64,000 bases of DNA from an uncultured Solobacterium sp. (GTDB lineage: Bacteria; Bacillota_I; Bacilli_A; Erysipelotrichales; Erysipelotrichaceae), in the NCBI GenBank assembly GCA_938039295.1, contig CALHUY010000052.1, forward strand, positions 1,196 to 65,195. The letters run 5' to 3'. Numbering within the stretch: the first letter of the stretch is position 1; the number at the start of each line of letters is the position of its first letter. Made by a program: the position numbers and the translations under genes. Shown here piece after piece: positions 1-64,000 of this stretch. The notes beneath the pieces were generated by a model. That model was given only the letters and a program-made list of their open reading frames with translations. It was not told the DNA's origin and made no database searches.

Positions 1-61
1 CGAGGGAGATCATATCAACTTAGGACGTGCAGAAATCGTCATCAACCAAATTATTGACTAA
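1..61 (+). CDS. 3' end of an unidentified upstream gene (partial; ...GDHINLGRAEIVINQIID*)
   Basis: Frame 2 stays open from the window edge to TAA at 59-61. A hairpin plus T-run follows immediately. Confidence 0.3.
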   Translation, partial: EGDHINLGRAEIVINQIID

Positions 62-86
62 AGATGCTTGCAAGCATCTTTTTTAA
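61..86 (+). terminator. rho-independent terminator (AAGATGCTTGCAAGCATCTT + TTTT)
   Basis: Perfect 8-bp stem with 4-nt loop followed by a T-run. Near-copy of the hairpin at 424-449. Confidence 0.6.
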
Positions 87-152
87 CTTCTCACAAAAAC
101 AGGATAAATCTATTCGAAATATCCTGCCTTTTCTATAAATATTCAATTTAAT

Positions 153-317
153 TTAATACTGCTTATTTTGTGTTCTACGATATATAAATATAAATAAAAG
201 AGAAAGTATAATCGTAATCAAAAAGGAAAGCTCTGGTAATTTCATTTTAAATAAGAAATATTGTTGTATTCCATTAATTACTGCATATATCACAAACAAT
301 TTTATGTCATTCTTCAT
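153..317 (-). CDS. small hydrophobic protein (54 aa, MKNDIKLFVIYAVINGIQQYFLFKMKLPELSFLITIILSLLFIFIYRRTQNKQY), not in ORF track
   Basis: Hand translation of the minus strand. Strong RBS AAGGGGGAG 5 nt before the ATG. Two hydrophobic segments. Sits between two similar hairpins. Confidence 0.3.
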   Translation of the reverse strand: MKNDIKLFVIYAVINGIQQYFLFKMKLPELSFLITIILSLLFIFIYRRTQNKQY

Positions 318-423
318 TTTTTCTCCCCCTTTGTTATATCTAATTAAATTGTATGCCTATCGTGGATAAATAACTAGACTTCACACTCCTGTTTCTAAGT
401 TGCATAATTACTCATATTGTTCA

Positions 424-449
424 ATGATGCTTACGAGCATCTTTTTTTC
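424..449 (+). terminator. hairpin GATGCTTACGAGCATC + T7 (terminator-like; paralog of the 61-86 hairpin)
   Basis: Inverted repeat followed by TTTTTTT on the + strand. No obvious + strand gene between the two hairpins. Confidence 0.45.
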
Positions 450-497
450 TGATTCTATACAATAATGATGTATGATTAACGGGTATGGAGGTTCACT

Positions 498-3395
498 ATG
501 AATTTAGAACTAAACAACAAGCTACATGGATTTGTCCTTGAACAAATCAAAGATATTGAAGACGCAAAAGGAACTTTATATATGTTCCGTCACGAACAAA
601 CAAACGCAGAACTCTGCTGGTTAAAACGTGATGACAACAACAAGACTTTTGCGATTACTTTTAAAACAATCCCTGATAACGATACAGGTGTTTTCCACAT
701 TCTAGAACACAGTGTTTTAAATGGTTCAAAGAAATATCCTGTACGTGAACCATTTGTAGAACTATTAAAGAGTAGTTTACAAACATTCTTAAATGCTTTT
801 ACGTATCCAGATAAAACAATGTATCCGGTAAGTAGCCGCAACAACAAAGACTACATGAACCTCATTTCTGTATATATGGATGCGGTATTCCAACCGGCCA
901 TCTACACAAACCCAAATATCTTCTTACAAGAAGGTTGGCATTATCAGATTCATGATGTAAATGAAGAGATGGAATATAGTGGTGTTGTACTCAACGAGAT
1001 GAAGGGTGCCTTCTCCTCTGTTGATGAAACAATCGTAGATGAACTCAATCGTATGTTATTCCCTGACAACTGCTATAAGTATGTATCTGGTGGTGACCCA
1101 CGTTATATTACAGATTTAACATACGAACAATTTATTGAAACACACCAAAAGTTCTATCATCCATCCAATGCTCGTATTTGGGTAGATGGTAACTTAGATA
1201 TTGATGAAGTACTTCGCTTTATCCATGAAGAATACTTTGTTAACTATCAAAAGGAAGAAATGGATTTTGCAATACCGATGCAGAAGGTTCTACCAGCTGT
1301 ACACAATTGTATCTCCTACGAAGTCAGTGAAAATGAACCTACAGAAAATCGCTCTCATATCTCTTTTGCGAAGATTATTTCTACATACGATTCTTATGTA
1401 CAGAATATCGCATGGTCTGCACTATCTTCTACATTAGTAGCCAACAATGAATCACCACTAAAAAAAGCTATCCTCGATAACAACCTTGGTGAAGATGTTG
1501 ATTTAGACTTATATGATGGTATCCAACAGCCGTGGCTCGTCTTAACTATTCGTAATACAGACGCAGAGAAGTATGATGCAATTCATGAAACACTACGCTC
1601 TACAACAAGCGAGCTTGTAGAGAATGGCTTAGACCATGAAGAACTACACGCAATCATCAACCAGATGGAATTCCGTTACCGTGAGAGTCACGAACCTGCG
1701 GGACTAATGTATGGACAACGTGCAATGGATAGTTGGTTATATGGTGGTGATCCAGCAGAACCATTATCCAATGGGAAGATATTCGATATCCTACGTGAAA
1801 AGATTGAACAGGGATATTTTGAAGAACTCTTAGCATCCTTCTTATTAGATGAGGAACATCTAAACTCTCTTACAGTTGTGCCATCCACAACAATGGGTGC
1901 CCAGCGTATCGCAGATGAAAAGAAGCGCCTAGCAGATATCAAGGCTTCCAGCCAAGAGAATGTTCTAAAATATATCGAACAAAACAAGGCATTAGACCTT
2001 TGGCAACAATCTACCGACACAAAGGAACAGCTAGCTACCCTACCAAAGATTCATCTTTCAGAGATTGATGAAAAGCCAGAAGACCTTCCACTACAAATTG
2101 AAAAAGTACAGTCTGTTAAGACACTGGTTCACCCTGCACAAGAATCAGGTATTGTATACCTCTTCTTCTACTTCTCACTTGCAGGAATTACAATCAAACA
2201 TTTACCAGTAGTTGGATTATTTACCGATTTACTCATGAACCTACCAACTACAAAGAAGACAGTTCGCCAGTTACAACGCGCTGTACGCAAAGACCTTGGT
2301 TCATTAAATATCGTTACAGACGTATACTCACCAGATAACCGTTCTGATGCATGTATTCCAGTCCTTGCGGTATCCTGTTCTGTACTTGAAAGAAATGTAG
2401 ATAAGGTTGTTCCACTGATCTTAGAAGTAATCAAAGATACAAAGTTTACAAAGGAAGAAATCTTACCTATCCTCAAACAAGGCAACGAAGGCGCAAGACA
2501 ATCCATCATCATGAATGGACATTCCTTCGCAATGCGTCGTGTATCTGCACACCATAGTGCTGAAGGAGTATTCCGTGAATATATCGGTGGATATGAAAAT
2601 GCATTATTTAGTAAGCAGTTAGAAGATCACTACGATGAGATGATTGATGAAGTAATCAATGAGTTTGAAATGTATCAGGAAGTATTATTCTCTAAGGATC
2701 GTCTGATTGCGAGTATAACTGGTGAACATTTAGATATCGTAAAAGAATTCATCGCTGGTATCAATCGCATTGAAGCACAGGGTAACGTTGTACACTACCC
2801 ACTCTTACAAGAACCAAAAGAAGCACTACAGATTCCTGCAGGTATCTCCTACTCTGCCGCAGGTACTAACATCAAATCCTTCGACTTTGAATATGATCCA
2901 CGCTTGCAGGTAATCGCTCATCTATTGACCTACGATTATCTATGGACCGAAGTCCGTGTGAAAGGTAACGCGTATGGTACAGGCTTTAGCGCCAATCCAA
3001 ACGGAAATATCGCCGCATACTCCTATCGTGACCCAAGTCCTCTTCATTCTATCGAGGTCTACAGAGATACATACAAACGTATCAAGCAACTCGCAGAGGA
3101 TGAACATACTGATTTAGCTGGATACATCATTGGTACAATCGCTGCTGCAGAACCACTTCTATCACCAGCTGCGAAAGTACGTCTAGCAGATATTCGTTAT
3201 TTCCGTAATACCACATACGAAAACTTATGTGCTGCACGCAAGAAAGTTCTTTCTATGACAAGAGAAGATCTAGCAAGATACGTAGAACTCTTTGAAAAGG
3301 CATTACAAAATCCAACATCCTGCATTGTCGCAAACGCAGAAACAATTGAACAATGTAAGGAAGAAGGCTATACAATCCTTGATCCACTCTCTTAA
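498..3395 (+). CDS. M16C-family zinc metalloprotease (PreP/insulinase-like, 965 aa)
   Basis: Inverted zinc-binding motif HxxEH (FHILEHSVLNGSKKYP) near the N-terminus. Size and domain order typical of M16C. RBS GGAGG 7 nt upstream. Confidence 0.8.
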   Translation: MNLELNNKLHGFVLEQIKDIEDAKGTLYMFRHEQTNAELCWLKRDDNNKTFAITFKTIPDNDTGVFHILEHSVLNGSKKYPVREPFVELLKSSLQTFLNAFTYPDKTMYPVSSRNNKDYMNLISVYMDAVFQPAIYTNPNIFLQEGWHYQIHDVNEEMEYSGVVLNEMKGAFSSVDETIVDELNRMLFPDNCYKYVSGGDPRYITDLTYEQFIETHQKFYHPSNARIWVDGNLDIDEVLRFIHEEYFVNYQKEEMDFAIPMQKVLPAVHNCISYEVSENEPTENRSHISFAKIISTYDSYVQNIAWSALSSTLVANNESPLKKAILDNNLGEDVDLDLYDGIQQPWLVLTIRNTDAEKYDAIHETLRSTTSELVENGLDHEELHAIINQMEFRYRESHEPAGLMYGQRAMDSWLYGGDPAEPLSNGKIFDILREKIEQGYFEELLASFLLDEEHLNSLTVVPSTTMGAQRIADEKKRLADIKASSQENVLKYIEQNKALDLWQQSTDTKEQLATLPKIHLSEIDEKPEDLPLQIEKVQSVKTLVHPAQESGIVYLFFYFSLAGITIKHLPVVGLFTDLLMNLPTTKKTVRQLQRAVRKDLGSLNIVTDVYSPDNRSDACIPVLAVSCSVLERNVDKVVPLILEVIKDTKFTKEEILPILKQGNEGARQSIIMNGHSFAMRRVSAHHSAEGVFREYIGGYENALFSKQLEDHYDEMIDEVINEFEMYQEVLFSKDRLIASITGEHLDIVKEFIAGINRIEAQGNVVHYPLLQEPKEALQIPAGISYSAAGTNIKSFDFEYDPRLQVIAHLLTYDYLWTEVRVKGNAYGTGFSANPNGNIAAYSYRDPSPLHSIEVYRDTYKRIKQLAEDEHTDLAGYIIGTIAAAEPLLSPAAKVRLADIRYFRNTTYENLCAARKKVLSMTREDLARYVELFEKALQNPTSCIVANAETIEQCKEEGYTILDPLS

Positions 3396-3420
3396 AAACG
3401 GCTGAAAATGCCGTTTTTAT
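3396..3420 (+). terminator. rho-independent terminator (AACGGC-TGAAAAT-GCCGTT + TTTT)
   Basis: Stem-loop plus T-run directly after the M16 stop. Confidence 0.7.
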
Positions 3421-3516
3421 TGTATAAATGTGTCTAACTTTCACTAAAAATGAAATATTTTCAGGTTAGTTATTTCTAACATGCGAAAAAATCACAAACT
3501 TCTTTGAGCAAAGGTG

Positions 3517-3553
3517 TTGAATTCAAAATAAATCATTCTATAATGATAATAGT
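3517..3553 (+). promoter_or_regulatory. perR promoter (-35 TTGAAT 3517-3522, -10 TATAAT 3539-3544, 16-nt spacer) overlapped by a Per-box-like inverted repeat CTATAAT-G-ATAATAG
   Basis: Sigma-A-like hexamers. The 7-1-7 inverted repeat resembles the B. subtilis Per box TTATAATNATTATAA and overlaps the -10. Confidence 0.4.
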
Positions 3554-3562
3554 TCTCAATAA

Positions 3563-3991
3563 GTGGTGATTATGAAAAGAAGACAGACTTATCAAAAACA
3601 AGAAATATTAAATATTATCCAAGGAATTGGAACGCATATGACTGCGGAAGAAGTTAAGTCTGCTTTGGATCAAAAGGAGACCGGAATTGGTTTAGCAACT
3701 GTATATCGTAATCTCAATCTTCTCGTCCAAGAAGGTGTGATTCGTAAGTATACAGGTGAAGGCTATAACTTCTATGATGGTAATCCTGCTCCACACGATC
3801 ACTTACGTTGTACAAAGTGCGGAAAGATGATCGACCTTGGTGAAATGCCTTATGACTCTTGCCCAGATGAAAAGGTAGAAAAATTCACCGGTGGAAAAGT
3901 ATTCAGTCATGTCACTATTTTTGAGGGAATTTGCAAAGATTGTCTAAATGAGGAGGACACAAGCAATGGAATTAAAGGGTTCAAAAACTGA
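3563..3991 (+). CDS. perR: Fur-family peroxide-responsive repressor (PerR-like)
   Basis: Fur-family winged helix with an HDH regulatory-site motif and two CxxC pairs (CTKCG..., CKDCL). Translationally coupled to rubrerythrin. Confidence 0.75.
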
Positions 3992-4505
3992 AAAGAATTT
4001 AAATGATGCATTCGCTGGCGAGTCAATGGCTCGCAACAAGTACACTTTCTTCGCTGAAAAGGCTCGTGAAGAAGGTTACGAACAAATCGCAAACATCTTC
4101 TTAGAAACAGCACGTAACGAACAGGAACACGCTAAGCAGTGGTTCATCGCATTATGCGGTGGCGCTATCCCAACAACTCATGAATGCTTACAGATGGGTG
4201 TTGATGGTGAAAACTACGAGTGGACAGACATGTACAAGAGAATGGCTCAAGAAGCTCGTGAAGAAGGATTCACACGTATCGCAGCTCAGATGGACATGGT
4301 AGCTAAGGTTGAAAAGGAACACGAAGAAAGATACGAGAAGTTAAAGGCTAATGTCTTAAACTCTCAAGTATTCGAAAAGGACGAGCCAGTAGTATGGCAG
4401 TGCGAAATCTGTGGTTATACAATTGAGTCCAAGAAGGCTCCTAAGATTTGCCCACTCTGCAGCTACAAGGAAAGCTTCTTCGAAGTTAAGAAGGAAAATT
4501 ACTAA
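3966..4505 (+). CDS. rbr: rubrerythrin (ferritin-like diiron domain + C-terminal rubredoxin-like CxxC...CxxC)
   Basis: [29 protein letters not shown] is a classic rubrerythrin N-terminus. C-terminal CEICGY...CPLC. True start is ATG 3966 (RBS GAGGAGG at 3952-3958), not the ORF-track 3948. Overlaps the perR stop by 26 nt. Confidence 0.85.
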
Positions 4506-4518
4506 AATTTATCCCTTC

Positions 4519-4546
4519 GGATGGTATGAAAATACCATCTTTTTCT
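4519..4546 (+). terminator. rho-independent terminator (GATGGTAT-gaaa-ATACCATC + TTTTT)
   Basis: Stem-loop plus T-run after the rubrerythrin stop. Confidence 0.7.
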
Positions 4547-4580
4547 TTATGATTATGTTAGTGAAAAAGAGGAACATCAT

Positions 4581-5459
4581 ATGTCACAAGAAATCTATGT
4601 GAAACCCAAGAAAGTTACAGCCTTAAATATCCTACTTATTCTAATAGGATCATCTCTATACGCATTATCAGTAAACTTCTTTTTAGTACCTTTAAAGCTT
4701 TACTCTGGTGGAGTTCCTGGTACAGCACAGATGTTAAGAACAGTATTCTTTTCTAATGTGCATCATGTGGATACTGCAGGTCTGATCAACCTTGCGTTTA
4801 ATATCCCACTCTTTCTTCTTGCTTTAAAGAAGATGAAGAAACGCATGGTTGTAGGAACAGTGTTATCCGTCGCCTTACAAACAATTATCTTTACATATAT
4901 CATCGCCCCTACTGCACCTATCCTTGATGATAAACTTGCATGTATTGTCATTGCTGGATTATTGGGTGGCGTTGGATGCGGATTGATACTTACCAATAGT
5001 GCAAGTGCAGGAGGCTTAGATTTATTAGGTCTATATCTAAGTCATAAGTCAAAGAAGATTTCTGTAGGAATCTTTAATGTTATTTACAATATTATTCTAT
5101 ATACATTAATGGCAATACTATTTGATGTCTCAACTGCACTATACTCTATTATCTATATTGTTGTATTCTCTGTGACAATTGATCGTTGGCATTATCAAAA
5201 TATTGAAGTTGAACTTATGATTTTTACACATGTTCCTGAAGTTAAACAGATGATCATGCATGAATACGCAAGAGGTGTTACTTGTTGGGATGGTAAAGGT
5301 GCTTATACCAACAATCACACAGAAGTACTCGTTACAATTGTCGCAAAAAGTGAGGTTTCTTCCGTTCAAAGAGAGATCCGGAAACTTGATCCAAATGCCT
5401 TCGTAATCGCTCATACACGTGTTTCTGTATCCGGAGGATACCAAAAACGCCTAGTTTAG
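4581..5459 (+). CDS. YitT-family membrane protein (DUF161 TM core + C-terminal DUF2179)
   Basis: Five or six TM segments and a GGLDLLGLYLSHKS motif. Soluble C-terminal domain typical of YitT/DUF2179. Confidence 0.65.
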   Translation: MSQEIYVKPKKVTALNILLILIGSSLYALSVNFFLVPLKLYSGGVPGTAQMLRTVFFSNVHHVDTAGLINLAFNIPLFLLALKKMKKRMVVGTVLSVALQTIIFTYIIAPTAPILDDKLACIVIAGLLGGVGCGLILTNSASAGGLDLLGLYLSHKSKKISVGIFNVIYNIILYTLMAILFDVSTALYSIIYIVVFSVTIDRWHYQNIEVELMIFTHVPEVKQMIMHEYARGVTCWDGKGAYTNNHTEVLVTIVAKSEVSSVQREIRKLDPNAFVIAHTRVSVSGGYQKRLV

Positions 5460-5535
5460 CACTAAAAATGCGATAAATAGTGGATTTATTTTTTCTTTGT
5501 GATACATTTTTTATTGTAGAAATCGTGAGGAACAT

Positions 5536-6249
5536 ATGAAAACAACACATACAATTTTAATTGTGGATGACGATATAGATATTTTAGAAGCCCTGAAAAT
5601 CTATTTATCTAAAGACGAGTATCATTTATTAACTGCTCGAAATGGAAAAGATGCCGTCGATATCGTTAAATCAGAAACTGTGGATTTGGTATTAATGGAT
5701 ATTATGATGCCCATTATGGATGGCATTAAAGCAACCGAAGAAATTCGTAAACTTACAAATATCCCAATTATCTTACTAACTGCAAAGAGTGAGGATAGTG
5801 ATAAGGTTGCAGGTTTAGATTGCGGTGCTGATGACTATATCACAAAACCTTTCAATCCATCTGAAGTCTTAGCACGTATTAACTCACAGTTAAGAAGATA
5901 TCACCAACTCGGTGGCGTCAGTGCTGATTCAAATGAGCTTGTGATTGGTGGAATTGTTTTAGATGACTCCACAAAGAAAGTAACTGTTGATGATAACGAA
6001 GTTGCTCTAACACCTATGGAATTTGGTATTTTAAAGATGTTGATGAAACAGCCAGGAAAAGTATTTACTTCCGCTGAAATTTATAAAAATGTATGGAATG
6101 ATGAACCAATTGGTAGTGAATCTGTTATCGCTGTTCATATCCGTCACTTACGTGAAAAGATTGAGATTGATCCATCTGAGCCAAGATATATCAAAGTAGT
6201 TTGGGGACAAGGCTATAAGATGGAGGATAGTCATGAAAGAGCGCAGTAA
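5536..6249 (+). CDS. two-component response regulator, OmpR/PhoB family
   Basis: Receiver domain (ILIVDDD...D54-like...K) plus a C-terminal winged-helix (LTPMEFGILKMLM...). Confidence 0.85.
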   Translation: MKTTHTILIVDDDIDILEALKIYLSKDEYHLLTARNGKDAVDIVKSETVDLVLMDIMMPIMDGIKATEEIRKLTNIPIILLTAKSEDSDKVAGLDCGADDYITKPFNPSEVLARINSQLRRYHQLGGVSADSNELVIGGIVLDDSTKKVTVDDNEVALTPMEFGILKMLMKQPGKVFTSAEIYKNVWNDEPIGSESVIAVHIRHLREKIEIDPSEPRYIKVVWGQGYKMEDSHERAQ

Positions 6250-8197
6250 AAAAAGATTACGTTCAAGTTATATATGGAAAGTGATTGCTTTCCTTCTTTT
6301 TGCGCTTGCGGCTACACTAGATTTAATTGGTATGAATGCGATTGCGTACTTATCTACTGCCGGAGCCTACGATGGAATTTCTAGATATAGTGATACTGCG
6401 GACGCAAAAGCACGTGCAGCAGCCACTGCCAATAACTGCGTTTTATATGCATTAAGTATCGATTCATCTTATATTGGTGATTCGAATCGAAGTTATGACC
6501 GTGATAATTCTAATCTTGCGGTGGAAATCTATGATTTTGCCACGAATCAGCTAATCTATAAAAATTTTGATATAGAAGAATCCACATTGCATGGTACTGC
6601 CTATTTCTATGGCGATACTTCTGATGGTTATTTCCAAGATTACATTGATAAGAATAGTGTGCCAACATATCGTATTGAATATGCACTTGCGAAAGATTTA
6701 AGCGCAAAAGATGACTTCTACTATTGCGATACAGTTTATAACATCCAGTATAAATTCCGTTATATTGTATTCCCGATTGAATTAATCAGTATTATCGTCC
6801 TAATCGGCTCTGTTGTATTCCTATTCTATGGTTCAGGACACGTAGATGATAAACCGGGTATTACTTTAGCATGGATTGATAAGGTTCCTCTTGATATCTT
6901 TGCCTTTGTTGTTTTGCTTGTTTGGATAAACGCTAGTTACTATGTTTATAATCATGGTTTCCCCGATATCGCAATCAATTTCTATCAACAAGGATATTAT
7001 TACGGTTTTGCGAAAGCTAGTATCATTAAGTACATCATGGTAATTGTTGGAGGTGTAATCCCATTCCTGCAATTTACATTGTTGTTCTTCTTAAGTCTTG
7101 CGGCACGTATCAAATATGGCGATTGGTATAAGAATACATTAGTCTACTATATTGGAACAATTCTCTCAAATCTTCTACAGATTGGAGGATATTTCCCTAC
7201 TTTCTTATTAGGCTCCTTCGTATTCTGGGTTATATTCTACTTCTTAGTACAACTCCAACTATATGTATTGTTAGGTATCTTCTTATTTATCGCATCGTAC
7301 GCTCTATTCTGGCGTGCATATGAATCCGTACTCTTAAAGAAGGCAATTCATAAATTCGCAAATGGAGAAACTGATTTCTCATTTAGCACTTCAAAGTTAT
7401 CGAATTTCTTTAAAGTACAAGCAAACGACCTATACAAGATTAAAGACTTTGCGGAAGCGGCTGCTAGAAAATCAATTCGTGCTGAGCATTTGCAGAATGA
7501 ATTGATTACAAATGTCAGTCATGATATTAAGACTCCTCTTACTTCAATTATTAACTATGTTCATCTTTTGCAAAATGTTGAAGATCCAGAACAAGCCAAA
7601 AAATACTTAGCAGTATTAGAAAAACAATCAAAACGTCTTCAAAAATTAACAGAAGATCTCATCGAAGCCTCTAAGGCAAGTACCGGTAATATTACTGTTA
7701 ATATTATGCCAAATGATTTACATGAATTATTAGAACAGGCAATCGGGGAATACTCTGATCGTTTCGAAGCTTGTAAACTAGATATTGTGACAAACATTCC
7801 AGATAATGCACGGTCTGTCATGGCGGATGGAAGACTCTTGTGGCGCGTATTCTCTAATTTATTCTCTAACTTAGTAAAATATGCGCAACCAGAAACCAGA
7901 GTCTATATCAATAGTATTCGTACGATTGACAATAATATTATGATCTCAATTAAGAATGTTAGTCGTGAAGCACTCAATATTTCTGCAGAAGAGTTAACTC
8001 AGCGTTTTGTGCGTGGTGATGAATCTCGTCATAGCGAAGGTAGTGGACTAGGTCTCAATATTGTAGAGAATTTGGTGAACCTACAAAACGGTCATTTCAA
8101 TATCGTTATTGATGGCGACCTCTTTAGAACAAACATTATCTTGGCCGCAAAACCAGAAGAATTCACAAAGAAGAATTCTACAACAGAATCTAATTAA
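6233..8197 (+). CDS. sensor histidine kinase with a large polytopic (~9-10 TM) N-terminal domain
   Basis: H-box HDIKTPLTSI. N and G boxes (NLVKYAQ, GSGLGLNIVENL). Overlaps the RR gene by 17 nt. Confidence 0.8.
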   Translation: MKERSKKRLRSSYIWKVIAFLLFALAATLDLIGMNAIAYLSTAGAYDGISRYSDTADAKARAAATANNCVLYALSIDSSYIGDSNRSYDRDNSNLAVEIYDFATNQLIYKNFDIEESTLHGTAYFYGDTSDGYFQDYIDKNSVPTYRIEYALAKDLSAKDDFYYCDTVYNIQYKFRYIVFPIELISIIVLIGSVVFLFYGSGHVDDKPGITLAWIDKVPLDIFAFVVLLVWINASYYVYNHGFPDIAINFYQQGYYYGFAKASIIKYIMVIVGGVIPFLQFTLLFFLSLAARIKYGDWYKNTLVYYIGTILSNLLQIGGYFPTFLLGSFVFWVIFYFLVQLQLYVLLGIFLFIASYALFWRAYESVLLKKAIHKFANGETDFSFSTSKLSNFFKVQANDLYKIKDFAEAAARKSIRAEHLQNELITNVSHDIKTPLTSIINYVHLLQNVEDPEQAKKYLAVLEKQSKRLQKLTEDLIEASKASTGNITVNIMPNDLHELLEQAIGEYSDRFEACKLDIVTNIPDNARSVMADGRLLWRVFSNLFSNLVKYAQPETRVYINSIRTIDNNIMISIKNVSREALNISAEELTQRFVRGDESRHSEGSGLGLNIVENLVNLQNGHFNIVIDGDLFRTNIILAAKPEEFTKKNSTTESN

Positions 8198-8209
8198 TCC
8201 TATAAAAGT

Positions 8210-8243
8210 AAAGATGGAGATTACAATATTCTCCATCTTTTTC
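8210..8243. terminator. bidirectional terminator between convergent HK and addA (AGATGGAG...CTCCATCT + T-run)
   Basis: 8-bp stem with an A-rich 5' flank and a T-rich 3' flank. Confidence 0.6.
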
Positions 8244-11200
8244 TTATTCAATGTTGATTGCTTGATCATGATGTACAGACCATGCATACGCATCAATTCT
8301 TTTATCTGGGTAAATCAATTGTAGTGCTTTTCTGTATGTATTGATTTGTTCTGTATACAACGATTTAATCTTAGATAATGCGGTGTTGTCTGTCTTAAAA
8401 TCAATCAGAATAATTCTATCTTCTAAGATTGACACAAAGTCCATAATACCATGTATCTTTTCTTTCTCTGTTTGTACATAGAAAGGATACTCATGATGAA
8501 TTTCACCTTCTACTGCTTGATGGTAAATCTCAGCATCACCAAATGCGAGTAGATGTTTTCTTTCCGTTGAAGAGAGATTTAGGAATGCTAAATCATCTTC
8601 GTTAAATAATCTTGGTGGTAACTGTTCAAAACATGCATGAATACGTGTACCATATTCTCTTCCAGCATTTGTTTCTGTTAGGTCTAGAGCTGGTAAGTTA
8701 CTACCAAACTCAGTAGAGCTTGGTGTGAATACTTCCTTCTCTTCTATACTTGTATATCCATAGTGTGGAAGTTCTGTAACAGTTTCTGTTTCTTTATGTT
8801 CTAGGAAAACATTCCATGATGGATCAATATCAACCTGTTTCATAATTGGTTCGTTTGCCATTGTGCTTAGAATCAACCCCGACATACCATTACGAATGAG
8901 TAAATCACCTAACATGAACTTCTTTCCACGATATGGAATTGGTTTTGGCAATGCGTCTACGATATAGAGTCTACGTACAGCACGTGTAACTGCGACATAT
9001 AAGATACGAATAAATTCTTCTGCATCCTCAAGGTTTGCTTTGTATTCGATCGCACGCTTATGGATTGTCTTTCGTTTTGCACGATACGGATTTGTACATA
9101 AGAAGTTTAATCCTAGATATAAATCATCATCGACATTGACTGCTTCGGCACTATCTCTAAACGGATTTGTTGCATTACTCCATAGGAATACATATTTATA
9201 TTGGAGTCCCTTTGAGTGGTGAATTGTTGTGACGGTAACGATATCATCCGCTGAACCTTTTGAGACTGCTTCATTGGATACCTCATCTTCAACTGCTTTT
9301 AAGGCATTTAAGAATTCCGCAACAGAATGGTACTTCGCAGATACTGTCATTTCAAATAGATAGTCAAAGTTTGACTGTTGACTGATATTTAGACGATTAA
9401 AGTAAGTATTGTGATTTGCAAGTTCTGATAACATTCTTGGAATACCATAGGTATCCGCAAGCTCTTTATACATCTGCAAATCATCATAGATACCAAACTC
9501 TTTGGCGACTGCTTTGATTGAACCTAGTCTTATCTTTGCTCTAGCAATCTCTTCATCACTGTAGTTGTAGAGATTAGAAACCATGCATGCAAAGAGAGCT
9601 GAATCTGCTTCTTCATCTAACATTGCAGTACACAATGCAATGACAGTCTGGCATAACTCTGAACGATAGAATCCTTCACGTGTATCAATGCTGTAAGGGA
9701 TTCCCTTTGCTTCGAAGGCTGCTTTGAGATATGCTTTATCACCATGACTTCGTAAGAGTATCGCAAAGTCATGGAAGGATGGTAATTTTGTATCATTCTT
9801 TCTTGCCAGTTTAAGTTCTTGGTTATAGGTATCAATAATCTTATTGGCAATCCAATTTGCCTTAATCATCTTGATATCCTCATCTTCATCCTCATCATCA
9901 CTGACAATCTCTGTTTTATTCTTCGGAGTATAACTTGCAAACTCAATGAGTGCATCTGGACTATCATTCTTTGGGAACCAGTCTACGATATCATCTTCAC
10001 CATACTTTTCTGTACTCTCTTTTACATTCATAATCTTTTGAAAGAGTATATTTGTAAACTGAATAATCCGTGCATCTGAACGATAGTTTCTCGATAAGAT
10101 AATCTTTGCTGATTGCATGGATGAATTGATTGTTTCTTCAACAATCTTTTCTGACTCATTTAATTTAGAACGCATTAGCGCAGGCTTTGCCTGACGGAAA
10201 CGATAGATAGATTGCTTGGTATCACCTACACGGAAGATACAGTTAGGACTAGCAATCATTTCTATGATTGTATCCTGTAGTTTACTTGTATCCTGGAACT
10301 CATCAATCATGACTTCTTGTAAGTTATCACGAATAACCTTCGCTACATTTTCATGTTTTAGAATTTCATACGCATAGCGTTCCATATCCGAGAAATACAT
10401 TGCAGTATTTTCTTGTTTGATGCGTACGCAATTTTGATATGTATGCTTTGCTAGATTGATAAGAGCTGTATTGATGATAGAAGCATCTCTTGCGTCCGAA
10501 ACAAAATCATCTTCGTTTAGACGTTCCTCTGCCATATTCTTGAGAGTCTTTTTCAAATGATCCATTGCACGTGCATGTTCAGGATAATTCTCTTTCTTAT
10601 AACTAGAAAGCTTTGTGTCATCCATCATTTGAATTTGTTGTTTATAGTTTTGATATATCTCAAAAGTATAAGCAGAACTTTCATCTTCCGGCATTAGTTC
10701 AGTTTGTAATGTTTGAATGATATGCAAGAAAGTATCAAAAGCTGTAGAATTATCAATTACTTTTCCACGTCCATTAATCGCTTCTGGTAGCTCCTGCAAG
10801 ATTTCTATATCACGTTGTAATACTGCTAGTTGTCCATATAAGGACGCAAAGAAATACTTACGGATATTAATATCAAATGCATTAAATGATGTGAATTGAT
10901 TTGAACTTGTGGAATCAAACTTTTCAGGATACATCTTGAATGCATGGTTAAACCATTCCTGTGGATCTACGGATGATTCCGCATGACGATTGATTTTAAC
11001 AACTGCATCATATAGTCCTTCATAATCATCCGCACGACTTGAAAAATAGGAAGCGAGCGAAACAATTTCTTGTGGATTTGTCTGATATGCATATTCTAAT
11101 GCATTCATGAACGCATCACGTTGGATATTTTCGTTTTGTCCACTTGAGAGAATATTTTCTGTTGTCGCTGGATCTAGACCGATGATGTTGTAATACTTTT

Positions 11201-11594
11201 TGATAATCGACAAACAGAAAGAGTCGATGGTTGTGATATTCGCACTTGCAAGTGCGATAATCTGATCATCAATATATTGAATCAAATCTTGATCAACAGT
11301 TTCTTCTTTTTTTGCTAGCTGTTTGATTTCATTTAGTTCTTGGGCAACACGCTTTTTCATTTCACTTGCGGCTGCTTCAGTAAATGTTAACGCAAGAATT
11401 CGTGATAAGGGTACACGTGGATTATCCTCAATACATCTTTTTACCAAACGGGATACGAGTACTTTTGTCTTACCGGCGCCAGCAGATGCGGAAACTACAA
11501 TACCCATCCCAGAAGAATTACAGGCAACGGACTGTTCAGCAGATAATTGATTTTTCTCAGAGATTCTCATCTTCTTTTGCCCCCTTTGCTGCAA
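8244..11594 (-). CDS. addA: ATP-dependent helicase/nuclease subunit A (UvrD-like helicase + C-terminal RecB-family nuclease)
   Basis: Walker A SASAGAGKTKVL, UvrD helicase motifs, C-terminal GIMDFV...LIDFKTD nuclease motif. Directly downstream of addB with a 38-nt overlap. Confidence 0.9.
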   Translation of the reverse strand: MQQRGQKKMRISEKNQLSAEQSVACNSSGMGIVVSASAGAGKTKVLVSRLVKRCIEDNPRVPLSRILALTFTEAAASEMKKRVAQELNEIKQLAKKEETVDQDLIQYIDDQIIALASANITTIDSFCLSIIKKYYNIIGLDPATTENILSSGQNENIQRDAFMNALEYAYQTNPQEIVSLASYFSSRADDYEGLYDAVVKINRHAESSVDPQEWFNHAFKMYPEKFDSTSSNQFTSFNAFDINIRKYFFASLYGQLAVLQRDIEILQELPEAINGRGKVIDNSTAFDTFLHIIQTLQTELMPEDESSAYTFEIYQNYKQQIQMMDDTKLSSYKKENYPEHARAMDHLKKTLKNMAEERLNEDDFVSDARDASIINTALINLAKHTYQNCVRIKQENTAMYFSDMERYAYEILKHENVAKVIRDNLQEVMIDEFQDTSKLQDTIIEMIASPNCIFRVGDTKQSIYRFRQAKPALMRSKLNESEKIVEETINSSMQSAKIILSRNYRSDARIIQFTNILFQKIMNVKESTEKYGEDDIVDWFPKNDSPDALIEFASYTPKNKTEIVSDDEDEDEDIKMIKANWIANKIIDTYNQELKLARKNDTKLPSFHDFAILLRSHGDKAYLKAAFEAKGIPYSIDTREGFYRSELCQTVIALCTAMLDEEADSALFACMVSNLYNYSDEEIARAKIRLGSIKAVAKEFGIYDDLQMYKELADTYGIPRMLSELANHNTYFNRLNISQQSNFDYLFEMTVSAKYHSVAEFLNALKAVEDEVSNEAVSKGSADDIVTVTTIHHSKGLQYKYVFLWSNATNPFRDSAEAVNVDDDLYLGLNFLCTNPYRAKRKTIHKRAIEYKANLEDAEEFIRILYVAVTRAVRRLYIVDALPKPIPYRGKKFMLGDLLIRNGMSGLILSTMANEPIMKQVDIDPSWNVFLEHKETETVTELPHYGYTSIEEKEVFTPSSTEFGSNLPALDLTETNAGREYGTRIHACFEQLPPRLFNEDDLAFLNLSSTERKHLLAFGDAEIYHQAVEGEIHHEYPFYVQTEKEKIHGIMDFVSILEDRIILIDFKTDNTALSKIKSLYTEQINTYRKALQLIYPDKRIDAYAWSVHHDQAINIE

Positions 11595-14256
11595 TTTCTT
11601 CTTTATCTAATTTAAATGGAATATCTGCTGGAATACCCTCCACTTCCACTGCTGTTGGAATACGATATTCACCATTAAAGTGATACATTGCCATATATGG
11701 TAATGTTGTGTTTTCGATTGGAGATAGTTCAATATTTCCACTTAGAACTTGTTCATGGAAATTTGCATAGATTCCTTGGATATATGCTTGAATCTTATCG
11801 AAGTCGTAAATATTCTTTGGACTCTTGATATGTCTTGCGTCTATATCCACATCATCACGATGTTCGTTAAAAATCCATACTGCACACTTTCGACTCTTGA
11901 TAAAATCTTCCTCTAAACTATTTAGTAATACTTGTTTTGGCATATCTCCACATTTATTGTAGACACGATTTAAATCAATCGTTTCATCCTTCATAGAGAT
12001 ATACTGTACAGCAGTTGGATTGTATTTCTTTCCTTGAAGATTGTTTGTGACTATCATCATGTACGTTAACATCTGTAGACGTAATCCTTGTTTTACTTCA
12101 TCTTCACTAATAGATAATACAGATGATTTGTAGTCAATGATACGAATTAAATCTTGATATAAATCAATGCGATCAATAATGCCACGGATATTTACATTTC
12201 CAATCATTGTTTCAGGCAAACGGTATTCAAAGTGCTCGGGAATAAAACTAGAATCTTTTTCTAAATCATGCATGAATATCATAAATTTAGATAATGAATC
12301 TGCTAGTCTTTCCAAAGAAATATCATATAAATAGTGTTCGTTTGGATGTGTCATCTTAAGTACGTCAAAATATGGTCTGAGCACTTCCTTAATATTAATC
12401 GCTGTTAAGATATTCGTTCCATCTTCTTGTAATGCATACTGTTTACGCTTTGCGTTATCATGCATATATTTATTTTTATAAGAAGATAGTAATGTATACA
12501 TAAAATGATGTTGAATATTTCCAATTGTAATTGGATCTAGTGCTGAGAATTCTTGGTCAATAATTCCTAGTCCCTTTTGGATAAAGTATCCATATGGATT
12601 ACGGTAGTATGACTCTACCGTACTAACAGAGCCATTTAATACTCCTTTTTCATCTAAGAATAATTGTTGTGCAGTCTCTGGTGTTAATTCATGTTTTACT
12701 TCTACATGATTATCCACAATCAAAATTGGCCATGGTGTATTTTCTTTCTTCATGTCCACTTTGGATTGCACTTCGTAAGCTAGTTGCATTTCTTTGCCTT
12801 GGTAGTCATTGGTGGAATAGGAATAGTAGATTTCTTCCGCCGAGGAATCAATCCATCGTAACGCATTCATATAGTAACCATAACGCTGATTCATACTTGG
12901 ATAAGACGGTATCTTTGCAAGGTAATCTTCATCAAACAAGCCATTATGAACCGGAAAGCCTGGATAATTCTTTCCACTACATCCAATCACGTAAGTTAGT
13001 TCTTGTTTCTTCACTGGATGTGTTAAGTCCGTTACCGTACAGATTGCGTCTGTAAATACAGCGCTATCTGAATGAATCCCTTGTAACATATGCATGATAA
13101 AAGGGATGTTCTCTACATCATGTTTCTCACTTGTCAAAATAGACTGTAGAACATTACGTAACTGTCTACCTTCTTTCAATTCATGTTTATTCTGTAGAAT
13201 CTTTTGGTTACGAATGATTTCAAATGCATTCATCAATATTTCTTCAAATGTAGATGCTTTCATTAAGCTATCTAAATCTTGTTGGATATTGTTAAATAGC
13301 TCATCTGCTCGCTCTTCAAAGTAAGCGTAACGTGCAGATTCCTTTTTAAATACTTCTGATGCTTCTAGATACTTTGATAAATGCTTAGGACATTCTACAT
13401 CTACTAATACTTGGTCTAAATATTTTAAAACAGTAAATAGAGAGCGATTCTGTTTTTGATCATCAACACCAAACGCATCAATATAGAAAGCTTTCATCAG
13501 AGCTTCTTTATTTTTTCGATATGCAAGATTGACTAATGCAACATAGCGTTGAATTAGTCTAGCAGATACATCATGATGTACTGTTGAAAATGGGATTTCA
13601 TATCTTGCGAAAACTTGTTGTACAACTGGATACTGTGTCTTCCATGAAGTAAGCACCAAGTTGCATGGTCTACGATACGTTGCGATATCTTGTGCAATCG
13701 CTTCAATCTCACGACGCGTACTTAATGCATAACGTAAGTGTTTTTGACTTGTTGTTATATTAGTTACTTTCGTTTTGTCTTTGAGTTGTTCTAAGATTTC
13801 CACATAGTATGGATCTGCCTCAAAGAAAGGATATACTTCTACATCATCTTGTTGTAATTTCTGAATTGCAGCTTCCTTATTTTTTACATTCTCTTTTTCC
13901 ACAAAAGGAATATCTAAAAGTATGCGGATGATTTCCTTTAGTTCCTTTTCTTGTTCGTTTGTCTCCGGTAGTGAGTCAACGTGAATGTTGCGTTGTATAC
14001 ACTCTAATACAAACTGAAAAATCTCCTGAATAAACGCAGGATAATCAAACATCTTTTGATATATTGGAAACTCATCACTTCTCTTTTTTAAAGTATGAGA
14101 AATCTTCAACAGTGCCGCATATTTATCTGTATGTTTCTCTCCTAAAGCAACAGAAAGGGGAACTGCTAGTACATTCGCAACGACGCCATGATTATGTTTT
14201 GCGAGATCTTCATAGATATACTCTTTTTGATAATTCGAACATAAAATTGTTTTCAT
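11557..14256 (-). CDS. addB: helicase-nuclease subunit B, short RexB-like form (899 aa)
   Basis: C-terminal RecB-family nuclease motifs GIIDRID, IIDYKSS, LQML.Y. No Walker A at the N-terminus and no 4-Cys Fe-S signature. Operon partner of addA. Confidence 0.75.
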   Translation of the reverse strand: MKTILCSNYQKEYIYEDLAKHNHGVVANVLAVPLSVALGEKHTDKYAALLKISHTLKKRSDEFPIYQKMFDYPAFIQEIFQFVLECIQRNIHVDSLPETNEQEKELKEIIRILLDIPFVEKENVKNKEAAIQKLQQDDVEVYPFFEADPYYVEILEQLKDKTKVTNITTSQKHLRYALSTRREIEAIAQDIATYRRPCNLVLTSWKTQYPVVQQVFARYEIPFSTVHHDVSARLIQRYVALVNLAYRKNKEALMKAFYIDAFGVDDQKQNRSLFTVLKYLDQVLVDVECPKHLSKYLEASEVFKKESARYAYFEERADELFNNIQQDLDSLMKASTFEEILMNAFEIIRNQKILQNKHELKEGRQLRNVLQSILTSEKHDVENIPFIMHMLQGIHSDSAVFTDAICTVTDLTHPVKKQELTYVIGCSGKNYPGFPVHNGLFDEDYLAKIPSYPSMNQRYGYYMNALRWIDSSAEEIYYSYSTNDYQGKEMQLAYEVQSKVDMKKENTPWPILIVDNHVEVKHELTPETAQQLFLDEKGVLNGSVSTVESYYRNPYGYFIQKGLGIIDQEFSALDPITIGNIQHHFMYTLLSSYKNKYMHDNAKRKQYALQEDGTNILTAINIKEVLRPYFDVLKMTHPNEHYLYDISLERLADSLSKFMIFMHDLEKDSSFIPEHFEYRLPETMIGNVNIRGIIDRIDLYQDLIRIIDYKSSVLSISEDEVKQGLRLQMLTYMMIVTNNLQGKKYNPTAVQYISMKDETIDLNRVYNKCGDMPKQVLLNSLEEDFIKSRKCAVWIFNEHRDDVDIDARHIKSPKNIYDFDKIQAYIQGIYANFHEQVLSGNIELSPIENTTLPYMAMYHFNGEYRIPTAVEVEGIPADIPFKLDKEEIAAKGAKEDENL

Positions 14257-14439
14257 ATTTAGATTTTATCATAGGCAATCCTGCATATTTGTTAAAATAT
14301 CCTGTTTTGTACAAAAAATTTGGACAAACTTACTGGATTTTTCAAAATCTGCGTGCCTATAATTAATTTGACAAACACTACATAAGCATCAACTAACAAT
14401 ACAAAACTAAATACAATTACTCGGAGGGAAGTATTTACC

Positions 14440-15261
14440 ATGGCAATTTGTGCTATTCTAGGCCAGAAGCTAGACAGTAGGAAAGACGGAGACGACTGTC
14501 TATTTAACGGTTATTTAGAAGATTATCTCAGCCTTAAGGAAAATGAGATTGAAGACAATTTAAAAGAAACATTTGAAAAAGTATTAGAAAGAGATCCAGA
14601 CACAAAGATTTGTGTGGATTTACATTGTGCCGTCAACGTTGAAGCAATTAGTAACCAAATCATCCGCTATAAAGACATCTGCAAGCTTAACGGAAAACCA
14701 CTCGTGATTCCTTACATCTTGTATTTTCACCATGATGATGAAGATAGAGCTATCATCATCTATGATTGCAAGCAATATGGCTATATCTACGCAAAGGGTC
14801 TTTACTACTGCATGACAGAGCCAGCTGGCGAATTTATTGACTGCAAGAATGAGATTGTTGCGATTTCTTCTAAACAGGAAACAATCTTAAAAGTTCTTGA
14901 TCAATTATTCACTGTCAAAGCAGGTTCTATTCAGCGCAGTATTGACCATGAACTTTTCCATAATTACGAAGAGTTAAAAACTGCATCCAAAGAAGCTGCC
15001 AATGCGCTAAAACTTGAAGCGATGGAAAAACTTCCTGCATTAGAAGATCGTACACACGCTATCTACCACTATGTAACAAACTGGTTCCTCTTAAAGAAGG
15101 TTCTCTATGTTCAATACATGGTAAATAAGAATATCTTATCTAGTGTTCACGAAAACAATATCAAGAAACAGAGAAATCAAGCAAAGATGAATTCTGAAGA
15201 AATTGATATTCTCAGTTTCAGTGAAATGTGGAGATTGCCTAAACAAGAATCTCTTGCATAA
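14440..15261 (+). CDS. hypothetical Cys-rich cytoplasmic protein (273 aa), no family recognised
   Basis: Long ORF with coding-like composition, divergent from addB. Eight Cys in the N-terminal half. Confidence 0.5.
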   Translation: MAICAILGQKLDSRKDGDDCLFNGYLEDYLSLKENEIEDNLKETFEKVLERDPDTKICVDLHCAVNVEAISNQIIRYKDICKLNGKPLVIPYILYFHHDDEDRAIIIYDCKQYGYIYAKGLYYCMTEPAGEFIDCKNEIVAISSKQETILKVLDQLFTVKAGSIQRSIDHELFHNYEELKTASKEAANALKLEAMEKLPALEDRTHAIYHYVTNWFLLKKVLYVQYMVNKNILSSVHENNIKKQRNQAKMNSEEIDILSFSEMWRLPKQESLA

Positions 15262-15268
15262 ACATACT

Positions 15269-15293
15269 ACCTCGACTGCTTGTCGAGGTTTTC
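15269..15293 (+). terminator. rho-independent terminator (CCTCGAC-tgctt-GTCGAGG + TTTT)
   Basis: Stem-loop plus T-run after the stop at 15261. Confidence 0.7.
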
Positions 15294-15366
15294 ATTTACC
15301 CAAAACAGTGATTTTAATGCCTAATTACGCGATATATGGTAACATTTTAAAGTAAAGAGGTGTTAT

Positions 15367-16152
15367 ATGACAAAGAAGCTAGCTGTAGCAGCACTGCTCA
15401 TGTTTCTGATTATCGCTACTTTAATTGGTAGTACCTTAATCAAAAATGATTTCTTGAATCCAGAAAAAGAGCCAGTTGTTACTACAACAGAAGATAAAAA
15501 AGAAGAGGAGAAAAAGGAAACCCCTAAGCCCGAAGTTGACCCTGAAACAGATACACGCTTCAGCGATACAAACAGTATCCTACTTCTTGTAAACAAAAAA
15601 CATAAACTAGAAGAAACTTATGTTCCATCTGATTTAACAACTGTAAATGTTAGTACAAACGGTACTGAATGGACTCTGCGTAAAGAGGCTGCGAAAGCCC
15701 TTGAAGACTTATTCAATGCCGCAAAAGAAGATGGCATTACATTACGTTTAGGAAATGGATATCGTTCCGGTTCTTACCAAGGGCAGTTATATCAATCCAG
15801 TGTTAATCGTATCGGTGAGGCAAGCACAAATAAGACCACCGCAAAAGCTGGATATTCCGAACTACAAACTGGCTTAGCAGCTGCGATTCTCGGTGCGGAT
15901 ACAACCACAGATTTTAATACTAGCTTTGCAAAATCTGATGAATATAAGTGGCTCCAAGAAAATGCATATAAATACGGTTTTATCTTACGTTACCCAGAAA
16001 ACAAAGACTCTATTACTGGTTATTCTTATATGCCATGGCATTATCGTTACGTTGGAAAAGACATAGCTGAACAGATTCATGAAGCAGGTAACGATACAAC
16101 ATTCGAAGAATTCTTCGGTCTAAAAGGTGGAGACTACGAAAAAGAAAGCTAA
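15367..16152 (+). CDS. membrane-anchored D-alanyl-D-alanine carboxypeptidase, peptidase M15B (VanY-like)
   Basis: N-terminal TM anchor, E/K/T-rich linker, and the M15B signature ...YSYMPWHYRYVG. Paralog of 31771-32547. Confidence 0.8.
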   Translation: MTKKLAVAALLMFLIIATLIGSTLIKNDFLNPEKEPVVTTTEDKKEEEKKETPKPEVDPETDTRFSDTNSILLLVNKKHKLEETYVPSDLTTVNVSTNGTEWTLRKEAAKALEDLFNAAKEDGITLRLGNGYRSGSYQGQLYQSSVNRIGEASTNKTTAKAGYSELQTGLAAAILGADTTTDFNTSFAKSDEYKWLQENAYKYGFILRYPENKDSITGYSYMPWHYRYVGKDIAEQIHEAGNDTTFEEFFGLKGGDYEKES

Positions 16153-16173
16153 ACGACACAACAAATCCTTATA

Positions 16174-16202
16174 GTAAAAAAATCCCTACTGGGATTTTTT
16201 AT
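16174..16202. terminator. bidirectional terminator (A-run-ATCCC-tact-GGGAT-T-run) between convergent genes
   Basis: Symmetric hairpin flanked by A7 and T7. Confidence 0.65.
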
Positions 16203-16205
16203 TGT

Positions 16206-16712
16206 TTATTCTACGAATAACTTTGTTTTATCTAATGCTTTGACTAGGAAGTAACCAATGACTACTGAGATTAATTCTCCGATTGCGACGAATGAACCAT
16301 TGATGAGTGTTCCTAATACAATTTCATTTGGCATAAATAGGTATGCAAGTTCTGCACCTACGAAGAAGAAGTTAAAGATTACAGGCATTAAGCAAGCAAG
16401 TAGTGGGATATCATTTACTTTCTTATCTTTTAATACCCATGTGCAGTAAGCTGCACCGAATGTTGCGATTGTTCCGATAATCGCATCTAAGAATCCAGTT
16501 GGATTAACACCTATCATCGCTCCAATTAGGTTTGTTAAGAAACAACCTAGTGTTACACCCCAAATAGATGGTTTGTAAATTAATGGAAGTAGTGTTAAAG
16601 CTTCTGCGATTCTGACTTGTACATTACCATATGTAAATGGTGCTAGTACTAATGATACGACAGTATAGATTGCCGCAATCATCCCAACCCTAGTTAAGGT
16701 CTTCATGTTCAT
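16206..16712 (-). CDS. queT: QueT-family queuosine-precursor transporter (small polytopic membrane protein)
   Basis: 168 aa with ~5 TM helices. VQVRIAEALTLLP resembles the QueT signature. Candidate preQ1 riboswitch in the 5' UTR. Confidence 0.6.
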   Translation of the reverse strand: MNMKTLTRVGMIAAIYTVVSLVLAPFTYGNVQVRIAEALTLLPLIYKPSIWGVTLGCFLTNLIGAMIGVNPTGFLDAIIGTIATFGAAYCTWVLKDKKVNDIPLLACLMPVIFNFFFVGAELAYLFMPNEIVLGTLINGSFVAIGELISVVIGYFLVKALDKTKLFVE

Positions 16713-16715
16713 AAA

Positions 16716-16766
16716 AATATCATCTCCTTATTTTCATTTAACGTCAGGTAGCTGCTACTGACGGGA
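16716..16766 (-). promoter_or_regulatory. candidate preQ1-I riboswitch in the queT leader
   Basis: mRNA reads 5'-CGUCAG-UAGCAGCUAC-CUGACG-UUAAAUGAAAAUAAGGAG-3', ending 9 nt before the AUG. That is a 6-bp stem, a loop containing GCAG/AGCUAC, and an A-rich tail ending AAGG(AG) that is the RBS. The same architecture is found in the T. tengcongensis (CUGGG-UCGCAGUAA-CCCAG-UUAACAAAACAAGG) and B. subtilis queC preQ1-I aptamers. Confidence 0.55.
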
Positions 16767-16913
16767 TTGTGTCCGGTTATTTATTTTACGCTATTCATTC
16801 TTTTCGTCAATATAAAACTATTTTTTATTGTACTTTATTCTGTTTAAAATATCTTTTTTCATAAAAAAGATACTATTCTTTTAATAGTATCTTTACATGC
16901 GTGCATGCGTTTT

Positions 16914-18032
16914 TTAGTTACTCCAAACACTTTCTGCAATTTCTTTTACAAGTGCTAATTTTGCCCACTGTTCTTCTTCTGTTAACTTGTTGCCTTCTTC
17001 AGTTGACGCAAATCCACACTGTGGAGAAAGATATAAATTCTCTAATGGTACATATCTAGCCGCATCGTGAATACGTCTGATGATACGATTCTTATCCTCA
17101 AGTTCTGCAAACTTTGTTGTAATCAAGCCTAATACAACCTTCTTTCCTTCTGGAATATATTTAAGCGGTTCAAATCCACCTGAACGTGCATCATCATATT
17201 CTAAATAGAAAGCATCCACATCTTCCCTAGCGAATAGGTATGGTGCGATTGGATCATATGCACCTTCACTTGCGTATGTACTATGGAAATTTCCACGACA
17301 AACATGGGTTGTAATAACCATATCTTCCGGATGATTTGCGATAGCCGCATTATTAATCTCAATTTCTTCTTCCGCAATTACTCGTAAACTTTCTTCAGTG
17401 ATATTAAAAATCTTCCAGAATGCACGGTCCGCATAGAGTGTCCATGTACAATCATCCAACTGTAGGTTACGACAACCTGCTGCGTATAACTCTTGAATCA
17501 CTGTCTGATATGCTTTAACAATATCCGCCTTTAATTCATCGTCTGTTGGATAGTGCTTTCTAGTCTCTGCAATAAACTCAGGTAAGCGTAATTGAATTAA
17601 TAGCTGCGCTGGTGATGGGATTGTCTGTTTGGCAACTGTGTTTTCATCTTCATGTGCTTTTACAAACTTGAAATGTTCAATAAATGGATGATTTTCACCT
17701 GAAATCTTTCCTACAACTACTGCTGTTTCTGCCTTTGTTTCTTCATCATGGAAACGTAAACCCTGGCTAGACTTCTGGAAGGAGATTCCATTTAATCCCC
17801 AGAAGAAATCTAAATGCCACCAACCACGGCGGAACTCACCATCTGTAATTGTGTGATATCCAGCCTTTTTCTGTTTCTCGATGAGGTCAAGAATGTAGTA
17901 ATCTTCTACTTTCTTTAATTCTTCTTGTGTTATTTCATTATTTTGAAACTTTTCTCTTGCGACCTTGAGCTTTTCAGGTCGTAGAAAACTACCCACGTAG
18001 TCATAACGGAATGGTACATGATTCTGTGTCAT
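16914..18032 (-). CDS. MetE C-terminal-domain-like methyltransferase (YxjG/YxjH family, cobalamin-independent methionine synthase II-like)
   Basis: N-terminus ...VPFRYDYVGSFLRPEKLK... matches the 5-methyltetrahydropteroyltriglutamate-homocysteine methyltransferase family. 372 aa. 25-nt gap after the NUDIX gene. Confidence 0.7.
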   Translation of the reverse strand: MTQNHVPFRYDYVGSFLRPEKLKVAREKFQNNEITQEELKKVEDYYILDLIEKQKKAGYHTITDGEFRRGWWHLDFFWGLNGISFQKSSQGLRFHDEETKAETAVVVGKISGENHPFIEHFKFVKAHEDENTVAKQTIPSPAQLLIQLRLPEFIAETRKHYPTDDELKADIVKAYQTVIQELYAAGCRNLQLDDCTWTLYADRAFWKIFNITEESLRVIAEEEIEINNAAIANHPEDMVITTHVCRGNFHSTYASEGAYDPIAPYLFAREDVDAFYLEYDDARSGGFEPLKYIPEGKKVVLGLITTKFAELEDKNRIIRRIHDAARYVPLENLYLSPQCGFASTEEGNKLTEEEQWAKLALVKEIAESVWSN

Positions 18033-18057
18033 TGTTTTTGCCTCTTATTATCTTTCT

Positions 18058-18624
18058 TTAGATTTTTCCTCTATTCTTCATCTCTTGAATAAACATCGCC
18101 ATGGAAACTGTCTTCGCATCAGGAATTTTTCCTTCCATAATTCGTTCTATCAATTCCTCTAAGCTATATTTATAGATTTGAATCTTTTCATCTTCATCTA
18201 AGTGTTGACCAATGTATTGATCTACTTTTGCATAATATAAATCGATGACTTCTGTATCATAGGCAGGAGTCGGATATATCTTACCCATATAGATCCAATC
18301 TTTTCCTGTATATCCTGTTTCTTCTTGGATTTCTCTTTTCGCAGTTGTAAGTGAATCTTCACCTTCTTCTTTTTTGCCAGCTGGAAATTCTAATGTTTCT
18401 TCTTGTTGTGCATATCTAAACTGTTTAACGAAGAAGAATTTACCGTCATCATCTTCAAGTGCGATACCAACTCCACCAATGTGCTGCACAACTTCCCTTT
18501 CAACTGTCAGATTTTCTTCTATTTCAACTATATCTTTATATACATGTAAAATCTTTCCTTCAAAGATTTCTTCTCTTGTTAGTAATCTATTCATAATGAT
18601 GTTCCTTCTCCATGCGGATATCAT
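18058..18624 (-). CDS. NUDIX hydrolase (ADP-ribose pyrophosphatase-like)
   Basis: Nudix box GKKEEGEDSLTTAKREIQEETGY (Gx5Ex7REUxEExGU). Confidence 0.8.
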   Translation of the reverse strand: MISAWRRNIIMNRLLTREEIFEGKILHVYKDIVEIEENLTVEREVVQHIGGVGIALEDDDGKFFFVKQFRYAQQEETLEFPAGKKEEGEDSLTTAKREIQEETGYTGKDWIYMGKIYPTPAYDTEVIDLYYAKVDQYIGQHLDEDEKIQIYKYSLEELIERIMEGKIPDAKTVSMAMFIQEMKNRGKI

Positions 18625-18928
18625 ACACTAGATATATTTGAAATACCGTGAAGAATTGATGAAATACAATAGATATTGAAAAGTTATTATTTATACTTTT
18701 CTTTTATATTTCTTGTAAATATACATGCATGCATATCTGTATATGACCATTACATCATGCATCATGAAAATTTTTCCTTTCAGAATCAATGTTTTATTTA
18801 CATCATTTTCAGTATATTCTTTCTCATATCGCTATCTATGTAAATAAAATATAAAGATTTTATCTTTTTATGGGTTCATGTTTTCTATTTTGTTCTATAA
18901 TTAATATGTTCTATATGGGAGGAAAACT

Positions 18929-20005
18929 ATGAACATCAAGAAAGCATTGGCTTCAGTTTTGACACTTGCTTTATTAGCAGGTTGTACAGGCGGTAACTCA
19001 ACAGCTTCAAACACTACAGCATCAACAAATGATAATGGTCGTAAGCAACCTGCAGAAACAGGTTCTAAAGATATCGACACATTGAAGTTCCAATTTGTTC
19101 CATCAAGACCAGTTGATGAAATTAAGGCCACAACAGAAGGCCTAGATCAATTAGTCATCGAAGCAATGAAGAAGAGAGGCTACAACATTAAGAATGTTGA
19201 AATCTCTGTCAGTGATTCTTATGAAGCCGCTGGTGAGGCTTTATCTGCTGGTTCAGTAGACGTTGCTTGGTTACCAGGTGGTACTTATGCATTATATTCA
19301 AATGAATCAGATGTTATCTTAACAGCTACACGTAAAGGCTTATCTAACGATTCCGAAAAACCTGCTGAATGGAATGGCGATGCACATATGACTGTGAATA
19401 AGGATACTCCAGTTACATATTACAAAGGCTTAATTTATGCAGGACCATCTGAATATGGACAAGAGCTTGCTAAGAAAGTCAATGCTGGTGAAGCATTAAC
19501 TTGGGAAGACTTAAACAAGGCTAAGTGGGCAGTTAGAGACGTTACAAGTTCTGCTGGTTATATCTATCCTACAATGTGGTTAATGGACAACTACGATGGT
19601 AAGACTATTAGTGATCTAGCTAACGTTACAACATTAGACTACGCTGGTGAATTCATGCAGGCTGCTGCTGGACAGATCGACGTTATCGTATGTTACGCTG
19701 ATGGTCGTCAAGACTATGCAAAACAATGGCAAGAAGAATGGGGTCGCAAGGATTCTATTTGGAATGAATTGAATGTTATCGGTGTTACAAAGAATATCTA
19801 TAACGATACAGTATCTGTAACAATGGCTAAGGAAGACATCTATAATAAGGAATTCATTGAAGCAATGCAGGATTCCCTCATCGAAATCGCAAATACAGAT
19901 GCAGGTAAGAAGATCTTCGGTATCTATAAGCACACAGGTTATGCTAAGGCTGAAGATGCAGATTACGATGGAGCTCGTCAAGCTTTATCTGTAATTGAAA
20001 AATAA
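18929..20005 (+). CDS. phnD: phosphonate/phosphite ABC transporter substrate-binding lipoprotein (PhnD family)
   Basis: Lipobox LLAGCTG, PhnD-like periplasmic binding fold, first gene of a binding protein-ATPase-2 permease operon. Confidence 0.75.
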   Translation: MNIKKALASVLTLALLAGCTGGNSTASNTTASTNDNGRKQPAETGSKDIDTLKFQFVPSRPVDEIKATTEGLDQLVIEAMKKRGYNIKNVEISVSDSYEAAGEALSAGSVDVAWLPGGTYALYSNESDVILTATRKGLSNDSEKPAEWNGDAHMTVNKDTPVTYYKGLIYAGPSEYGQELAKKVNAGEALTWEDLNKAKWAVRDVTSSAGYIYPTMWLMDNYDGKTISDLANVTTLDYAGEFMQAAAGQIDVIVCYADGRQDYAKQWQEEWGRKDSIWNELNVIGVTKNIYNDTVSVTMAKEDIYNKEFIEAMQDSLIEIANTDAGKKIFGIYKHTGYAKAEDADYDGARQALSVIEK

Positions 20006-20021
20006 GATACATAAATTTATG

Positions 20022-20054
20022 TGGGCGATATTCGAAATATCGCCCATTTTATTT
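20022..20054 (+). terminator. intra-operon hairpin/attenuator between phnD and phnC (GGGCGATATT-cga-AATATCGCCC + T-rich)
   Basis: Perfect 10-bp stem followed by ATTTTATTTCGTTTT. Confidence 0.5.
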
Positions 20055-20113
20055 CGTTTTTAATGTATGATTATTTCGTAAATAATCTATGCATATAGTG
20101 ATGGAGAATAGAT

Positions 20114-20896
20114 ATGATTGAATTTAAAAATGTTTCTAAGACCTACCCAAATGGTACAAAAGGTCTACAGAATGTGAATCTAAAGATTGAACAGGGAGAG
20201 TTTATTGCGATTATTGGTTTATCCGGTGCAGGTAAATCTACACTCATTCGTACAATCAATCGCATGATTGACATTACTGAAGGTGAATTGATTGTTGATG
20301 ACATTAATGTTAGTGAACTCAAAGGAAAATCACTACGTCGCTTTAGACGAAAGATTGGTATGATCTTCCAATCCTTTAACTTGGTCAGTCGTTCAACTGT
20401 TATCCGTAACGTTCTAACAAGTAATGTTCCTGATATGCCTTGGTATAAGGTTCTTCTTGGAATTTATTCCAAGGAACAAAAAACTCACGCACTAGAAGCT
20501 TTGGATAAAGTTGGTATTTTAGATAAAGCATATAATCGTTGTGATGAGTTGTCTGGTGGACAACAACAGCGTGTCGCATTAGCACGTACACTCAACCAGA
20601 ATCCTTCGATTATTCTCGCAGATGAGCCAGTCGCTTCGTTAGACCCTATCATGGCGGATGTTGTTATGAGTGACTTTGCAAGAATCAACAAAGAAATGAA
20701 TATCTCTATCCTATTAAATATTCACCATGTCGATCTAGCGTTGAAATACGCTACTCGTGTCATTGGTGTTCGTTCTGGTCATATCGTTTATGATGGTCCA
20801 ACAGATAAGATCACAAAAGAGATTCTTGATGAAGTTTATAACGGAAAAGCAATTCCAACTTCAAAGGATGATGTAAAGGAAGTTGCAGGCAAGTAA
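20114..20896 (+). CDS. phnC: phosphonate ABC transporter ATP-binding protein
   Basis: Walker A GLSGAGKST, ABC signature LSGGQQQR, Walker B ILADEP. Confidence 0.85.
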   Translation: MIEFKNVSKTYPNGTKGLQNVNLKIEQGEFIAIIGLSGAGKSTLIRTINRMIDITEGELIVDDINVSELKGKSLRRFRRKIGMIFQSFNLVSRSTVIRNVLTSNVPDMPWYKVLLGIYSKEQKTHALEALDKVGILDKAYNRCDELSGGQQQRVALARTLNQNPSIILADEPVASLDPIMADVVMSDFARINKEMNISILLNIHHVDLALKYATRVIGVRSGHIVYDGPTDKITKEILDEVYNGKAIPTSKDDVKEVAGK

Positions 20897-20898
20897 AC

Positions 20899-21744
20899 AT
20901 GGCGAAACAGAAAATGTTAAAAACGCCATTGTTTGACAGAATCTTTAAACCTGAATTAATCACACTGCCAAACGGGCATACCGTTGAAAGACCTCGCAGT
21001 AGAACCCCTTTGATTCTCCTGTTATTTACAATTGTTGTCATGATTTCAATTCGTGCAACAGGTTTTGATTTATCCATCATTATCTCGCGAGCAAAACAAT
21101 TAACTGTGATTCTATCCAAAATTTTCCATCCAAATTTAAATTACTTTCCAAAGGTAATTTCACCATTAATTGAAACCATACAGATGTCCATTGTTGGTAC
21201 AATCATTGGTTCCTTAATTGGTCTACCACTTGCAATTCTCGCATCTAGTAATATCAATAAGAATAAACCAACACTACTTGTGTGTCGCTTTATCTTATCT
21301 GTATTACGTTCCATTCCAACTTTGATTTATGCATATATCTTTGCGTTAATCTTTAGTTTAGGTCCTCTTGCGGGTACAGTCGCTATCGCAGTATTTACGA
21401 TTGGTATCGTTGCCAAGATGTTATATGAAAGTATCGAAACAATCGATATGGGTCCATATGAAGCGATGCAATCATTTGGTGCTTCCACATTACAGTCCTT
21501 CTGGTCTGCGTGTATGCCACAAATTTTACCTACTTATTTAGCGGATTGCTTGTATTGCTTTGAGATCAATGTACGTGCATCCTCCATTCTAGGTTATGTA
21601 GGTGCGGGTGGACTTGGTATCTTAATTCGTGAACGTACTGGATTACGTGCTTACTCTGACCTCGGTATGATTCTAATTACATTATTTGTTGTCGTTTGGC
21701 TCATTGATATGATCAATGATTACCTGCGTTCAAAGTTATCTTAA
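20899..21744 (+). CDS. phnE: phosphonate ABC transporter permease
   Basis: Six-TM ABC permease immediately after phnC. Confidence 0.8.
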   Translation: MAKQKMLKTPLFDRIFKPELITLPNGHTVERPRSRTPLILLLFTIVVMISIRATGFDLSIIISRAKQLTVILSKIFHPNLNYFPKVISPLIETIQMSIVGTIIGSLIGLPLAILASSNINKNKPTLLVCRFILSVLRSIPTLIYAYIFALIFSLGPLAGTVAIAVFTIGIVAKMLYESIETIDMGPYEAMQSFGASTLQSFWSACMPQILPTYLADCLYCFEINVRASSILGYVGAGGLGILIRERTGLRAYSDLGMILITLFVVVWLIDMINDYLRSKLS

Positions 21745-21756
21745 ACAGGAGGTCAT

Positions 21757-22572
21757 ATGTCAGAAAATATTATTGCCAGACTAAATGAAGAACCTAAAAC
21801 AATTTGGGTTAGACTCATAACAGTTGCGATTGTTGTAAGTCTTATGACTTGGGGTTCTCAATCTCTACACTTTAGTGGATTCACAGATTCAGGATTGAAT
21901 GTCGCAAAGGGTCTTGTAAATGGTCTATTGCACCCGAATATCTCTCTTATCTTCGATATGAGTGATAGTGGTATCCCATTCTTACTCTTACAGACGATTG
22001 CGATTGCGGTACTTGGTACTATCATCGGTGCGATTCTTGCGATTCCTGTAAGTTTCCTAGCTTCTACAAATATTGTACCTAAGCCTATCGCTATGTTCTT
22101 CCGTGCACTGATCCTATTGATTCGTACAATCCCTGCACTCATTTGGGCGCTTGTATGGATTCGTGTAACTGGACCTGGCCCATTCTGTGGTGTTGTAACA
22201 CAGTCTGTATGTTCCATTGGTATGATTTCAAAGATGTATATCACAGCCATCGAAGATTTAAATACAGGTATTCTTGAATCACTTGATGCGGCTGGCTGTA
22301 CAACATTCCAGAAGATTCGTTGTGGTATCTTACCACAGCTAAGTGCTTCCTTTATCTCCACTGCAATCTATCGTTTCGATATCAACTTAAAGGATGCGAC
22401 TATCCTTGGTATCGTTGGTGCAGGTGGTATTGGTTCTCCACTCAATAACGCAATCTCATCTGGTAAGTGGTCTAACGTTGGCGCATTCCTATTAACACTC
22501 ATCTTACTTGTTATCTTGATTGAGTATTGTTCTACAAAGGTTCGTGCTCGTTTAGCACACGGAAGAAAATAA
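21757..22572 (+). CDS. phnE: phosphonate ABC transporter permease (second copy)
   Basis: Paralogous permease. RBS AGGAGG before the start. Confidence 0.8.
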   Translation: MSENIIARLNEEPKTIWVRLITVAIVVSLMTWGSQSLHFSGFTDSGLNVAKGLVNGLLHPNISLIFDMSDSGIPFLLLQTIAIAVLGTIIGAILAIPVSFLASTNIVPKPIAMFFRALILLIRTIPALIWALVWIRVTGPGPFCGVVTQSVCSIGMISKMYITAIEDLNTGILESLDAAGCTTFQKIRCGILPQLSASFISTAIYRFDINLKDATILGIVGAGGIGSPLNNAISSGKWSNVGAFLLTLILLVILIEYCSTKVRARLAHGRK

Positions 22573-22582
22573 ATAAATATTA

Positions 22583-22610
22583 AAAGTACCTGCATGCAGG
22601 TACTTTATTT
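22583..22610. terminator. bidirectional terminator (AAAGTACCTGCA|TGCAGGTACTTT palindrome)
   Basis: 12-bp perfect palindrome between the convergent phnE and phosphatase genes. Confidence 0.65.
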
Positions 22611-23379
22611 ATTCTGTATATATGTTTCTTAATCGTTGTAGTTCATCTTGATTGATATTAAACTCTTTCTCAAAGTACTCTTCGATACTTCCATATTCAT
22701 TAAAGATTGCGTCTAGCACAATCTTACCAATCTCTTCTGTTACGCCAAATGTCATGCGGTCTAACTCTTCACGTTCTGGATGTTTCAGAATAATATCTTT
22801 ATCTTCTTCTAGTTTCTTTTGAATCGCTTCGCGATGATATACATTTGTTAGAAGATAATCTTCTAATACGATTTCTCGATCAACCCCTAATGCAAGTAAG
22901 ATTAACATGCATGCTACACCAGTACGATCTTTACCGCTTGCACAATGGATTAAGATAGGCACATCACCCTTTTGGATATGCTCAAATAGAATACGGAAGG
23001 CTTGGTTGTTAAATGGCATTCTTGCATAATAATTCTTTAGTAATGCAAGTTGTTCTATGCCGCCTTCCCCAATACGATTCATTCCTTCGCTAGAGAAGTT
23101 AATTTCTTCGCCACCTTCAGAAACTGCTCCACTGTGTTTAATCATCAAGATATTTGGAAACTCTGGATCTGGTCTTCGTAAGATTTCTTCGTTTGAACGT
23201 AGGTCCATGATGGCACATAATCCTAATTGTTTTAGAACTTCAATTTCAGATTCATTCATACGGAATGGTGCACCACTGCGATAAAAAACATTTTCTTTTA
23301 CACTTCTACCCTCAGTTGTTACATACCCACCGAGCTGTCTAAAATTTAATTTATCTCGAAATCTAGTATCTTTCATCAT
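22609..23379 (-). CDS. protein-tyrosine phosphatase (Tyr_phosphatase_3-like, CX5R active site)
   Basis: P-loop HCASGKDRTG. Confidence 0.75.
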   Translation of the reverse strand: MMKDTRFRDKLNFRQLGGYVTTEGRSVKENVFYRSGAPFRMNESEIEVLKQLGLCAIMDLRSNEEILRRPDPEFPNILMIKHSGAVSEGGEEINFSSEGMNRIGEGGIEQLALLKNYYARMPFNNQAFRILFEHIQKGDVPILIHCASGKDRTGVACMLILLALGVDREIVLEDYLLTNVYHREAIQKKLEEDKDIILKHPEREELDRMTFGVTEEIGKIVLDAIFNEYGSIEEYFEKEFNINQDELQRLRNIYTE

Positions 23380-23497
23380 AGGTTTCTATCCTCAATGTTT
23401 TCATATCATACCACGATTTATGAATCTAACATATTTTGATGCTCAACATGTGATAAAATAGTGTGGCAATTGAGTCATCAATAGAAATGAGGTTTTC

Positions 23498-25018
23498 ATG
23501 ACAGATCGAATTCGAATTTTAGCCACTTCTGATGTGCACGGGTACATCTATCCACACAGTTACGCTGACGGTTCCAGTAAAGATATCGGTTTAGCTAAAA
23601 TCAAAAGTTTAGTTAATATTCTTCGTGATGAGAATACACTCGTATTAGATAATGGTGATGTTTTAGAAGGTTCGCCTTTAATGTATCATCACTTTGTAAA
23701 AACTCCTGATGAAGTTAGTCCTATCACACGTGCTATGGCTGACTTAAACTACGACTATATTAATGTCGGTAACCATGACTTTAATTATGGTGAAGAGGCT
23801 TTGATGATGCACCTACAAAATGCAGGTGCACCATGTATCACTTCTAACTTCTTCTATCATGGAAAGCCATTTGGTCCTAACTATGTTATTCGCCAAGTTG
23901 CTGGTAAGAAGATTGCGATTTTTGGTATTGTTACCCAGTATATTCCTCATTGGGAACAGAAGTCTCATATCAAACATATGCGCTTCGTGGATGCGTATCT
24001 TTCTGCCGAAGCGACTGTAAAACTCCTTAAGCGTTTAGAAAATCCTGACTATATCATCTGTATGTATCATGGAGGATTTGAACGTGACCTCGTTAGTGGA
24101 AGATTAACAGAAGATGAAACTGGCGAAAACGAAGGATATAAGATTCTTAGAAACATCCGTGGTATCGATGTCATGATTTCTGGTCACCAACATCGTACAG
24201 AAGCTGGTAAGCTTTATGACACTTACTATACACAGACAGCAGCCAACGGTGCTGAACTTGCATGTATTGATATCTATCCAGATAACAATACAATTGAACC
24301 TCGTATTCTAAAGGCAGATATTGACGCTGATCCAGAGATGTTAAAACTCTTTGAAACGGAAGAAGCTACTTGCCAAGCGTGGTTAGATCAAACACTTGGC
24401 ACAACAAATGTTGATTTACGTATAACTGATGAATTCGATGCCCGACTACATAAATCTCAAGTCATCACTTTCCTCAATAAAGTCCAACAAGAAAAGACAG
24501 GTGCTGATTTAAGTTCTAATGCCCTCTTCCTTGGCGCAACAGGCTTTGGCAAAGATATTACAATGCGTGACTTAGTCAGTACGTATGTCTATCCAAATAC
24601 TACGGTTGTTAAGAAGATTACTGGTAAGATTCTACGTGAGTATCTTGAAAAGACAGCTGAATTCTGGATGATTCATAATGAACATATCATTGTAAACCCA
24701 TCCTATGATTGGCCTAAACCACAGCACTATAACTACGACATGGTTGATGGTATTGAATATACAATCAAAGTTTCTAACTCTGTAGGACATCGTATTACAT
24801 CCCTTACCTATCAAGGCAATGATGTAACAGATGATATGGAATTTACGATTGCGATGAATAACTATCGTGCAACGGGTGGTGGTAATTACAATATGATTAA
24901 AGAAGCGCCAACTGTTTCAACTGATCTTTCTAGCATGGTAGAACTTCTTGCGAATTATATCCAGGAACACAAAGTCATCGATTTTGAACCAGTTAACAAT
25001 ATCACTGTAATTAAATAA
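23498..25018 (+). CDS. bifunctional metallophosphatase/5'-nucleotidase family protein
   Basis: Calcineurin-like motifs (DVHG, GDVLEG, GNHDF, GHQH) plus a C-terminal 5'-nucleotidase substrate-binding domain. Confidence 0.8.
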   Translation: MTDRIRILATSDVHGYIYPHSYADGSSKDIGLAKIKSLVNILRDENTLVLDNGDVLEGSPLMYHHFVKTPDEVSPITRAMADLNYDYINVGNHDFNYGEEALMMHLQNAGAPCITSNFFYHGKPFGPNYVIRQVAGKKIAIFGIVTQYIPHWEQKSHIKHMRFVDAYLSAEATVKLLKRLENPDYIICMYHGGFERDLVSGRLTEDETGENEGYKILRNIRGIDVMISGHQHRTEAGKLYDTYYTQTAANGAELACIDIYPDNNTIEPRILKADIDADPEMLKLFETEEATCQAWLDQTLGTTNVDLRITDEFDARLHKSQVITFLNKVQQEKTGADLSSNALFLGATGFGKDITMRDLVSTYVYPNTTVVKKITGKILREYLEKTAEFWMIHNEHIIVNPSYDWPKPQHYNYDMVDGIEYTIKVSNSVGHRITSLTYQGNDVTDDMEFTIAMNNYRATGGGNYNMIKEAPTVSTDLSSMVELLANYIQEHKVIDFEPVNNITVIK

Positions 25019-25021
25019 AAA

Positions 25022-25066
25022 AGTGACAATCCTTGTTCTAACGACAAAGATTGTCACTCTTTCTTA
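25022..25066. terminator. terminator hairpin (AGTGACAATC ... GATTGTCACT + CTTTCTT)
   Basis: 10-bp stem with a large loop between convergent genes. Confidence 0.5.
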
Positions 25067-25077
25067 TACTTTTTTCA

Positions 25078-25896
25078 TTAGATATTTTTTATAAATTTCT
25101 CAATCAATTGATTCACAATTTCTGGCTGGTCTGTATTGGAATTATGTCCTGCATGATCAATCCACTCTACAGACTTTCCTGTATATTTCTCATATGCCTT
25201 TAAGTAACGTATACATGAGCCTGCATGGTCTTGCTTTCCACAAATTACCATAGTTGGACATTGTGGCTCATACGGTAAATTCTTTTCTACTGCATCCGCC
25301 AAGCATTGATATCCATGTGCAGCCAGACTAGCATATCGTTTTTTGTCACCATCATATACCTTCATCATTTTAAGCATTAACTGTTTGCCATATGTCGTCG
25401 TGGAAACACCATCTGAACCAACTTTTAACAATGATTTCCATGGATAAATCTGATAGATAGGTCCTACAATTTTTAATAACCATAATTCAATTGCGGTATA
25501 ATACCTTCTTTGTAAAGATGGGGAATCTATCATCACAAGTCCTTTCAATTTATGGGGAAATAATTCAGCGTAAATTTGTCCTAAATATCCACCCATTGAT
25601 TGACCAATGATAACTGGATTTTCAATTCCTTCCTTCGCCAATATTTCATCTAGCCATTTTACTTCGGTAAATAAATCAAAGTCTAGTTCAAAAGGGTAGG
25701 ATGCCGCATGTCCAGGCGCATCCCACACAAATACCCTATATTTATCTTCCATATACGCTAGTTGCTTCTCAAATAATCTATGATCTGCTGTTAATCCCGG
25801 CAAAAAGACTAGTGTATATTCTGACTTAGATACATTCTCATTTATCCAATAATGAATATTCCCAGATTTTGTTTCGTATTTTTTCTCTATCATCAC
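25078..25896 (-). CDS. alpha/beta-fold hydrolase
   Basis: Nucleophile elbow GQSMGG. Typical ~270-aa size. Confidence 0.75.
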   Translation of the reverse strand: MMIEKKYETKSGNIHYWINENVSKSEYTLVFLPGLTADHRLFEKQLAYMEDKYRVFVWDAPGHAASYPFELDFDLFTEVKWLDEILAKEGIENPVIIGQSMGGYLGQIYAELFPHKLKGLVMIDSPSLQRRYYTAIELWLLKIVGPIYQIYPWKSLLKVGSDGVSTTTYGKQLMLKMMKVYDGDKKRYASLAAHGYQCLADAVEKNLPYEPQCPTMVICGKQDHAGSCIRYLKAYEKYTGKSVEWIDHAGHNSNTDQPEIVNQLIEKFIKNI

Positions 25897-25941
25897 GATG
25901 CCTCTATATTTTGTAAACTTGTAACTATCAAAAAGAATGAA

Positions 25942-26262
25942 TCATTTATTTGACTCATTCTTTTTCTTATCCGTTTTGTCTGGTAAGAAGAAGATCTGTT
26001 CTCCATCTTTTGAGAACATGTAGTTAGAACGTGCATAACTCTCCACATAATCTGGGTCTTGGAGCTTTGTCTTTTCTTCAACCAGTAATTCGTTTTCTTC
26101 TTGCATTTGAGCTAACTTTTCTTTGGCTTCTGCCATCTGCTTACGTAGCTGTAGCGTTGTCATGACTTCTCTTCCAACTGCTAATAACATAGCCATCGCT
26201 AGGCCAAGTGCGATGAATGCGACGAATTTCGAATTTAGTTTCTTTTTTCTCTTCTTTGCCAT
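25942..26262 (-). CDS. divIC: septum formation initiator DivIC/FtsB-family cell-division protein
   Basis: Single TM followed by a coiled coil (LQLRKQMAEAKEKLAQMQEENELL). Position downstream of yabO, as in Bacillus. Confidence 0.7.
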   Translation of the reverse strand: MAKKRKKKLNSKFVAFIALGLAMAMLLAVGREVMTTLQLRKQMAEAKEKLAQMQEENELLVEEKTKLQDPDYVESYARSNYMFSKDGEQIFFLPDKTDKKKNESNK

Positions 26263-26289
26263 GTCTTCCTCAATATAGTTTTTATAACA

Positions 26290-26571
26290 CTATTCTGTTT
26301 CTACTTCAAGTGGAGAGGCTATCTTTTCCTCTGAGATAATCTCATAGAGTTCAGATGCATCTTTCTTCTTTTTGACTTCTTCAACCGATAATACACGTAC
26401 CGTAAGTTTGCGATTACCAAATGTAATCGACACAATATCACCTGCCGCAACATCATGTGCTGGCTTTACAATACGACCATTAATTTCGATACGCTGATTA
26501 ACAGCTAACTCTTTAGAAACGGTTCTACGCTTAAGGATACGCGATACCTTCAAAAACTTATCAATTCTCAT
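26290..26571 (-). CDS. yabO: S4-domain RNA-binding protein (YabO/Hsp15-like)
   Basis: S4 motif MRIDKFLKVSRILKRRTVSKELA. Overlaps the mfd stop (mfd-yabO synteny). Confidence 0.75.
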   Translation of the reverse strand: MRIDKFLKVSRILKRRTVSKELAVNQRIEINGRIVKPAHDVAAGDIVSITFGNRKLTVRVLSVEEVKKKKDASELYEIISEEKIASPLEVETE

Positions 26572-29500
26572 TTCTCATGGACTCCTTTGCGGCATAAATA
26601 ATCTTTATTGCCAGGGAAATATTTTGTGAATTCTTTGGTAGGATAACAATGATTGTGCCATTGGTATAGCGTAAAGTCGCATCCTTGGATATCTTTGTAA
26701 TCTTTTCAAAAAGTTTTACACCATCCGCTCTTTGTGAAAAGAGTGGAGAGAATGTTAATTCTGTCTGTCCTCGAATTTCTCGGTAGTTTTCTACGATTGG
26801 TTCTTCTAGTGCGAGGTCTAATTGTTTCTTTAAGAATAATGTGCTGACTTCCTTTGGTAACTTACCATACTGGTCAATCACATCATTCTTATACGCTTCT
26901 AACATCTTCTCATTCTTGATTGCGTCGATACGTTGATACATATCTAACTTATCAAAGTCATCTGGTGCGAACTCCTCTGGAATATAGCTTGTTGTTTGGA
27001 TATTGGTCTTTGGTTTTGGTGTAAGGTCTTCTTGTTTTCGACCATCTTTCTTGGCTTGAATTGCCTCTTCTAGCATTTCAATATACATATCAATACCAAC
27101 AGTATCGATAAAGCCAGATTGGTCTGAGCCAAGAAGGTCACCAGCACCACGGATTGTTAAATCTCGCATCGCAATCTTATATCCACTACCAAGACGAGCA
27201 AACTCTTTGACTGCAGTTAATCTCTTTTGGGCAACCTCAGATAACTGTCTACGTGGAGGAATGAGTAAGTATGCATACGCCAAACGATCACTGCGTCCAA
27301 CTCTTCCCTTGATCTGATAAATCTGTGCTAAGCCAAAGTCTTGGGCATTATCCACTAGAATTGTATTTACATTTGGAATATCAATTCCATTTTCAACGAT
27401 TGTTGTACAGACAAGAATATCGAGTTCCTTCTCGATAAATCTCTTCATGATATCCTCAATCTCTTCTTTGCCAAGCTTGCCATGGACGATTCCAACTCTA
27501 GACTCAGGCACAAGATTTTGTATATTTCTTGCGATGTTATAGATTTGATCAATATTGTTATGAAGATAGAATACCTGTCCATTTCTGGATAGTTCTTTTT
27601 GAATTGCGTCTCGGATTAAATTCTTATCTTTTTCTACAACATAGGTTTGTACACTATAGCGGTTTAATGGGGGTGTTTCTAATAACGATAATGAACGAAT
27701 ACCTACAAGCGACATCTGTAGTGTACGTGGAATTGGTGTAGCACTCAGCGATAATACATCTACCCCATTCTTGAGTTCTTTAATCTTTTCCTTATGTTCA
27801 ACCCCAAAACGTTGTTCCTCATCTACCACTAATAGTCCAAGGTCTTTAAACTTTACATCCTTGGACAGTAAACGATGTGTACCGATAATAATGTCTATCT
27901 TACCTTCTTCTAGTTCCTTTAGTACTTGTTTTTGTTCGGCTGGACTAACAAAGCGGTTTAGTACTTTTACTGTAACTGGAAACTCCTGGTAACGTTTTTG
28001 GAAGGTATGGAAGTGTTGTTCTGCAAGGATGGTAGTTGGACATAGTACAGCAACCTGCTTATTATCACAAACAGCCTTAAAGGATGCTCGGATTGATACT
28101 TCTGTCTTACCAAAACCAACATCTCCACAAACTAAACGGTCCATTGGTTTATTACTTTCCATATCTTTCTTGATTTCCGCAACTGCCTTTTCTTGGTCAG
28201 GTGTTAAATCAAAGGAGAAGGAATTTTCAAACTTCTTTGTCATCTCATTATCTTTTGAAAAGGCAAAGCCAATATGTTGTTCACGATTGGCATAGAGTGT
28301 TAATAAACGTTCTGCGATATTTTCAACATTACTTTGAAGGCGTTGTTTTGTCTTCTCCCAATCACCAGAACCAAGTTTATTTAACTTTGGTACAACCCCT
28401 TCTCTTGATACAAACTTACGTACAAGACGGAATTGTTCTAATGGTACTAATAACTCAGTATTGCCACGATAGATAATCTTTAAGAAGTCTCTTTTCACTT
28501 TTTGAATTTCACGGTTTTCAATACAGATGTATTGTCCAACACCGTATTGGGCATGGACAACATAATCACCTGGTTGAAGTTCGTCATAACCATGAATGAC
28601 TTCCGCATTACGGAACTTATTCTCATATCTACCTTTGTGGTGATGGTAGGCAAAGATTTCCGCTGCTGTATATACCTTTAGATTTTTATCAACGATATAG
28701 AAACCTTGCGCAAAAGAGTTTGTATAGATATTGATACCTTCAACTGGTTCACCATCATCCGTTAAAAGATGATATGGTAGTTTCATCTCTACACATTTAT
28801 CAATGACTGTTACAACTTCTTTTTCCGATAGCGCCAAAACAACCGGCATCGGCTGATGAATCAGTAATAACTTTTGTTCAAGTGTTTCATTAGGAATATG
28901 TAATTCTTCAATGTTGACAACATTCTCTGTAAATGGATCTTCTACAACTTTCTTACCGTGCTTAGAAATACTGTGGATATCATGCCACATCGCAAACTTC
29001 GGTAACATCTTCTCTTCTTGAACCATCTCTTGAATGTAGGTTACTGTTTCTTCATTTAATTTCTTCGCAGAGTCAAGAATGAGTTGTTCATCGGAATAGA
29101 CGATCAGTGGATTTTGCATGTAATCCCAAATACCTGCTGTCTTTGACAGTAATGCCATATAGGAATACATATGTGATGCGAATACCTTTTCACGTAATGC
29201 ATGTAAGTCCGATTCAATTTCGGCAGCCAAGATTGGTTTATTTTCTTTTGATAATAGTTCTTCTGATTTGGTACAGATTTCTTCAATCTGTTCATCTGTA
29301 AAGAATACATCACCTGCCGGTATGATGGTCACTTCACCAATCTTTTCAATTGTCTTTTGTGTAGCTACATCAAAGAAACGGATGGATTCTACTTCTGTAT
29401 CAAAAAACTCAATACGAATTGGTGAATCATAGTTAATGGAATATACATCGACGATACCACCTCTTGCGGCGAAGGTTAATGGTTGGTCGATATGAGCTGT

Positions 29501-29998
29501 CTTCTGATATCCACCAGACAATAATTTTTGTTTGAATGCATGCATGTCCAGCGTATCACCTGTTTTAACCGTGATACAGCGATCTTTAAAATCTTCTGGA
29601 AATGGCAGTTGTCTTAATAGTGCTGATGGACAAGTAATAACTACTTGGTTTGGATTCGATAACAGTCCTGCTAAGGTCTCTACTTTTTGTGCAGTTAATT
29701 CAGGGCTAGATGCGATAGCTTCTACACGTAATGATTCATCCGCACCAAAAAGAGCACAATCTTTTTCATCTAAGAGTGTCGCAACCCTCTCATATAAACG
29801 CTGTGCCGTATAGAGATTTTGTTTTACAACCAGAATTGGTCTTGGCTTCTTTTGGAAAGAAGTTGCAATGACTAACGCTTCTTCAATCAAAGAAGTATAT
29901 GGAATTGGGGACTTTGCGTGATCCAACAGATTTACAGCTGGATTATCCACCATTCTTTCATACAACCAATTTGGAATTTTCTGTATTGAATTTTTCAA
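26561..29998 (-). CDS. mfd: transcription-repair coupling factor
   Basis: 1145 aa. UvrB-homology N-terminus, RNAP-interaction domain, superfamily-2 translocase motifs (GDVGFGKTEV, DEEQRFG), TRG motif. Confidence 0.95.
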   Translation of the reverse strand: MKNSIQKIPNWLYERMVDNPAVNLLDHAKSPIPYTSLIEEALVIATSFQKKPRPILVVKQNLYTAQRLYERVATLLDEKDCALFGADESLRVEAIASSPELTAQKVETLAGLLSNPNQVVITCPSALLRQLPFPEDFKDRCITVKTGDTLDMHAFKQKLLSGGYQKTAHIDQPLTFAARGGIVDVYSINYDSPIRIEFFDTEVESIRFFDVATQKTIEKIGEVTIIPAGDVFFTDEQIEEICTKSEELLSKENKPILAAEIESDLHALREKVFASHMYSYMALLSKTAGIWDYMQNPLIVYSDEQLILDSAKKLNEETVTYIQEMVQEEKMLPKFAMWHDIHSISKHGKKVVEDPFTENVVNIEELHIPNETLEQKLLLIHQPMPVVLALSEKEVVTVIDKCVEMKLPYHLLTDDGEPVEGINIYTNSFAQGFYIVDKNLKVYTAAEIFAYHHHKGRYENKFRNAEVIHGYDELQPGDYVVHAQYGVGQYICIENREIQKVKRDFLKIIYRGNTELLVPLEQFRLVRKFVSREGVVPKLNKLGSGDWEKTKQRLQSNVENIAERLLTLYANREQHIGFAFSKDNEMTKKFENSFSFDLTPDQEKAVAEIKKDMESNKPMDRLVCGDVGFGKTEVSIRASFKAVCDNKQVAVLCPTTILAEQHFHTFQKRYQEFPVTVKVLNRFVSPAEQKQVLKELEEGKIDIIIGTHRLLSKDVKFKDLGLLVVDEEQRFGVEHKEKIKELKNGVDVLSLSATPIPRTLQMSLVGIRSLSLLETPPLNRYSVQTYVVEKDKNLIRDAIQKELSRNGQVFYLHNNIDQIYNIARNIQNLVPESRVGIVHGKLGKEEIEDIMKRFIEKELDILVCTTIVENGIDIPNVNTILVDNAQDFGLAQIYQIKGRVGRSDRLAYAYLLIPPRRQLSEVAQKRLTAVKEFARLGSGYKIAMRDLTIRGAGDLLGSDQSGFIDTVGIDMYIEMLEEAIQAKKDGRKQEDLTPKPKTNIQTTSYIPEEFAPDDFDKLDMYQRIDAIKNEKMLEAYKNDVIDQYGKLPKEVSTLFLKKQLDLALEEPIVENYREIRGQTELTFSPLFSQRADGVKLFEKITKISKDATLRYTNGTIIVILPKNSQNISLAIKIIYAAKESMRNEN

Positions 29999-30079
29999 GT
30001 AATCTCCTTTTTGTGTCTTCTTATTTTATCATTATTACCCTTTGAAAAACAGAAGAACACTTAATACATCTTTCTTCTA

Positions 30080-30112
30080 GATAAGAAAAATTGCCACAAA
30101 TCATGGCAATTT
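30080..30112 (-). terminator. terminator of pth (ATTGCCA-tgatttg-TGGCAAT + TTTTCTT on minus strand)
   Basis: Hairpin plus T-run directly after the pth stop on the minus strand. Confidence 0.6.
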
Positions 30113-30115
30113 AAC

Positions 30116-30697
30116 TTACTTTTTCTTTTCTTTGATGTTGTATTTGTTCATCACTTTCTCTAAAGGCTCATTGACCCAAGCTTCTGCCGCATCTGCTGCG
30201 ATAGAGATGATACGTTCAAATTCCTCTCGTTCTGCCTTTGGGACTGGAGATAATACCCAATCAGGAACCTTTGCGTGATTTCCTGGCTCACTATGACCAA
30301 CACCAATTCGTACACGCGCAATTTGGTCTGTTCCTAGTGCATTGATAATAGACTTCATACCCTTTTGTCCACCACCAGAACCATTCTTACGAATACGTAA
30401 AGCACCAACAGGAATATCCATATCATCGTGTAAGATTAGAATATCCTCTGGTTGTAATTTATAGAACTTCACAGCTTGTGAAATTGCACTACCTGATTCA
30501 TTCATATATGTAAGTGGCTTCATGAGTGTTACTTGTTCACCATTGATTCTAACGCTAGCGATAAGTGCATTCCACTTTTCTGATGTAATGGAAGTTCCTA
30601 ACTTTTCAGCTAGTTTATCTACGGCTAGAAATCCACTGTTATGTCTTGTCTTTTCGTATTCCTTGCCAGGGTTTCCTAAACCTGCAATTAACTTCAT
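30116..30697 (-). CDS. pth: peptidyl-tRNA hydrolase
   Basis: MKLIAGLGNPG...HNSGF Pth signature. Confidence 0.95.
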   Translation of the reverse strand: MKLIAGLGNPGKEYEKTRHNSGFLAVDKLAEKLGTSITSEKWNALIASVRINGEQVTLMKPLTYMNESGSAISQAVKFYKLQPEDILILHDDMDIPVGALRIRKNGSGGGQKGMKSIINALGTDQIARVRIGVGHSEPGNHAKVPDWVLSPVPKAEREEFERIISIAADAAEAWVNEPLEKVMNKYNIKEKKK

Positions 30698-31638
30698 TAC
30701 TTGTTATCCTTTTCTTCTAAATCCGCATCTGTTAATCTCTCTAGAACCATTGTCTCAGATAGATTTTCAGATGGTTTCTGATCTAACTTTTCAATATCAC
30801 TATCTGTTAATTTTTCCAATACCATGGTTTCAGATAGATTTTCTTCAGAATGAGACTTCTTGTTTTCTACAACTTCTGTTTCAACAGCCTCTTCTGTACT
30901 GCTATCTAAAGTAATATCTAAACTTTGAATCCATCTCTTACCAACACCTGTTTGTGCAAATTGTTCTAGCATTGGCTTTAGTTCTTCTTGTTGATCAAAC
31001 TTCGCTTGGTCTTGATAAATCTTATAAAGTGTAGCATTTGCGAGATTCTTATAAATACCAATCATCGTTCTAGAATAGATATATCCTTCATAGTCACCTT
31101 CAAGTAACTTTTCAAAGAATGTCTGACCACGGTCATCTATTGAATCATAATATTTATCAAGCTGGTCTGATAATGCCTTTGCAAGTTGATTTCCTAATAA
31201 TTCTTCATATGGTTGTAACTTTGCATGCATGGTTGCACGTAAATCATCTCTACCAATATGATGTAATACATTTGGAATTGCTAGATATAAATAGAAGAAT
31301 GAATCTTCATTTGTGTCGATTGACTTAACACCCTTCTTATCTTCAATTAAAGAATCGATATCTAGTTCTTGTAATGTAGTATCAAATTCATGAAAGTCTT
31401 GGTGATATGCACATCCCCAAAGTTTTAATACACGTCCTTTATTGGCAAATTCTGGATCATTTACTGTTGAAATTAATTGATCCACGCGGTTAAAGAACAT
31501 CTCCTTCTCATTGATTAAGCGCACTGCATCAATAATCATCTTATTTTTTCCGTTACGCTTTGAAGATATAAACATCTTAATAATTAAATATGCCATTGCA
31601 ATATACATTGCGAATGTTACAAATCTTGCTGGGTTCAT
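30697..31638 (-). CDS. hypothetical membrane-anchored protein with C-terminal tandem acidic repeats (ENLSETMVLE[KR]LTD[SA]D[IL]E...)
   Basis: N-terminal TM helix. Two ~22-aa repeats at the C-terminus. Start/stop overlap with pth (ATGA). Confidence 0.55.
   Translation of the reverse strand: MNPARFVTFAMYIAMAYLIIKMFISSKRNGKNKMIIDAVRLINEKEMFFNRVDQLISTVNDPEFANKGRVLKLWGCAYHQDFHEFDTTLQELDIDSLIEDKKGVKSIDTNEDSFFYLYLAIPNVLHHIGRDDLRATMHAKLQPYEELLGNQLAKALSDQLDKYYDSIDDRGQTFFEKLLEGDYEGYIYSRTMIGIYKNLANATLYKIYQDQAKFDQQEELKPMLEQFAQTGVGKRWIQSLDITLDSSTEEAVETEVVENKKSHSEENLSETMVLEKLTDSDIEKLDQKPSENLSETMVLERLTDADLEEKDNK
30722..30860. repeat. imperfect direct repeat (~66 bp x2) encoding the ENLSETMVLE..LTD repeats
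   Basis: ...ccattgtctcagatagattttcagatggtttctgatc... repeated as ...ccatggtttcagatagattttcttcagaatgag... Confidence 0.6.
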
Positions 31639-31770
31639 ATTTTTCCCTCCCGTACTTATCTATATATTATACAGAAATATCCTAGACTTGTTCAAAATTT
31701 GCGAATCATTTGTTATATGGTAAAATACCTATACATTATCTAATGTATACATATATAAAGGAAAAACGTT

Positions 31771-32547
31771 ATGGAAAACGAAAAGAAGATAAAAACGAAA
31801 TTTCTCAGTGTTCCTACACTGCTTAAATTCTTATTACTAGTATCTGTATGCTTATTCTGCGTAGCGCTCTACGTCAATAGTCATCCAGAGTTATTAAAGA
31901 AGACAACACCTACTCCAGAGCCTACGGCAACTGCTTCTACAGTAGAGCCAACTGCATCTGCTTTACCAGCCCATTTAACAGATCCAAACAGCGTTACAGT
32001 ATTGGTTGATAAAAATCACTCCCTTTCACGTGACTTCGTTCCTGCAAATCTAGCTTCTCCGTATTTACAGAGTACTGCAGATGTAATTCAAATTCGTCAG
32101 GACGTTGGTGATGCGGCTAAATCTATGATTTCTGCTGCTGAAGCTGCTGGTATTAAACTTTATGTTACAGCTGGATACCGCTCTTATGATGAACAACAGA
32201 CACTTTATGAAGACCGTGTTAGTAAGTTAGGTGAAAAAGAAGCCTCTGATACAACTGCTAAAGCAGGTTATAGTGAAAATCAGACAGGTTTAGCACTCGA
32301 CTTTACAGATACAGCGACTGGTACAAGTTCTGTAGACTTCGCAAATACACCTGCTGGTAAGTGGTTATATGAAAATGCACATAATTATGGATTTATCCTA
32401 CGTTATCCTGATAAGAAGCAGGATATTACAGGATATAGCTATATGCCATGGCATTACCGCTATGTTGGAACAGATGTTTCTAACGCAATGTATGAACAAG
32501 GTGGCGCTAATTTAACATTTGAAGAATTTTATCAGATAACAAAGTAG
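31771..32547 (+). CDS. membrane-anchored D-alanyl-D-alanine carboxypeptidase, peptidase M15B (VanY-like), second paralog
   Basis: TM anchor, T/P/A-rich linker, and the same GYSYMPWHYRYVG catalytic region as 15367-16152. Confidence 0.8.
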   Translation: MENEKKIKTKFLSVPTLLKFLLLVSVCLFCVALYVNSHPELLKKTTPTPEPTATASTVEPTASALPAHLTDPNSVTVLVDKNHSLSRDFVPANLASPYLQSTADVIQIRQDVGDAAKSMISAAEAAGIKLYVTAGYRSYDEQQTLYEDRVSKLGEKEASDTTAKAGYSENQTGLALDFTDTATGTSSVDFANTPAGKWLYENAHNYGFILRYPDKKQDITGYSYMPWHYRYVGTDVSNAMYEQGGANLTFEEFYQITK

Positions 32548-32570
32548 AAAATCTCTACTTTGTTTTTTTG
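32542..32570 (+). terminator. rho-independent terminator (AAGTAGA-aaatc-TCTACTT + T7)
   Basis: Stem-loop overlapping the stop codon, followed by TGTTTTTTT. Confidence 0.65.
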
Positions 32571-32619
32571 TTTGTGTGTAATTTTCTATAATTCTTTTTC
32601 ATCTATTTTCATTCTAGCG

Positions 32620-32650
32620 TTGACATTTTTCACTTCAAAAAGTATTATTT
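32620..32650 (+). promoter_or_regulatory. candidate rpmH promoter (-35 TTGACA 32620-32625; -10 TATTAT ~32644-32649)
   Basis: Consensus -35 and an 18-nt spacer to a TATTAT hexamer, ~45 nt before rpmH. Confidence 0.4.
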
Positions 32651-32692
32651 ATGAGCATATGTTCAATATATAGTAATTTGGAGGTGGCATGA

Positions 32693-32827
32693 ATGAAGAG
32701 AACATACCAACCAAGCAAGAAAAAGAATAAAGCTACACACGGCTTTAGAGCCCGTATGGCTACTGTGGGTGGACGTAAAGTTATCAACAGACGTAGAGCT
32801 AAGGGAAGAAAGGTCTTATCTGCTTAA
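32693..32827 (+). CDS. rpmH: 50S ribosomal protein L34 (44 aa; absent from the ORF track because <60 aa)
   Basis: Hand translation [55 protein letters not shown] 6 nt upstream. Canonical rpmH-rnpA-yidC-jag synteny. Confidence 0.95.
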
Positions 32828-32828
32828 G

Positions 32829-32852
32829 AAGCCACCATTGGTGGTTTTTTTC
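32829..32852 (+). terminator. partial terminator/attenuator between rpmH and rnpA (GCCACC-att-GGTGG + T7)
   Basis: Short stem followed by TTTTTTT. Confidence 0.5.
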
Positions 32853-32870
32853 TTACTGTAGAGGTTAGAG

Positions 32871-33203
32871 ATGAAAGTAAAGAATCGAATTAAAAAAGCG
32901 GAAGAATTTCAATCCATGATCAAAAAGGGGGCAAAGATTGTAAATCAATCCTTTGTCATCTATTACGGACAAAAAGACGATGATGAGGCACGTATTGGTA
33001 TTTCTGTGTCAAAGAAGCTAGGAAATGCCGTACATCGCAATCTATATAAACGTCAGGTTCGTATGATGTGTCATGAATTAATTGATTTTAAAAACACAAA
33101 TCATGACTTGGTCTTGATTATCCGCTTTAACTATTCTTCTCTTAGCTATGAGGAGAATAAAAATAACTTGGAAAAACTATTAATAAAGGCTAAAATTAAA
33201 TAG
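32871..33203 (+). CDS. rnpA: ribonuclease P protein component
   Basis: Basic ~110-aa protein, MKVKNRIKKAEEFQSMIKKG..., immediately downstream of rpmH. Confidence 0.9.
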   Translation: MKVKNRIKKAEEFQSMIKKGAKIVNQSFVIYYGQKDDDEARIGISVSKKLGNAVHRNLYKRQVRMMCHELIDFKNTNHDLVLIIRFNYSSLSYEENKNNLEKLLIKAKIK

Positions 33204-33223
33204 TTGAAACATAAGGAGAAAAT

Positions 33224-34132
33224 ATGAAGTTTACCCCTCGTACAAAGAAACTACTTGCCTTAATGGCAATTGTGACAATCGTAGTGACAGCTACTGGTTG
33301 TACAGCTCCAAAGGATGCGAATGGACACATTATTTTGATTTCCAACACAACAACTTTTGGAGATATCTTCCAGTCTGAAAACTGGTTTAATGCATTATTT
33401 GTTTGGCCACTAAGCTGGGTACTTAACCACTTAGCACCAATTATCACTGTTGGTGGTGCAATCGCTGTCGTTACTGCGGTTGTAAATGGTTTACTTGCAG
33501 TCTTTACATTAAAATCCCAGATGAGTATGCAAAGAATGCAGATGTTACAGCCTGAATTAAACAAGATTCAACGTAAATACGAAGGCCGTGACGATCAAGC
33601 ATCTAAGATGCGTATGGCTCAAGAACAACAGCAGTTAATGAAGAAGTATGACGTTAACCCTGGTTCTATGATGTTAGTACAGTTCATTCAGTTACCTATT
33701 ATCATGGCTATGTTCATGGCTATCCAACGTGCAGAAGCCATTGTAAATGGTACATTCTTAGGAATGAACTTACAGGTTAAGCCTAGTGAAGCGTTTGGTT
33801 TATTATTTAAAGGTGATCTTAGTGGATTACCATATATCATCTTGTTCTTATTAATGGCTGTTACACAGGTAGTATTAGTATTATTACCAATATACTTCCA
33901 AAAGAAGAAGGCTGCGGCTGAAGCTGCCAAGCATCATCGTAAGCCAGAACCTACAAATAATCAGAACATGATGATGCAGATGTACATGATTGTTATGGTA
34001 CTTGCATTCGGTTTAATGTGGCAATCAGGTATGTCCTTATTCTGGTTCATTCGTAACATCGTAGATATTATTAAGACAATTGTTGTCCAAAATATCATGG
34101 AGAATAATTCACAGAAAGAAGGCTTAAGATAA
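33224..34132 (+). CDS. yidC: membrane protein insertase YidC/Oxa1 (lipoprotein type)
   Basis: Lipobox VTATGCT, five TM segments, basic C-terminal tail. Confidence 0.9.
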   Translation: MKFTPRTKKLLALMAIVTIVVTATGCTAPKDANGHIILISNTTTFGDIFQSENWFNALFVWPLSWVLNHLAPIITVGGAIAVVTAVVNGLLAVFTLKSQMSMQRMQMLQPELNKIQRKYEGRDDQASKMRMAQEQQQLMKKYDVNPGSMMLVQFIQLPIIMAMFMAIQRAEAIVNGTFLGMNLQVKPSEAFGLLFKGDLSGLPYIILFLLMAVTQVVLVLLPIYFQKKKAAAEAAKHHRKPEPTNNQNMMMQMYMIVMVLAFGLMWQSGMSLFWFIRNIVDIIKTIVVQNIMENNSQKEGLR

Positions 34133-34773
34133 TGCAAATCTATACTGCAAAAACACTTGAAGAACTTCTACAAAACGCTGCTGAAGAAAAGGGAGTTACA
34201 ATCGATGAATTAGAATATACAATTGTGGAAGAGAAAAAGGGATTATTAGGAATTGGTAATTCTGTATCCGCAAAGGTATTCTGTGCTGAAGATGTGAAGG
34301 AATTTATCTTTGACTACTTAGGTGAATTCTTTACACATATCGATTTAGATATTGAAGTAGCTTTAGAAGAATTAGATGATAGTTATGTCATCAATCTAAA
34401 TTCTGATAACAACGCTATTCTCATCGGTAAGATGGGTAAGACATTAGCTGCGTTCAATACAGTATTACGTGCTGCTGTAAACTCTGAATTTGAAAAGCGT
34501 ATCGATGTATTGATTGATATCAACCACTACAAAGAAGAGCGCTATCAAAAGATTCGTTCTATGGCAAAGCGTATCGCAAAACAAGTTCAACGTTCAAAGG
34601 TTGATGTAGTACTTGATCCAATGCCAAATGACGAAAGAAAAGTGATTCATAAGGTATTAGGTGATTGGCACAACATCAAGACAGAATCAGAGGGTGAAGG
34701 TAGTTACAGACACATCTGCATTCGTTATGTTTCCGATGAACCACAGGAAGAAATTCCAAATATGTCTGAATAA
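34132..34773 (+). CDS. jag: RNA-binding protein Jag/KhpB (KH + R3H domains)
   Basis: Jag N-terminal domain plus KH and a C-terminal R3H (VLDPMPNDERKVIHKVL). Overlapping start with the yidC stop. Confidence 0.85.
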   Translation: MQIYTAKTLEELLQNAAEEKGVTIDELEYTIVEEKKGLLGIGNSVSAKVFCAEDVKEFIFDYLGEFFTHIDLDIEVALEELDDSYVINLNSDNNAILIGKMGKTLAAFNTVLRAAVNSEFEKRIDVLIDINHYKEERYQKIRSMAKRIAKQVQRSKVDVVLDPMPNDERKVIHKVLGDWHNIKTESEGEGSYRHICIRYVSDEPQEEIPNMSE

Positions 34774-34802
34774 GAATTCCTTAATTGGAATTCTTTTTTT
34801 AT
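34773..34802 (+). terminator. rho-independent terminator (AAGAATTCC-ttaatt-GGAATTCTT + T7)
   Basis: 9-bp perfect stem plus T-run after jag. Confidence 0.75.
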
Positions 34803-34956
34803 TGTTGTATATAAAATTTCATAAAGTGAAATACTTATTACTTGTTTGAAAAAAATGATAGGTTTATAATTATTTTAGTGAAATTAATCACAAGTATTTA
34901 CCGGTGATACCTATGATAATTCCATATGATTTACTTTTAAAAAGGAGATAAATTTT

Positions 34957-36018
34957 ATGTCTGAAATGCAAAAGGAGACAGTAGGCTCATTCATTTTAAA
35001 GGTATTAAATGGTGCAACAATCGCAATTGTTGTAGCGTTAATTCCTAACGCAATTCTCGCAACTTTCTTAAAACCATTCGCTTCTAATCCATTATTTGCG
35101 AATTGGTTACACATCGTTCAAGTATTCCAATACTTTACACCATTAATGGCTGGTTATTTAATTTCGATGCAGTTTAAGTTAAATCCAATTCAATCTTCTT
35201 GTGTGGGTGGTGCAGCTTATATTGGTTCTGGAGCTTGGAAATTCGTTGAAGTAACGATGGATGGAAATGTTACAAACATCTTCCGTTTAGCAGGAATTGG
35301 TGATGTCATTAACACAATGTTAACAGCAGCTCTAGCAATTCTTGTGATTCGTTTAATCAGTGCTAAACTAGGTTCTCTTAATCTTGTATTCCTTCCAATT
35401 ATCGTTGGAACGGGTGTTGGTTGGGTAGGTACTTTAACACTTCCATATGTTTCTATGATTACTTCTCTAATTGGACAGGGAATCAATTCATTTACAACAT
35501 TACAACCAATTTTGATGAGTATCTTAATTGCGATGTCGTTCTCACTCATTATCATTAGTCCACTATCTACCGTTGCGATTGGTTTAGCAATTGGTTTAAC
35601 TGGTATCTCATCTGCTGCTGCAGGTATGGGTGTAGCTTCTGCTGCTGCTTTACTTGTATGGGCATGCGCTAGAGTTAATAAGCCTGGTGTTCCTATCGCA
35701 ATTGGTTTAGGAGCCATGAAGATGATGATGCCTAATTTCCTAACAAATCCTATTATTGGTTTGCCAGTTGCGATTACAGCCGCAATCAGTTCTCTCAGTG
35801 TTCCTATCTTCCAGATGGTTGGTACTCCAGCATCAGCAGGATTTGGATTTGTAGGACTTGTATCCCCATTAGCAGCACTCAATGCAGGAAATATCAATGT
35901 TGTGATTATGCTAGTTGCCTGGATTGTTGTGCCATTTGTAGTTGGCTTTATTGTAAATAAAGTATGTTGTGATGTATTACATCTTTATAAGAAAGAAATA
36001 TTTACATTCAAAGGATAA
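34957..36018 (+). CDS. polytopic membrane protein / putative permease, family not recognised (353 aa, ~10 TM)
   Basis: Highly hydrophobic and Gly/Ala-rich. Likely co-transcribed with panE (14-nt gap). Confidence 0.5.
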   Translation: MSEMQKETVGSFILKVLNGATIAIVVALIPNAILATFLKPFASNPLFANWLHIVQVFQYFTPLMAGYLISMQFKLNPIQSSCVGGAAYIGSGAWKFVEVTMDGNVTNIFRLAGIGDVINTMLTAALAILVIRLISAKLGSLNLVFLPIIVGTGVGWVGTLTLPYVSMITSLIGQGINSFTTLQPILMSILIAMSFSLIIISPLSTVAIGLAIGLTGISSAAAGMGVASAAALLVWACARVNKPGVPIAIGLGAMKMMMPNFLTNPIIGLPVAITAAISSLSVPIFQMVGTPASAGFGFVGLVSPLAALNAGNINVVIMLVAWIVVPFVVGFIVNKVCCDVLHLYKKEIFTFKG

Positions 36019-36032
36019 AGGAGGAAAACAAA

Positions 36033-36956
36033 ATGTTTGTTTATATCGCAGGTGCAGGTGCAATGGGTTGCCGCTTTGGCTATCAATTACATAAAGCAGG
36101 AAATGAAGTTATTTTATTGGATATGTGGAAAGAACATATTCAGGCAATTAAAAATGATGGCTTAAAGATTGTTGGTGATACAGAGGATTGTGTCAAGATG
36201 ACTATCATGGAACCAACAGAAGCCACAAAAGAAGCTGAATTAATTATCTTATTTACAAAGGCTATGCAACTGCCAACAATGTTACAAAATATCAAGCAGA
36301 TTATTGGTAAGAATACAAAAGTACTTTGTTTATTAAATGGCTTAGGTCACGAAGATGTGATCAAACAATATATCCCTGAAGAAAATATCTTAATGGGTGT
36401 TACTGTATGGACGGCAGGATTAAAGGGTCCAGGTGTAGCGAAACTTATCGGTAAAGGTTCTGTAAATCTACAATCTATCGATAAGAATGGTGAAGAAGCT
36501 GCTAAGAAGATTGTGGAAGTACTAAATCAAGCAGATTTAAATGTAACTTATGATGAAGATGTATTACCATCTATTTGGCGTAAGGCTTGTGTTAATGGCA
36601 CAATGAACTCTACTTGTGCATTACTTGATTGTACAATTGGTGAATTCTTCTCTAGTGAAGAAGCTATCCGTGTCGTAGATACAATTATTCACGAATTTGT
36701 AATGGTTGGTGAAGCCACAGGTGTTAAATTAGATGAACAAGCAATTAAAGACTATGTTATGAAAACATCTGTAGCAGCAGCGGCACATTATCCATCAATG
36801 CATCAAGATCTCATCCAGAATCATCGTCCAACTGAAATTGACTACATCAATGGTGCAGTCGCTAAAAAAGGTGATTCCTTAGGCATTTCTACTCCGTATT
36901 GCCACATGATTACTGATTTAATTCATGCTAAGGAACATGTACTAAAGATTAAATAA
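36033..36956 (+). CDS. panE: 2-dehydropantoate 2-reductase (ketopantoate reductase)
   Basis: N-terminal Rossmann motif MFVYIAGAGAMGCRFGYQL. ApbA/PanE length and C-terminal domain. Confidence 0.8.
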   Translation: MFVYIAGAGAMGCRFGYQLHKAGNEVILLDMWKEHIQAIKNDGLKIVGDTEDCVKMTIMEPTEATKEAELIILFTKAMQLPTMLQNIKQIIGKNTKVLCLLNGLGHEDVIKQYIPEENILMGVTVWTAGLKGPGVAKLIGKGSVNLQSIDKNGEEAAKKIVEVLNQADLNVTYDEDVLPSIWRKACVNGTMNSTCALLDCTIGEFFSSEEAIRVVDTIIHEFVMVGEATGVKLDEQAIKDYVMKTSVAAAAHYPSMHQDLIQNHRPTEIDYINGAVAKKGDSLGISTPYCHMITDLIHAKEHVLKIK

Positions 36957-36961
36957 TGAAA

Positions 36962-36999
36962 GAATCCCTGTGTACAATGAAGTACACAGGGAATTTTTA
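36962..36999. terminator. bidirectional terminator (TCCCTGTGTAC-aatgaa-GTACACAGGGA + T-run)
   Basis: 11-bp perfect stem between convergent genes. Confidence 0.7.
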
Positions 37000-37233
37000 C
37001 TTTACATCTGTTGGTTTTGGATGATTTGGATTAAAGAAATGTGAATAAGAATTAAAACGAATAAAGAAATAAATGCAAACCATCACAATCATTACTGTCT
37101 CGAAGAGACGATTAAACATTTGCGGATCGTGGATATCAAAGAGAAGTGCTTTCAATAAACCTAATGGTAACGCTAGTAACCAAAGATACTGCTTTTTATC
37201 TTTGACAACGATCCAATTAAAGTAAGTTTTCAT
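36997..37233 (-). CDS. small hypothetical membrane protein (78 aa)
   Basis: ORF with two hydrophobic helices next to oriC. No family recognised. Confidence 0.35.
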   Translation of the reverse strand: MKTYFNWIVVKDKKQYLWLLALPLGLLKALLFDIHDPQMFNRLFETVMIVMVCIYFFIRFNSYSHFFNPNHPKPTDVK

Positions 37234-37349
37234 ACTTTTCTCCTAATTATATCCTTTCTAATTTCAATATATTACGAATTATATAGAATTCAAGCCTTTT
37301 TATATCATTTCTTGGGGAAAACTATCTGGTTTAATGTATATAGTAGTGG

Positions 37350-37670
37350 GTTATCAACAGCTTATTCACATCCCACAATCAGTGGTTATCCACAATTGTG
37401 GATAACTGTTGAAAACTTTAAATAATCCTTTATTTATCGCATTATTTTATAAACAATATTTTGTGTATAACCTATTTTTAAGAAAAGTTATCCACGATTT
37501 TTTTACTTATCAACATTGTTTATAACTTCTCCACATTTTTATCCACATCAAAATTTGTGGAAAACTGTGGAAAACCTTTATATTTCATACCTGTACTATA
37601 TTTTCTACATTGTTCAGTTGTGGATAAAAAAATTATCAACATTTTTACTATGGATTTATCCACAATTGAG
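37350..37670. other. oriC: oriC part 1: DnaA-box cluster upstream of dnaA
   Basis: Perfect TTATCCACA/TGTGGATAA at 37386-37394, 37397-37405, 37539-37547, 37619-37627, 37656-37664. One-mismatch boxes at 37363, 37488, 37557, 37567. AT-rich background. Confidence 0.9.
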
Positions 37671-37709
37671 TCTTAAAATAAGAGTGCGACTTAATAAAGG
37701 GGATTTTTT

Positions 37710-39083
37710 ATGGAGTACAGGAATGAACAATATTTGAAGGAAGTCTGGGATAAACTTCTTCAATATTTGAGTGATAACCAATTAGTTGATATTGTTATAA
37801 TTAATAATTTTTTTAAACCTTGTTTTTTGTATGCAATCACAGATGAAAAAGTGATTATTGTTGCGCCATCTATTATTAATAAACAAATTTTACAGAGCCA
37901 AAATAAAGAAATCGAAGCTTCTTTTATTGATATTTTAAATGTTGATCATAATTTCATTGTAGAAGTACTCTTGAAGAATGAATTAACAATCAATAAGGTA
38001 GTAACAACACCTATTTCTAAAATTGATACAAGTGACTTTGTTTCTTTGCCAATTCAAAAAGATCGTAATTTTGATAATTTCGTTGTTGGTGACTGTAATC
38101 GAGAGAGTCACGCTGCGGCATTAGCTTGTGCAATGAGTCCTGGTAAGTTTTTTAACCCTTTATTTATCTATGGTAATTCTGGTTTAGGTAAAACACATTT
38201 ACTAATGTCGATTGCCAATTATGTATTAAAAGAAGATCCTACAAAGAAGGTTTATTATACAGAATCTCTAAAATTTGTTGAAACTGTTGTTAATGCAATC
38301 AGAAATAATAAAATTGATGAATTTAAACAATATATGTATTCAGTTGATTTATTACTTGTTGATGATATTCAATTCTTAGCTGGTAAAGAAAAATCACATG
38401 AAGTATTCTTCACAATTTATAACGAATTAGTAAATAATCGTAAGCAAATTTGTATTGCGTCTGATCGTTTACCAAAGGAAATTAAAGGTCTTGAAGATCG
38501 CTTAATTAGTCGCTTCTCCAGTGGTTTATCTGTAGGTATCGATTCACCTGAATTTGAAACATCTCTTGCAATTCTTCAAATGAAGATAAAATCTAGTAGT
38601 TATTCCATCGAAGATGTTGATAAAGATGGATTAAATTATATTGCGTCTAACTTTTCAGGAAATGTCAGAGATTTAGAAGGTGCTTGGAATCGTGTATTAT
38701 TCTATGCAATTCAATTCCAACCAGATGGAGGATGTATTCGTTTTGATACGATTATGAATGCATTAAAGAATCAATCAGTTGTTTCTGATAAGACTGGTTT
38801 ATCTCCAAAGAAAATTATCAAAGTTGTCGCAGATTATTATGGATTAACAAGACAACAAGTTACTTCTAAAACACGTACAAAGAATATTGCGAATGCACGT
38901 CATATTTCTATTTATTTATGTCGTAAATTACTTGATATTTCTTATATTAAAATCGGTGAAGAATTTGGTGGTAGAGATCATTCCACTATCATTAGTGCAT
39001 GTACAAAAGTTGAATCACAAATTGCTAAGGACAAAGCAATGTCTGCAGCAGTAAAAGAAATAGAAGATTACTTAAAAGCTTAA
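37710..39083 (+). CDS. dnaA: chromosomal replication initiator protein DnaA
   Basis: AAA+ Walker A GNSGLGKTHL, Walker B LLLVDDIQF, sensor motifs, C-terminal DNA-binding domain (ARHISIYLCRKL). Confidence 0.95.
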   Translation: MEYRNEQYLKEVWDKLLQYLSDNQLVDIVIINNFFKPCFLYAITDEKVIIVAPSIINKQILQSQNKEIEASFIDILNVDHNFIVEVLLKNELTINKVVTTPISKIDTSDFVSLPIQKDRNFDNFVVGDCNRESHAAALACAMSPGKFFNPLFIYGNSGLGKTHLLMSIANYVLKEDPTKKVYYTESLKFVETVVNAIRNNKIDEFKQYMYSVDLLLVDDIQFLAGKEKSHEVFFTIYNELVNNRKQICIASDRLPKEIKGLEDRLISRFSSGLSVGIDSPEFETSLAILQMKIKSSSYSIEDVDKDGLNYIASNFSGNVRDLEGAWNRVLFYAIQFQPDGGCIRFDTIMNALKNQSVVSDKTGLSPKKIIKVVADYYGLTRQQVTSKTRTKNIANARHISIYLCRKLLDISYIKIGEEFGGRDHSTIISACTKVESQIAKDKAMSAAVKEIEDYLKA

Positions 39084-39085
39084 GT

Positions 39086-39225
39086 TATTCACAATTTTAT
39101 CCACTGTAAAATAACAGGTTACAATGCTAAAATAGTATCGTCATTAAAGGCTTTCTAAGAGTTTTCCACATTATCCACATACTTAATAAGAATAAATACT
39201 TAAAATACTTTAAATACACGGGAGA
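39086..39225. other. oriC: oriC part 2: DnaA boxes + AT-rich unwinding region between dnaA and dnaN
   Basis: TTATTCACA 39086, TTATCCACT 39097, TTTTCCACA 39162, perfect TTATCCACA 39171-39179, followed by ~40 nt of >85% AT. Confidence 0.8.
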
Positions 39226-39232
39226 AAAAAAT

Positions 39233-40351
39233 ATGAATTTAACAATTTCCAAAACAGAGTTTTATAACACATTACAGTTAGTATCTAGAGCTATCTCACC
39301 AAATTCTCCACAAACATCTTTAAGAGGATTAAAGATTGAAGTGAAAAATCAATCTATGATAGTGACTGGTAGTGATGCGGATATTTCTATCCAGCGTAAA
39401 ATCACTGCAAATGAGAAGAATAAATTAAATATCTTAGAAGAAGGTTCTATCTTAATTGAATCTAAATACTTATTAGAAATCGTACGTAAGATTGATAGTG
39501 AAGAAATTCATGTTGAGATTATTGATGGATCTCTTACAAAATTCTCAGGTAATTCAGCTGTATTTAAAATCAATGGTATGAATCCACATGATTATCCAAC
39601 AATTGATTTTTCTAAACCAGCAAACTCTGTTGTGATTTCTTCAAGTGTTATGTCTGATATTATTGAACAAACAACATTTGCAACATCTATAAAGGAAACA
39701 AAACCTGTTTTAACTGGTGTTAATTTCCATCTTGCAAATAATATATTATGTTGTACTGCTACTGACTCTTACCGTCTTGCAAAGAAGACAATTCCATTTA
39801 CAAGTCCTGATAGCTTTAATGTAACAATTCCTTCTAAGTCTTTAAATGAAGTAAAGGCTACAATGCTTGGTGATGATTGTGAAATCCAAATCTTCTTGAA
39901 CGATAAGAAAGCACAGTTTGTAAATGAAGATATGATTTTACAAACAAGATTATTAGATGGTGGATATCCAGAAACTGATCGTTTAATTCCTAGAGAATTT
40001 AAATATACCTTAGAAATTAGTCGTAGCGATTTAATTCATGCAATTGACCGTACAACTTTTATTAAGACAGATAATATGACAATTAACCGTCTACAGTGTT
40101 CTACAGAAGAAATTGTACTAACAAATAAGAGTCAAGAAATTGGTGAATCCCATGAAACATTGGTTGGTACATTTACTGGTGAACCTTTAGATATTAGTTT
40201 CTCAGGAAACTATGTCATGGAAGCTGCTAGATCAATCAGAGGAGATAAATTAAAGATTGAATTTGTAGGAGAAATGAGACCATTTATCCTCAGCAGTGAA
40301 GAAGATTCTACAATCTTACAACTTGTTCTTCCAGTTAGAACTTATAACTAA
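39233..40351 (+). CDS. dnaN: DNA polymerase III beta sliding clamp
   Basis: 372 aa with three-domain clamp architecture, directly after dnaA. Confidence 0.95.
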   Translation: MNLTISKTEFYNTLQLVSRAISPNSPQTSLRGLKIEVKNQSMIVTGSDADISIQRKITANEKNKLNILEEGSILIESKYLLEIVRKIDSEEIHVEIIDGSLTKFSGNSAVFKINGMNPHDYPTIDFSKPANSVVISSSVMSDIIEQTTFATSIKETKPVLTGVNFHLANNILCCTATDSYRLAKKTIPFTSPDSFNVTIPSKSLNEVKATMLGDDCEIQIFLNDKKAQFVNEDMILQTRLLDGGYPETDRLIPREFKYTLEISRSDLIHAIDRTTFIKTDNMTINRLQCSTEEIVLTNKSQEIGESHETLVGTFTGEPLDISFSGNYVMEAARSIRGDKLKIEFVGEMRPFILSSEEDSTILQLVLPVRTYN

Positions 40352-40353
40352 TC

Positions 40354-40383
40354 AGAGTAGATAAAATCTACTCTTTTTTTATT
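40354..40383 (+). terminator. rho-independent terminator (AGAGTAGAT-aaa-ATCTACTCT + T8)
   Basis: Perfect 9-bp stem plus T-run after dnaN. Confidence 0.75.
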
Positions 40384-40518
40384 GAAATATCATAAGAATT
40401 TCTGGTTGAATTTTTAGATATAAAAAATGTTTATAAATGCCTTTGTATAAAGGATTTTTTGCGTTTTTTATGATATAATTATATTGGTTTTTTTAAGGTT
40501 TTTATGAAGGAGTTTACG

Positions 40519-40719
40519 ATGAAAAAAATCACAACAGAATACATTACTTTACAGCAATTTATGAAACTCTCTGGCATCGTCTCCACTGGTGGTGAAGCGA
40601 AGCTTAGAATTAAAGAAATGGATATTGTTGTGAATGGTGAAAAAGAAAATCGTAGAGGTAGAAAACTCTATCCAGGCGACAAAGTAAAAATTGAAGGAAA
40701 GACTTTTGTGGTTTTCTAA
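40519..40719 (+). CDS. yaaA: S4-like RNA-binding protein YaaA
   Basis: MKKITTEYITLQQFMKLSGIVSTGGEAK... Start moved to ATG 40519 (RBS AAGGAG 6 nt upstream) rather than the ORF-track 40504. Conserved dnaN-yaaA-recF position. Confidence 0.8.
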   Translation: MKKITTEYITLQQFMKLSGIVSTGGEAKLRIKEMDIVVNGEKENRRGRKLYPGDKVKIEGKTFVVF

Positions 40720-41813
40720 TGTATATCAAAAATATTCAATTAAGAAATTTTAGAAATTATGAAAATGCATATATAGAGTTTAATCCAAGTATCAATCTAA
40801 TCACGGGTGCAAATGCCCAAGGAAAGACAAATTTATTAGAGAGTTTAGTTTATCTTTCATTAACTCGTTCACATCGTATCGTTGATGATAAGAAATTGAT
40901 TCGTAACGATGAGATGTTTGCGAAAATTGATTGTCGATTTGTGGATACAGATGAAAAAGATATAGAAGTAATTATTCATCCAAATGGAAAAACTCTAATG
41001 ATTCATAAAAGACCACTCAAAAAGAGTAGTGAATTCATTGGTTTATTAAATGTAGTTTTATTCTCACCAGATGATCTTAGAATTTTTAATGATCAACCGA
41101 AAGAGAGAAGACGAGTGATGAATCAAGAAATCACAAAAGTTTCTACAAAATATCTATTATCGTTAAATCAATTTCAAATGTACTTAAAAGATAGAAATGC
41201 TTTATTAAAGAGTGAAAAAATTGATTTTAACTATTTAGATATTTTAGATGAACAAATATCTAAGGTAGAAGCGTATATTATCCGTGAAAGAAGAAAGTTT
41301 ATTGAAGTAATTCAATCTGTGATTTCTAAAATTTACCAGGATTTATCTGGAAGTCAAATTCAGTTGGAAGTTGCTTATAAAACTTTCGTTGATGATACAG
41401 ATAACCTAGAAGAAAAAATTCTAGAGATTCATCGTGAATCACGTCAGAAAGATATTGAATATCATATTACGAAAGTTGGTATTCATTTAGATGACTTGAT
41501 ATTTAAGATGGATGATCAAAATTTAATTTACTTTGCAAGTCAAGGTCAAAAGAGAATGGCAATGTTATCGTTTAAATTGGCTTTATTAAATTACATTAAG
41601 TTAATGACGAAGAAACAACCAATTCTACTTTTAGATGATGTATTAAGTGAATTAGATTATAGTCGTCAAAAGAAGTTATTACAGATGGTACAGCGTGATT
41701 TTCAATGCATTATCACGACGACGGAGATTCCTGATTTTTTGAAACATGCAGACATGATGGAATTTTATATAGAAGATGGAAAAATTTTTCCACTTACAGG
41801 AGGTAAGCAATGA
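40719..41813 (+). CDS. recF: DNA replication and repair protein RecF
   Basis: Walker [16 protein letters not shown]-type signature and D-loop ([11 protein letters not shown]). Confidence 0.95.
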
Positions 41814-43804
41814 GCGATAAATTAGAGCAGGTAACTGAAGTATCTGAAAATAGTGAACTTGTATTAGGACAAGAAATGGATATGAAAGTTACACATACTT
41901 ATAACGACTCTGATATTCAGGTCTTAGATGGCTTGGAAGCTGTACGTAAAAGACCAGGTATGTATATCGCATCAACTTCTTCAAAAGGTTTACATCACCT
42001 TGTTTGGGAAATTGTTGATAATGGTATTGATGAAGCTATGGCGGGTTATGCTTCAACAGTTACTGTAACTGTTGATAAAGACAATATTATTAGTGTTGAA
42101 GATGATGGTCGTGGTATGCCTACAGGTATTAATGAAAAGACAGGTAAGTCTACAATTGAGACAATTTTTACTGTCTTGCACGCTGGTGGTAAATTCGGCG
42201 GTGGTGCTTATAAAGTATCAGGTGGTTTACATGGTGTAGGTGCGTCTGTTGTTAATGCTTTAAGTAGTTGGTTAGAAGTAACTGTATTTCATGATGGAAA
42301 AGAATATTTTATTCGTTTTGAAAATGGTGGTCATCCAGTAGAAAATCTTGTAGAAAAGGGAACATGTCCTACTGATAAGCATGGCTCTACAGTACGTTTC
42401 AAAGCTGATCCAACAATCTTTACTGAAACAGTTGTATATGAACATGAAATCTTACGTGATCGTTTACGTCAATTAGCATTCTTAAATAAGGGTATTTGTT
42501 TGAAGTTTAATGATTTACGTGAAGAAGATGAATCAAAGCGTCATTATGTATTTAAGTTTGATGGTGGTCTAAAACAATATATTGAATTCTTAAATCGTAA
42601 TCGTGATGTTGTAAATCATGAAATTATTTATAGTGAAGGTTATGAAAATAATATTCAAGTAGAAGTTGCTTGTCAGTATAACGATGGCTACAATCCTAAT
42701 ATTTATACTTTCTGTAATAACATCAACACAGGTGAAGGTGGTACACATGAAGAAGGTTTCCGTCTTGCCTTAAACCGCGTTATCAATAAATATGCTCGTG
42801 AAATTGGTTTCTTAAAGGAGAAGGATGATAATCTAACGACAGATGACTGTCGTGAAGGTTTAACAGCTGTTATTAGTGTGAAACATCCAGATCCTCAGTA
42901 CGAAGGACAAACAAAGACAAAATTAGGTAACTCTGAAGTACGTAAGATTGTTTCTGATATCTTTGGTACACAATTAGAGCGTTATCTGATGGAAAATCCT
43001 GATGAGGCAAAGGTTATCCTTGAAAAGGTTGCCTTAGCTTCACAAGCACGTATGGCGGCTAAGAAGGCTCGTGAATTAACAAGAAGAAAGAGTGCTTTAG
43101 AAGTTAGTCCACTTCCTGGTAAGTTAGCAGATTGCTCATCTAAGGATGCGTCTATCTGTGAAATCTATATCGTCGAGGGACAGTCAGCCGGCGGTTCCGC
43201 AAAACAAGGAAGAGATTCACACTTCCAGGCAATTCTACCGTTAAGAGGTAAGATACTTAACGTAGAAAAGGCTAGACAGTCTCGTATTTATGAAAATGCA
43301 GAAATTCGTTCCATGATTACTGCATTTGGATGTGGTGTTAGTGATGAAATTGATCTTGAGAAGTTACGTTATCACAAGATTGTTATCATGACCGATGCCG
43401 ACGTTGATGGTGCACATATTCGTACATTATTATTAACATTCTTCTATCGTTATTTACGTCCTTTATTGGAACAGGGTTATATCTATATTGCACAACCACC
43501 TCTCTATAAGATTCAAAAGGGTCAGACTGTTCGTTATGCATATACAGATAGTCAATTAGAAGATGTAAAACGTGAACTGGGTGATCGTCTCAGTATTCAA
43601 CGTTATAAGGGATTAGGTGAAATGAATCCTGAACAGTTGTGGGAAACAACAATGGATCCTAAGAATCGTACATTGATTCGAGTTACAGTAGGTGATGCGG
43701 AAGCAGCTGACTATAACTTTACAATGTTGATGGGTGAAGAAGTTGAACCTCGTAAGAACTTTATTGTAGAAAACGCACACTTTGCGGAAAACTTGGATTT
43801 CTAA
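41810..43804 (+). CDS. gyrB: DNA gyrase subunit B
   Basis: GHKL ATPase, TOPRIM (EGDSAGG), [13 protein letters not shown]-terminal GyrB tail. Confidence 0.97.
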
Positions 43805-43822
43805 GAAAGGAGATAAATTACA

Positions 43823-46405
43823 ATGGCTTTAGATGATTTTATGGAATTTGACGAAAGTAATTTTGATCCTGGACATATTACAGAAACAGAATTAACAAAA
43901 GAAATTCGTCGTGACTTCTTGGAGTATTCGATGTCAGTTATCGTATCACGTGCATTACCAGATGTACGTGATGGTTTAAAACCTGTACAGAGAAGAATTC
44001 TTTACTCCATGCATGAGATGAACATCGGTCCTGACAAGGCATATCGTAAGAGTGCACGTATTGTCGGTGATACGATGGGTAAATATCACCCTCATGGTGA
44101 CTCTTCTATCTATGGTGCGTTAGTTTATTTAGCACAACCATGGAATATGAGAACTGTATTGGTTGATGGACATGGTAACTTTGGTTCTATGGATGGTGAT
44201 GATCCAGCTGCGATGCGTTATACCGAAGCACGTATGTCTAAGATTGCGGTAGAAATGTTACGTGATCTTGAAAAAGATACAGTTGATATGGTTGATAACT
44301 ATGATGGTCAAGAAAAAGAACCTACAGTTTTACCATCACGTTATCCAAACTTAATCGTAAATGGTTCTTCTGGTATTGCGGTAGGTATGGCAACCAATGT
44401 TGCACCACATAACTTAGGAGAAACAATTGATGGAATTTTTGCGGTTATGGATAACCCAGAAATTACAGCGACTGAATTAATGAACTACATGAAGGGTCCT
44501 GACTTTCCTACAGGTGCGTATATCTTAGGTAGATCGGGTATTCGCCAAGCATTTGAAACTGGTCGTGGATCAGTCATCATGCGTGCTAAGACAAAGATTG
44601 AAGAAATGCCAAATGGCAAATCTCGTATCGTAGTCTATGAATTACCTTACATGGTAAATAAAGCTAGCTTGGTAGAAAGAATTGCGACTTTAGTTAGAGA
44701 TAAAGTAATTGAAGGTATTACTGACTTACGTGATGAATCTAATATGGATGGTATCCGTGTTGTAATTGAATTACGTAAGGATATCCAACCAGATGTCATG
44801 TTAAATCAGTTATATCGTTCTACACCTCTACAATCTAACTTTGGTGTAAACAATGTTGTATTATTCAATGGTGTTCCTCGCCAAGCGAGTATGATTGACC
44901 TTCTAAAGGGTTATATTGCATTCCAGGATGAAGTAATCGTACGTCGTACACAGTTTGATTTAAAGAAAGCGCAAGATCGTGCACATATTTTAGAAGGTTT
45001 ACGTATTGCAGTTGATAATCTAGATGCGATTATTCATACAATTCGTGATTCACGTGATCCTAATGAAGCGATGCCACGTTTGATGGAAGGCTTTGGATTA
45101 GATGAAATTCAAGCCAAGGCAATCTTAGACATGCAGTTTAGAAGACTAACAGGTCTTGAACGTGAAAAGATTGAAAATGAATATCAAGATCTATTGATTA
45201 AGATTGCTGACTTCCAGGATATTCTTTCTAATCATGCACGAGTATTACAAATCATTCGTGATGAATTGAGTGAAGTGAAGGCGAAGTTTAATGATCCACG
45301 ACGTAGTGAGATTATCGACGCAATCGCTGATGTAGAAGATGAAGACTTGATTCCAGTTGAAAATATCATTATTACGTTATCTTCAAACGGATATATTAAG
45401 CGTTTAACAACAGATACTTATCATGTACAAAACCGTGGTGGTAAGGGTATCAAGGGTATGGAACTCCATAAGGATGACATTATTGATCAGTTTATCAGTA
45501 TGTCTACACATGACCACTTATTAGTATTTACAGATAAGGGTAAGGTATATCGTATTAAGGGATATAACGTGCCTGAATTCAGTAGAACAAGTAAGGGCAT
45601 TCCTGCTATCAACTTAATCAGTATGGATAAGACTGAAAATATTCGTGCTCTTGTACCATATAGCAAGGAGCATGATTCTAAGTTCTTATTCTTCGTTACA
45701 AAACAGGGTATTATCAAACGTACTACATTTGATGAATATGAAAATATTAATAAGAATGGTAAGATTGCGATTAAGTTAAATGAAGATGATGAACTTGCAT
45801 TTGTAAGAAGTACAGATGGTAATGCGGAAATTATTATTGCAGGTTCAAATGGTAAGGCTGTTCGCTTCCTTGAAAACACAGTTCGTCCTCTAGGACGTAC
45901 AGCACGTGGTGTGAAGGGATTCAACGTTGATGGTGGTTATGTCATCGGACTAGCTACAAATCTTGAAGGTGAATATATCTTAACAATTACAGAAAATGGA
46001 TTTGGTAAGAAGTCATCCTTAGAGGATTATCGTATGACACGTCGTGGTGCACGTGGTGTTAAGACGGTTAATGTTACAGAGAAGTCAGGTAAGCTTGTAT
46101 GTATGCGTGCTGTAAGAGGCGATGAAGACTGCATGATTATGACTGCTGGTGGTATTGTAATCCGTATTTCTCTAAACCAGGTATCTGTATATAGTCGTTC
46201 TGCACAAGGTGTGAAGGTTATTAATGTGAAGGATGATATTGTTTCATCTGTTGCAATCCTTGAACCTGAGGAAGATTCAGAAGTTGTAGACATCTCTCAT
46301 AATGAAGTGTTAGATGAAGGTGTTTTTGAAGAAACAGCAGAGGATGAAGAAGATATCATCGAAAATGATGAGGAAGAAGTAACAGATTCTGATTCAGAAG
46401 AATAA
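43823..46405 (+). CDS. gyrA: DNA gyrase subunit A (with a long acidic C-terminal tail)
   Basis: Catalytic region with [10 protein letters not shown] (active-site Tyr), GyrA-box-like beta-pinwheel repeats, ~45-aa D/E-rich tail. Confidence 0.97.
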
Positions 46406-46410
46406 AAAAT

Positions 46411-46444
46411 GAGACAGGGTGTATAAAGCACTCTGTCTTTTCTA
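46411..46444 (+). terminator. rho-independent terminator of gyrA (GACAGGGTG-tataaag-CACTCTGTC + TTTTCT)
   Basis: 9-bp stem (one G-U) plus T-run. A second bidirectional hairpin at 46452-46490 closes the convergent minus-strand gene. Confidence 0.65.
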
Positions 46445-46495
46445 TCTGAATATAAAAAAACTTCCGTAGCGAAATGCAGAAGTTTTATTTAGAGA

Positions 46496-46933
46496 TTACT
46501 TTTTCTTAGTAGTCTTCTTAGCTGGTTTAGCAGCTTTCTTTGTTACTGGTGCTTTTTTTGTTGATTTCTTTGTAGTTACTGGCTTTGCAACTGTCTTTTT
46601 AGTAACTTTCTTTGCAGCAGGTTTAGCAACTGTCTTCTTAGCTACTGGTTTTGCGACTTTCTTAGCCGGAGTAGTTTTCTTGGCAACTTTCTTTTCAGCC
46701 TTCACTGGAGCCTTCTTTGTTACTTTCTTTGTGGCAGTCTTCTTTCCATTCTTTTCCATATCTGCAAGAATTAGATCACATAAGTAACCCTTTACAGATT
46801 CTTTAGCTTCAAGCCAAGCAATAACTGTTTTCTCAACTTTATTGTTAAAGCGGACTGAGAATGAGCGGTAGTTGTTTCTGTTGTAGTTGTTGTTATACTC
46901 TAACTTCTGTTTGTACTGCGACTTTTTTGCCAT
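46496..46933 (-). CDS. ribbon-helix-helix-like N-terminal domain fused to a lysine/alanine-rich histone-H1-like tail (145 aa)
   Basis: N-terminus RSFSVRFNNKVEKTVIAWLEAKESVKGYLCDLILADMEK fits a beta-alpha-alpha (RHH) pattern. C-terminus is ~80 aa of KKxAKP/KKVTKK repeats. Confidence 0.6.
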   Translation of the reverse strand: MAKKSQYKQKLEYNNNYNRNNYRSFSVRFNNKVEKTVIAWLEAKESVKGYLCDLILADMEKNGKKTATKKVTKKAPVKAEKKVAKKTTPAKKVAKPVAKKTVAKPAAKKVTKKTVAKPVTTKKSTKKAPVTKKAAKPAKKTTKKK

Positions 46934-47044
46934 ACCTATTCTCCTTATTATTAAAACAACTATGTTGTTTAATCACTTTTAATATATCACTGTTTTGTAA
47001 CATTGACAAATTTCTATCAAGATGATTAAATAATTTTGTAAAAA

Positions 47045-47275
47045 CGTTGATAGAGAATAGTAGTACAAAAGCATTTACAGAAAGGTAACGGATGATGTGA
47101 GTTGCCATTGTGATGTATGAATCCGCTCTTGAGTGAAACTAATACTTTCCGGTTGTCCCGTTATTGCTAATGAAGTGGTTAAATTGTTTCACGTGAAACA
47201 ATTTAACAAAAAGGGTGGCACCGCGTTGACATCGTCCCTTTGTTGGATGATGCTTTTTTATTTTTAGAGGAGAGG
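47045..47275 (+). promoter_or_regulatory. T-box leader (tRNA-sensing riboswitch) controlling serS
   Basis: Conserved T-box sequence AAAAAGGGTGGCACCGCG at 47207-47224 (consensus AAUUAGGGUGGNACCGCG). A terminator helix (AACAAAAAGGG...CCCTTTGTT + T-run) follows. Candidate Ser specifier UCC in ...ACUUUCCGG... at ~47145. Candidate promoter TTGACA 47003-47008. Confidence 0.75.
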
Positions 47276-47281
47276 TAAATT

Positions 47282-48583
47282 ATGATAGATATTAATCTAA
47301 TTAGAGAAAATCCAGAACTTGTTAAAGAGAATATCAAGAAGAAGTTCCAAGATGAAAAGTTAGTACTTGTTGATGAAGTATTAAATATGGATGCTGAGTA
47401 TCGTGCTGCGAAAACACGTGGAGATACTCTGCGCGGAGAGAGAAATAAGATTTCTAAACAAATTGGTCTCTACATGAGAGATAAGAACATTGAAGCTGCA
47501 GAACAAGCCAAACAATCTGTAAAGGATATGGATGCAGAGCTAGAAAGCTTAGAAGTGAAGGAAGAGAAACTTGCTGAAGAAATCAAGAATAGAATGATGG
47601 TTATTCCTAATATCATTGATCCTTCAGTTCCAATTGGAAAAGATGATTCAGAAAATGTAGAAATCCAAAAATATGGCGAACCAGTCATTCCTTCATTTGA
47701 AATTCCATATCATACAGATATTTTAGAGAAACTTGCTGGTATTGATATTGATAGTGCTGGAAGAACATCTGGTAACGGCTTCTATTACTTACAAGGAGAT
47801 GTAGCTAGATTACATTCTTCAATTCTTGCGTATGCTAGAGATTTCATGATCAATAGAGGATTTACTTACTTCATTCCTCCATTCATGATTCATAGTAGCG
47901 TTGTAACAGGTGTTATGAGTTTTGCAGAAATGCAAAATATGATGTATAAGATTGAAGGTGAAGATTTATACCTAATTGGTACATCTGAACACTCAATGAT
48001 TGGTCGTTTCATGGGTCAAATCTTAAAAGAAGAAGATTTACCATACGCTTTAACATCATATAGCCCATGCTTCCGTAAGGAAGTTGGTGCACACGGAATC
48101 GAAGAAAGAGGTCTTTACCGTGTACATCAATTTGAAAAACAAGAAATGGTAGTTGTATGTAAGCCTGAAGACTCTATGGAATGGTATGAGAAGTTATGGC
48201 AGAATAGCGTAGACTTCTTCCGTTCGTTAGATATTCCTGTAAGAACTTTGGAATGCTGCTCCGGTGACTTAGCAGATCTTAAGGTTAAGAGTTGCGACGT
48301 TGAAGCTTGGTCTCCACGTCAGAAGAAGTACTTTGAAGTTGGAAGCTGCTCTAATTTAGGTGATGCTCAGGCTAGAAGACTTGGAATTCGAATTAAGGGT
48401 GAAAAGGGCAACTACTTTGCACATACATTAAATAATACAGTAGTAGCTCCACCACGTATGCTAATTGCATTTGTTGAAAATAACTTAAATGAAGATGGAT
48501 CACTCAATATTCCAGAACCACTCAGACCATATATGGGTGGACAGGACAAGATTGTTCCTCCAACAAAGAAGAAGAGTTTCTAA
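47282..48583 (+). CDS. serS: seryl-tRNA synthetase
   Basis: N-terminal coiled-coil arm plus class II aaRS motifs. 433 aa. Confidence 0.95.
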   Translation: MIDINLIRENPELVKENIKKKFQDEKLVLVDEVLNMDAEYRAAKTRGDTLRGERNKISKQIGLYMRDKNIEAAEQAKQSVKDMDAELESLEVKEEKLAEEIKNRMMVIPNIIDPSVPIGKDDSENVEIQKYGEPVIPSFEIPYHTDILEKLAGIDIDSAGRTSGNGFYYLQGDVARLHSSILAYARDFMINRGFTYFIPPFMIHSSVVTGVMSFAEMQNMMYKIEGEDLYLIGTSEHSMIGRFMGQILKEEDLPYALTSYSPCFRKEVGAHGIEERGLYRVHQFEKQEMVVVCKPEDSMEWYEKLWQNSVDFFRSLDIPVRTLECCSGDLADLKVKSCDVEAWSPRQKKYFEVGSCSNLGDAQARRLGIRIKGEKGNYFAHTLNNTVVAPPRMLIAFVENNLNEDGSLNIPEPLRPYMGGQDKIVPPTKKKSF

Positions 48584-48587
48584 AAAC

Positions 48588-48622
48588 AAAAGGATTGTTT
48601 CACGTGAAACAATCCTTTTAAA
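48588..48622 (+). terminator. serS terminator: perfect palindrome GGATTGTTTCAC|GTGAAACAATCC flanked by A4/T4
   Basis: 12-bp perfect inverted repeat centred on CACGTG. Shares the 18-mer TTGTTTCACGTGAAACAA with the T-box leader. Confidence 0.6.
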
Positions 48623-48630
48623 ATACATAC

Positions 48631-48659
48631 TTGGAGAAGTAAGATAAATTTGCTATAAT
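48631..48659 (+). promoter_or_regulatory. promoter of SRP RNA (-35 TTGGAG 48631-48636; extended -10 TGcTATAAT 48651-48659; 17-nt spacer)
   Basis: Near-consensus sigma-A promoter immediately upstream of the SRP RNA. Confidence 0.6.
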
Positions 48660-48665
48660 CATACA

Positions 48666-48745
<80 letters not shown>

Positions 48746-48752
48746 TTATTTT

Positions 48753-49247
48753 ATGAAAACACACGAAGAATACATGGAACTAGCTCTAGAAGAAGCTAGA
48801 AAAGCAGAAGAAATCGATGAAGTTCCTGTGGGATGTGTCATTGTATGTGATGGAGAAGTAATTTCACGTGGGCACAATCTTAAAGAACAACTAAACCAGG
48901 CATATGCACACGCTGAAATGATAGCTATCCAGAAAGCAGCAGAAGTAAAAGGGAATTGGTGTCTAAATGACTGTGATTTATATGTAACTCTAGAACCATG
49001 TATGATGTGTACAGGGATTATCAATCTTTCTCGTATAAGATCAGTATATTATGGCACAACAGATCCAAAAGGCGGATGTTTAGAGACAGTAATCGATTTA
49101 AAGAAGATAAATAGACTTAATCATTATCCAAATATAGTCGGAAATATCCTCCAAAAAGAGTGTGCTGAAATACTAACAAATTACTTCCGTAAAAAAAGAG
49201 AAATCACAAAGGAGAAAAAACAGAAAAATAAAGCCAATATACAGTGA
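48753..49247 (+). CDS. tadA: tRNA-specific adenosine deaminase
   Basis: CMP/dCMP deaminase zinc motifs HAEMIAI...PCMMC. N-terminus MKTHEEYMELALEEARKAEE parallels B. subtilis TadA MTQDELYMKEAIKEAKKAEE. The ORF-track start 48720 overlaps the SRP RNA and is rejected. No clear RBS. Confidence 0.8.
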   Translation: MKTHEEYMELALEEARKAEEIDEVPVGCVIVCDGEVISRGHNLKEQLNQAYAHAEMIAIQKAAEVKGNWCLNDCDLYVTLEPCMMCTGIINLSRIRSVYYGTTDPKGGCLETVIDLKKINRLNHYPNIVGNILQKECAEILTNYFRKKREITKEKKQKNKANIQ

Positions 49248-49278
49248 ATTCCTACATGTGAATGTAGGAATTTTGTTA
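49248..49278 (+). terminator. hairpin ATTCCTACAT-gtga-ATGTAGGAAT + TTTTGTT (weak terminator), followed by the dnaX -10 TATAAT 49278-49283
   Basis: 10-bp perfect stem after the tadA stop. Confidence 0.5.
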
Positions 49279-49303
49279 TAATGAATATACTGGGAGAAAA
49301 ATA

Positions 49304-51022
49304 ATGTCAAAGCAAGCGTTATATCAAAAATATCGTTCATCAAACTTCGAAGAAGTAGTAGGACAAGAGTATATAGTTCAATCAATTAAGAATGCTGTAC
49401 GTGAGCATAAAGTTGGCCACGCATATCTTTTCTGTGGTCCAAGAGGAACCGGAAAGACTACAATGGCAAGACTTCTGGCAAAAGCAGTAAACTGCGAACA
49501 TCCAGAGAAGGCTCCATGTGAAGAATGTGATAACTGTATAGCCGCAAATAGCGGAACACATCCAGATATTATTGAAATTAACGCAGCAAACGAAACTCAC
49601 GTGGAAGATATCCGTGATTTGATTGATCGAAGCAAACTTGCACCAATGCAAGGCCATCATAAAGTGTATATTGTGGACGAGGTACATCAGCTATCCAGTG
49701 CTGCATCTAGCGCATTACTAAAGACATTAGAAGAACCACCAGAAAATGTTATCTTTGTACTAGCTACAACAGATCCACAAAAATTACTACCAACAATTAT
49801 TTCAAGATGCCAACGCTTTGACTTTACAAAATTACGTAAAGACCAAATTAAAAATCATCTATTAGATATCGCAAAGAAAGAGAATATCTTCTTAGATGAA
49901 GAAGCAGCCGAAAATATTGCGGTGCTATGTGACGGTGGTATGCGAGATGCCTTAAGTATTATGGATCAATGTGCATCTTATACAAGTGATCATATTACAG
50001 CTGAAGAAGTAGACCATATTTATGGACTAGCATCTATTGAAGAAAAGATAAACTTAATACATTCAATTCATGCAGGAAATTTAGAAGATATCCTAACAAG
50101 AATTAAGAAGTATGAGCACAAAGGTATCGACTTCCAGAAGTTTACAGATGGAATGATAGATATTCTAAAAGATGTCGTTATTTACCATTCTACAAAGAAA
50201 GATACTTTACTCAAACTTATTACAAAAGAACAAGCAGAATCTTTATCAGAAATATTAAATCAAAAAACATGCATGCATATAATTGAAAAGATGTTTGATT
50301 CTAAAGATAAGTTTAGAATCGCAACATCTTCTGCAAGTTGTTTTGAAGTAATTTGTTTGGGTCTAGCAATTCAGCCTACTATAGAAACTGTGATGGTTGA
50401 AAAGCATGTAGAAGTTGCCACTAAACCACAAGAAAGTAGTTATGTTGTACCTACAGTAGAACTAAAAGAACCAGAAAAACCTATAGAACAACCAATGGAA
50501 ATCAAGGAAGAACAAAAGCCTGTAGAGCCAATAAAGACAAAGGTTTCTACAAGTTCTAACGAACTCTCGGTTGAAGAAATATTAACACTTCTTGTACAAT
50601 GCAAAAAAGCAATTAAATTCGAAGATGATGAGAAGTTCAACAAGATTCATAGTTTATTTGATATGGAAAGCAAGAAGTATACATCACTTCTTGAAGAGAC
50701 AAGAATTGTCGCAAGTGGACTTGATTGTGTTGTACTAACTACCGATTCTAAAGTGCTAGCAAATCGAATGAATGAACCAAAGATGAATCAAGAGTTATAT
50801 CAATTTGCAAAAGAAACTTTAGGTATTGATAAGATGTTGTATATCGCGACAAATGAAGCAATGAAAGATGCAACACTTAAGTTTATCGAACTAAAGAAAT
50901 CAGGTAATCTACCACAGCCAAAATCAATCGTTCGATACACAATTGAAAAGCCACAAGAACTAACAACAGAAGACAAAGTAAAAGCAATTTTCAATCCAGA
51001 AATATTAGAAATAGAGGAATAA
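49304..51022 (+). CDS. dnaX: DNA polymerase III subunit gamma/tau
   Basis: AAA+ clamp-loader motifs (GPRGTGKTT, DEVHQLS, SRC) and a zinc module CEECDNC. Confidence 0.95.
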   Translation: MSKQALYQKYRSSNFEEVVGQEYIVQSIKNAVREHKVGHAYLFCGPRGTGKTTMARLLAKAVNCEHPEKAPCEECDNCIAANSGTHPDIIEINAANETHVEDIRDLIDRSKLAPMQGHHKVYIVDEVHQLSSAASSALLKTLEEPPENVIFVLATTDPQKLLPTIISRCQRFDFTKLRKDQIKNHLLDIAKKENIFLDEEAAENIAVLCDGGMRDALSIMDQCASYTSDHITAEEVDHIYGLASIEEKINLIHSIHAGNLEDILTRIKKYEHKGIDFQKFTDGMIDILKDVVIYHSTKKDTLLKLITKEQAESLSEILNQKTCMHIIEKMFDSKDKFRIATSSASCFEVICLGLAIQPTIETVMVEKHVEVATKPQESSYVVPTVELKEPEKPIEQPMEIKEEQKPVEPIKTKVSTSSNELSVEEILTLLVQCKKAIKFEDDEKFNKIHSLFDMESKKYTSLLEETRIVASGLDCVVLTTDSKVLANRMNEPKMNQELYQFAKETLGIDKMLYIATNEAMKDATLKFIELKKSGNLPQPKSIVRYTIEKPQELTTEDKVKAIFNPEILEIEE

Positions 51023-51025
51023 AAA

Positions 51026-51331
51026 ATGGATATTCAGAAATTAATGGAACAAGCCCGCCAGATGCAAGACAATCTCGGCAAAATTGAAGAAGAACTTAAT
51101 GCGACAGAGTACGAAGGTAAAGCTGGAGGAAATGGTGTTAAGGTTGTTGTAAATGGAAGAAACGAAGTGCAATCTGTAGAAATCGCAGATGATCTTATGT
51201 CTGTAGACAACAAAGAAATGTTACAAGACTTAATTTTAATCGCTGTAAATGAAGCGGTTGAAAAGGCATTCCAAGATAGAGAAAACAAACTTGGTTCTGC
51301 CACCAGCGGATTAAATCTTCCGGGGATGTAA
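51026..51331 (+). CDS. ybaB: nucleoid-associated protein YbaB/EbfC
   Basis: 101 aa. Conserved dnaX-ybaB-recR arrangement. Confidence 0.9.
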   Translation: MDIQKLMEQARQMQDNLGKIEEELNATEYEGKAGGNGVKVVVNGRNEVQSVEIADDLMSVDNKEMLQDLILIAVNEAVEKAFQDRENKLGSATSGLNLPGM

Positions 51332-51334
51332 AGA

Positions 51335-51931
51335 ATGTACCCAAAGAGTTTAACTGAATTAATTGAACGATTAAAATTCTTGCCTGGTGTTGGTGAAAAG
51401 ACAGCAGAAAGATACGCGTTTTCTATTATGGAAATGAATCTGCAAGAGGCAAAAGAATTCGCACAGGCAATTAATGATGTTCATGAGAAGATAACTCATT
51501 GTAGGATATGTGGAAATCTTTCTGAGAAAGACGAATGTGAAATTTGTCGTGATGAAAGTCGCAATCATAAACAGATTTTCGTAGTACAGTCTCCTAAAGA
51601 TGTTATCGCAATGGAAAAAACAGCAGAATACCGTGGTACATATCATGTATTAAATGGTTTAATTTCCTCAAGTAAAGGTATCATGCCAAACGACTTAAAT
51701 ATTGAGTCACTACTTACAAGACTGCCTGAAGCAGAAGAAGTAATTTTAGGTACCAATATCACAATTGATGGAGAAACTACAGCGATGTATTTAGATAAAC
51801 TCATTACATCTCGTTATCCAAATGTATTAGTAACTAGAATTGCACATGGTTTACCATCAGGTGGAATGCTAGATTACGCAGACGAAATGACACTTGCGCA
51901 TGCATTAGCAGATCGTCGCAAGATGAAATAG
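51335..51931 (+). CDS. recR: recombination protein RecR
   Basis: HhH motif, C4 zinc finger (CRICGNL...CEIC), Toprim domain. Confidence 0.95.
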   Translation: MYPKSLTELIERLKFLPGVGEKTAERYAFSIMEMNLQEAKEFAQAINDVHEKITHCRICGNLSEKDECEICRDESRNHKQIFVVQSPKDVIAMEKTAEYRGTYHVLNGLISSSKGIMPNDLNIESLLTRLPEAEEVILGTNITIDGETTAMYLDKLITSRYPNVLVTRIAHGLPSGGMLDYADEMTLAHALADRRKMK

Positions 51932-51946
51932 AAAAGAGGTGTTTCT

Positions 51947-53614
51947 ATGAATACAGATTTAAAGATTGCACAAGCAGCTGTCCTGGAGCCAATTGATACA
52001 ATTGCGCAAAAAGCAGGAATCCCAGAAGAGTACTTGGAACTATATGGCAAAGAAAAAGCCAAAGTAAACATTAAGCTCATGGAAACACTAGCAGACAAGC
52101 CAGATGGAAAACTGGTATTAGTAACTGCAATCAACCCTACAAAAGCAGGTGAAGGTAAATCCACTACTTCTATCGGTTTAGCGGATGGTTTATCAAAGAT
52201 AAATAAAAATGTTATGGCATGTTTGCGCGAACCATCATTAGGACCAGTATTTGGTTTAAAGGGTGGCGCAACAGGTGGTGGATATGCGCAGGTAGTTCCT
52301 ATGGAGTCTATCAACCTACACTTTACAGGTGACATGCATGCAATCACAACAGCCAATAATTTAATCGCAGCTATCTTAGACAACTCAATCTTCCAAGGAA
52401 ATCCACTCAATATCGATCCAACAAGAGTAACTTGGAAGCGTTGCTTAGATATGAATGATCGTACATTACGTGATATTACAATCGCGCAAAAGAAAAAATC
52501 AAATGGTGTTGAAAGAGAAGACCACTTTGTAATTACTGTGGCTTCTGAAGTAATGGCAATCTTATGTCTTTCAAAAGACTTACAAGATTTTGAAAAGAGA
52601 ATTGGAAGAGCGGTAGTAGCGTATACATATGACAATCAACCAGTTACGGTAAATGATATTCAAGCTGCTGGCGCAGCTACGGTTGTTATGAAGGAAGCTA
52701 TTAATCCAAACTTAGTTCAAACTTTAGAGCATACTCCAACATTCATTCATGGTGGACCATTCGCTAATATTGCGCATGGATGTAACTCGGTTATCGCAAC
52801 AAAGATGGCTTTAAAACTAGCGGATTATGTTGTAACAGAAGCTGGCTTTGGCGCAGATTTAGGTGCTGAAAAATTCTTAGATATTAAGTGCCGCTTAGCA
52901 GAGTTAAATCCATCTGCAGTTGTTGTGGTCGCAACCATTCGTGCCCTAAAGATGCATGGTGGAGTTGAACAAGAAAATCTTGACCAACCAAATGTTGAAG
53001 CGATGCTTGCAGGTGCGAAGAACTTACAGAAACATATTGAAACAGTTCAAAGTTTTAAACTTCCATTTATTGTCGCTATCAATAAGTTTGCAAAAGATAG
53101 TAAGGAAGAAGTGGAAGCTCTACTTACATGGTGCCATGAAAATAACTATCCAGTTGCGGAAGCAGATGGATGGGCAAAAGGTGGCGATGGTATGTTGGAT
53201 CTAGCAAATAAAGTTGTAGAGATCACAGACCATGCATGCAAGTATCAGCCAATCTACGATGTGGAAGATTCCATTGAAACTAAAATCACAAAGATTTGTG
53301 AAATAGTATATGGTTCACCACATGTAGAATTTAGTGAACTAACAAAGACAAAGATTCAGGACTTTATCAAACATGGATGGGATAAATTACCAGTATGCAT
53401 GGCAAAGACACCATTATCACTGAGTGATGATCCTACTCTTAAGGGAAGACCGGAAAACTTTGTAACACATATTACAGATATCTCAGTATCTGCTGGTGCC
53501 GGCTTTGTGGTTGTATATACTGGTAATGTACTCACAATGCCAGGACTTCCAAAAGTGCCAGCAGCAGTGAATATGGGAATTGATGAAAGTGGAGAAACCT
53601 ACGGCTTATTCTAA
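51947..53614 (+). CDS. fhs: formate--tetrahydrofolate ligase
   Basis: 555 aa. N-terminus ...IAQAAVLEPI...GIPEEYLELYGK and a P-loop typical of Fhs. Confidence 0.95.
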   Translation: MNTDLKIAQAAVLEPIDTIAQKAGIPEEYLELYGKEKAKVNIKLMETLADKPDGKLVLVTAINPTKAGEGKSTTSIGLADGLSKINKNVMACLREPSLGPVFGLKGGATGGGYAQVVPMESINLHFTGDMHAITTANNLIAAILDNSIFQGNPLNIDPTRVTWKRCLDMNDRTLRDITIAQKKKSNGVEREDHFVITVASEVMAILCLSKDLQDFEKRIGRAVVAYTYDNQPVTVNDIQAAGAATVVMKEAINPNLVQTLEHTPTFIHGGPFANIAHGCNSVIATKMALKLADYVVTEAGFGADLGAEKFLDIKCRLAELNPSAVVVVATIRALKMHGGVEQENLDQPNVEAMLAGAKNLQKHIETVQSFKLPFIVAINKFAKDSKEEVEALLTWCHENNYPVAEADGWAKGGDGMLDLANKVVEITDHACKYQPIYDVEDSIETKITKICEIVYGSPHVEFSELTKTKIQDFIKHGWDKLPVCMAKTPLSLSDDPTLKGRPENFVTHITDISVSAGAGFVVVYTGNVLTMPGLPKVPAAVNMGIDESGETYGLF

Positions 53615-53638
53615 TTAAGATAGAAAGGAGGAATTGTA

Positions 53639-54535
53639 ATGGGATCAATTGCATATGTAACAGATGAAAATATGCTTGCATATCATCGCTTATGTAGAAA
53701 TCAATCGATACTCTTTTGGCGATTATCCAATAAGAAGTTTACGGATTTCCGTAAAGGAGATTTGCTGTTCTTCTTTGCAAGACCAAATCATGGACGTAAG
53801 AAAGCATTGATTGGCTATGCACATTATGATTCTGAAATAAATCTTTCACTTAAACAGATGTGGAATCGATATGGCGATTCCACTGGATACGACACACAAG
53901 ATGGGCTCTACGCAGCGATAGAAAAAGCATCTCGTGGCAATATACCGCCAAAGATGAATTGCTTATATCTAACAAACGTTGTGTTCTTCTTATCACCTGT
54001 CTATCCAGAAGATGTAGGTATTTCTATACAAAACAATCTTGAAAGTTATTGTTATCTAGATAAAGATAGTCCAAAGATAACTGCTAAGATTTTACAACAA
54101 GCACAAAAACACGGTATCGACCTATGGAGTGCGAATCCAAATATCACTCCAGAAGAAATCTTTAAAGAAGATGCCGCAAAACATTATCTAGCAGTCATCT
54201 CACAAGAGATTGGTCAAGATAGTGGAAATGAAAGACAACAACGTACGCTTGAAAAATATGCAAAACAGAAAGCGAAAGAATCTGGTTGGGAATTAATTCG
54301 TGGTAGTAATACAGAATGTATTCGTATGAATGGAACTGAAATACAAATTGCAATTCCGTTTGTATCACAAGTGAAAGAACAACCTCAGAAGATTCGAGAA
54401 TATATAGGAAGGCTAACGATGTATCGCTTGTTGGCCAAGCATCAGGGTTTGGAAGGCAAAATCAGATTTGAAATACTTTCCCCAAATATACCTGACGTAT
54501 TAAAGGAAATGGTGGAAGAAATAAACAATGAGTGA
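53639..54535 (+). CDS. hypothetical protein (298 aa), possible N-terminal PUA/EVE-like fold
   Basis: Coding ORF with RBS AGGAGG. KGDLLFFFARPNHGRKKALIGYAHY resembles the GDLVFFYHS core strand of EVE/ASCH/PUA-like domains. Overlaps the mnmG start by 8 nt. Confidence 0.5.
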   Translation: MGSIAYVTDENMLAYHRLCRNQSILFWRLSNKKFTDFRKGDLLFFFARPNHGRKKALIGYAHYDSEINLSLKQMWNRYGDSTGYDTQDGLYAAIEKASRGNIPPKMNCLYLTNVVFFLSPVYPEDVGISIQNNLESYCYLDKDSPKITAKILQQAQKHGIDLWSANPNITPEEIFKEDAAKHYLAVISQEIGQDSGNERQQRTLEKYAKQKAKESGWELIRGSNTECIRMNGTEIQIAIPFVSQVKEQPQKIREYIGRLTMYRLLAKHQGLEGKIRFEILSPNIPDVLKEMVEEINNE

Positions 54536-56402
54536 TTTTGATATTATTGTCATTGGCGGTGGTCATGCGGGTATTGAAGCTGCGCTGGCTGCTGCGCGAC
54601 TAAAAAAGAAAACCTGTCTTTTGACATTGAAGATAGAAAATATTGGAAAGATGCCATGTAATCCATCCGTAGGTGGACCGGCAAAAGGAATTGTTGTAAG
54701 AGAAATTGACGCCTTAGGTGGTCAAATGGCGATTACTGCCGATAAGACAGCGCTGCAATTCAAGATGTTAAATAGCGCAAAAGGTCCAGGTGTACGTGCA
54801 CTTCGTGTACAGTCAGATAAACTTGCGTATAAGCGTATGATGCAAGATATCTGTTTACATCAAGAAAACCTAAGTGTAATTGAAGGCATGGCGAGCAAAC
54901 TTAACGTAACTGACAACAAAGTTACAGGTATTACGTTAAAAGATGGAACTGTGATGAATGCCAAGATTGTGATTGTAACAACAGGCACATATATGGCAGG
55001 TGTAAATATGATTTCATCAGAAGTTACACCAGGTGGTCCAGATCTTGAACCAACGACAGGGGACTTATCAGAGTCTTTACGAGAGTTAGGATTAAAAACC
55101 TTCAGATTAAAGACAGGAACACCACCAAGAATCCTGCGTTCATCCATCGACTTTAGTAAAGTTAAATTAGAACCGGGTACAGAAGGATTCTTACATTTCT
55201 CAGAATTAACGACAAAAGAAGATGTATTACCATATGATAAACAAGTATCTTGTCATATGACCTATACAACCCCAGAAACACATGAATATATCTTAGGAAA
55301 TCTCAATAAATCCAGTATGTATTCTGGTGTCGTTAAGGGAGTTGGACCTCGTTATTGTCCATCTATTGAAGATAAACTTGTACGCTTCCAAGATAAACCA
55401 AGACATCTATTATTCTTGGAGCCAGAGTCACTAGAGTTAGATACCATTTACCTACAAGGATTCTCCACATCACTTCCAAGAGATATCCAAGAAAAGATGG
55501 TGCATTCATTACCGGGTTTCGAAAATGCAGTAATTAAAAAATATGCATACGCAATTGAATACGATGCAATCGATCCAATTCAAATGAAGCCAAGTTTTGA
55601 ATCAAAGGTGATTGAAAATCTATTTACGGCAGGTCAAGTAAATGGTACTTCAGGTTATGAAGAAGCTGCTGGTCAAGGACTACTTGCGGGAATAAACGCA
55701 TGTATGAAACTTGATGGAAAAGAACCACTTATTCTGGCAAGAAATGAAGCGTATATTGGAGTCATGGTTGATGATTTAACAACTAAGGGCACATTAGAAC
55801 CATATCGCTTATTAACATCACGTGCAGAGTTTAGATTGTTGTTAAGACATGATAACGCTGATCAAAGATTAATTGAATATGGACGCCAAGTTGGACTTGT
55901 CAGTCAAGAAAGATATGATGCATACCTTGAAAAGATGGAGAATGTGAAGAAGTTAATACAACATCTATCTGAAACAACATTCGTACAAGATGAGGAAAAG
56001 ATACATGCATACCTTACTTCATTAGGATATGAAAGTGATGCACATATTGGTATTAATGGAATTGATTTAGTAAAACGTCCAAATGTCACAACAAAGGAAC
56101 TTCTCGCTACAATTGGGGAAGAAGTTGATGAAGAAATTGCTAACCAGTGCGATATCGAACTAAAATATGCAGGCTATATTGATAAAGCAAAACGAGAAGC
56201 CAATAAGCTAAAAGAGATGGATGGTATAAAATTGGGTGTCGATTTCAATTATGATGAGGTTGATAACCTATCTATTGAAGGTAGACAGAAGCTAATGAAG
56301 TATAAACCAGCCACGATGGGACAGGCATCCAGAATTTCAGGTGTTAACCCAGCCGATATCGCAGTACTTGCGATTGCCATTAAACAAGGAAAAGGAAGAT
56401 AA
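54528..56402 (+). CDS. mnmG: tRNA uridine 5-carboxymethylaminomethyl modification enzyme MnmG (GidA)
   Basis: FAD motif IVIGGGHAGIEAA. 624 aa. Confidence 0.97.
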   Translation: MSDFDIIVIGGGHAGIEAALAAARLKKKTCLLTLKIENIGKMPCNPSVGGPAKGIVVREIDALGGQMAITADKTALQFKMLNSAKGPGVRALRVQSDKLAYKRMMQDICLHQENLSVIEGMASKLNVTDNKVTGITLKDGTVMNAKIVIVTTGTYMAGVNMISSEVTPGGPDLEPTTGDLSESLRELGLKTFRLKTGTPPRILRSSIDFSKVKLEPGTEGFLHFSELTTKEDVLPYDKQVSCHMTYTTPETHEYILGNLNKSSMYSGVVKGVGPRYCPSIEDKLVRFQDKPRHLLFLEPESLELDTIYLQGFSTSLPRDIQEKMVHSLPGFENAVIKKYAYAIEYDAIDPIQMKPSFESKVIENLFTAGQVNGTSGYEEAAGQGLLAGINACMKLDGKEPLILARNEAYIGVMVDDLTTKGTLEPYRLLTSRAEFRLLLRHDNADQRLIEYGRQVGLVSQERYDAYLEKMENVKKLIQHLSETTFVQDEEKIHAYLTSLGYESDAHIGINGIDLVKRPNVTTKELLATIGEEVDEEIANQCDIELKYAGYIDKAKREANKLKEMDGIKLGVDFNYDEVDNLSIEGRQKLMKYKPATMGQASRISGVNPADIAVLAIAIKQGKGR

Positions 56403-56405
56403 GAA

Positions 56406-57041
56406 ATGAAATACACAGATGTAGTATCAAACGTGAATGTCTATGGAATGGATTCGGCAGTTATGGGTTCAAAATATCCTATGGCAGTTGATTTAACAAA
56501 AGTAGATGGAACAATTGTTCCACGTACACACGCACTAGCAAACGCAAAACCAGGAAGTGGACATGATAACTTCTTAAATGGAATCATCGTACAGTTCGAC
56601 CTCACATTTACAAATAAGGCATGGGTTGAAGCAGAACGCTATCATTTCCTAGATTTTATTAGTTCACAGTCTACAATGCACCGTATCACAAAGTTCAACT
56701 TAGATGAGGTGTATATCTCTTATACAGATCCACGAATTATCGAAATCATGAAAGAAAAGGTTAATTCCTATAATGAATTAACACAGAAGATTTCTGATAA
56801 AAAAATAGCTGGAGAAGATGTAACAGAATTAAATGAAGAAGCGAAAGTAAAATATCTTGAGATTCTCTACTCTAATCCAGCAGGTTTTAGAATTACTGCA
56901 CGTATGACAACAAACTACCGTCAGCTCAAGACAATTTATGCGCAGCGCAAGACACATCGCTTACCAGAATGGCGTGCATTCTGCGATTGGGTAGAGACAT
57001 TACCTAACGCATCATTTATTGTAAATAGCGACTTAAAATAA
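56406..57041 (+). CDS. divergent ThyX-like (flavin-dependent thymidylate synthase fold) protein, 211 aa
   Basis: By eye: N-terminal VxVxxMGxDxAV block; His53 within GHDNFLNGIIVQF (positional equivalent of ThyX HETPFEHIVFTF); C-terminal ITARMTTNYRQLK...AQ parallels ThyX NARSLMNFLNLR...AQ. Canonical RHRx7-8S is degenerate (R78-Y-H80...S86/87). Assignment is inference. Confidence 0.5.
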   Translation: MKYTDVVSNVNVYGMDSAVMGSKYPMAVDLTKVDGTIVPRTHALANAKPGSGHDNFLNGIIVQFDLTFTNKAWVEAERYHFLDFISSQSTMHRITKFNLDEVYISYTDPRIIEIMKEKVNSYNELTQKISDKKIAGEDVTELNEEAKVKYLEILYSNPAGFRITARMTTNYRQLKTIYAQRKTHRLPEWRAFCDWVETLPNASFIVNSDLK

Positions 57042-57160
57042 GGCGTATCTACAATTTGTGGAAAACTATTTTATCCACAAATAATACAAAACATCTATAA
57101 ATTGTGGAAAAACAAACTATCCACAATTGTGGAGAAAAAAGTTATCAACATATTTTCATC
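57042..57160. promoter_or_regulatory. second DnaA-box cluster (non-oriC) upstream of rsmG
   Basis: TGTGGAAAA 57057, perfect TTATCCACA 57071-57079, TGTGGAAAA 57103, cTATCCACA 57117, TGTGGAGAA 57129, TTATCAACA 57142. Six boxes in ~100 bp. Confidence 0.75.
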
Positions 57161-57205
57161 TTTCACAGGGGACGTGATGGTGATAGAATAGGTCACACAG
57201 AGATT

Positions 57206-57904
57206 ATGACAATACAAGAACTCATAGAAAAAGCAGCAGAGCTACAAATTTCATTGTCAGAAACACAGGTGAAACAGCTTGAACAATACGCCCAACTTTT
57301 GGTTGAGTGGAACGAGAAAATGAATCTCACAGCCATCACAGAACATGGTGAAATCTTAGAGAAACATTTCTATGATTCTATATTGCCATTAGGAAAAGGG
57401 AAGATCTTTGGAAAAGTAGCAGATGTTGGAACTGGAGCGGGGTTTCCAGGGTTGGTTTGGAAAATCGTCAAACCAGAATTAGATGTGTCACTGATTGAAC
57501 CAACTGGGAAACGGTGCACATTCTTACAAGAAGTAATGAATCAACTGCATTTAGAAAACATCCATGTTTATAACACACGTGCAGAAGAACAGGTTAAAAC
57601 AGACCGTGAATTGTACGATGTGGTAACTGCTAGAGCAGTCGCAAACTTACGAGTCTTATCCGAATTATGCATTCCACTAGTCAAAGTAAATGGACTATTT
57701 CTAGCGATGAAGGGTATGCAAGGTAATGCGGAAGCGGAAGAAGCAGCACATGCGACCAAGGTGCTTGGTGTAGAGCTAGAAGAAACACAGGATACATCTT
57801 TATATACAGGAGATATGCGAGTGAACTTATACTACCGCAAAGTAAGTCACACGCCACAACAATATCCACGCAATTACGGGCAAATAAAAAAGAAGCCTTT
57901 ATAA
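57206..57904 (+). CDS. rsmG: 16S rRNA (guanine527-N7)-methyltransferase RsmG (GidB)
   Basis: MTIQELIEKAAELQISLSE... and the SAM motif VADVGTGAGFPGL. Real start set at ATG 57206. The ORF-track start 57104 reads through the DnaA boxes. Confidence 0.9.
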   Translation: MTIQELIEKAAELQISLSETQVKQLEQYAQLLVEWNEKMNLTAITEHGEILEKHFYDSILPLGKGKIFGKVADVGTGAGFPGLVWKIVKPELDVSLIEPTGKRCTFLQEVMNQLHLENIHVYNTRAEEQVKTDRELYDVVTARAVANLRVLSELCIPLVKVNGLFLAMKGMQGNAEAEEAAHATKVLGVELEETQDTSLYTGDMRVNLYYRKVSHTPQQYPRNYGQIKKKPL

Positions 57905-57915
57905 GGGAGGGTTAT

Positions 57916-58725
57916 ATGCCAAGTATTTTAAGTATATTTGATCGAAAAGATACAAATCGTATTGTAGATATCCCAACGGAAAAAATTGTTCCATCAAGAT
58001 ATCAACCACGATTAGTGTTTGATGAAGAAGCTTTACGTGAATTAGCACTATCAATTAAAGAGAATGGATTAATTCAACCAATTACAGTTCGAAAGGTGAA
58101 CGATATATACGAAATTATCACGGGGGAAAGAAGATTCCGTGCATGTAAGATGATTGGTTTTAAGGAAGTGCCATGTTACATCATGTCACCAAATGAAAAC
58201 CAGGCTGCACAGATGGCCCTCGTTGAAAATATCCAACGTGAGAATTTAACTGCCATTGAAGAAGCGAAAAGTTACTTACAAATCATGCGTCAATCTGGTT
58301 TAACACAAGAACAGGTTGCACAAAAAGTAGGTAAGTCACAATCTGCAGTAGCCAATAAGATTCGCTTATTAAATTTACCAATTGAAATTCAGGAAGCGGT
58401 CATGGAATCAAAGATTACGGAACGCCATGCTCGTGCACTATTGACGGTACCAAGCGATAGACAAAAAGAAGTGTTCCATCATATAGTCGCAGCTGAATTT
58501 AATGTAAGACAAACTGAAGATTTTATCGCAAGTCTAGATGATGTTCCTAAGAAGAAACATACACGTCAAAAGACAAAGGGTTTCTCAAGAAATACACAGA
58601 TTGCGGTAAATACAATTCATCAAAGTATCAAGATGATTCATAAAATGGGCATTCAAGCAAAAGTAGAAACGGAAGATAGACCAGACGAAGTATGCATGAT
58701 CATCCGTTTCCCGAAGAATTCATAA
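57916..58725 (+). CDS. noc: nucleoid occlusion protein Noc (ParB paralog)
   Basis: ParB box GERRFRAC, HTH, and Noc-specific C-terminal blocks (KITERHARAL, NVRQTEDF, FSRNTQIAVNTIHQS, IIRFPK) that parallel B. subtilis Noc. Confidence 0.85.
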   Translation: MPSILSIFDRKDTNRIVDIPTEKIVPSRYQPRLVFDEEALRELALSIKENGLIQPITVRKVNDIYEIITGERRFRACKMIGFKEVPCYIMSPNENQAAQMALVENIQRENLTAIEEAKSYLQIMRQSGLTQEQVAQKVGKSQSAVANKIRLLNLPIEIQEAVMESKITERHARALLTVPSDRQKEVFHHIVAAEFNVRQTEDFIASLDDVPKKKHTRQKTKGFSRNTQIAVNTIHQSIKMIHKMGIQAKVETEDRPDEVCMIIRFPKNS

Positions 58726-58737
58726 GGGAGAAGTATT

Positions 58738-59517
58738 ATGGGAAAGATCATTGCAATCGCAAACCAAAAGGGTGGTGTAGGTAAAACAACTACATCTATG
58801 AACTTAGCGTCAGGTTTATCATATATTGGCAAAAGAGTCCTATTAGTAGACTTCGATCCACAGGGAAATGCGACGCATGGTATCGGAGCACATAAAGTAG
58901 GTTTTGATAAGACGGTATACGACATCTTGATGAGAGATGAAAATGTAGAAGATGTAAAAGTTACACTACAAATGCCACCACTAGATGTACTACCATCAAC
59001 CATCGACTTATCTGGTGCAGATGTCGATATGGCACAATATGAAACGGGCCGTGAACAACTATTAAAGAGAAAACTAGAAGCGGTGAGAGATCAATATGAT
59101 TACATCATCATTGACTGTCCACCAGCACTAGGTTTGTTGAATACAAACGCGTTAACTGCAGCAGATTCTGTGATGATTCCGGTACAGTGTGAATACTTTG
59201 CGCTAGAAGGATTGACACAGCTATTAAGTACAATTCGTTTGGTTCAGAAATTATGGAATCCAAGACTATCTATCGAAGGCGTACTTCTAACAATGTTCGA
59301 CGTACGTACCAAGTTATCGGTAGAAGTACAACAGGAAGTACGTAAATACTTTAAGGAAAAAGTTTACCACTGTTTTATCCCACGAAATGTACGCTTATCA
59401 GAAGCTCCATCTCGTGAACAATCAATTTTTGAGTATGATACCCGTTCGGAAGGTGCTCGTGCTTACGCACAACTTGTAAAAGAAGTAGTTACACAAAACG
59501 AAAGGATCAAACGATAG
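58738..59517 (+). CDS. soj: chromosome partitioning ATPase ParA/Soj
   Basis: Deviant Walker A KGGVGKTTT. Confidence 0.95.
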   Translation: MGKIIAIANQKGGVGKTTTSMNLASGLSYIGKRVLLVDFDPQGNATHGIGAHKVGFDKTVYDILMRDENVEDVKVTLQMPPLDVLPSTIDLSGADVDMAQYETGREQLLKRKLEAVRDQYDYIIIDCPPALGLLNTNALTAADSVMIPVQCEYFALEGLTQLLSTIRLVQKLWNPRLSIEGVLLTMFDVRTKLSVEVQQEVRKYFKEKVYHCFIPRNVRLSEAPSREQSIFEYDTRSEGARAYAQLVKEVVTQNERIKR

Positions 59518-59520
59518 AAA

Positions 59521-60414
59521 ATGGCAGAAAAAAAACAAAAAGGCTTAGGACGTGGTTTAGATTCTATCTTCGGATCGAATGTAGAGCAGTTCCTTGACGA
59601 TATTCAAAGTAGCGCAAAGGAAGTGCCAGGCAGAAGAGAAGTAGAAATCGCAATTGAAGAAATTAGGCCAAATCCTTATCAGCCAAGAAAAGAATTTGAT
59701 CAAACTGCGTTAAATGAATTGGCAGATTCTATTCGTACACACGGAATCTTTACACCATTACTCGTACGCAAGAGTGTCAGTGGTTATGACTTAATCACTG
59801 GTGAAAGACGTTTGCGTGCTGCGAAGATTGCTGGACTTAAGGTTGTACCTGCAATTTCTGTAGATTTTACAGAAGAACAGATGATGGAAATTGCCATCTT
59901 AGAAAATGTACAACGTGAAGACTTAAACGCAATTGAAGAAGCCGCAGCCTATGACTCACTTGTAAAAAAACTAGGCTATACACAAGAAAAACTAGCAGAG
60001 AGAGTTGGTAAATCTCGTGAATATTGTGCAAATATTATGAGACTCTTAAAACTTCCTTCTGAGATTCAAAAATTAGTCGTAGATAAAAGACTAGCAATGG
60101 GACATGTTCGTCCATTACTGGGCTTAAAAGATGAGATGGAAATGCTTGATGCGGCTGAGAAAATCATGAAGGAAAAGATGTCTGTTCGTGAAGTAGAAGC
60201 CTACGTTAGAGATATTAATGCAGAAGAAGAAAAACCAAACAAAACAAAACCAGAAAAGAAACGTGACCCAATCATCCACGATTTAGAACATCAGATTTCT
60301 GTGAAGCTTGGCACGAAGGTAACAATTCAGAACAAGAAACTCACAATTCGATATACGGATACAGAGGATTTAAACCGTATCTTAGAGATATTGAATTGCT
60401 TGGATGAAGGCTAA
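59521..60414 (+). CDS. spo0J: chromosome partitioning protein ParB/Spo0J
   Basis: ParB box GERRLRAAK, HTH, C-terminal dimerisation domain. Confidence 0.95.
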   Translation: MAEKKQKGLGRGLDSIFGSNVEQFLDDIQSSAKEVPGRREVEIAIEEIRPNPYQPRKEFDQTALNELADSIRTHGIFTPLLVRKSVSGYDLITGERRLRAAKIAGLKVVPAISVDFTEEQMMEIAILENVQREDLNAIEEAAAYDSLVKKLGYTQEKLAERVGKSREYCANIMRLLKLPSEIQKLVVDKRLAMGHVRPLLGLKDEMEMLDAAEKIMKEKMSVREVEAYVRDINAEEEKPNKTKPEKKRDPIIHDLEHQISVKLGTKVTIQNKKLTIRYTDTEDLNRILEILNCLDEG

Positions 60415-60485
60415 ATATCGTGAAAATAATACTTTTCACGCATACTTTAAAAAAGGAATATAATGCAAGTAGTTGGAAATAGAAA

Positions 60486-60824
60486 ATGACAAATTATTCT
60501 TGGAAAATATACTATGCATTCGTTCTGATTAGTTTTGTTTTCTTGCCGTTTCACTGGCAATGGACGACAGGTTGGTTGTTGGGATCATTAGCCGCATTCA
60601 TTATTTATAAAAGAACAGAGAATTTCGCAAGACAAGTAGTAAGTATGCAGTCCTCATTTGGAACATACGGAAACTTCGCTATCAATTATTTCTTGATGGC
60701 AGCAGTACTAGTAGTCAGTGCAGTCTTTCCGCAATATCTCAACGTTCTAACATGCGCAATTGGTCTTTCAACAATTAAATTAGCAATTATATTTCATGTG
60801 GCAGTCATAGAGAGAGGACGGTGA
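60486..60824 (+). CDS. atpI: ATP synthase protein I (small hydrophobic AtpI-like)
   Basis: 112-aa polytopic protein immediately preceding atpB. Confidence 0.5.
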   Translation: MTNYSWKIYYAFVLISFVFLPFHWQWTTGWLLGSLAAFIIYKRTENFARQVVSMQSSFGTYGNFAINYFLMAAVLVVSAVFPQYLNVLTCAIGLSTIKLAIIFHVAVIERGR

Positions 60825-60828
60825 AGAC

Positions 60829-61533
60829 ATGACAATACAATCGGACGTATATGTAATTATTCTGATTACAATCGTCCTAGCAATCGCGATGATATTATTG
60901 TCAAAGAAAATCGAAAAGGCAGATCCATTAGAAAAACCAAAAGGTATCGTCGTACCGGTTGTACTTGCGACAGAGGCAGTATATAAAACGGTACGCACAA
61001 ATGTAGGTAAGAAAGTAGCCGGTAAACTAACACCATATATCTTAACTTTATGGTTATACATCTTTGTTAGTAACACAATCTCGCTATTTGGATTAAGTTC
61101 ACCGACAGCTAACTTTAGTGTAACGATTACACTGGCATTCCTGACATGGCTTATGATTCAGGTTGCACAGTTAAAATACGGTGGCTTAAAAGCTTACATG
61201 CATGCATTTTTAGAACCAATAGCGCCGATGTTACCAATGAACATCATCGGTAAGTTCTCAACAATGTTATCAATGGCATTACGTCTATTCGGTAATATCA
61301 CCTGTGGTTCTATTATGATGTCCCTTGTATATATGGGGACAGCAAATCTATCCAATGCAATAGCAGGGCTAGTCGGTATCCAAGGAAATGTATTTAATTT
61401 CATGGCACCAATTATCGCTCCAGTATTACACATGTATTTCGATTTATTTGCAGGTTTTATTCAAACATTGGTATTTGTCACTTTGACAATCGTACTTTTA
61501 GGAAACGATATTCCTGAAGAAGAAAAAATTTAA
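60829..61533 (+). CDS. atpB: F0F1 ATP synthase subunit a
   Basis: Five TM segments. Conserved LSMALRLFGNI with the essential Arg. Confidence 0.9.
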   Translation: MTIQSDVYVIILITIVLAIAMILLSKKIEKADPLEKPKGIVVPVVLATEAVYKTVRTNVGKKVAGKLTPYILTLWLYIFVSNTISLFGLSSPTANFSVTITLAFLTWLMIQVAQLKYGGLKAYMHAFLEPIAPMLPMNIIGKFSTMLSMALRLFGNITCGSIMMSLVYMGTANLSNAIAGLVGIQGNVFNFMAPIIAPVLHMYFDLFAGFIQTLVFVTLTIVLLGNDIPEEEKI

Positions 61534-61549
61534 AAAAGGAGAAAAATTT

Positions 61550-61774
61550 ATGGAAAAGGGTTTAATCGCAATTGGTGCAGGTATCGCAGTATTTACAGGT
61601 TTCTTAACAGGTTTAGGTGAAGGTACAGTAGCCGCTCACGCATGTGACGCTATTGGTAAGAATCCAGAAGCAGAATCAAAGATTCGTTCAACAATGATTT
61701 TAGGTATCGCTTTATCTGAAACATGTGCTATTTACGGTTTGTTAGTTTCTATTCTTCTCATTTTCGTATACTAA
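61550..61774 (+). CDS. atpE: F0F1 ATP synthase subunit c
   Basis: 74-aa hairpin proteolipid with a conserved carboxylate (ALSETCAIYGL). Confidence 0.95.
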   Translation: MEKGLIAIGAGIAVFTGFLTGLGEGTVAAHACDAIGKNPEAESKIRSTMILGIALSETCAIYGLLVSILLIFVY

Positions 61775-61793
61775 TTGAGGCTTTCGGGTAACT

Positions 61794-62295
61794 ATGGAAG
61801 TCAATATTGTTGAACAGTTATTTCCAAATGTTTTGACAGTGTTGGTTCAGCTATGTAGTACATTCGTATTATTTCTGATTGCTAAGATTTTCTTATGGCC
61901 ATCCGTAAAGAAATTCTTAGATGCTAGAGCAGAAAAGATGCAAGAAGAACTTGCATTAAGCCAACAAGCAAAAGAAGAGGCTTTGGCAGATCGTAAGGTT
62001 GCTTTAGAGCAATTGAATACTGCATCTGCAAAATCAGAGGAAATCGTAAGTGCTGCAATTCAGCAGGCAAAACAGGAAAAGAAACAAATCCTTGCACAGG
62101 CTGATAAAGAAGCTGCAGCTGTAAAACAGCGCGCACAAGAACAGATCGAAGCAGAACGTAGAGAGATGTACGCATCCATGAAGAAGGAAATGGTCGATGT
62201 CGCATTCAGTGCAGCCGGTAAGTTAATTGGCGAACGTGAAGGCGAGAAGGTTGACCGTCAGGCAATTGATGCGTTCGTAAAGGAAGCGGTTAGCG

Positions 62296-62306
<11 letters not shown>
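61794..62306 (+). CDS. atpF: F0F1 ATP synthase subunit b
   Basis: N-terminal TM followed by a long charged helix. Confidence 0.9.

Positions 62307-64000
<1,694 letters not shown>

Follow-up and report, generated by a model that had tools for sequence, protein, structure and literature searches.

Gene X, which directly follows mnmG in a 64,000-nt stretch of DNA from an uncultured Solobacterium sp. (the window), is by its modelled fold a very divergent member of the ThyX superfamily. It probably still does the job of ThyX, the synthesis of dTMP, in spite of its high divergence. In phage DNA-precursor clusters, X replaces ThyX in the same slot, which argues that it most likely makes dTMP, with an altered active site.

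The gene and the elements around it are, in positions of the window:

54528-56402, plus strand: mnmG, the upstream operon partner of X (Pfam GIDA, E=2e-153; GIDA_C_1st; SAM_GIDA_C)
56388-56399, plus strand: purine-rich, Shine-Dalgarno-like GGAAAAGGAAGA within the 3' end of mnmG, 7-18 nt ahead of the start of X (read from the sequence)
56406-57041, plus strand: gene X, an ATG-start ORF for a 211-aa ThyX-fold protein (phrog_6721 family)
57057-57150, no strand assigned: six DnaA-box-like 9-mers (TTATCCACA, at most one mismatch), the downstream border of the mnmG-X unit
57162-57189, plus strand: promoter-like site TTCACA-16-TAGAAT with TG, ahead of the rsmG start at 57206 (10/12 match to the consensus, the best of the region)

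A preceding sequence-only reading had described a 211-aa ORF behind mnmG, and this was borne out, with 3 nt between the end of mnmG and the ATG of X. Translational coupling of X to mnmG via the putative ribosome-binding site is possible. No intrinsic terminator was predicted after X. Downstream lies rsmG (Pfam GidB, E=5e-53), the true start of which is, as read from the sequence, most likely the ATG at 57206, with its own promoter-like site and a DnaA-box cluster ahead of it. The cluster comprises 6 sites in 94 nt; in the whole window, 58 such sites with at most one mismatch were observed, against 23.3 +/- 4.5 expected. Between fhs and mnmG, a 298-aa orphan ORF (53639-54535) had been overlooked; since it intervenes, X is the third gene after fhs and not the second. 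This ORF was considered as a disguised MnmE or a pathway partner, but had no family match and is restricted to the lineage. No folate, ZTP or THF riboswitch that would link the operon from fhs to X with one-carbon metabolism was found; the search for RNA elements recorded only a T-box and an SRP RNA, elsewhere in the window. The view that every neighbour is a folate or flavin enzyme did not hold, as RsmG is SAM-dependent and its gene has its own promoter-like site; the neighbourhood does not carry the functional inference.

X had been regarded as an insertion into the conserved mnmG-rsmG junction. Within the Erysipelotrichaceae, 68 of the 71 loci had a gap of 24 nt or less between mnmG and X, and rsmG was 1-5 kb off or outside the locus. 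The conserved unit in this lineage is therefore mnmG-X, and not mnmG-rsmG with an insertion. The identity of X tracked that of MnmG (r=0.90), with mean identities of 73% for X, 73% for MnmG and 75% for Fhs, and X ranked above RecR, Noc and RsmG. The host X sequences formed one clade and had native GC content. X was also kept in the 1.38-Mb genome of Bulleidia extructa (locus L084), which is salvage-dependent (PMC12786226); the genome paper (PMC12786226) makes no mention of thymidylate synthase. One copy of X was probably captured a single time, in the ancestry of the Solobacterium/Bulleidia/Lactimicrobium/Anaerorhabdus/Holdemania group, became joined to mnmG at its 3' end, close to oriC, and has since been held under core-gene constraint. 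The link of mnmG and X most likely reflects co-expression in a growth- or replication-linked operon near the origin rather than shared chemistry.

The fold was modelled with AF2 (pLDDT 96.4, pTM 0.88). In Foldseek comparison of the model to the PDB, the best 50 matches were all ThyX with a probability of 1.00, and the named ones among the significant matches listed for BFVD were ThyX or thymidylate synthase except for two uncharacterised proteins. The secondary structures of X and ThyX agreed element by element. The ThyX fold guessed by eye was thus confirmed, and comparison of profiles with PF02511/ThyX gave the same answer: hhalign aligned the X profile with ThyX end-to-end (E=1.4e-4 to 1.9e-5, probability 40-54%), and 16 of 50 family members matched PF02511 at E<=1, with a best E-value of 5e-7. 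Sequence identity between X and ThyX was 13-17%. X itself had no Thy1 match at E<=1 in Pfam, no match to the NCBIfam thyX models and none in PADLOC. Thy1 scores of the four X-family members listed were about 18-22 bits (at most 18 for X of the sister loci), below the Pfam gathering threshold of 24.8; true ThyX genes in sister phage loci scored 99-162 bits. ThyX was not recovered from the PDB sequences by phmmer or by a 50-sequence profile, and the best matches of these searches, PsbA and complex I NB4M, were discarded as chance matches. A GIDA or FAD Rossmann domain was not found in X by Pfam and structure comparison, nor was an extra RNA-binding domain.

Residues of X were mapped onto ThyX by profile alignment and secondary structure, and conservation was counted over 86 family members. 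ThyX numbering refers to T. maritima ThyX, and invariance in ThyX was judged in reference set A2. The blocks are:

56559-56600, plus strand: G52-H53-D-N-F-L-x-G-I-I-V-Q-F-D65, with H53 equivalent to ThyX H53 (hhalign pairs GH with G52-H53)
56637-56645, plus strand: R78-Y79-H80, counterpart of ThyX R78-H79-R80 (register from secondary structure and the family member P0265 as anchor; hhalign gaps the stretch)
56661-56681, plus strand: active-site loop S86-S87-Q-S89-T-M91-H92, with S89 equivalent to ThyX S88 and M91-H92 in place of R90-Y91 (family alignment)
56877-56885, plus strand: turn P158-A-G160, equivalent to ThyX L150-P151 (hhalign pairs P158 with P151)
56907-56984, plus strand: helix block T168-T-N170-Y-x-Q-L-K175..Q180-R181-K-x-H184..L-P-E188-W189..C193 (high-confidence stretch of hhalign)

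The N-terminal V.V..MG.D.AV block was paired by hhalign with V11..M17-G18 of T. maritima ThyX, and this parallel and that of the GH at 52-53 stood as first proposed. H53 was conserved in 75 of 86 members, G52 in 79 and D65 in 77. In ThyX, H53 stacks on the flavin or the folate pterin, and R78 stabilises FADH- at N1/C2=O (PMC11940539). R78 was present in 81/86 members and Y79 in 83/86; position 80 was variable (H60/R8/N4/K3 of 86). The RHRx7S motif is degenerate in X (R78-Y79-H80-x8-S89), as had been noted, and alignment revealed no canonical motif. All ThyX of the set have H79, including some bona fide phage enzymes in which the first or third residue of RHR departs from the motif. The S-x-R-Y loop of ThyX reads S-T-M-H in X (S89 85/86, M91 77/86, H92 78/86), and R-Y was kept in a single member, P0265. 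The loop register is fixed by this distant member, which reads SQSSRYS in the same columns. An alternative hhalign register for residues 79-93, with Y79-M91 as an insertion and H92-R93 paired with H79-R80, was rejected because the AF2 strand 83-87 fits the ThyX strand 81-85, because P0265 has S-S-R-Y at columns 89-92, and because position 93 is poorly conserved. The roles of S88, R90 and Y91 in ThyX are described in PMC11940539, where R90 and Y91 are called strictly conserved and critical and mutation of Y91 slows flavin oxidation about 1000-fold; roles of flavin, folate and catalytic residues are also given in PMC7226160.

In the C-terminal half, P158 and G160 were each conserved in 84/86 members, and all members of the ThyX set have P151. 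By hhalign, T168-T169-N170-x-R172-x-L174 pairs with T161-V162-N163-x-R165-x-L167 and Q180-R181..H184 with L173-R174..H178, so that N170, R181, H184 and E188 are equivalent to N163, R174, H178 and E182. The earlier parallel drawn for this block was off by 7 residues: R181, and not K175, pairs with R174. Conservation was 80/86 for N170, 82/86 for Q180, 80/86 for R181, 80/86 for H184, 62/86 for E188, 79/86 for W189 and 78/86 for C193; neither R174 nor E182 varies in the ThyX set. R174 is one of two uracil-polarising arginines of ThyX, and R147 binds the dUMP phosphate in T. maritima structures. Residues 140-157 of X contain no conserved basic residue; an ungapped back-count from P158 places L154 at R147, and hhalign gaps the helix. 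Family-specific invariant residues are Y79, S86-S87, Y122, G160, Y171, Q180, W189 and C193. Across more than 2,000 clusters, about 25 positions were at least 90% conserved, among them those that correspond to ThyX residues for flavin, folate and uracil. By this mapping, X keeps residues by which ThyX holds and activates flavin and folate (H53, R78 and S88, the last as S89), and of the two arginines that polarise uracil in ThyX it keeps R174 (as R181). Its active-site loop is tightly conserved yet different, with M91-H92 for R90-Y91 and Y79 for H79. Because R90, Y91 and H79 are replaced and a conserved counterpart of R147 is not seen, substrate, product or kinetics of X may differ from those of ThyX.

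At 50% identity, the family comprises more than 2,000 clusters and is essentially a phage family. It had no name in Pfam, NCBIfam, PHROGs or PADLOC, nor among the NCBI and UniProt names encountered. Bacterial and phage X share the same invariant residues and therefore probably one function. Homing endonucleases were fused to or inserted in X and also flanked true phage ThyX genes; such targeting is typical of essential phage nucleotide genes. Domain fusions of X involved only homing endonucleases and HTH modules, and no pathway partners.

Outside the Erysipelotrichaceae, all X contexts sampled were phage-like, with modules for dNTP synthesis and replication, and none had mnmG nearby. As to co-occurrence with mnmG, proposed earlier as a check, adjacency is near-universal in this Erysipelotrichaceae lineage and absent from the contexts sampled beyond the Erysipelotrichaceae. 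Examples of gene order are NrdD-NrdG-dUTPase-X-PolA and NrdD-X-deoxyribosyltransferase-nucleoside transporter. The commonest neighbours in 80 viral loci were Pol III alpha (20), NrdD (19), guanylate-kinase-like proteins (16) and dUTPase (12), followed by dNMP kinase (10), NrdG (9+8) and NT5C (9). Among 100 related viral loci anchored on NrdD, 17 had X only, 20 ThyX only and 1 ThyA only, none had X together with a thymidylate synthase, and 62 had neither within 10 kb. The exclusivity gave p=0.012 in a one-sided Fisher test and p=0.018 after dereplication, the loci being related and their kinship ignored by the statistic. X and ThyX alike lay about 2 kb upstream of NrdD in these loci, with the same dNMP-kinase family within 500 nt in 8/8 X loci and 15/15 ThyX loci. 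The flanks downstream of the slot were orthologous (NrdD 61-86% identity, DNMK 54-66%). A scan anchored on DNA polymerase A (from locus L099) yielded just 4 loci, all of them distant and lacking both X and ThyX. In the complete phage genomes Fnu1, phiCD211 and XP41-N3, X was present, and ThyA and ThyX were absent by tblastn, for which a positive control was included. Genes for NrdD, NrdG, dUTPase and a guanylate kinase are likewise present in Fnu1 and phiCD211, and Fnu1 encodes FolD, which makes methylene-THF. In 84 loci from beyond the Erysipelotrichaceae, no Fhs or FolD turned up at a distance of up to 5 kb from X.

As a dTMP synthase, X would bind FAD, which would be reduced by NAD(P)H, and would use 5,10-methylene-THF as one-carbon donor to methylate C5 of dUMP. 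H92 may replace the R90-activated Y91 as general acid, and the nucleotide phosphate could be bound by the other semi-conserved basic residues K175, K182, R185 and R93. The R-Y-x / S-S-x-S-x-M-H site leaves a modest chance that X is no dTMP synthase but a new flavin/folate pyrimidine-C5 enzyme, such as a flavin-dependent hydroxymethylase or one that methylates another nucleotide, in the Erysipelotrichaceae even a one-carbon/flavin partner feeding MnmG. A ThyX-fold flavin/folate enzyme with another substrate or product, e.g. a C5-hydroxymethylase of dUMP (or dCMP/UMP) or another C5 one-carbon transferase, is unlikely; it would supply phages with a modified pyrimidine for their DNA and the Erysipelotrichaceae with another C5-modified nucleotide. 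The strictly conserved changes R90-Y91 to M91-H92 and H79 to Y79 fall at the very place in the loop by which ThyX governs the departure of the carbinolamine hydroxyl and the reduction step, and a conserved counterpart of the phosphate-binding R147 is not seen, both of which fit such an enzyme. A thymidine-replacement enzyme, e.g. a maker of 5-hydroxymethyl-dUMP, would also share the synthase slot and exclude ThyX. X is often found beside dNMP kinases and sometimes beside an NT5C deoxypyrimidine nucleotidase, a class used by some T-replacing phages, but the kinase is not specific to X, since the same family adjoins bona fide ThyX in all 15 sister elements. DNA base kinases, aGPT-Pplases and glycosyltransferases were absent from the 21 commonest neighbour clusters that were annotated (1-10, 12-16, 18-22), and the retention of R181 points to uracil rather than cytosine as substrate. 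Chromosomal X, with the identical signature, is core and vertically inherited in a bacterial family, which fits a canonical building block better. With an altered product, Fnu1 and phiCD211 would be left with no dTMP route of their own, which is possible but unnecessary.

That X works with MnmG on RNA, as a flavin/methylene-folate-dependent C5 modifier of uridine in tRNA or rRNA or as a folate/methylene-delivering partner replacing MnmE, is very improbable. This would account for the coupling of X to mnmG. In addition, mnmE is absent from its usual spot upstream of mnmG, where the orphan ORF lies, and the chemistry at C5 of uracil, by flavin-iminium or methylene transfer, is common to MnmEG and ThyX (PMC8989533). 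Against it stand the phage-like contexts devoid of mnmG, the alternation in situ with ThyX, which acts on a mononucleotide, and the residues common to bacterial and phage X. Moreover, X has the ThyX fold and not the GidA/TrmFO fold of known flavin-dependent RNA methylases, and carries no added RNA-binding domain. The net charge of X is about 0; X, ThyX, MnmG and RsmG are all mildly acidic, and pI or charge is uninformative on nucleic-acid binding because MnmG and RsmG are acidic, too. Of the two options originally offered, a non-canonical ThyX is hence favoured over an RNA-acting methylase. It is also quite improbable that X has lost synthase chemistry and serves as a nucleotide- or flavin-binding regulator, NAD(P)H oxidase, flavin reductase or phage counter-defence factor acting on nucleotide pools. 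Several canonical catalytic residues of ThyX are gone, no library assigns X a function, and anti-defence factors are often encoded by accessory genes within the replication modules of phages. The strongly conserved positions, however, form the pattern of an active enzyme with the same cofactors, X is under purifying selection at the level of core genes in a bacterial family whose genomes are reduced, PADLOC gave no match, and X occupies the slot of ThyX instead of being added alongside it.

Thymidylate synthesis is treated as a problem of two families, ThyA or ThyX, and annotation, metabolic reconstruction and calls of auxotrophy rely on finding either. If X makes dTMP, current pipelines miss a thymidylate synthase in many gut and oral phages and in Solobacterium, Bulleidia, Holdemania and others, the hosts of chromosomal X being a human- and animal-associated bacterial family. 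In that case, neither the RHR motif of ThyX nor its R90-Y91 dyad, 'strictly conserved' as it is called, would be indispensable, and X would represent a natural experiment on the still-debated ThyX mechanism. If X does not make dTMP, it offers new enzymology on a known scaffold; a new pyrimidine-C5 enzyme would be the first ThyX-fold enzyme with new chemistry, present in gut and oral phages by the thousand and in a whole bacterial family. Humans have no ThyX, which is why the enzyme is pursued as a target of antibacterials, and a variant site bears on the inhibitor spectrum.

The ThyA family, i.e. thymidylate synthase and the dUMP/dCMP hydroxymethylases of phages, shares with X the metabolic step and the phage neighbourhoods, and illustrates that a thymidylate synthase scaffold can turn into a hydroxymethylase. 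It has no sequence or fold similarity to X, works without flavin and uses THF as reductant. MnmEG, TrmFO and RlmFO transfer the methylene group of CH2THF via flavin to C5 of uracil, the same chemical logic as proposed for X, and in the Erysipelotrichaceae X directly follows MnmG and is apparently translated together with it. These enzymes are GidA-like Rossmann flavoproteins acting on RNA, with a fold unrelated to that of X, and TrmFO and RlmFO use a cysteine nucleophile. In the literature on a ThyX-like paralogue, a third class of thymidylate synthase or a ThyX-fold hypermodification enzyme, only ThyX and PolB were found. PolB, the UMP/dUMP C5-methylase of polyoxin biosynthesis in Streptomyces cacaoi (4P5A), is a ThyX-fold paralogue with the same flavin/folate chemistry as ThyX (PMC7226160, PMC5954106) and demonstrates that the fold can change its substrate preference. 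It is a recognisable COG1351/Thy1 member with the two arginines and belongs to a nucleoside-antibiotic (polyoxin) gene cluster, whereas X is far more divergent, lacks R90 and resides in phage dNTP modules or beside mnmG. ThyX/Thy1 itself (PF02511, COG1351; T. maritima TM0449 1O26, H. pylori 3AH5, M. tuberculosis 2AF6) differs from X, in which RHR is changed to R-Y-(H/variable) and S-x-R-Y to S-x-M-H, and in which no conserved equivalent of R147 is seen. X shares its fold, keeps equivalents of H53, R78, S88, P151, N163, R174, H178 and E182, and occupies the same phage niche beside dUTPase, dNMP kinase and NrdD/NrdG, where the slot is interchangeable and homing endonucleases target both genes alike.

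Gene X, encoding the 211-aa ThyX-like protein, was delimited by ORF coordinates and its neighbours by Pfam matches. Both bore out the placement given in the sequence-only reading, directly behind mnmG with rsmG next.

Features of the mnmG-X locus
53639-54535, + strand, 298-aa ORF (ORF298), overlapping the mnmG start by 8 nt, at the usual position of mnmE
54528-56402, + strand, mnmG (Pfam GIDA, E=2e-153; both MnmG C-terminal domains)
56388-56399, SD-like purine-rich stretch GGAAAAGGAAGA, within the 3' end of mnmG
56406-57041, + strand, X, ATG ORF of 211 aa
downstream of X, rsmG (Pfam GidB, E=5e-53)

Only 3 nt lie between the mnmG stop codon and the X start. On the upstream side of mnmG are recR, fhs (FTHFS, E=3e-259) and the family-less ORF298; rsmG is followed by noc/parB, parA and parB. 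X is native to the genome in GC and GC3. The window comes from S. moorei or a near relative of it: X shares 97-99% identity with proteins from Solobacterium MAGs, and ORF298 shares 96% with a protein of S. moorei. A T-box leader (118 bits; 47038-47242, + strand) precedes a 433-aa ORF (47282-48583), presumably an aminoacyl-tRNA synthetase, and a small bacterial SRP RNA (57 bits; 48658-48755, + strand) was located just upstream of ORF 48720-49247 and dnaX.

X had no match to Pfam Thy1, NCBIfam or PADLOC, and ThyX was not found among PDB sequences either by phmmer or with a 50-sequence profile. The only strong match was phrog_6721 (function unknown, E=1.4e-51). The AlphaFold2 model, calculated from a 50-sequence alignment, reached a pLDDT of 96.4 and a pTM of 0.88, and its best 50 Foldseek matches in the PDB were all ThyX. 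In a viral structure library, the two best matches were named 'Uncharacterized protein', four were nameless, and the remaining significant named matches were all ThyX or thymidylate synthase. PF02511 was matched individually at E<=1 by 16 of 50 family members (best 5e-7), and the family was aligned end to end by hhalign (E=1.4e-4 local, 1.9e-5 global; probability 40-54%) with nine authentic ThyX sequences, namely that of T. maritima (verified against 1kq4/1o26) and eight annotated phage sequences. These profile matches support homology of X to ThyX, not only analogy, and together with the structural matches they uphold the earlier fold call.

When 1.84 billion representatives were searched exhaustively, the family comprised 2,077 clusters at 50% identity with a cutoff of E<=1e-3; at E<=1e-30 there were 164. 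A word-indexed search gave at least 8,000 matches; among those listed, each either had no name or was called 'hypothetical protein', and no precomputed Pfam domain was attached to any of them. Residue conservation was counted over 86 representatives and resembles that of an active enzyme, not of a decaying one.

Conserved blocks of the X family (representatives of 86)
G52-H53-D-N-F..G59: H53 75
R78-Y79: R78 81, Y79 83; position 80 variable
S86-S87-x-S89-x-M91-H92: S89 85, M91 77, H92 78
Y122: 80
P158-x-G160: P158 84, G160 84
T169-N170-Y171..L174-K175: N170 80, Y171 79, L174 79
Q180-R181..H184: Q180 82, R181 80, H184 80
E188-W189..C193: E188 62, W189 79, C193 78

Confident hhalign pairs (X=ThyX, T. 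maritima numbering) were H53=H53, P158=P151, N170=N163, R181=R174, H184=H178 and E188=E182. The C-terminal parallel drawn by eye (TARMTTNYRQLK with NARSLMNFLNLR) lies 7 residues off this register. Residues 78-93 of X were gapped, and the register there was set by three observations: the model places strand 83-87 after helix 70-76, in the order of helix 3 and strand 81-85 in ThyX (secondary structure of 1O26); the distance from G52 to this stretch differs by one residue between X and ThyX; and the distant member P0265 reads S-Q-S-S-R-Y-S at the columns where X reads S-Q-S-T-M-H-R. This gives the predicted pairs R78=R78, Y79=H79, H80=R80, S89=S88, M91=R90 and H92=Y91. The RHRx7-8S motif is thus degenerate (R78-Y79-H80, with S89 kept), as had been proposed, and no RHR is present. 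The two essential uracil-activating arginines of ThyX are presumably R90 and R174. The source describing this activation leaves them unnamed (PMC7226160). Roles described for ThyX residues (PMC11940539) include stabilisation of FADH- at N1/C2=O by R78 and stacking of H53 on either the reduced flavin or the folate pterin. The same paper names S88 as critical, with a hydrogen bond to the flavin C4=O, and gives the role of general acid to the strictly conserved Y91, which forms a hydrogen bond with H53 and owes its activation to R90. From the residue map and these roles, X appears to keep the residues that handle flavin and folate, together with one of the polarising arginines. X has M-H where ThyX has the R90-Y91 dyad, and Y where ThyX has H79; R147 had no conserved counterpart in the 86 representatives.

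P0265, found on metagenomic contigs (L096-L098), is the one family member with the canonical S-S-R-Y loop and may be an evolutionary intermediate between ThyX and X. Its gene has NrdD on one side and a nucleoside 2-deoxyribosyltransferase on the other, after which comes a Bmp/ABC nucleoside-uptake system; phage tail genes adjoin. Bona fide Pfam Thy1 phage enzymes also depart from the textbook RHR: T-H-I was found at L252:7980-8657, and K-H-Q, K-H-K and D-H-T in phage sequences (L010, L011, L012) of the authentic ThyX alignment set. Only the central His, S88, R90, Y91 and R174 were invariant in the ThyX set examined.

When 185,579 species genomes were scanned with a pattern, 334 relatives came up, the best 80 of which were all from Erysipelotrichaceae (Solobacterium, Bulleidia, Lactimicrobium, Anaerorhabdus, Holdemania). 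The mnmG-X gap was at most 24 nt in 68 of the 71 loci with both genes complete; rsmG was often 1-5 kb off or missing from the locus, and fhs was variable. The mnmG-X pair is fixed, and variable insertions occur at the X-rsmG junction. Many relatives carry a GHL10-family glycoside-hydrolase-like gene or other 1-5 kb cargo between X and rsmG (L004-L007, L025, L027, others).

Mean identity to the window protein
Fhs 74.5%
X 73.1%
MnmG 72.7%
RecR 67.9%
Noc 64.6%
RsmG 59.5%
ORF298 51.2%

X is conserved like MnmG, the two identities correlate (r=0.90), and the 81 Erysipelotrichaceae sequences grouped, free of phage sequences, in one clade of a neighbour-joining tree built from 245 family members. With the native GC, this argues that X was gained once and then inherited vertically under core-gene constraint. 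X is present in the 1.38-Mb genome of Bulleidia extructa (L084), a species reported to lack de novo purine/pyrimidine synthesis and to live by salvage (PMC12786226). ORF298, without a match in Pfam, NCBIfam, PADLOC or PDB, preceded mnmG in 57 of 80 loci at a mean identity of only 51.2%; its homologues (only about 240) were exclusively from Erysipelotrichaceae, and it is an orphan restricted to one lineage. In none of the lineage's loci was mnmE beside mnmG (window region upstream of 54528; L016-L095).

Six DnaA-box-like 9-mers lie in the spacer that separates X from rsmG, and 58 such sites were observed in the whole window versus 23.3 +/- 4.5 expected.

DnaA-box clusters and rsmG start region
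37351-37664 and 39085-39179, two further clusters, flanking a 457-aa ORF (37710-39083), probably dnaA
57057-57150, six 9-mers (TTATCCACA, <=1 mismatch) in 94 nt
57162-57189, promoter-like site TTCACA-16-TAGAAT with TG, ahead of rsmG

The two further clusters mark a bipartite oriC about 18 kb upstream of mnmG-X. Bacillus subtilis has DnaA-box clusters, which the origin-distal cluster beside the mnmG operon recalls. As called mechanically, rsmG (57104-57904) starts with a GTG at 57104 inside the cluster; because of the promoter-like site and the conserved N-terminus MTIQELIEK..., the true start is probably ATG 57206, and with the six sites in the spacer rsmG is probably a unit separate from X.

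Outside Erysipelotrichaceae, all sampled contexts of X were phage-like (18 GenBank phages, at least 591 IMG/VR contigs and six more metagenomic contexts). In isolated phages X lies within a replication/recombination module. Metagenomic orders were NrdD, NrdG, dUTPase, X, DNA pol A; NrdD, X, nucleoside 2-deoxyribosyltransferase, Bmp/ABC nucleoside transporter; and NrdG, then X. The most frequent neighbour families in 80 viral loci were Pol III alpha (20), NrdD (19), a guanylate-kinase-like kinase (16), dUTPase (12), dNMP kinase (10), NrdG (9+8), NT5C deoxynucleotidase (9) and DnaB (9), all of them on the strand of X. At least one dNTP-metabolism gene lay within 5 kb in 34 of 75 loci. Fusobacterium phage Fnu1 and C. 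difficile phage phiCD211, whose genomes are complete, each carry NrdD, NrdG, dUTPase, guanylate kinase and X, and no annotated thymidylate synthase (TS). When nine ThyX sequences and a verified E. coli ThyA served as tblastn queries, the best match in these two genomes and XP41-N3 was only E=0.046, and the window plus earlier loci (2.04 Mb) gave none at E<=0.01; the same queries recovered 5-8 of 8 control ThyX loci. Fnu1 also carries a FolD homologue (methylene-THF dehydrogenase/cyclohydrolase; L183:9906-10742, record 109906-110742), which gives the phage its own source of the one-carbon donor methylene-THF. Many phage copies of X are fused to, split by or flanked by homing-endonuclease modules (HNH_3 with or without AP2, NUMOD4 or HTH; GIY-YIG; P0136, P0191, P0197, P0221; L284:7419-8636; L187:5756-6724). 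HNH/homing endonucleases likewise adjoin true phage ThyX (Gordonia phage Kampe, Yersinia phage PYps3T, Campylobacter phage F365).

With the NrdD neighbouring X as anchor, 100 related viral loci were collected; their NrdD was 60-100% identical, and dereplication left 84 groups.

Genes within +/-10 kb of NrdD
X only: 17 loci, 15 groups
ThyX only: 20 loci, 17 groups
ThyA only: 1 locus, 1 group
X together with a TS: 0 loci, 0 groups
neither X nor TS: 62 loci, 51 groups

Exclusivity of X and TS gave one-sided Fisher p=0.012 (loci) and 0.018 (groups), a statistic that ignores phylogeny. Both X and ThyX lie about 2 kb upstream of NrdD, with the same dNMP-kinase family (DNMK) less than 500 nt away (X 8/8, ThyX 15/15), in the consensus order [ThyX or X], DNMK, g4, g3, NrdD, NrdG, g6, dUTPase. 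The flanks are orthologous between the two locus types (NrdD 61-86%, DNMK 54-66%, NrdG 44-49%, g4 30-55%, g3 39-53% identity), and no similarity between X and ThyX of these loci was detectable by BLAST. ThyX genes in the slot scored 99-162 bits against Pfam Thy1 (bona fide), X at most 18 bits. In locus L196, X directly precedes a guanylate-kinase-like gene; in L218, ThyX and one small ORF precede the same kinase family.

The most economical reading, which we consider reasonably probable, is that X makes dTMP as an isofunctional, non-canonical flavin-dependent thymidylate synthase. Cofactors, substrate and product would be those of ThyX, H92 could serve as general acid without arginine tuning, as is chemically possible for histidine, and the coupling to mnmG would reflect co-expression in an origin-proximal operon. 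That X yields or uses a different pyrimidine-C5 product or substrate is unlikely, though its altered loop coincides with the very site at which ThyX governs departure of the leaving group and reduction, and ThyX would likewise be excluded by a T-replacing enzyme. A non-TS role is highly improbable. The sequence-only reading had left a choice between a non-canonical ThyX, here retained, and a ThyX-fold methylase of RNA or a nucleotide; the phage contexts without mnmG and the signature common to bacterial and phage members speak against RNA as its target and make any MnmG- or RNA-linked role highly improbable.

In the literature searched, neither a third thymidylate-synthase class nor a hypermodification enzyme with the ThyX fold came up, and no account of the X family was found. 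Known members of the ThyX superfamily are ThyX and PolB (PMC7226160, PMC5954106). Because X falls below the Pfam threshold, lacks RHR and S-x-R-Y, and has the fold and functional context of ThyX, its family appears to be an unannotated, sequence-distinct clade of this superfamily with a remodelled active site.

Follow-up and report, generated by a model that had tools for sequence, protein, structure and literature searches.

A candidate DnaA operator array at the rsmG-noc-soj-spo0J promoter of a Solobacterium, built from an inverted-box module that recurs at the dnaA promoter

The spacer upstream of rsmG in an uncultured Solobacterium sp. carries a dense array of predicted DnaA boxes, arranged as inverted pairs of a kind that recurs at the dnaA promoter. 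We judge it probable, at roughly 60%, that this is a DnaA operator array at the promoter of rsmG-noc-soj-spo0J, which would be co-regulated with dnaA, probably by repression. All coordinates refer to the window, the stretch of 64,000 nucleotides that was analyzed. Besides initiating replication, DnaA acts as a transcription factor, and both initiation and cell division are subject to feedback from Soj (ParA), Spo0J (ParB), and Noc. Most likely, the array ties the expression of chromosome-segregation genes to DnaA, as is known in Bacillus and Pseudomonas.

Searching the window revealed six DnaA boxes with at most one mismatch to TTATCCACA within positions 57057-57150, one of them perfect, which agrees with the original prediction of about six boxes between a ThyX-like gene and rsmG. 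These are TTTTCCACA (57057-65, minus strand), the perfect TTATCCACA (57071-79, plus strand), TTTTCCACA (57103-11, minus), CTATCCACA (57117-25, plus), TTCTCCACA (57128-36, minus), and TTATCAACA (57142-50, plus). A weak box with two mismatches, GTATCTACA (57045..57053, plus), converges on the first of these across a 3-bp gap. The array is located in the 164-bp intergenic spacer between the open reading frame (ORF) at 56406-57041 and rsmG, the sole sizeable intergenic gap between dnaX and spo0J. The spacer reads GTATCTACA-ATT-TGTGGAAAA-CTATT-TTATCCACA-(23 nt)-TGTGGAAAA-ACAAA-CTATCCACA-AT-TGTGGAGAA-AAAAG-TTATCAACA, and the last box is followed by 11 nt, TTCACA, 16 nt, TGaTAGAAT, another 16 nt, and the ATG of rsmG. 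A search of the spacer against Rfam returned nothing close to thresholds.

The whole window contains 58 boxes with at most one mismatch, compared with 23 ± 4.5 expected. Leaving aside oriC and the rsmG site, a background of 31 such boxes in ~61 kb remains, from which the Poisson probability of finding at least six boxes in 112 bp is ~4e-11, or ~3e-6 across all window positions; together with shuffled sequences, these estimates rule out a chance cluster. In density, the array ranks second in the window after the cluster upstream of dnaA. Its Ishikawa A-value is 0.37, with successive quartets of boxes scoring 0.37, 0.35, and 0.31. The 2007 definition of a DnaA-box cluster by Ishikawa calls for at least four closely spaced boxes with at most one mismatch to TTATNCACA and an A-value above 0.3, and the array of predicted sites conforms to it in box number and A-value as well as in its intergenic location near oriC. 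In B. subtilis, the threshold of 0.3 set apart all eight DnaA-bound sites (PMC2533591). The distance to the oriC box clusters is 17.9-19.7 kb, close to the 18-20 kb first estimated, and the density, the A-value of 0.37, and the conservation in relatives described below all speak for a genuine non-origin DnaA-box cluster beside rsmG.

On the plus strand, the window displays the order rnpA-yidC-jag, a PTS gene, panE, the oriC boxes, dnaA, and four boxes with an AT-rich stretch, then dnaN-recF-gyrB-gyrA, serS, tadA, dnaX-ybaB-recR, fhs, and a 298-aa ORF, and finally mnmG, a 211-aa ORF, the box array, rsmG-noc-soj-spo0J, and the atp operon. The 298-aa ORF (53639-54535) overlaps the mnmG start by 8 nt, had no match in Pfam, NCBIfam, or the PDB, and is conserved in Solobacterium and locus L008 (76-98% identity) and missing in L010. 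The gene mnmE, the usual partner of mnmG, is not found in the mnmG neighborhood. Two perfect parS sites (TGTTTCACGTGAAACA; 47185-47200 and 48596-48611) flank serS, 8-10 kb to the right of oriC; none was found inside the spo0J gene of the window. The spo0J gene of B. subtilis contains one parS site.

The 211-aa ORF between mnmG and the array (56406..57041, plus strand) is one of a large family without annotation, for which at least 8000 close homologues were counted, or 2658 representatives at 50% identity; it had no match of its own in Pfam, NCBIfam, or the PDB by sequence or profile. An AlphaFold model based on a deep alignment from a library-wide profile search reached a pLDDT of 95.9, compared with 49.6 for a shallow alignment. 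All top PDB fold matches of this model are the flavin-dependent thymidylate synthase ThyX (TM 0.55-0.67, 14-17% identity), so that the earlier label "ThyX-like" is borne out at the level of the predicted fold. The RHR motif of ThyX reads RYH in this protein. Because the gene sits with fhs and mnmG, both of which are folate/FAD-linked, the modeled protein, instead of making thymidylate, may depend on folate to modify nucleic acids. In L010, it is more conserved than RsmG (76% versus 60%).

Downstream of the array, rsmG (57206..57904, plus strand; PF02527, E 3e-53) encodes a 16S rRNA m7G methyltransferase and is followed after 11 nt by noc (57916..58725, plus), whose product, a nucleoid occlusion protein, contains the Pfam domains ParB_N and HTH_ParB and scores 319.8 against TIGR04285 (cut-off 315). 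Next come soj/parA (58738..59517, plus; PF13614 and PF01656) and spo0J/parB (59521..60414, plus). The gaps within this unit are 3-12 nt, and no plus-strand terminator was predicted within or after it. Since none was predicted between the ThyX-like gene and rsmG either, read-through transcription may also feed the operon. A longer rsmG ORF starting from a GTG at 57104 and running across the boxes was rejected: homology and the Pfam domain begin at the ATG at 57206, and the sequence upstream of it varies among relatives in a non-coding manner, with indels.

The best sigma-70-type match between positions 56300 and 58000 is a predicted promoter directly after the array (57162..57189, plus strand), with TTCACA as the -35 hexamer (57162-67), a 16-nt spacer, and the extended -10 element TGaTAGAAT (57181-89), matching 10 of 12 consensus positions in addition to the TG. 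This consensus prediction would place the start of transcription at ~57196. The original prediction had the boxes overlapping the rsmG promoter; they instead abut the predicted core promoter and end 11 nt upstream of its -35 hexamer. As shown below, this position next to the predicted promoter is conserved, as would be expected at a DnaA-regulated promoter.

The six boxes form three copies of a 23-bp module, TGTGGAnAA-N5-TTnTCmACA (TGTGGANAA-N5-TTNTCMACA in degenerate code), in which two boxes are inverted with their TTAT ends inward and separated by a 5-bp spacer. The distal pair 1, TGTGGAAAA-CTATT-TTATCCACA (57057..57079), is kept in nearly all Solobacterium sequences; pair 2, TGTGGAAAA-ACAAA-CTATCCACA (57103..57125), starts 46 bp after the start of pair 1; and the promoter-proximal pair 3, TGTGGAGAA-AAAAG-TTATCAACA (57128..57150), ends 33 nt before the -10 hexamer. 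Relative to the presumed start site, the three modules lie at about -139/-117, -93/-71, and -68/-46. A repeat search, performed independently of the pair analysis, returned a 27-nt unit at 57056, 57102, and 57127 (spacing 46 and 25) and a 34-nt unit at 57047-57080 and 57093-57126 that includes part of the weak box at 57045..57053; the twofold occurrence of the latter points to tandem duplication of the module. Inside the array, convergent junctions have gaps of 2-3 bp. One such junction, between pairs 2 and 3, is a 14-bp perfect palindrome, TCCACAATTGTGGA, consisting of two converging boxes 2 bp apart; it occurs at 57117-57136 and at 37386-37405 in the origin cluster upstream of dnaA.

Of all close box pairs in the window, four show the minus/plus arrangement with a 5-bp gap: three in the array and one at 37619-37641, in front of dnaA. 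The remaining origin boxes are arranged in other ways. The module never appeared in 30 shuffles of the window, and, with at most one mismatch allowed per box, none was found outside the regions upstream of rsmG and dnaA among the loci listed from a scan of ~0.9 Mb. An inverted repeat of a 9-bp half-site around a 5-bp spacer is also the typical shape of an operator for a dimeric helix-turn-helix protein, and the palindromes could in principle serve another transcription factor and merely resemble DnaA boxes. This is very unlikely, since the half-sites behave as DnaA boxes and the sequence of the spacer is free between relatives: the same 9-mer is enriched in other arrangements around dnaA, variation within the boxes falls at positions 1 and 3 while the TCCACA core is nearly invariant, and the other place where the module occurs is the very promoter of dnaA.

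At that promoter, the module TGTGGATAA-AAAAA-TTATCAACA (37619..37641) lies 32 nt before a TAAAAT -10 hexamer (37674-79) and upstream of the dnaA start at 37710. It is also found in loci L096-L099, whose DnaA proteins are 73-90% identical to that of the window, 31-32 nt before TAAAAT. One 23-mer, TGTGGATAAAAAAGTTATCAACA, is identical at the dnaA promoters of L096 and L098 and the rsmG promoters of L001, L002, and L006. We regard this identity as the strongest argument that both promoters answer the same protein in the same way.

The dnaA gene (37710-39083, plus strand) passed the equivalog model, and the 9-mer box is massively enriched on both sides of it. The upstream part of oriC (37351..37664) comprises 16 boxes with at most one mismatch, and the downstream part (39085..39232) comprises four boxes (39085-39179) and then, ahead of dnaN, an AT-rich stretch of 53 bp containing AGTATTT repeats (39180-39232), which, judging by its sequence, is likely the unwinding element. 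A short minus-strand ORF with a good ribosome-binding site (37010-37233) ends just left of the origin boxes. In domain IV of DnaA (38757-39080), compared with the E. coli structure, R399, D433, and H434 are kept, and three of the six base-contacting residues, as listed in PMC2533591, differ from E. coli (P423I, T435S, and H439S). The oriC boxes indicate that the consensus still holds despite these changes. The Solobacterium lineage has an unusually high share of boxes with T or C at position 3, and one may speculate that this reflects the changes in DnaA. The genes rpmH-rnpA-yidC-jag lie upstream of dnaA on the same strand, both in the window (31000-37700) and in L096-L099; the usual arrangement in Firmicutes, unlike this one, is divergent. 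The minimum of the cumulative GC skew coincides with a switch in gene strand at ~31-32 kb, ~5.5 kb to the left of the cluster upstream of dnaA.

It is exceedingly improbable that the array beside the gid genes is a second replication origin or the relic of an ancestral one, the latter of which had been proposed as an alternative. Such a role has precedents, as DnaA-box clusters beside gidA serve as origins in gamma-proteobacteria, and oriCII of P. aeruginosa, upstream of gidA, supports plasmid replication (PMC13438810). However, no AT-rich unwinding element, repeat array, or array of TAG/TAA trios follows the last box of the array; the 55 nt after it consist of the promoter and a G-rich stretch, in contrast to the 53-bp AT-rich repeats between dnaA and dnaN. 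The GC skew is uniformly positive from ~32 to 64 kb, without a change of polarity at the array, and the array is not adjacent to dnaA, which has box clusters of its own. In all relatives examined, the oriC boxes likewise surround dnaA. A relic should also decay, yet conservation is stronger in the boxes than at third codon positions, the module has been duplicated, and in L058 the boxes have stayed with rsmG despite an inserted upstream gene.

This conservation could be followed both within Solobacterium and far beyond it. RsmG proteins from eight Solobacterium metagenome-assembled genomes are 95-97% identical to that of the window. A loss of the cluster in close relatives, which had been named, in combination with a lack of phenotype on deletion, as counting against its significance, is not seen: 4-6 boxes are retained in 18/18 distinct Solobacterium sequences. 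In these 18 sequences, the mean pairwise diversity is 0.074 for the boxes, 0.14 for the 5-nt spacers inside pairs, 0.31 between pairs, and 0.243 for all non-box positions within the array, compared with 0.17 (0.14-0.21) for third codon positions of the two flanking genes; the extended -10 element is invariant (0.0). The boxes are thus less variable than both the non-box array positions (Mann-Whitney p = 2.7e-4) and the third codon positions (p = 6e-4), p-values that are indicative only, as related sequences and neighboring positions were treated as independent. From the pattern of sequence variation, the predicted boxes are under purifying selection within Solobacterium.

To cover wider relatives, we fetched 80 metagenome loci using the 211-aa ORF as an anchor. 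Wherever rsmG follows this ORF, a copy of the module is found upstream of rsmG. It is present in L008 (82% RsmG identity) and in L035, L037-L041, L045, L051, and L058 (55-65%); in L010, L027, L029, and L031, the second box is weakened or degenerate, and L010 has lost ~18 nt of the spacer. The TGnTAnAAT element upstream of rsmG is conserved as well, and wherever a locus has both elements, from 100% down to 55% RsmG identity, the proximal module ends 32-34 nt before the -10 hexamer. Between one and three copies of the module occur per lineage, many relatives having only one pair. There are two copies in L051 and three in L037, L038, and L041, the first two of which are spaced 46 bp start to start as in Solobacterium. 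In L058, where another gene is inserted after the 211-aa ORF, the module is still with rsmG, and no boxes were found in L011, L012, L026, and L028, in which rsmG has other upstream neighbors and no such promoter. As the module follows rsmG, keeps its register, and varies in copy number, it belongs to the rsmG promoter, and the comparison of these loci marks the predicted element as an old one, copies of which were gained or lost in different lineages.

The fixed register suggests how DnaA, which we infer to occupy the array, could control rsmG-noc-soj-spo0J. The unit of action would be the 23-bp inverted-box module, one copy of which, at about -68 to -46, lies directly upstream of the -35 hexamer in the zone where the alpha-CTD of RNA polymerase or an UP element would dock; two more copies, presumably from tandem duplication, would carry the array out to about -150. 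Bound to the proximal module and stabilized by cooperative binding to the distal ones, DnaA would then modulate initiation at the rsmG promoter. A fixed register argues for such action on RNA polymerase, by occluding or contacting the alpha-CTD/UP zone, rather than for mere storage of DnaA, and the recurrence of the identical module equally far from the dnaA promoter suggests that the nucleoid-occlusion and ParABS operon is co-regulated with dnaA. Repression when DnaA is abundant is, on our analysis, the most likely direction, because dnaA is autoregulated (to our knowledge, dnaA promoters are autorepressed wherever studied) and the trmE-mnmG-rsmG-noc operon of B. subtilis is repressed. Boxes upstream of, rather than over, the core promoter are compatible with repression or with activation, as at p1 of P. 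aeruginosa; DnaA of that species activates gidAB-parAB from upstream boxes, so that activation is also conceivable in Solobacterium.

Titration-type loci such as datA of E. coli and the yydA-yycS and ywcI-vpr clusters of B. subtilis suggest another role. The array could primarily titrate or inactivate DnaA and, being duplicated early, delay re-initiation, with any effect on rsmG incidental; the original prediction had called such a sink plausible. The six to seven boxes with an A-value of 0.37, their early-replicated location just 18-20 kb away from oriC, and a pair number that varies from one to three between lineages, as if capacity were tuned, are all in line with a sink, and origin-proximal clusters do restrain initiation in B. 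subtilis (PMC3245932). A sink, however, needs no fixed promoter register, yet 32-34 nt to the -10 hexamer have been held across deep divergence; the single pair in many relatives offers too few sites; and the same module at the dnaA promoter points to promoter control. Nor does the jag-thdF cluster of B. subtilis serve well as an analogue of a sink: alone, it did not rescue over-initiation (a ratio of 1.30, compared with 1.35 for the mutant lacking six clusters; PMC3245932, Table 1), and it is a transcriptional operator of thdF-gidA-gidB-noc (PMC2533591). Titration as the main function therefore fits the evidence less well and seems unlikely to us; it is plausible as a secondary effect, since six or seven origin-proximal sites would hold some DnaA as a by-product of the operator function. 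DnaA control of rsmG-noc-soj-spo0J, which the original prediction had also raised, is favored by the register of 32-34 nt and the module at the dnaA promoter.

A bolder form of the operator reading, which we put forward tentatively and at somewhat less than even odds, is that, in this clade of Erysipelotrichaceae, the module is a dedicated promoter-type operator of DnaA (TTAT ends inward, 5-bp spacer, 31-34 nt before the -10 hexamer), distinct from the arrangements at the origin. It would then define a minimal regulon of dnaA(-dnaN) and rsmG-noc-soj-spo0J that locks synthesis of the initiator to that of ParA, ParB, and Noc, with one to three copies tuning operator strength and DnaA buffering. 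If true, an operator common to both promoters would be a simple hard-wired link from initiation potential to the segregation and occlusion machinery, in a setting of poorly studied, medically relevant oral and gut Firmicutes. With its fixed geometry, the pair would also be a clean test case for how the orientation and spacing of boxes determine whether DnaA acts as a regulator or opens an origin. In practical terms the gain is modest, as B. subtilis and P. aeruginosa have already provided the principle.

That a non-origin DnaA-box cluster can be the operator of an rsmG/noc or gidAB-parAB operon is already known. What is new is the lineage (in the literature searched, we found no paper on origins or DnaA boxes of Erysipelotrichaceae), the grouping of soj-spo0J and noc into a single DnaA-linked unit of a Firmicute, and the conserved inverted-pair module in fixed register that is common to the dnaA promoter.

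Like datA and DARS of E. coli, the array is a small non-origin DnaA-box cluster, and the inverted pair of DARS has the same 5-bp spacer (PMC6868365), which might suggest a site that reactivates DnaA through ADP release at oppositely oriented boxes. In a DARS core, boxes I and II stand head to head with their CACA ends inward across 5 bp, and box III is in tandem with box II, as in E. coli DARS1, TTATCCACT-ATTCC-TGTGGATAA-CCA-TGTGTATTA (NC_000913.3). The array pairs match this core in spacer length, but their polarity is reversed, with the TTAT ends inward, so that the AAA+ domains would not meet head to head as proposed for ADP release (PMC6868365); its convergent junctions have gaps of 2-3 bp rather than 5. 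A DARS-like function, which would also leave the fixed promoter register unexplained, is hence highly improbable. The array further differs from datA and DARS in its fixed association with a promoter, and we found no evidence at the array of the IHF- or Fis-type sites of those loci.

One of the closest parallels is the jag-thdF (trmE) cluster of B. subtilis, which DnaA binds in vivo and in vitro and from which it weakly represses thdF-gidA-gidB-noc (trmE-mnmG-rsmG-noc) (PMC2533591, PMC4447404, PMC8203912). Both clusters are intergenic, lie outside but close to the origin, head an operon with rsmG and noc, and have similar A-values (0.48 in B. subtilis and 0.37 in Solobacterium). In contrast to B. 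subtilis, the operon is split in Solobacterium, with mnmE absent nearby and mnmG and the ThyX-fold gene upstream of the array, and the proposed controlled unit, rsmG-noc-soj-spo0J, includes ParA and ParB. The Solobacterium array is also a repeated inverted-pair module in fixed promoter register and common to the dnaA promoter, and it is kept across wide Erysipelotrichaceae-like relatives, whereas that of B. subtilis lacks conservation even among Bacillus species (PMC2533591).

A second parallel is oriCII of P. aeruginosa, where DnaA binds boxes upstream of gidA and directly regulates gidAB-parAB, which couples initiation to segregation (PMC13438810). Here, too, a non-origin cluster lies beside gid genes and is linked to an operon with rsmG (gidB), parA, and parB. 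In P. aeruginosa, however, 130 bp separate the -35 hexamer from the nearest box, DnaA activates the operon, and a plasmid can use the region as its origin, whereas in Solobacterium the nearest box is 11 nt from the predicted -35 hexamer and there is no unwinding element. The two lineages are distant and their box architectures unrelated. A further parallel is autoregulation at the dnaA promoter, where, in the window and four relatives, the same module lies at the same distance from the -10 hexamer; at dnaA, it is the last element of the large upstream cluster of oriC, and at rsmG, it forms a self-contained array.
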